The position numbers and the translations under genes are program-made. This document shows positions 1 to 11,308 of a DNA stretch of 11,308 nt, in pieces (position 1 is the stretch's first letter; the number at the start of each line of letters is the position of its first letter). This DNA comes from Candidatus Hodarchaeota archaeon (lineage in GTDB: Archaea; Asgardarchaeota; Heimdallarchaeia; Hodarchaeales; Hodarchaeaceae): assembly GCA_029856365.1 (NCBI GenBank), contig JAHQWW010000125.1, forward strand, positions 1 through 11,308, given 5' to 3'. The notes under the pieces were generated by a model, which made no database searches, had not been told where the DNA came from, and saw nothing but the letters and a program-made list of their open reading frames with translations.

Positions 1-1293
1 AGGCATAAGTATGTCTGTGAACTCATATAATTTTGAGTCGCCTTCGTTGACACCGATAAAATCTTCAGGAGTTATTTCTAGGTCTTTATCTATCATCTCC
101 ATTTCGTACTGAATAATATTTTCACCGTATGGATCTTCTATTTGTACGTTATGGAATGATCGTAACCAACCAGTTGTGAGGTTCCAATTCCCCTCCATTT
201 TATTATACCATCCATTTGTATACTCGTTCACAAAGCTTAGGACATCATCATTCATTGTGACTCCTGGCGGGGCAATTTCATCAATCAATGTCCTATTAAT
301 TGTATTGATAAGTGGTGGTCCGAAAATTCTAGGCGCCCAAGCGGTGTTTTTATCAATAAAATAGTGCTGGTCATCTGTGATGCTCATATCGTTGTGTTGT
401 AGATTATAAGTTAGTTCAAGTTCAAGATATCCAAGATAATCAGTACTGATAACTTTTACAATGATTTCATCTTCTTCATAAAGGTAGATGTATTGAAGAT
501 CGCCCCCTTTCATGATTGGAATAGTTAGATCGTGATAATAACTTTGTTTTTCGTAATTAAACCAGGTGTAGGTTTTCAGAACATAGACATTAGTATCATC
601 AACACTGACTCCAAGCTCAAAGTGTTCTAGATTCCACGTCTCATATGCAGATACTTCAACTTCTGAATGATAACCTTCTCCACCAGATTCTCGTCTCATT
701 CTCACCAAAAATCCAGTGGTAAGGTCATATTCGTATTCTTCGCGAGTAAAGTAGTTTTGATCTCCCTCTTTTCTTTCGAATCTTACAAAATTATCATAAA
801 AATTATAGTTCCAAGTACTACCATCATAAACTTCTTTGATCAGCGTTTGATTTATCGTCATAATAGTACGGGTTTTGTAATTACTCGAGAGATCTAACCT
901 TGAGAGATTGATATATGAATGGTCAGGATGGAACTCTTCGCCATCTATGTTACGAAAAACGTATTCTTCTGTAATATAGGTCTCATTTATTTCAATTACA
1001 CGTATTGTCACCTTTGTTCCTTCATAAATTATGAAATTAGTCATAACTCCACTGAGAGGTAACGTCATGTTCATTTCATGGATTTCAGGCTGATTTTCTT
1101 GCCAAGTTCTGATTCTATCAAATACATATGTTTGTTTATCTTCCTTATTGACTATTCCTAGTTCGTAGTGGTCTGGATTGACATCATAGTTTACCCCTGT
1201 TATTATCGGTGACGACATACAATAAATTGGCAACAAAAAAATGCTTGACATAAGAACGATCGTCCATATTTGTTTTTTTTCTCTGATTTTCAA
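1..1293 (-). CDS. Secreted/cell-surface protein with tandem ~183-aa repeat domains (partial; runs off the left window edge)
   Basis: Manual translation of the minus strand gives an uninterrupted frame from TTG at 1293 to base 1 (431 codons, no stop), which is probably why the ORF track lacks it. An RBS-like GGTGA lies at 1302-1298. The N-terminus MKIREKKQIWTIVLMSSIFLLPIYCMSSP is a basic n-region plus hydrophobic h-region (signal peptide-like). Internal repeats: HYELGIVNKEDKQTYVF / HFELGVSVDDTNVYVL / DFIGVNEGDSKLYEF; TINQTLIKEV / TINRTLIDEI; YDLTTGFL / WNLTTGWL. Several N-x-S/T sequons (NMT, NET, NLS, NQT, NRT, NLT). Confidence 0.85.
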   Translation of the reverse strand, partial: MKIREKKQIWTIVLMSSIFLLPIYCMSSPIITGVNYDVNPDHYELGIVNKEDKQTYVFDRIRTWQENQPEIHEMNMTLPLSGVMTNFIIYEGTKVTIRVIEINETYITEEYVFRNIDGEEFHPDHSYINLSRLDLSSNYKTRTIMTINQTLIKEVYDGSTWNYNFYDNFVRFERKEGDQNYFTREEYEYDLTTGFLVRMRRESGGEGYHSEVEVSAYETWNLEHFELGVSVDDTNVYVLKTYTWFNYEKQSYYHDLTIPIMKGGDLQYIYLYEEDEIIVKVISTDYLGYLELELTYNLQHNDMSITDDQHYFIDKNTAWAPRIFGPPLINTINRTLIDEIAPPGVTMNDDVLSFVNEYTNGWYNKMEGNWNLTTGWLRSFHNVQIEDPYGENIIQYEMEMIDKDLEITPEDFIGVNEGDSKLYEFTDILMP

Positions 1294-1648
1294 AATATCA
1301 CCTTAAAGTTTTATCTTTTTAATGTGAATAGATTCTATATCTCTTTATTTATAAAATAATCTAGATAAATTGACATTTACTTCAGTGTAATTGGAAGATA
1401 ATGAGAGATTCTCAACATCCTAATCCACTAGCAACGATTAGCTTAAATTATCCAGTTGTTATCACTTTTAAACGGTTGAGGAACTGGTACCGATTCAATC
1501 TCGTAATTAACAGTTTCAAGATTACTTTAATAAACTGATTGACGGTTTCAAGACGAATCTTCTTGGTTTTTATTGGATAAAAATAGAAAAATGTTTAAGA
1601 TAAGTCTTTCTACTTTGAGATTTATAGAAGCAGGAATAGGAACTAATC
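1294..1648. promoter_or_regulatory. Divergent promoter region between the surface-protein gene and the Fe-S/FAD operon
   Basis: A 355-bp AT-rich non-coding gap between divergent starts. TATA-like elements at 1348-1355 (TTTATAAA) and 1621-1628 (TTTATAGA). A 16-bp imperfect direct repeat at 1506-1521 and 1538-1553. Confidence 0.55.
1506..1553. repeat. Imperfect 16-bp direct repeat (ATTrACrGTTTCAAGA x2) with an overlapping dyad; candidate operator
   Basis: attaacagtttcaaga (1506-1521) and attgacggtttcaaga (1538-1553) are 14/16 identical with a 32-bp period. The dyad AAACTG-attga-CGGTTT at 1532-1548 overlaps the second copy. Confidence 0.5.
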
Positions 1649-2671
1649 ATGTATGAGTTAAAAATCGATGAAAAAACATGTGAAACATGTCCAACCTTTG
1701 ATTGCCTCGTTAGGTGCCAATATATCGATATTGATAAAGACACAGCAAAGACAGAAATGAAGAAAATGATTTCTGGGGAAGATTCATTTGTGTTACATGA
1801 TTGTGTAACATGTTATGCTTGCGAGGAATACTGTAAGAGAGGTAATCATCCGTTCTATTTAATCACTGATCTTCAGGAAGAAAGAGGGATTCTTCCTATG
1901 CCTAAGCCCCTGAAGACCCAATTTGTCAACATTTCAGTGCCAACAAGAAGAGATATTATTCAATTTTATGGTGCTGAAGAGCCTGTTATTTCCCTTTGCC
2001 TTTTTCCTCAATATACTAGGTTATTTAGTGAAGAAAAGCTTTTTGAGGAACTTTCAATCATTATAGGACGGTACTTCTTTTGCCATCTCATGTACCTTCA
2101 CTCTGGTAATCCCTCTTTGATTCGAGAAAGACTCCCAAAAATAATAGATAATATCGCGAATCACGGATTTAAAGAGGTAATTTTCTTTCATGATGAATGT
2201 TATTCAACATTAACTTCCTATACAACAGCTTATAGTATTGAAGTTCCTTTCAAACCCATTCATTTCAATGAATATCTTTACAATAAATTAAAAGACCAGC
2301 AAACGAAGATACAACCCCTAAACGCAAAAGTGGCTTTCCAACGAAATTGTTCCGCTCGTTTGACTCCAAATGTAGAGGATTTTGTTGATGACATCTTCAA
2401 TTTAATAGGAGCTGAGAGAGTGGAAAGACAATACGACAGAGAGAATGCACTCTGTTGTGGGGGAATAATTCGAGGCCAACAACGATATGACCTCTTTGTT
2501 GATGTCCAAACGAGAAACGTTGACGATATGCTGAATGCTGGTGTTGAATATTGTGTATTTCAGTGCCCTGCTTGTTTTGATTCTCTCTCTGAGAAGGTTG
2601 CGGAGAAAGGAATCAAACCGATAATGATGCATGACCTGTGCTTACTAGCAATCCAAGGAAGTGATAAATAA
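1649..2671 (+). CDS. (Fe-S)-binding protein, heterodisulfide reductase-related (ferredoxin-like N-terminus plus CCG domain)
   Basis: 340 aa. Cys clusters CETCPTFDCLVRC and CVTCYACEEYC. C-terminal CCG domain with FQRNC, ALCCGG and FQCPAC. The first CCG-like half is degenerate (FFCHL, FHDECY). The stop overlaps the next start (TAATG, 2669-2673). Confidence 0.85.
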   Translation: MYELKIDEKTCETCPTFDCLVRCQYIDIDKDTAKTEMKKMISGEDSFVLHDCVTCYACEEYCKRGNHPFYLITDLQEERGILPMPKPLKTQFVNISVPTRRDIIQFYGAEEPVISLCLFPQYTRLFSEEKLFEELSIIIGRYFFCHLMYLHSGNPSLIRERLPKIIDNIANHGFKEVIFFHDECYSTLTSYTTAYSIEVPFKPIHFNEYLYNKLKDQQTKIQPLNAKVAFQRNCSARLTPNVEDFVDDIFNLIGAERVERQYDRENALCCGGIIRGQQRYDLFVDVQTRNVDDMLNAGVEYCVFQCPACFDSLSEKVAEKGIKPIMMHDLCLLAIQGSDK

Positions 2672-4050
2672 TGCAATCTATATACAAATCTTTGACCAAA
2701 ATCGTAGATGAGGAGTTTGTTTCAAATCAGAAAGAAGAGCTTTACATCTACTCTCAAGATCCAGGAATGATGGAACCTCACGAACCAGATTTTGTTGTGA
2801 TGCCTAAAACTACAGAAGAAGTACAAGAAATAGTTAAACTTGCGAACAAGGAGAAAATACCTATAGTTCCAGTGGGAGGTTCATTAAGTTTGTCTGGTTT
2901 GGTTATTCCTCATCAAGGAGGGATTGTAGTAGATTTAAGAAGAATGGATCAAGTTTTAGAGGTTAATGAAGAAAGTAGGTACATTGTATTTGAAGCAGGG
3001 CTAACAACTGGAAAATTAAAGGCTTATCTGGAAAAATATCACCCCTTATTACGTTTCTCGATACCTGATGCTCCTCCTTCTGCTACTGTAGTTGGAAATA
3101 TTGTAATTCATGGACAAGGACGATTAACTCAACAATATGGGTTTAATTCTGATATGGTAACGGGAATGGAGGTTGTTTTGCCAACTGGAGAAGTATGTAA
3201 GATTGGTTCTGGTTCTGTCAGTCCTTATTGGTTTTCACTTGCCCCTTTACCTGATCTAGCGGGATTATTCTTAGGATGGTTTGGAACCACGGGTATAATT
3301 ACTAAGATGGGTCTTAAATTATACCCTAAGAAGAAATTGAGAGACATTGAAGTATTTGCAGTAGAAGATCCAAACCTAGTTCCAGATGTGATCCAAAGAG
3401 TGACTCATACTGAAATGAGCGAAGATATTTTTACTGGTGCTCAACCGTATCCACCCGTATTCAAAGATATCATTATGATAGGAATTCTTTTGACAGGAGA
3501 TTCAAAGGAGGAATTAGAATTTAAAAGAAAGATGATTTGGGATGCTCTCCAATGTCATATCGATAGCAAAGAGGGGGGATTCATGATGATGACCCCAGAT
3601 GTAAAACAAGACTTGTTAGAGATGCCAACTAGTAGTACAACAAGATTTGCTGATGTAAAAAAAGGGGGTGGATTTGAATATTGTGGGCCTATTATTCCTG
3701 TGGAAAAATTTCCTGAAGCCTTCACAAGATTACTTGAAATTACAAAGAAATATGGAATTACTTTTGGTAATGCAGGGCGAGTTATTGGTAGAAGTCATTC
3801 TATGATGTTTTCTTTTGGTTACCCATTCAATCGTGCGGACCCAGAAAATATTGAAAGAACGAAGAATGCGTTGCATGACACAAATGTAGCAAGTTTGGAC
3901 ATCGGAGGCGTACCTTGGAAGCCTGAGGTTCCCGCACAAAAAATGATCATGGAAAAGATGGACAAAAGTACGCTTGAACTGATGCAGCGGATAAAGAAGG
4001 TTCTTGATCCAAATGGAATCATGAACCCAGGAAATTGGGAGGTCGAATGA
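2671..4050 (+). CDS. FAD-binding oxidoreductase, VAO/PCMH (GlcD/D-lactate dehydrogenase-like) fold
   Basis: 459 aa. FAD_binding_4 signatures PDFVVMPKTTEEVQEIVKLAN..IPIVPVGGSLSLSG, GGIVVDLRRMDQVLEVN, ATVVGN, VTGMEVVLPTGEV, DLAGLFLGWFGTTGIITK. C-terminal IKKVLDPNGIMNPG. Confidence 0.9.
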   Translation: MQSIYKSLTKIVDEEFVSNQKEELYIYSQDPGMMEPHEPDFVVMPKTTEEVQEIVKLANKEKIPIVPVGGSLSLSGLVIPHQGGIVVDLRRMDQVLEVNEESRYIVFEAGLTTGKLKAYLEKYHPLLRFSIPDAPPSATVVGNIVIHGQGRLTQQYGFNSDMVTGMEVVLPTGEVCKIGSGSVSPYWFSLAPLPDLAGLFLGWFGTTGIITKMGLKLYPKKKLRDIEVFAVEDPNLVPDVIQRVTHTEMSEDIFTGAQPYPPVFKDIIMIGILLTGDSKEELEFKRKMIWDALQCHIDSKEGGFMMMTPDVKQDLLEMPTSSTTRFADVKKGGGFEYCGPIIPVEKFPEAFTRLLEITKKYGITFGNAGRVIGRSHSMMFSFGYPFNRADPENIERTKNALHDTNVASLDIGGVPWKPEVPAQKMIMEKMDKSTLELMQRIKKVLDPNGIMNPGNWEVE

Positions 4051-5213
4051 TGTACGATTACGCTGATCAAATCCACAGATGCTTCAAATGTGGTTACTGT
4101 AAATTTTCTAATAATTATACAGATTTCAATTGCCCCTCTTACAATAGATTTCGATTTGAATCTTACTCTACAGGAGGAAGGCTATGGCTTATTTGGGCCT
4201 GGTCAAAGGGGGAGATTGAATGGTCAGAGCATTTAGCTAATATTGTGTTCTCATGTGCAGCATGTAGAAATTGCGTTGAACAATGTCCAATGCGATTTAA
4301 TGAAGACATAGTGGATTGGATTATTGGCGCACGTAGCGACATGGTCGAAAAGGGACTCATCCCAGCTTCAGTTGGAGAATTCCTAGATAACATCCACAAG
4401 TATGGTAATCCTTGGGGAATGCCAAGAAACGAAAGAGATATTTGGGCTGAAGGAATAAACCGTTATACCATTGATGATGATAATGAATATCTTTTCTATG
4501 TAGGATGTGTTGGATCTTACGAAAAGCAAGGACAACAAATGGCTAAATCTGTTGCTGATTTTTTACGAACAACAGGTGTATCTTTTGGAATTCTTGGCTC
4601 TGATGAGGATTGTGATGGAAATGAAGTATTATTCACAGGAGAAAAAGGATTATTTCGAGAATTAGCGGATAAAAATATCGAGAAATTTAAAGAACTTAAT
4701 GTGAAAAAAATTATCACTCTTTCTCCTCACGCGTATAACTCAATGAAAAATAAGTATGGAGGTCTTGGGGAAATTAAAGTATATCACTATACCCAAGTTT
4801 TCTCGGAAATAATTAACAGTAACAACATTGAATTATCTGATCTCAACATCAAAGTAACTTATCATGATCCCTGTTTCCTGGGAAGGTATAATAGTATTTA
4901 TGAACCCCCAAGAGAGATAATAAAGGGTATCCCAGGAGTTGAACTCATTGAAATGGAGAGAACTCGAGAAAACTCTTTCTGTTGTGGTGGTGGAAGTGGA
5001 AATTTCGTTTTTGACCTCTTAGGAAGATCATCAAATAGCCCTAGTAGAATTCGAGTGAGAGAAGCTTATGAAACTGGAGCTGAACTCTTGATTGTATCTT
5101 GTCCAAGTTGTTATTGTATGCTCGAGGAAGCGATAAAAACTGAAGGATTAGAGGAAAAATTGATGATAAAAGATATTTCCGAGCTCGTAATAGAATCAAT
5201 AAAAAACAAATAA
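4047..5213 (+). CDS. (Fe-S)-binding oxidoreductase subunit, GlcF/HdrD-like (two 4Fe-4S motifs plus CCG domains)
   Basis: Motifs CFKCGYC...CP, CAACRNCVEQCP, GNPWG, YVGC, VTYHDPCFLGR, SFCCGGGSG, VSCPSC. The start is more likely ATG 4047 or 4050 (ATGATG overlapping the upstream TGA, with GGAGG at 4038-4042) than the track's TTG at 4035. Confidence 0.9.
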   Translation: MMYDYADQIHRCFKCGYCKFSNNYTDFNCPSYNRFRFESYSTGGRLWLIWAWSKGEIEWSEHLANIVFSCAACRNCVEQCPMRFNEDIVDWIIGARSDMVEKGLIPASVGEFLDNIHKYGNPWGMPRNERDIWAEGINRYTIDDDNEYLFYVGCVGSYEKQGQQMAKSVADFLRTTGVSFGILGSDEDCDGNEVLFTGEKGLFRELADKNIEKFKELNVKKIITLSPHAYNSMKNKYGGLGEIKVYHYTQVFSEIINSNNIELSDLNIKVTYHDPCFLGRYNSIYEPPREIIKGIPGVELIEMERTRENSFCCGGGSGNFVFDLLGRSSNSPSRIRVREAYETGAELLIVSCPSCYCMLEEAIKTEGLEEKLMIKDISELVIESIKNK

Positions 5214-5256
5214 GAAAATACTAGGATTACGAGAATTAAGTCAAATGTGATTTCTC

Positions 5257-6699
5257 ATGCTTCTCCAGAGAAAAAAGAAAGAGTTAGCTGAAGATCCATG
5301 TCAGAATTACCATGTCCTCTGTGGAATTGAAGAAGAGTTTCTAATTATAAATGAAGATGGCACGCTAGTAAATGCTGCTGATGAATTGATGGTGAGAGCT
5401 GCCGAAATTTTGGAACGAGATTCCAAACGGTTAGATTTTCTCCAACTAAAAATTCGAGGATTGGATGCTGAACCATCACCAAGCCAAATTGAGTATGTTA
5501 CTCTTCCACTTCCACCTAAAGATATTGCAGAAGCAATGAAAGCTGGGAGGAAACTGCTTTCTGATGCAGCAACGCAATTAGGATATAGAATATTCTCTCA
5601 GAGTATGCATCCTATACAGAGCGATCCTCATCCCATGAGTGGAACTCATATTAATGTTTCAGCCCAAACAGGGGGATTCATGACTGCGGAAGAGCTAGCT
5701 GCAGTCCATAACTATCTTTGGAATTATCTTCCCGAATTAATTGCGCTATCTGCAAACACTCCAATTCTTCAAGGATCTAAGACAAATGTGGCTAGTAATC
5801 GAATTAGTAATTCGACTGTTCTCAAACCAAATGGTTCGTCTCAAATTCAGATTCCAAAACGAAATGCAGCATTAATTCCGATGCAGTACTACGGTAGAAT
5901 GCGATACACCTTACGTATAGCAGGCGAGAACGTGAAAAAAGTTATAACTAATCCAAGAGGTGAGAGGCTAGTAGATATTACACCAAGAGGACCATTAACG
6001 AACATAGGTGAAGATGAGGATTCCGCGCTCACAACAAACCGTGTAGAAGTGAGAATTTTTGATGTTCAACAGGATCTTGAGTATCTCCTTGATCTTGTTT
6101 ATCTATGCTGTGTCTCAGCTTTGCATGCAATTTACATTTATACTACAGGGGAAATCACCCTTGATCCTAATCACAGAACCAATGTAGAACAAGCGGTTTT
6201 TAATGGTGTTAATGCCCGATTCATACGGAATGATAGAGAGGAGTCTTTACAAGAAAGTGTATCTCGTTGGATAAATGAAACAGAAAAATATCAGGATATC
6301 TTGGGAATTAAGATTCGAAAACTCCCTACAATCAAGACTGATTTTCGGCAGGGTGAATTAGAAGTCGAATTTACGACAAGAAATATTGAAGAACTGCGGC
6401 AACAAGGAAAAGTGTTTGTAGTAGTTCAATTGAATAAATCACGAACAATCACTGACCAACGAGGGAGAAAATATGGTATTTCTCGCGGAACTCAGTTACA
6501 AGGAATGTTAGATGTTGATTATAAGCTCCCTTACCAAGAAAAAGAAAATATCGTCACTGATTTCCAGGCAATTAAAATAACTAATACACTTGATGTCCAA
6601 GGAATAAAAATCCCATTAGATAATAAAGATCGAATTCTTGTTGCATTAAGTAGATCGGATTATTTGTCACGAAGCCTCTTTGGTGGTTTTGGATTTTAG
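5257..6699 (+). CDS. Glutamate--cysteine ligase family 2 (GCS2/YbdK-like) carboxylate-amine ligase with an extra C-terminal domain
   Basis: 480 aa. Ordered GCS2 motifs: GIEEEF (ExE metal ligands), SQIEYVT, MHP, GTHINVS, LIALSANTP, ASNR, RVEVRIFDVQ. About 120 additional C-terminal residues lie beyond the usual ligase length. Confidence 0.82.
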   Translation: MLLQRKKKELAEDPCQNYHVLCGIEEEFLIINEDGTLVNAADELMVRAAEILERDSKRLDFLQLKIRGLDAEPSPSQIEYVTLPLPPKDIAEAMKAGRKLLSDAATQLGYRIFSQSMHPIQSDPHPMSGTHINVSAQTGGFMTAEELAAVHNYLWNYLPELIALSANTPILQGSKTNVASNRISNSTVLKPNGSSQIQIPKRNAALIPMQYYGRMRYTLRIAGENVKKVITNPRGERLVDITPRGPLTNIGEDEDSALTTNRVEVRIFDVQQDLEYLLDLVYLCCVSALHAIYIYTTGEITLDPNHRTNVEQAVFNGVNARFIRNDREESLQESVSRWINETEKYQDILGIKIRKLPTIKTDFRQGELEVEFTTRNIEELRQQGKVFVVVQLNKSRTITDQRGRKYGISRGTQLQGMLDVDYKLPYQEKENIVTDFQAIKITNTLDVQGIKIPLDNKDRILVALSRSDYLSRSLFGGFGF

Positions 6700-6736
6700 C
6701 AATAAAACTATTGTTAATAGAAGGTGTCACAACGTA

Positions 6737-7117
6737 ATGATAGAAGAGCAAAGAGAGGCTACTAACGAGAAGTGTGACCGGTTATTCACTTATGGAACCT
6801 TACAATCTGGATATAGTCGAAATTATCTTCTTAGGGGATTAGAATATGAGAAAGCGATTTTACTGGGTTATCGGAAGCTCACTCCTCCCAAACTAGGTTT
6901 TCCATTCATAATCCAAGACTACAAATCTAATGTTACTGGTGAGATTTATTTCCAGTTAACTCAATCCCACTGGACACAAATTGATTTAGTTGAAGGGGAA
7001 GGTTCTCTATATCATAGAGTTCTCGTAGAAGTGAAAACAATCTCAAAAGGGAGAAACTTATCTGCTTTTACTTATTACCCCTCAAAAAGACTTATTGAGC
7101 AATATAGTGAGAAATAA
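6737..7117 (+). CDS. Gamma-glutamylcyclotransferase (AIG2-like/GGACT family)
   Basis: LFTYGTL signature, GFPFI, VTGEIY, and IDLVEG...LYHR carrying the family's catalytic-position Glu. Probable start is ATG 6737 (AAGGTG at 6721-6726), giving 126 aa, rather than the track's TTG at 6680. Confidence 0.88.
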   Translation: MIEEQREATNEKCDRLFTYGTLQSGYSRNYLLRGLEYEKAILLGYRKLTPPKLGFPFIIQDYKSNVTGEIYFQLTQSHWTQIDLVEGEGSLYHRVLVEVKTISKGRNLSAFTYYPSKRLIEQYSEK

Positions 7118-7120
7118 ACA

Positions 7121-8026
7121 ATGTGCCGCTTATTGGGTCTTTGGGCGAATCAAAACCACAAAAAGTCTTCTAGACATTTATTGAAATACTGGTTTAGTGC
7201 TTGGCTGGATTCTACGAAGAAGGATCACTACTTAAACAGAGTTTATGGCGTTCCAGAAGGGAATTGTGTCCACAAGGATGGCTGGGGTATTGTAACTCTT
7301 GGAACTGATCATGATTATAAGATAATATGGGAACACAAAAATCAAGATCTAAAACCTGCTTTCTCTTACAGAAAAAACAGTCTAGCTCGGTTGGTCATAG
7401 GATCTCCTCTTCTCAAATCAACACATCAAATTTTGTTAGCTCATGCAAGAAGGGCAAGTGTAAATACGCCAGTATCCTTGCAACAAGTACAACCATTACT
7501 GATTCATGATGAAAAAAGTTCAAGAAAGGTCTTTCTTAGCCACAACGGTACCCTCAATTCAAAGATTCTCAACGATATATTAGATACCGAATTACATCCA
7601 ATCTCAGTTCAAGTTAATGATTTCTCTGACACTCAATTGTTAAGCTGGTATATCAGACAAAAACTAGAAAATAACTCTAGTAAAAGCAGTATTGAGCATT
7701 TTTGGATTCCAATTTTACAAGAAATTATTGATAAGCATCAAGAAGACAACACAAATTACCAAATGCAACTAATAATTTTGGAAATTACCGAAAATAATCC
7801 ACAATTAATCATTTGTTCTGCATTAAGTGATAAATCAAAAAGATTAATGCCCTATTATCGGTTATTTATTGGAAAAAAGGGGGAATTTCGGGTAATATGT
7901 TCTTCTACGATCGTTGATTACTTTAAAAGTGACCATAAATCTATCAACTGGAGTTTAGATCCAATATCAAACAAAACTCTTGTTAATCTTACCTCTGAGG
8001 GCGAATTTTACCATAAATTCTCATAA
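7121..8026 (+). CDS. Class II glutamine amidotransferase / Ntn amidohydrolase (YafJ/EgtC/Dug3-like)
   Basis: 301 aa. The N-terminal M-C-R-L places the Cys nucleophile at position 2. Motifs HKDGWG, LLAHARRAS, FLSHNGTL, SDTQ. Starts 3 bp after the cyclotransferase stop. Confidence 0.85.
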   Translation: MCRLLGLWANQNHKKSSRHLLKYWFSAWLDSTKKDHYLNRVYGVPEGNCVHKDGWGIVTLGTDHDYKIIWEHKNQDLKPAFSYRKNSLARLVIGSPLLKSTHQILLAHARRASVNTPVSLQQVQPLLIHDEKSSRKVFLSHNGTLNSKILNDILDTELHPISVQVNDFSDTQLLSWYIRQKLENNSSKSSIEHFWIPILQEIIDKHQEDNTNYQMQLIILEITENNPQLIICSALSDKSKRLMPYYRLFIGKKGEFRVICSSTIVDYFKSDHKSINWSLDPISNKTLVNLTSEGEFYHKFS

Positions 8027-8065
8027 TCGACAGTGAAGATCCTAATTTTTAACATTTAGTGAATT

Positions 8066-9010
8066 TTATAGTGGAAATCTTTTCATTCGGCTGTTAACCA
8101 TTTGGATGCCATATTTAACCATTTTAGGAATCCTACCTTCTAATCCAGTTTGAATATATATCAAACCAGCACAACAATATAGGAATTTCATCCTGTTTTT
8201 AAAATTCCGATCTTTGACTCCATTATAATTAGCTAATAAATGATTCAAAAAGAATCCACCTTCGTCATAAAATACGAAGTCTCCTGCTGGATCATAAATA
8301 CCTGTTTCCTCAAAATCTATTATTCCTGTTACTTCAAACGTTAAAGGATCAACCAAAACATTTGATGTATCAAAATCTCTATGAACAACACATGGAATAA
8401 AATCAAAGTTCTTCTTCTCATCTAAAAATTGAAGAAATATTTGGGATACCCATTTTTTTTGTTGAGTGTCTAGCAAAGGATAAGCGTTTTCCTGTACCAT
8501 TTTAAAATAATTTTGCCAATAACATTGATATTGAGAAGGATTAAAATCCTGTTCACTTTTCCAAGTCGTACAGATTCTCTGATACACTTTTCGAGAGTGA
8601 AGTTCCGAGAGAAATCTTCCAAGTTGAATAGCAATATTTTCTTGATCAATTTTAGTGGTTCTGTTAAAACATCTGGATAAGGAGATTCCATTAATTTTTT
8701 TATAACCCATAAAAGGGTTATTTGAATCAGTTGAAACGTAGGTAGGTTTAGGTATTTGTAGAGTAATATTCTCACGGATTAGATCTAGAATTTTTAATTC
8801 CCGCTGAATTAAATTAAATCCTTTTTCACCACCAAAAAAGACTTTATCAGGAAATCGAAATATGTACCCTCCCTTAACCTCGAAAACATTATAACTCCCA
8901 TGATAATGAAATCTAATTTCATGCTCCCTGATATTTAGGGAACATGTCTTTAATAATCTCATTACTTCTGATAGAGAAATACTTGGTGGATTAGTTTCCT
9001 CATAAAACAT
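8066..9010 (-). CDS. Aminoglycoside phosphotransferase / choline kinase (APH) family protein; substrate unknown
   Basis: 314 aa. YIFRFP, RELKIL, IPKP, MGYKKINGISL, QLGRFLSELHS, catalytic loop VHRDFDTSNVLVD, metal-binding GIIDFE, then DPAGDF. Confidence 0.85.
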   Translation of the reverse strand: MFYEETNPPSISLSEVMRLLKTCSLNIREHEIRFHYHGSYNVFEVKGGYIFRFPDKVFFGGEKGFNLIQRELKILDLIRENITLQIPKPTYVSTDSNNPFMGYKKINGISLSRCFNRTTKIDQENIAIQLGRFLSELHSRKVYQRICTTWKSEQDFNPSQYQCYWQNYFKMVQENAYPLLDTQQKKWVSQIFLQFLDEKKNFDFIPCVVHRDFDTSNVLVDPLTFEVTGIIDFEETGIYDPAGDFVFYDEGGFFLNHLLANYNGVKDRNFKNRMKFLYCCAGLIYIQTGLEGRIPKMVKYGIQMVNSRMKRFPL

Positions 9011-9108
9011 TGAAAAAACCCTTGAGAATCTTATGGCTATTTACTGACTTTCTAGTTCCACTAAACAATTCTTTAAATGATCTCTTTAGACATATCTCAA
9101 GTACATTG

Positions 9109-9131
9109 AAGTGAATTTTAAAATTTCACTT
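9109..9131. promoter_or_regulatory. Near-perfect 23-bp palindrome (terminator hairpin or operator) between the lysE-like and APH-like genes
   Basis: AAGTGAA-TTTTAAAAT-TTCACTT, about 25 bp downstream of the LysE stop and about 100 bp upstream of the kinase start. Confidence 0.4.
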
Positions 9132-9156
9132 ATTAATGAAATCTTTTTATAGGATT

Positions 9157-9858
9157 CTATAATACAACATTTCCCACTGTGAGTATTGGCGAAATTGATA
9201 AGTATAAACCAAAAATAATCATAAATATGCTACAAATAATAATGATCCCAAGGTAAATTCTTTTCGTTAAGAACTTATTAGTAAAACCAAGTAAGGCTGC
9301 TATTGATACATACCAGAGGAAATCTCCAAGTTCATGCCCAAGAAAGAAGCTCCAAAATTCCAGATTCAAAAGACCCACTGAAAATTGAGTCATAAAATTG
9401 AGTCCTATAACAGCCCACCAAATCCACCAATAAGGGTTCGACATTGACACCAATATGCCTCCGAGGGTGGGTTGTTGAAGCAGGTTAATTGTTTTTTTTG
9501 TGTTTTCATTTTTCAGGATGATCTCATTCTCTGGTATCAAAAAATTAAAATCAATTTTCTTCAACCAAATATCTCTTAAGAGATTAATGCCGAAAAATAT
9601 CAGGATCCCACCACCCAGTAAACCAATTATGATAATAATAGATTGATCAGTAATAAAAGGAGACAAACCGATGAGTAAAACTAACATTAATATGAATTCT
9701 AAAATTGCATGACCAATCCAGATGAGAAGACCAATTAAATACGCTTTTCTTTTTGATTGAAGTGCTTTATAGATTGTATAAGTAAGCAAAGGGCCAGGTG
9801 ACATTGCTCCTGATAATGCAACGAGAAATGAAAGAAGAAAGATTTCAAAAAAACTCAT
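9157..9858 (-). CDS. LysE/RhtB family amino-acid/small-molecule exporter
   Basis: 233 aa with about six hydrophobic segments. Motifs ALSGAMSPGPL, GHAILE, GILVSMSNPYWWIWW, GHELGDFLWY. An RBS-like AGGAG lies at 9875-9871. Confidence 0.88.
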   Translation of the reverse strand: MSFFEIFLLSFLVALSGAMSPGPLLTYTIYKALQSKRKAYLIGLLIWIGHAILEFILMLVLLIGLSPFITDQSIIIIIGLLGGGILIFFGINLLRDIWLKKIDFNFLIPENEIILKNENTKKTINLLQQPTLGGILVSMSNPYWWIWWAVIGLNFMTQFSVGLLNLEFWSFFLGHELGDFLWYVSIAALLGFTNKFLTKRIYLGIIIICSIFMIIFGLYLSISPILTVGNVVL

Positions 9859-9945
9859 TAAGATTATTGGCTCCTAATAACAATATTTACGATCAAAGAT
9901 ATTATTTTTTATGTTGAAAGAATCTTTCGGTAGTATTGAAATAAA

Positions 9946-11067
9946 ATGGAAAAGAAAGAAGGTCACCTATCTTATCGGCGAACTCCGATTGAAAAGGAAT
10001 CACCAGAAGAGTTTGGGTACGAGAGAATTAAGTATAATCTTGCAGAAAGCTCTGTTCCCGATTTTGTCCTTGGGAATCTTGATCTCGACTTAACTGATCT
10101 CGCACTCAGTTACACTGATCATTTGGGTAATCCTCACCTTAGACAAAACATCGCAGGAGAATGGGTCAATCCAGAGCACGTTTTGATAACAACAGGAGCT
10201 GCAGGTGCATTATTTATTATTGCTACGTCTCTTCTGAAGTCAAGTGATCATGTTGTGATTTTACATCCGAATTATGTTGCGAATCTTGAATCTCCGCGGG
10301 CTATTGGTTGTCAGATGGATTATCTGAGATTAACAATGGAGGAACAATTTCAATTTGACCTTAATAAGCTGGAACAGTTGATTCAACCTAATACACGTCT
10401 TATTAGTCTTACATACCCCCAAAATCCCACTGGAACAATGATTACTGAATCTGAGTTGAGTGAAATCATTTCAATGATAGAGTCTAAAGGGATTTACTTA
10501 TTATTAGATGAAACATATAGAGAGATGACCCCTGAGCCTCTTCCAATAGCTGGCTCATTAAGTGAAAATGTAATTAGTGTTTCCTCTTTTTCCAAGGCAT
10601 ATGGTTTACCTGGTATCCGATTAGGTTGGTTGATTAATCAGAATAAAGAATTAATGGAGACTTTCTTAGCTGGAAAAGAGTTAATCTTTATTTGCAATTC
10701 TATCGTCGATGAGGAAATCGGGGCGTATTTTCTAGCAAGAAAAAGAGAATTTTTAACAGGGATTCAAAAACATGTAAACATTAACTTAGAAATATTGAAT
10801 AATTGGATAGAAAGTAATGATTACATGGAATGGGTAAAACCAAGTGGTGGTGTCATTTGTTTTCCGAGAATAAAACAAGATATCAATATCGATCTTGAAA
10901 AGTTCTATAAAGTTCTAAAACACACTTACAAAACTTTTGTAGCACCTGGTCACTGGTTTGAAGTAGATAAACGGTTTATGCGCATTGGTTATGGTTATCC
11001 CAACCGACAAGAACTTGAGGGGGGTCTTCAATCTATTACAAAAGCTATTCAGGAGAGCATAATTTAG
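9946..11067 (+). CDS. PLP-dependent aminotransferase, class I/II fold
   Basis: 373 aa. YNLAESS, VLITTGAAGAL, PNY, PQNPTG, LLLDETYRE, PLP-lysine motif SFSKAYGLPGIRLGW, PGHWF, FMRIGYG. Confidence 0.92.
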   Translation: MEKKEGHLSYRRTPIEKESPEEFGYERIKYNLAESSVPDFVLGNLDLDLTDLALSYTDHLGNPHLRQNIAGEWVNPEHVLITTGAAGALFIIATSLLKSSDHVVILHPNYVANLESPRAIGCQMDYLRLTMEEQFQFDLNKLEQLIQPNTRLISLTYPQNPTGTMITESELSEIISMIESKGIYLLLDETYREMTPEPLPIAGSLSENVISVSSFSKAYGLPGIRLGWLINQNKELMETFLAGKELIFICNSIVDEEIGAYFLARKREFLTGIQKHVNINLEILNNWIESNDYMEWVKPSGGVICFPRIKQDINIDLEKFYKVLKHTYKTFVAPGHWFEVDKRFMRIGYGYPNRQELEGGLQSITKAIQESII

Positions 11068-11071
11068 ATTA

Positions 11072-11308
11072 TTACATTCGTTCTATTTTGGCTGTTTTCT
11101 GTAAATTTCTCAACTTTTTAGTTACATCAAGACGTGCGCACAAAACTTCCAGATATTCCCATTTTATTGTCTCTTTCTGAGCAAGTATTACTACTAAAGC
11201 GTCTTCCAGATCTCTTTCCGAACCAAATTTTAATTTATGGGCAATTAAATTTTCTGGGGAGCAAAAATTAATCGTTGTTCCTTTATAGTCCACATTTTTA
11301 GCTGTTGA
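11072..11308 (-). CDS. C-terminal part of a putative nucleotidyltransferase-fold protein (DUF6036/AbiEii-like); 5'-truncated by the window
   Basis: The frame stays open to the window edge (STAKNVDYKG...). The motif SPENLIAHKLKFGSERDLEDA matches the s-x-E-D/N-L-I-x-x-K-L...r-x-x-D-x-x-D helix pattern of this group, followed by IKWEYL. Confidence 0.6.
   Translation of the reverse strand, partial: STAKNVDYKGTTINFCSPENLIAHKLKFGSERDLEDALVVILAQKETIKWEYLEVLCARLDVTKKLRNLQKTAKIERM

Follow-up and report, generated by a model that had tools for sequence, protein, structure and literature searches.

What does an archaeon do with a predicted glutamate ligase whose gene is followed at once by two genes for enzymes predicted to take glutamyl groups off again? 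The question is raised by a window of 11,308 nucleotides (contig JAHQWW010000125.1, assembly GCA_029856365.1) from an Asgard archaeon of the Hodarchaeales type. Three genes on its forward strand encode a ligase of the GCS2/YbdK superfamily (5257..6699; 480 amino acids), an AIG2/GGACT-type gamma-glutamyl(amine) cyclotransferase (6737..7117; 126 amino acids) and a divergent stand-alone class-II (Ntn, Cys2) GATase-like amidohydrolase (7121..8026; 301 amino acids). The gaps between them are 37 bp (6700-6736) and 3 bp (7118-7120). The cyclotransferase reading frame had been listed from a TTG at 6680. Its start was reassigned to the ATG at 6737 because alignments with homologues begin at this codon or within 10 residues of it, and because a Shine-Dalgarno-like GAAGGTG lies ~10 nt upstream. 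A sequence-only reading of the window had described a co-oriented three-gene set with these two gaps and with intact catalytic motifs in all three proteins. The coordinates were confirmed, the motifs were found again in the translations, and the enzyme class proposed for each gene was supported.

The identical trio in identical order was found in six other species-level genomes, in which protein identity was 78-94% for the ligase, 67-91% for the cyclotransferase, and 58-90% for the Ntn protein. The arrangement is therefore not a product of chance. Is the trio then a conserved unit? The three genes do make a conserved set with tight spacing, but the trio with its two erasers is not itself the conserved unit. 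The conserved core is the ligase together with at least one cleaving enzyme. A larger, six-gene unit that includes the upstream Fe-S/flavin genes (1649-5213) was rejected as obligate because these genes are unlinked in relatives. The flavoprotein lies 4 Mb from the ligase in one complete genome. Four genomes of the genus have the flavoprotein and gave no ligase, and five genomes that carry the ligase gave no flavoprotein.

By its sequence, the first gene product belongs, as a divergent protein, to the GCS2/YbdK superfamily of carboxylate-amine ligases and is predicted to be ATP-dependent. It contains the motifs G23-I-E25-E26-E27, G129-T-H131, and E264-V-R266, and matches the Pfam GCS2 model (PF04107) at 44.5 bits (cut-off 21), a model that was matched by all 17 aligned members of the ligase family. 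An hhalign comparison with YbdK-like proteins gave a probability of 99.95% and an E value of 1.3e-38. Residues E25, E27, E79, H131, E264, R266, and D269 are invariant in the family, and E25, E27, E79, H131, E264, and R266 align with invariant columns of YbdK-like proteins. The catalytic core (residues ~19-362) is homologous over ~300 residues to that of YbdK/GCS2 ligases (PF04107; 1r8g, 1tt4; haloarchaeal GshA, mycobacterial EgtA), and their GhExE, E, GxH, and ExR residues are kept. The best fold matches were a YbdK homologue (1tt4, Z 25.3) and plant glutamate-cysteine ligase (GCL; 2gwc, Z 19.7). YbdK, plant GCL, GshF, and GshA ranked closest, followed by Dop (Z 18.4), PafA (Z 16.1), and glutamine synthetases, and every one of these activates a Glu-type carboxylate. 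GmaS and a 1-naphthylamine glutamine synthetase were also among the matches.

The archaeal proteins differ from YbdK in several respects. The profile identity is only 23%, the second His of the HxH motif is replaced by Asn, and the archaeal ligase has a conserved 50-residue insert (186-236) and an extra C-terminal domain of ~120 amino acids. Unlike the YbdK/GCS2 ligases, the family is restricted to few archaeal lineages. The best score against the NCBIfam GshA/YbdK/EgtA models (TIGR02050, NF010039-45) was 58.7 bits against a cut-off of 176.4. Since the protein falls far below every one of these cut-offs, it is no orthologue of GshA, YbdK, or EgtA, and its substrates may differ from glutamate plus an amine. 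None of the 17 family members matched Amidoligase_2 (PF12224) at E <= 1, and neither the ligase nor these 17 members matched Pfam Pup_ligase. A search for fused or longer forms of the ligase found none, which is weak evidence.

Could the ligase nevertheless be a functional gamma-glutamylcysteine synthetase, as in haloarchaea, with the cyclotransferase and the Ntn protein degrading gamma-Glu-Cys in the way that ChaC/GGCT and Dug3 act on glutathione? Such ordinary thiol turnover would fit the four kinds of glutamate-cysteine ligase found among the structural neighbours of the ligase. It would also fit the genome, in which the ligase gene is the only clear GCS2 match and no GshB-type ATP-grasp protein was found (83.6% completeness), an inventory consistent with gamma-Glu-Cys as the end product. 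Deep branches of the family show a GshA-GshB-like layout, a ligase beside a GshB/RimK-like ATP-grasp. Against it, the NCBIfam GCL equivalogs score the ligase at only 20-42 bits with cut-offs of 332-437, and the low identity to YbdK-like proteins points the same way. The cyclotransferase belongs with GGACT/AIG2 (PF06094) and not with ChaC. Finally, the ligase occurs in 10 of the 21 other genomes of the window's genus, so that its function is accessory; presence in only about half of a genus is unexpected for a main redox buffer. Taken together, this explanation is credible but unlikely. The same genome gave no match to an EgtD-type Methyltransf_33 protein, and the absence of EgtD and glutathione synthetase that had been claimed for the neighbourhood holds genome-wide at this completeness.

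The two downstream proteins carry the residues expected of amide-cleaving enzymes. The cyclotransferase contains Y19-G-T-L22 and D83-L-V-E86-G, of which E86 is presumably the catalytic Glu, by comparison with human GGACT. It matches Pfam GGACT (PF06094) at 53.4 bits (cut-off 22.8), and its closest solved structures are the Arabidopsis AIG2-like proteins 2jqv and 2g0q. In 45 orthologues, the motifs YGTL, GE.Y, and D..EG..Y.R reach a conservation of 90% or more. GGACT-fold enzymes (GGACT, GGCT, BtrG) need a free alpha-amino group on the gamma-glutamyl amide.

The Ntn protein carries M1-C2, H51-K-D-G-W-G56, and H141-N-G143. Cys2 is nearly invariant, being present in 14 of 15 aligned members, and the fifteenth sequence lacks the first four residues. 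R110, N142-G143, and D170 are invariant in these 15 sequences and correspond, in an alignment with Bacillus subtilis PurF, to the Arg of its HVR motif, the Asn-Gly of HNG, and the Asp of SDTE. In PurF and GlmS, those residues bind the free alpha-carboxylate and the alpha-amino group of the glutamyl moiety. Pfam scores of the protein were below threshold (GATase_6, 23.5 with a cut-off of 27; GATase_4, 20.0 with a cut-off of 23), and PF13522 is present in precomputed matches for some orthologues. The EgtC equivalog TIGR03442 gave 19.3 bits (cut-off 218.65). Confidence in the structure model is low (pLDDT 59; below 50 in the N-terminal half); its top Foldseek matches were all Ntn GATases, namely PurF, EgtC, and GlmS, at E about 1e-6. 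The family comprises 25 clusters, all of the Hodarchaeales type.

How general is the association between the ligase and such enzymes? The ligase family is small and archaeal, with members in Asgard archaea, Korarchaeia, and hydrothermal MAGs, and its neighbourhoods were surveyed at 65 genome loci and, by a metagenome scan, at 51 metagenome loci. In ~110 loci the ligase nearly always adjoins one or more Glu-amide-cleaving enzymes of four unrelated folds: the AIG2/GGACT cyclotransferase, a class-I GATase/Peptidase_C26-like protein, the class-II Ntn enzyme seen in the window, and an FGase/PghP (poly-gamma-glutamate-hydrolase)-like protein that often comes with an ATP-grasp ligase. In 45 of the 65 genome loci, the cyclotransferase gene comes immediately after the ligase gene; two more loci with an inserted gene bring the count to 47. 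Partner genes are co-oriented with the ligase at short or negative gaps (medians 26, 11, and -11 bp). The linkage of the ligase to amide-cleaving enzymes that had been claimed from one locus is thus strongly supported family-wide, and the association speaks for a module of functionally linked genes that make and break an amide of the gamma-glutamyl type. That the three genes are mere neighbours with unrelated functions is highly improbable. Each partner is absent in some lineage and so dispensable there, and members of the Ntn family are also found apart from the ligase, as this idea would have it; however, the genes stay adjacent at ligase identities as low as 33-46%, in different archaeal phyla, and despite changes of partner fold, and the gaps are operon-like.

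The Ntn gene has a narrower history. In the ligase tree it adjoins the ligase only in a seven-genome Hodarchaeales subclade, and there it takes the place, right after GGACT, that a class-I GATase has in the sister clade. The search for an orthologue of this GATase in the window's genus found none. The Ntn gene was added late, in a single subclade, and the pattern is one of functional replacement of the class-I GATase.

A different role for the GATases has to be weighed here. In a two-subunit glutamine-dependent amidotransferase, the ligase would phosphorylate a carboxylate and the GATase (class I in the sister clade, class II in the trio) would hydrolyse glutamine and pass on the ammonia to give a carboxamide; the GATase would then be no eraser. 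GatB/GatE, which belong to the same ligase superfamily and operate with glutaminase subunits, offer a precedent (PMC2588565). The best NCBIfam similarities of the sister-clade class-I GATase are to GuaA-N, CarA, and PabA, the glutaminase subunits of the synthases for GMP, carbamoyl phosphate, and aminodeoxychorismate, above PuuD-type hydrolases, and GATases of classes I and II are primarily glutaminases. This explanation is nonetheless rather improbable. Several ligase-family members are without any GATase, their partner being a GGACT alone or an FGase-like hydrolase alone, enzymes that cannot supply ammonia, and the conserved GGACT is left unexplained. Furthermore, known stand-alone class-II GATases such as EgtC and Dug3 are hydrolases, and ammonia-donating class-II domains are fused to their synthase.

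Precedents exist for pairing a ligase with a hydrolase. In the EgtA/EgtC pair, the gamma-glutamyl group put on by EgtA, a GCS2-type ligase, is taken off at a later step by EgtC, a stand-alone Cys2 Ntn class-II amidohydrolase; likewise, PuuA/PuuD pairs a gamma-glutamylating ligase with a hydrolase. EgtC is among the top structural matches of the Ntn protein (in its low-confidence model), but EgtA-EgtC serve ergothioneine synthesis without a cyclotransferase, and EgtD was not found in the host genome. PuuA/PuuD, IpuC/IpuF, AtdA1/AtdA2, NpaA1, and BtrJ/BtrG share the logic of ATP-dependent gamma-glutamylation of an amine followed by removal, by a GATase-type hydrolase or, in butirosin synthesis, by the GGCT-fold cyclotransferase BtrG. 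Their ligases, however, are of the glutamine-synthetase or ATP-grasp type rather than GCS2, and no conserved oxidising or processing enzyme was found beside the archaeal genes, in contrast to these amine pathways.

The closest parallel in gene neighbourhood comes from bacteria and phages. Amidoligase_2 ("new CAL") loci place a GS-fold ligase beside a GAT-like thiol peptidase or an AIG2 cyclotransferase and have glutathione-like peptide metabolites as their predicted products (Iyer, Burroughs and Aravind 2008, PMC2588565); to judge from its citation in PMC11253131, Iyer et al. 2009 also deals with Amidoligase_2 neighbourhoods. Both ligases are GS-fold proteins of GCS2 size with GAT-like or AIG2 neighbours. 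The Amidoligase_2 systems have a different ligase family. In the present case the hosts are archaeal, both partner types occur together, and Ntn class-II and FGase-like folds are added. The theme of a ligase with GAT/AIG2 neighbours is thus already known, and the archaeal cassette is a variant of it. A literature search found no paper on an Asgard cassette of ligase, cyclotransferase, and Ntn enzyme.

Could the acceptor be a protein? The family-specific, beta-rich C-terminal domain of the ligase (6343..6696; residues ~363-480) falls outside the YbdK alignment, was modelled as 10 strands and a helix (pLDDT 80-90), and is kept in Korarchaeal and other deep-branching members. The ligase ends in an aromatic/Gly tail, LFGGFGF, present only in the Hod and Loki-type clades. 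For the domain, a wide fold search (VIA) gave only weak small-beta-barrel matches (Z 4.4-4.7), an Atlas feature search gave no usable match, and a PDB profile search nothing meaningful. Domain and tail could bind a partner. At deep-branching loci, an ATP-grasp ligase that resembles GshB, RimK, and TTL stands beside the ligase, together with a carboxypeptidase-like FGase protein, which one lineage has fused to a histone fold; a Njord query did not find the ATP-grasp partner in the window's class. Such features, with Dop and PafA among the closer folds, would suit a ligase that puts Glu or a Glu-ending peptide on protein lysines or on C-terminal or side-chain carboxylates, with neighbours that trim or remove it, as in pupylation or polyglutamylation. 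This is a distinctly doubtful proposal, because YbdK and GCL are clearly closer than PafA/Dop, no conserved small ORF or tag gene was found in 116 neighbourhoods, and known GGACT and GATase enzymes act on free small gamma-glutamyl amides. For the analogous bacterial neighbourhoods, peptide metabolites are favoured (PMC2588565). Equally doubtful is a version in which the family would be the writer of archaeal protein or peptide glutamylation, with the C-terminal domain recognising the target, the neighbours acting as trimmers or erasers, and the RimK/TTL-like protein as elongator in deep branches.

The preferred reading is that the trio forms one functional cassette that makes, and limits or reverses, a gamma-glutamyl-X in which X is a small molecule, and on balance this is somewhat probable. 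It is based on the homology of the ligase core to YbdK/GCL with all metal and ATP residues kept; on the co-oriented amide-cleaving neighbours across the 65 and 51 loci; on the Ntn gene standing in the class-I GATase slot, with its Cys nucleophile and PurF-aligned Arg, Asn-Gly, and Asp; and on the EgtA/EgtC, PuuA/PuuD, and Amidoligase_2 precedents (PMC2588565). The ligase would use ATP to activate a carboxylate, by analogy with its nearest structural relatives most likely the gamma-carboxyl of L-glutamate, and would form the gamma-glutamyl-X amide between this carboxylate and the amino group of a small acceptor molecule. The AIG2/GGACT enzyme would free X by cyclising the glutamyl part to 5-oxoproline, and the Cys2 Ntn enzyme would free X by hydrolysis to glutamate. 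The glutamyl group may protect an amine for a time or provide a handle on it, or gamma-glutamyl-X may be a metabolite kept in balance.

Some observations sit uneasily with a single cassette. A ligase with GGACT alone would be a futile ATP-consuming cycle unless the intermediate is processed. In the sister clade, the class-I GATase is more similar to ammonia-delivering glutaminases than to PuuD-type enzymes. The N-terminal half of the Ntn model is of low confidence, and a sister genus that lacks the ligase has a distant Ntn homologue.

Which gamma-glutamyl compound might be involved? A methanofuran-type gamma-glutamyl tail was rejected as the target, as MfnB (PF04476) was present in 0 of 21 genomes of the genus. 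The F420 tail was set aside as well; CofE homologues occur in 41 of 41 genomes with or without the ligase, which makes this comparison uninformative. As for the 5-oxoproline that would be released, a search of the genome for 5-oxoprolinase gave a single strong match, to Hydantoinase_B, and PxpA was not found; the match is compatible with 5-oxoproline recycling, not diagnostic of it.

Among known organisms, Asgard archaea, and Hodarchaeales especially, stand closest to eukaryotes, and hardly any of their small-molecule and redox biochemistry has been explored. Here is a ligase family without a characterised member, confined to few archaeal lineages, that keeps to Glu-amide-cleaving partners with unusual regularity and has repeatedly swapped among four unrelated folds of them. 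It is a testable candidate for making a new gamma-glutamyl metabolite (a thiol, an osmolyte, or a cofactor tail) or for an archaeal protecting-group pathway. If the acceptor is cysteine, the missing low-molecular-weight thiol route of the host lineage would be identified. If it is a protein, the genes would constitute a new tagging system, and should the ligase be a writer of glutamylation, an Asgard-era counterpart of pupylation or of tubulin/histone glutamylation.

The three genes that had been proposed to form a self-contained gamma-glutamylation system, with a GCS2-type ligase as the writer and two downstream enzymes as erasers, were recovered by ORF calling at the positions proposed. They are co-oriented on the plus strand of a low-G+C window (31-40 %) and encode the ligase (5257-6699), a GGACT cyclotransferase (6737-7117), and a 301-residue class-II glutamine-amidotransferase-like protein, the Ntn protein (7121-8026). 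The ORF tool listed TTG 6680 as the start of the middle gene. Alignments with homologues start at ATG 6737 or no more than 10 residues from it, and a GAAGGTG word lies ~10 nt 5' of this codon, to which the start was moved. With ATG 6737 as the start, the gaps in the trio are 37 bp and 3 bp, as in the sequence-only reading, whose quoted motifs were all present in the three proteins. Pfam matched the ligase to GCS2 (44.5 bits, cut-off 21) and the second protein to GGACT (53.4 bits, cut-off 22.8). The third protein matched GATase_6 (23.5 bits) and GATase_4 (20.0 bits) below their cut-offs of 27 and 23, respectively.

The second protein is a clear AIG2/GGACT member, and its YGTL, GE.Y, and D..EG..Y.R motifs are conserved across 45 orthologues. 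The family of the Ntn protein comprises 25 clusters, every source of which is Hodarchaeales-type. Cys2 is nearly invariant in the family alignment, while H51-x-D-G-W-G, R110, H141-N-G143, and S169-D-T-Q are invariant. In an alignment with B. subtilis PurF, HARR falls on the HVR motif, HNG on HNG, and SDTQ on SDTE. All best Foldseek matches of the structure model (pLDDT 59, with a poor N-terminal half) are to Ntn glutaminase domains (PurF, EgtC, GlmS). Based on the conserved residues, the PurF alignment, and the Foldseek matches, the third protein is therefore accepted as a divergent class-II Ntn amidohydrolase. Orthology to EgtC was rejected on the NCBIfam EgtC score.

In a complete genome of the genus, the Ntn gene occurs only as a C-terminal fragment far from the ligase (G015:C1:1174758-1175159), and the gene for the flavoprotein encoded upstream of the trio in the window occurs as two separate pieces, at 2065878 and 516898 of the same contig. 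These pieces are possibly gene remnants. A distant homologue of the Ntn protein (28 % identity) heads a co-oriented cluster on the minus strand in the sister genus G022 (L128:1-7092), followed by genes for an AMP-binding ligase, an HGD-D dehydratase subunit, an ApbA/PanE-type reductase, a BcrAD/BadFG activator, and a thiolase. The cluster looks like a 2-hydroxyacyl-CoA fermentation route; a GCS2-type ligase was not found in the G022 genome.

To which family does the ligase belong? Profile-profile comparison aligned its residues 19-362 with YbdK-like proteins (probability 99.95 %, E 1.3e-38, 23 % identity), and the invariant YbdK columns are invariant in the Asgard ligases, except that Asn replaces the second His of HxH. 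Likewise, the closest structure to its AlphaFold model (pLDDT 77) is the YbdK homologue 1tt4 (Z 25.3, rmsd 3.7 Å, 310 residues aligned), followed by plant GCL 2gwc (Z 19.7), Dop (18.4), GshF (16.9), GshA (16.5), PafA (16.1), and glutamine synthetases (about 15). The ligase scored far under every cut-off of the NCBIfam GshA/YbdK models and did not match the Amidoligase_2 model. Its distinctive parts are a strongly conserved, poorly modelled insert (residues 186-236) and a beta-rich C-terminal domain (about residues 363-480), for which structure searches gave no convincing fold match. This domain is kept even in Korarchaeal members, and the aromatic tail RLFGxFxF is confined to the Hodarchaeales clade and its sister, the Loki-type clade.

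Near-identical proteins and contigs bear names that place the window among Asgard archaea of the Hodarchaeales/Heimdall type. The ligase is present in 10 of the 21 other genomes of the genus. Outside the genus, a search of the class gave only weak partial matches within far bigger proteins. Open frames of ~1,000 residues with a weak GCS2-like segment in the window's own genome (G000:C87:2811-2954) and in a genome from a different family of the class (L012, on G031:C100) belong to a separate, large protein with a ligase domain. When prokaryotic species, one genome each, were scanned with two peptide patterns only, 64 ligase loci came up, and almost all of them carry an Asgard label. Exhaustive HMMER searching of 1.84 billion representatives yielded no more than 64 matches at E <= 0.001, of which ~13 were full-length clusters; those below about E 1e-10 were ordinary 360-residue YbdK-like proteins. 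Outlying full-length ligases came from Korarchaeia (Ca. Methanodesulfokora) and one MAG labelled Methanopyri. The scans and the sources of these outlying members thus define a small, archaeal family.

One possible, though less likely, function of the cassette is synthesis and turnover of gamma-Glu-Cys, because the ligase is the sole GCL-like gene of the genome; EgtD, a GshB-type ATP-grasp, and a second canonical GCS2 gene were not found in this 83.6 %-complete assembly. However, the ligase occurs in only about half of the genus and is distant from every GCL model, and its neighbour is an amine-type cyclotransferase. The genome also has one strong Hydantoinase_B match, possibly a 5-oxoprolinase subunit.

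Neighbourhoods were compared by calling and clustering ORFs at 64 genome loci and the window. The ligase is followed by GGACT and a 248-residue protein at 34 loci, by GGACT and the Ntn protein at seven (window included), directly by the 248-residue protein at 11, and by GGACT alone at four. At two loci, from basal Hodarchaeales-clade genomes (L019:9496-11043 and L064), a 4-alpha-glucanotransferase (Glyco_hydro_77, 608 bits) is inserted between ligase and GGACT. The 248-residue protein is a class-I GATase that also matches Peptidase_C26, more weakly. None of these arrangements occurs at the remaining seven loci; at six of them, on the deepest branches, a divergent or co-directional gene for an FGase-like protein adjoins the ligase instead. 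This protein has a match to N-formylglutamate amidohydrolase and a weak one to poly-gamma-glutamate hydrolase. Chance adjacency of the trio is very unlikely.

Rooted on the most divergent member, the ligase tree has three groups: deep, FGase-linked branches; the Hodarchaeales clade, with GGACT in all members and the Ntn gene in only one subclade of seven; and the large Loki-type clade, with the class-I GATase in almost all members and GGACT in most. The window's genus yielded no orthologue of the Loki-type GATase; in the window's subclade, the class-II enzyme occupies the slot held by the class-I enzyme in the sister clade. What stays constant is a ligase accompanied by one or more enzymes with relatives that cut amide bonds to glutamate, and this partner has been swapped among four unrelated folds. 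The pattern is strong contextual evidence that ligase and partners are functionally coupled. Indirectly, it also points to a ligase product in which a glutamyl amide has its alpha groups free. 'One writer, two erasers' is a fair description of the window, but having two erasers is a lineage-specific state, and each of them can be dispensed with somewhere. Another, less likely reading, a glutamine-dependent amidotransferase, is suggested by the class-I partner, which has a generic glutaminase character; this reading leaves unexplained the ligases that have only a GGACT or FGase-like partner.

A metagenome scan with the outlying ligases as queries added 51 loci. At 25 of these, an FGase-like gene lies directly 5' of the ligase, often overlapping it (median gap -11 bp), and at many an ATP-grasp ligase of 390-435 residues (YheCD/RimK/GshB/MptN type) lies directly upstream or downstream. 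Korarchaeal, Njord, and hydrothermal-metagenome loci (L077-L099, e.g. L091:3858-7443 and L078:5137-8567) carry a tight set of ligase, FGase/PghP-like hydrolase (about 300 residues), and ATP-grasp, a two-ligase layout that recalls GshA-GshB or oligoglutamate synthesis. In Borrarchaeum, the FGase-like protein beside the ligase (L069:6960-7871, minus strand) has a C-terminal histone fold (CBFD_NFYB_HMF, 38 bits, above cut-off); the matching position in locus L065 gives a weak MTH865-like match. Could the cassette tag proteins? The extra ligase domain, the fold similarity to PafA/Dop, the RimK/TTL-like ligases in deep-branch loci, and the one histone-fold fusion would fit such a role, yet no tag gene lies in the neighbourhoods, and the ligase's closest relatives act on small molecules, making tagging improbable.

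Upstream of the ligase, genes for a CCG Fe-S protein, a GlcD-like flavoprotein, and a GlcF-like Fe-S protein (1649-5213, plus strand) overlap or are separated by short gaps, and end 43 bp before it. Their adjacency to the trio is limited to three genomes and one metagenome contig. The flavoprotein gene lies 4 Mb from the ligase in one complete genome, is present in four genomes where no ligase was detected, and was not found in five genomes with one. Being unlinked and independently distributed, it is therefore not an obligate part of the unit, and the Fe-S/flavin genes were rejected as such. Downstream, a convergent APH-fold kinase, a LysE-type exporter, and a PLP enzyme (8066-11067) show synteny with the trio among the closest genomes; the kinase keeps this place in the subclade, and its homologues are common across the genus, with or without the ligase. 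PRK07324, GntC, and capreomycidine synthase are the nearest matches of the PLP enzyme, each scoring below cut-off, and the three downstream genes could hint at basic amino-acid chemistry nearby. A long open frame leaving the window (1-1293, minus strand) has no Pfam or NCBIfam match and recurs beside the cassette in two related genomes at 43-80 % identity. At L027:2947-11975 and about 25 similar Loki-type loci, two VIT1 genes, a BcrAD/BadFG activator, and two HGD-D subunits precede the cassette; four Loki-type loci have a further HGD-D paralogue behind the class-I GATase, and in L027 the paralogue overlaps the GATase stop codon. The arrangement may reflect functional linkage or merely the common ancestry of close genomes.

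A literature search found no paper on this archaeal cassette, and an archaeal thiol review notes on this subject only that GshA-type InterPro matches exist in Asgard (PMC7278568). Iyer, Burroughs and Aravind (2008) described a bacterial family of GCS2-sized 'new CAL' ligases whose genes adjoin a GAT-like thiol peptidase or AIG2 cyclotransferase, with a predicted role in glutathione-like peptide synthesis (PMC2588565). Phage amidoligase/cyclotransferase pairs are attributed to Iyer et al. (2009), as cited in PMC11253131. The archaeal cassette is real, conserved, and without prior characterisation. It is a further form of a known theme, a carboxylate-amine ligase with its amide-cleaving partners, and is open to direct experimental test.
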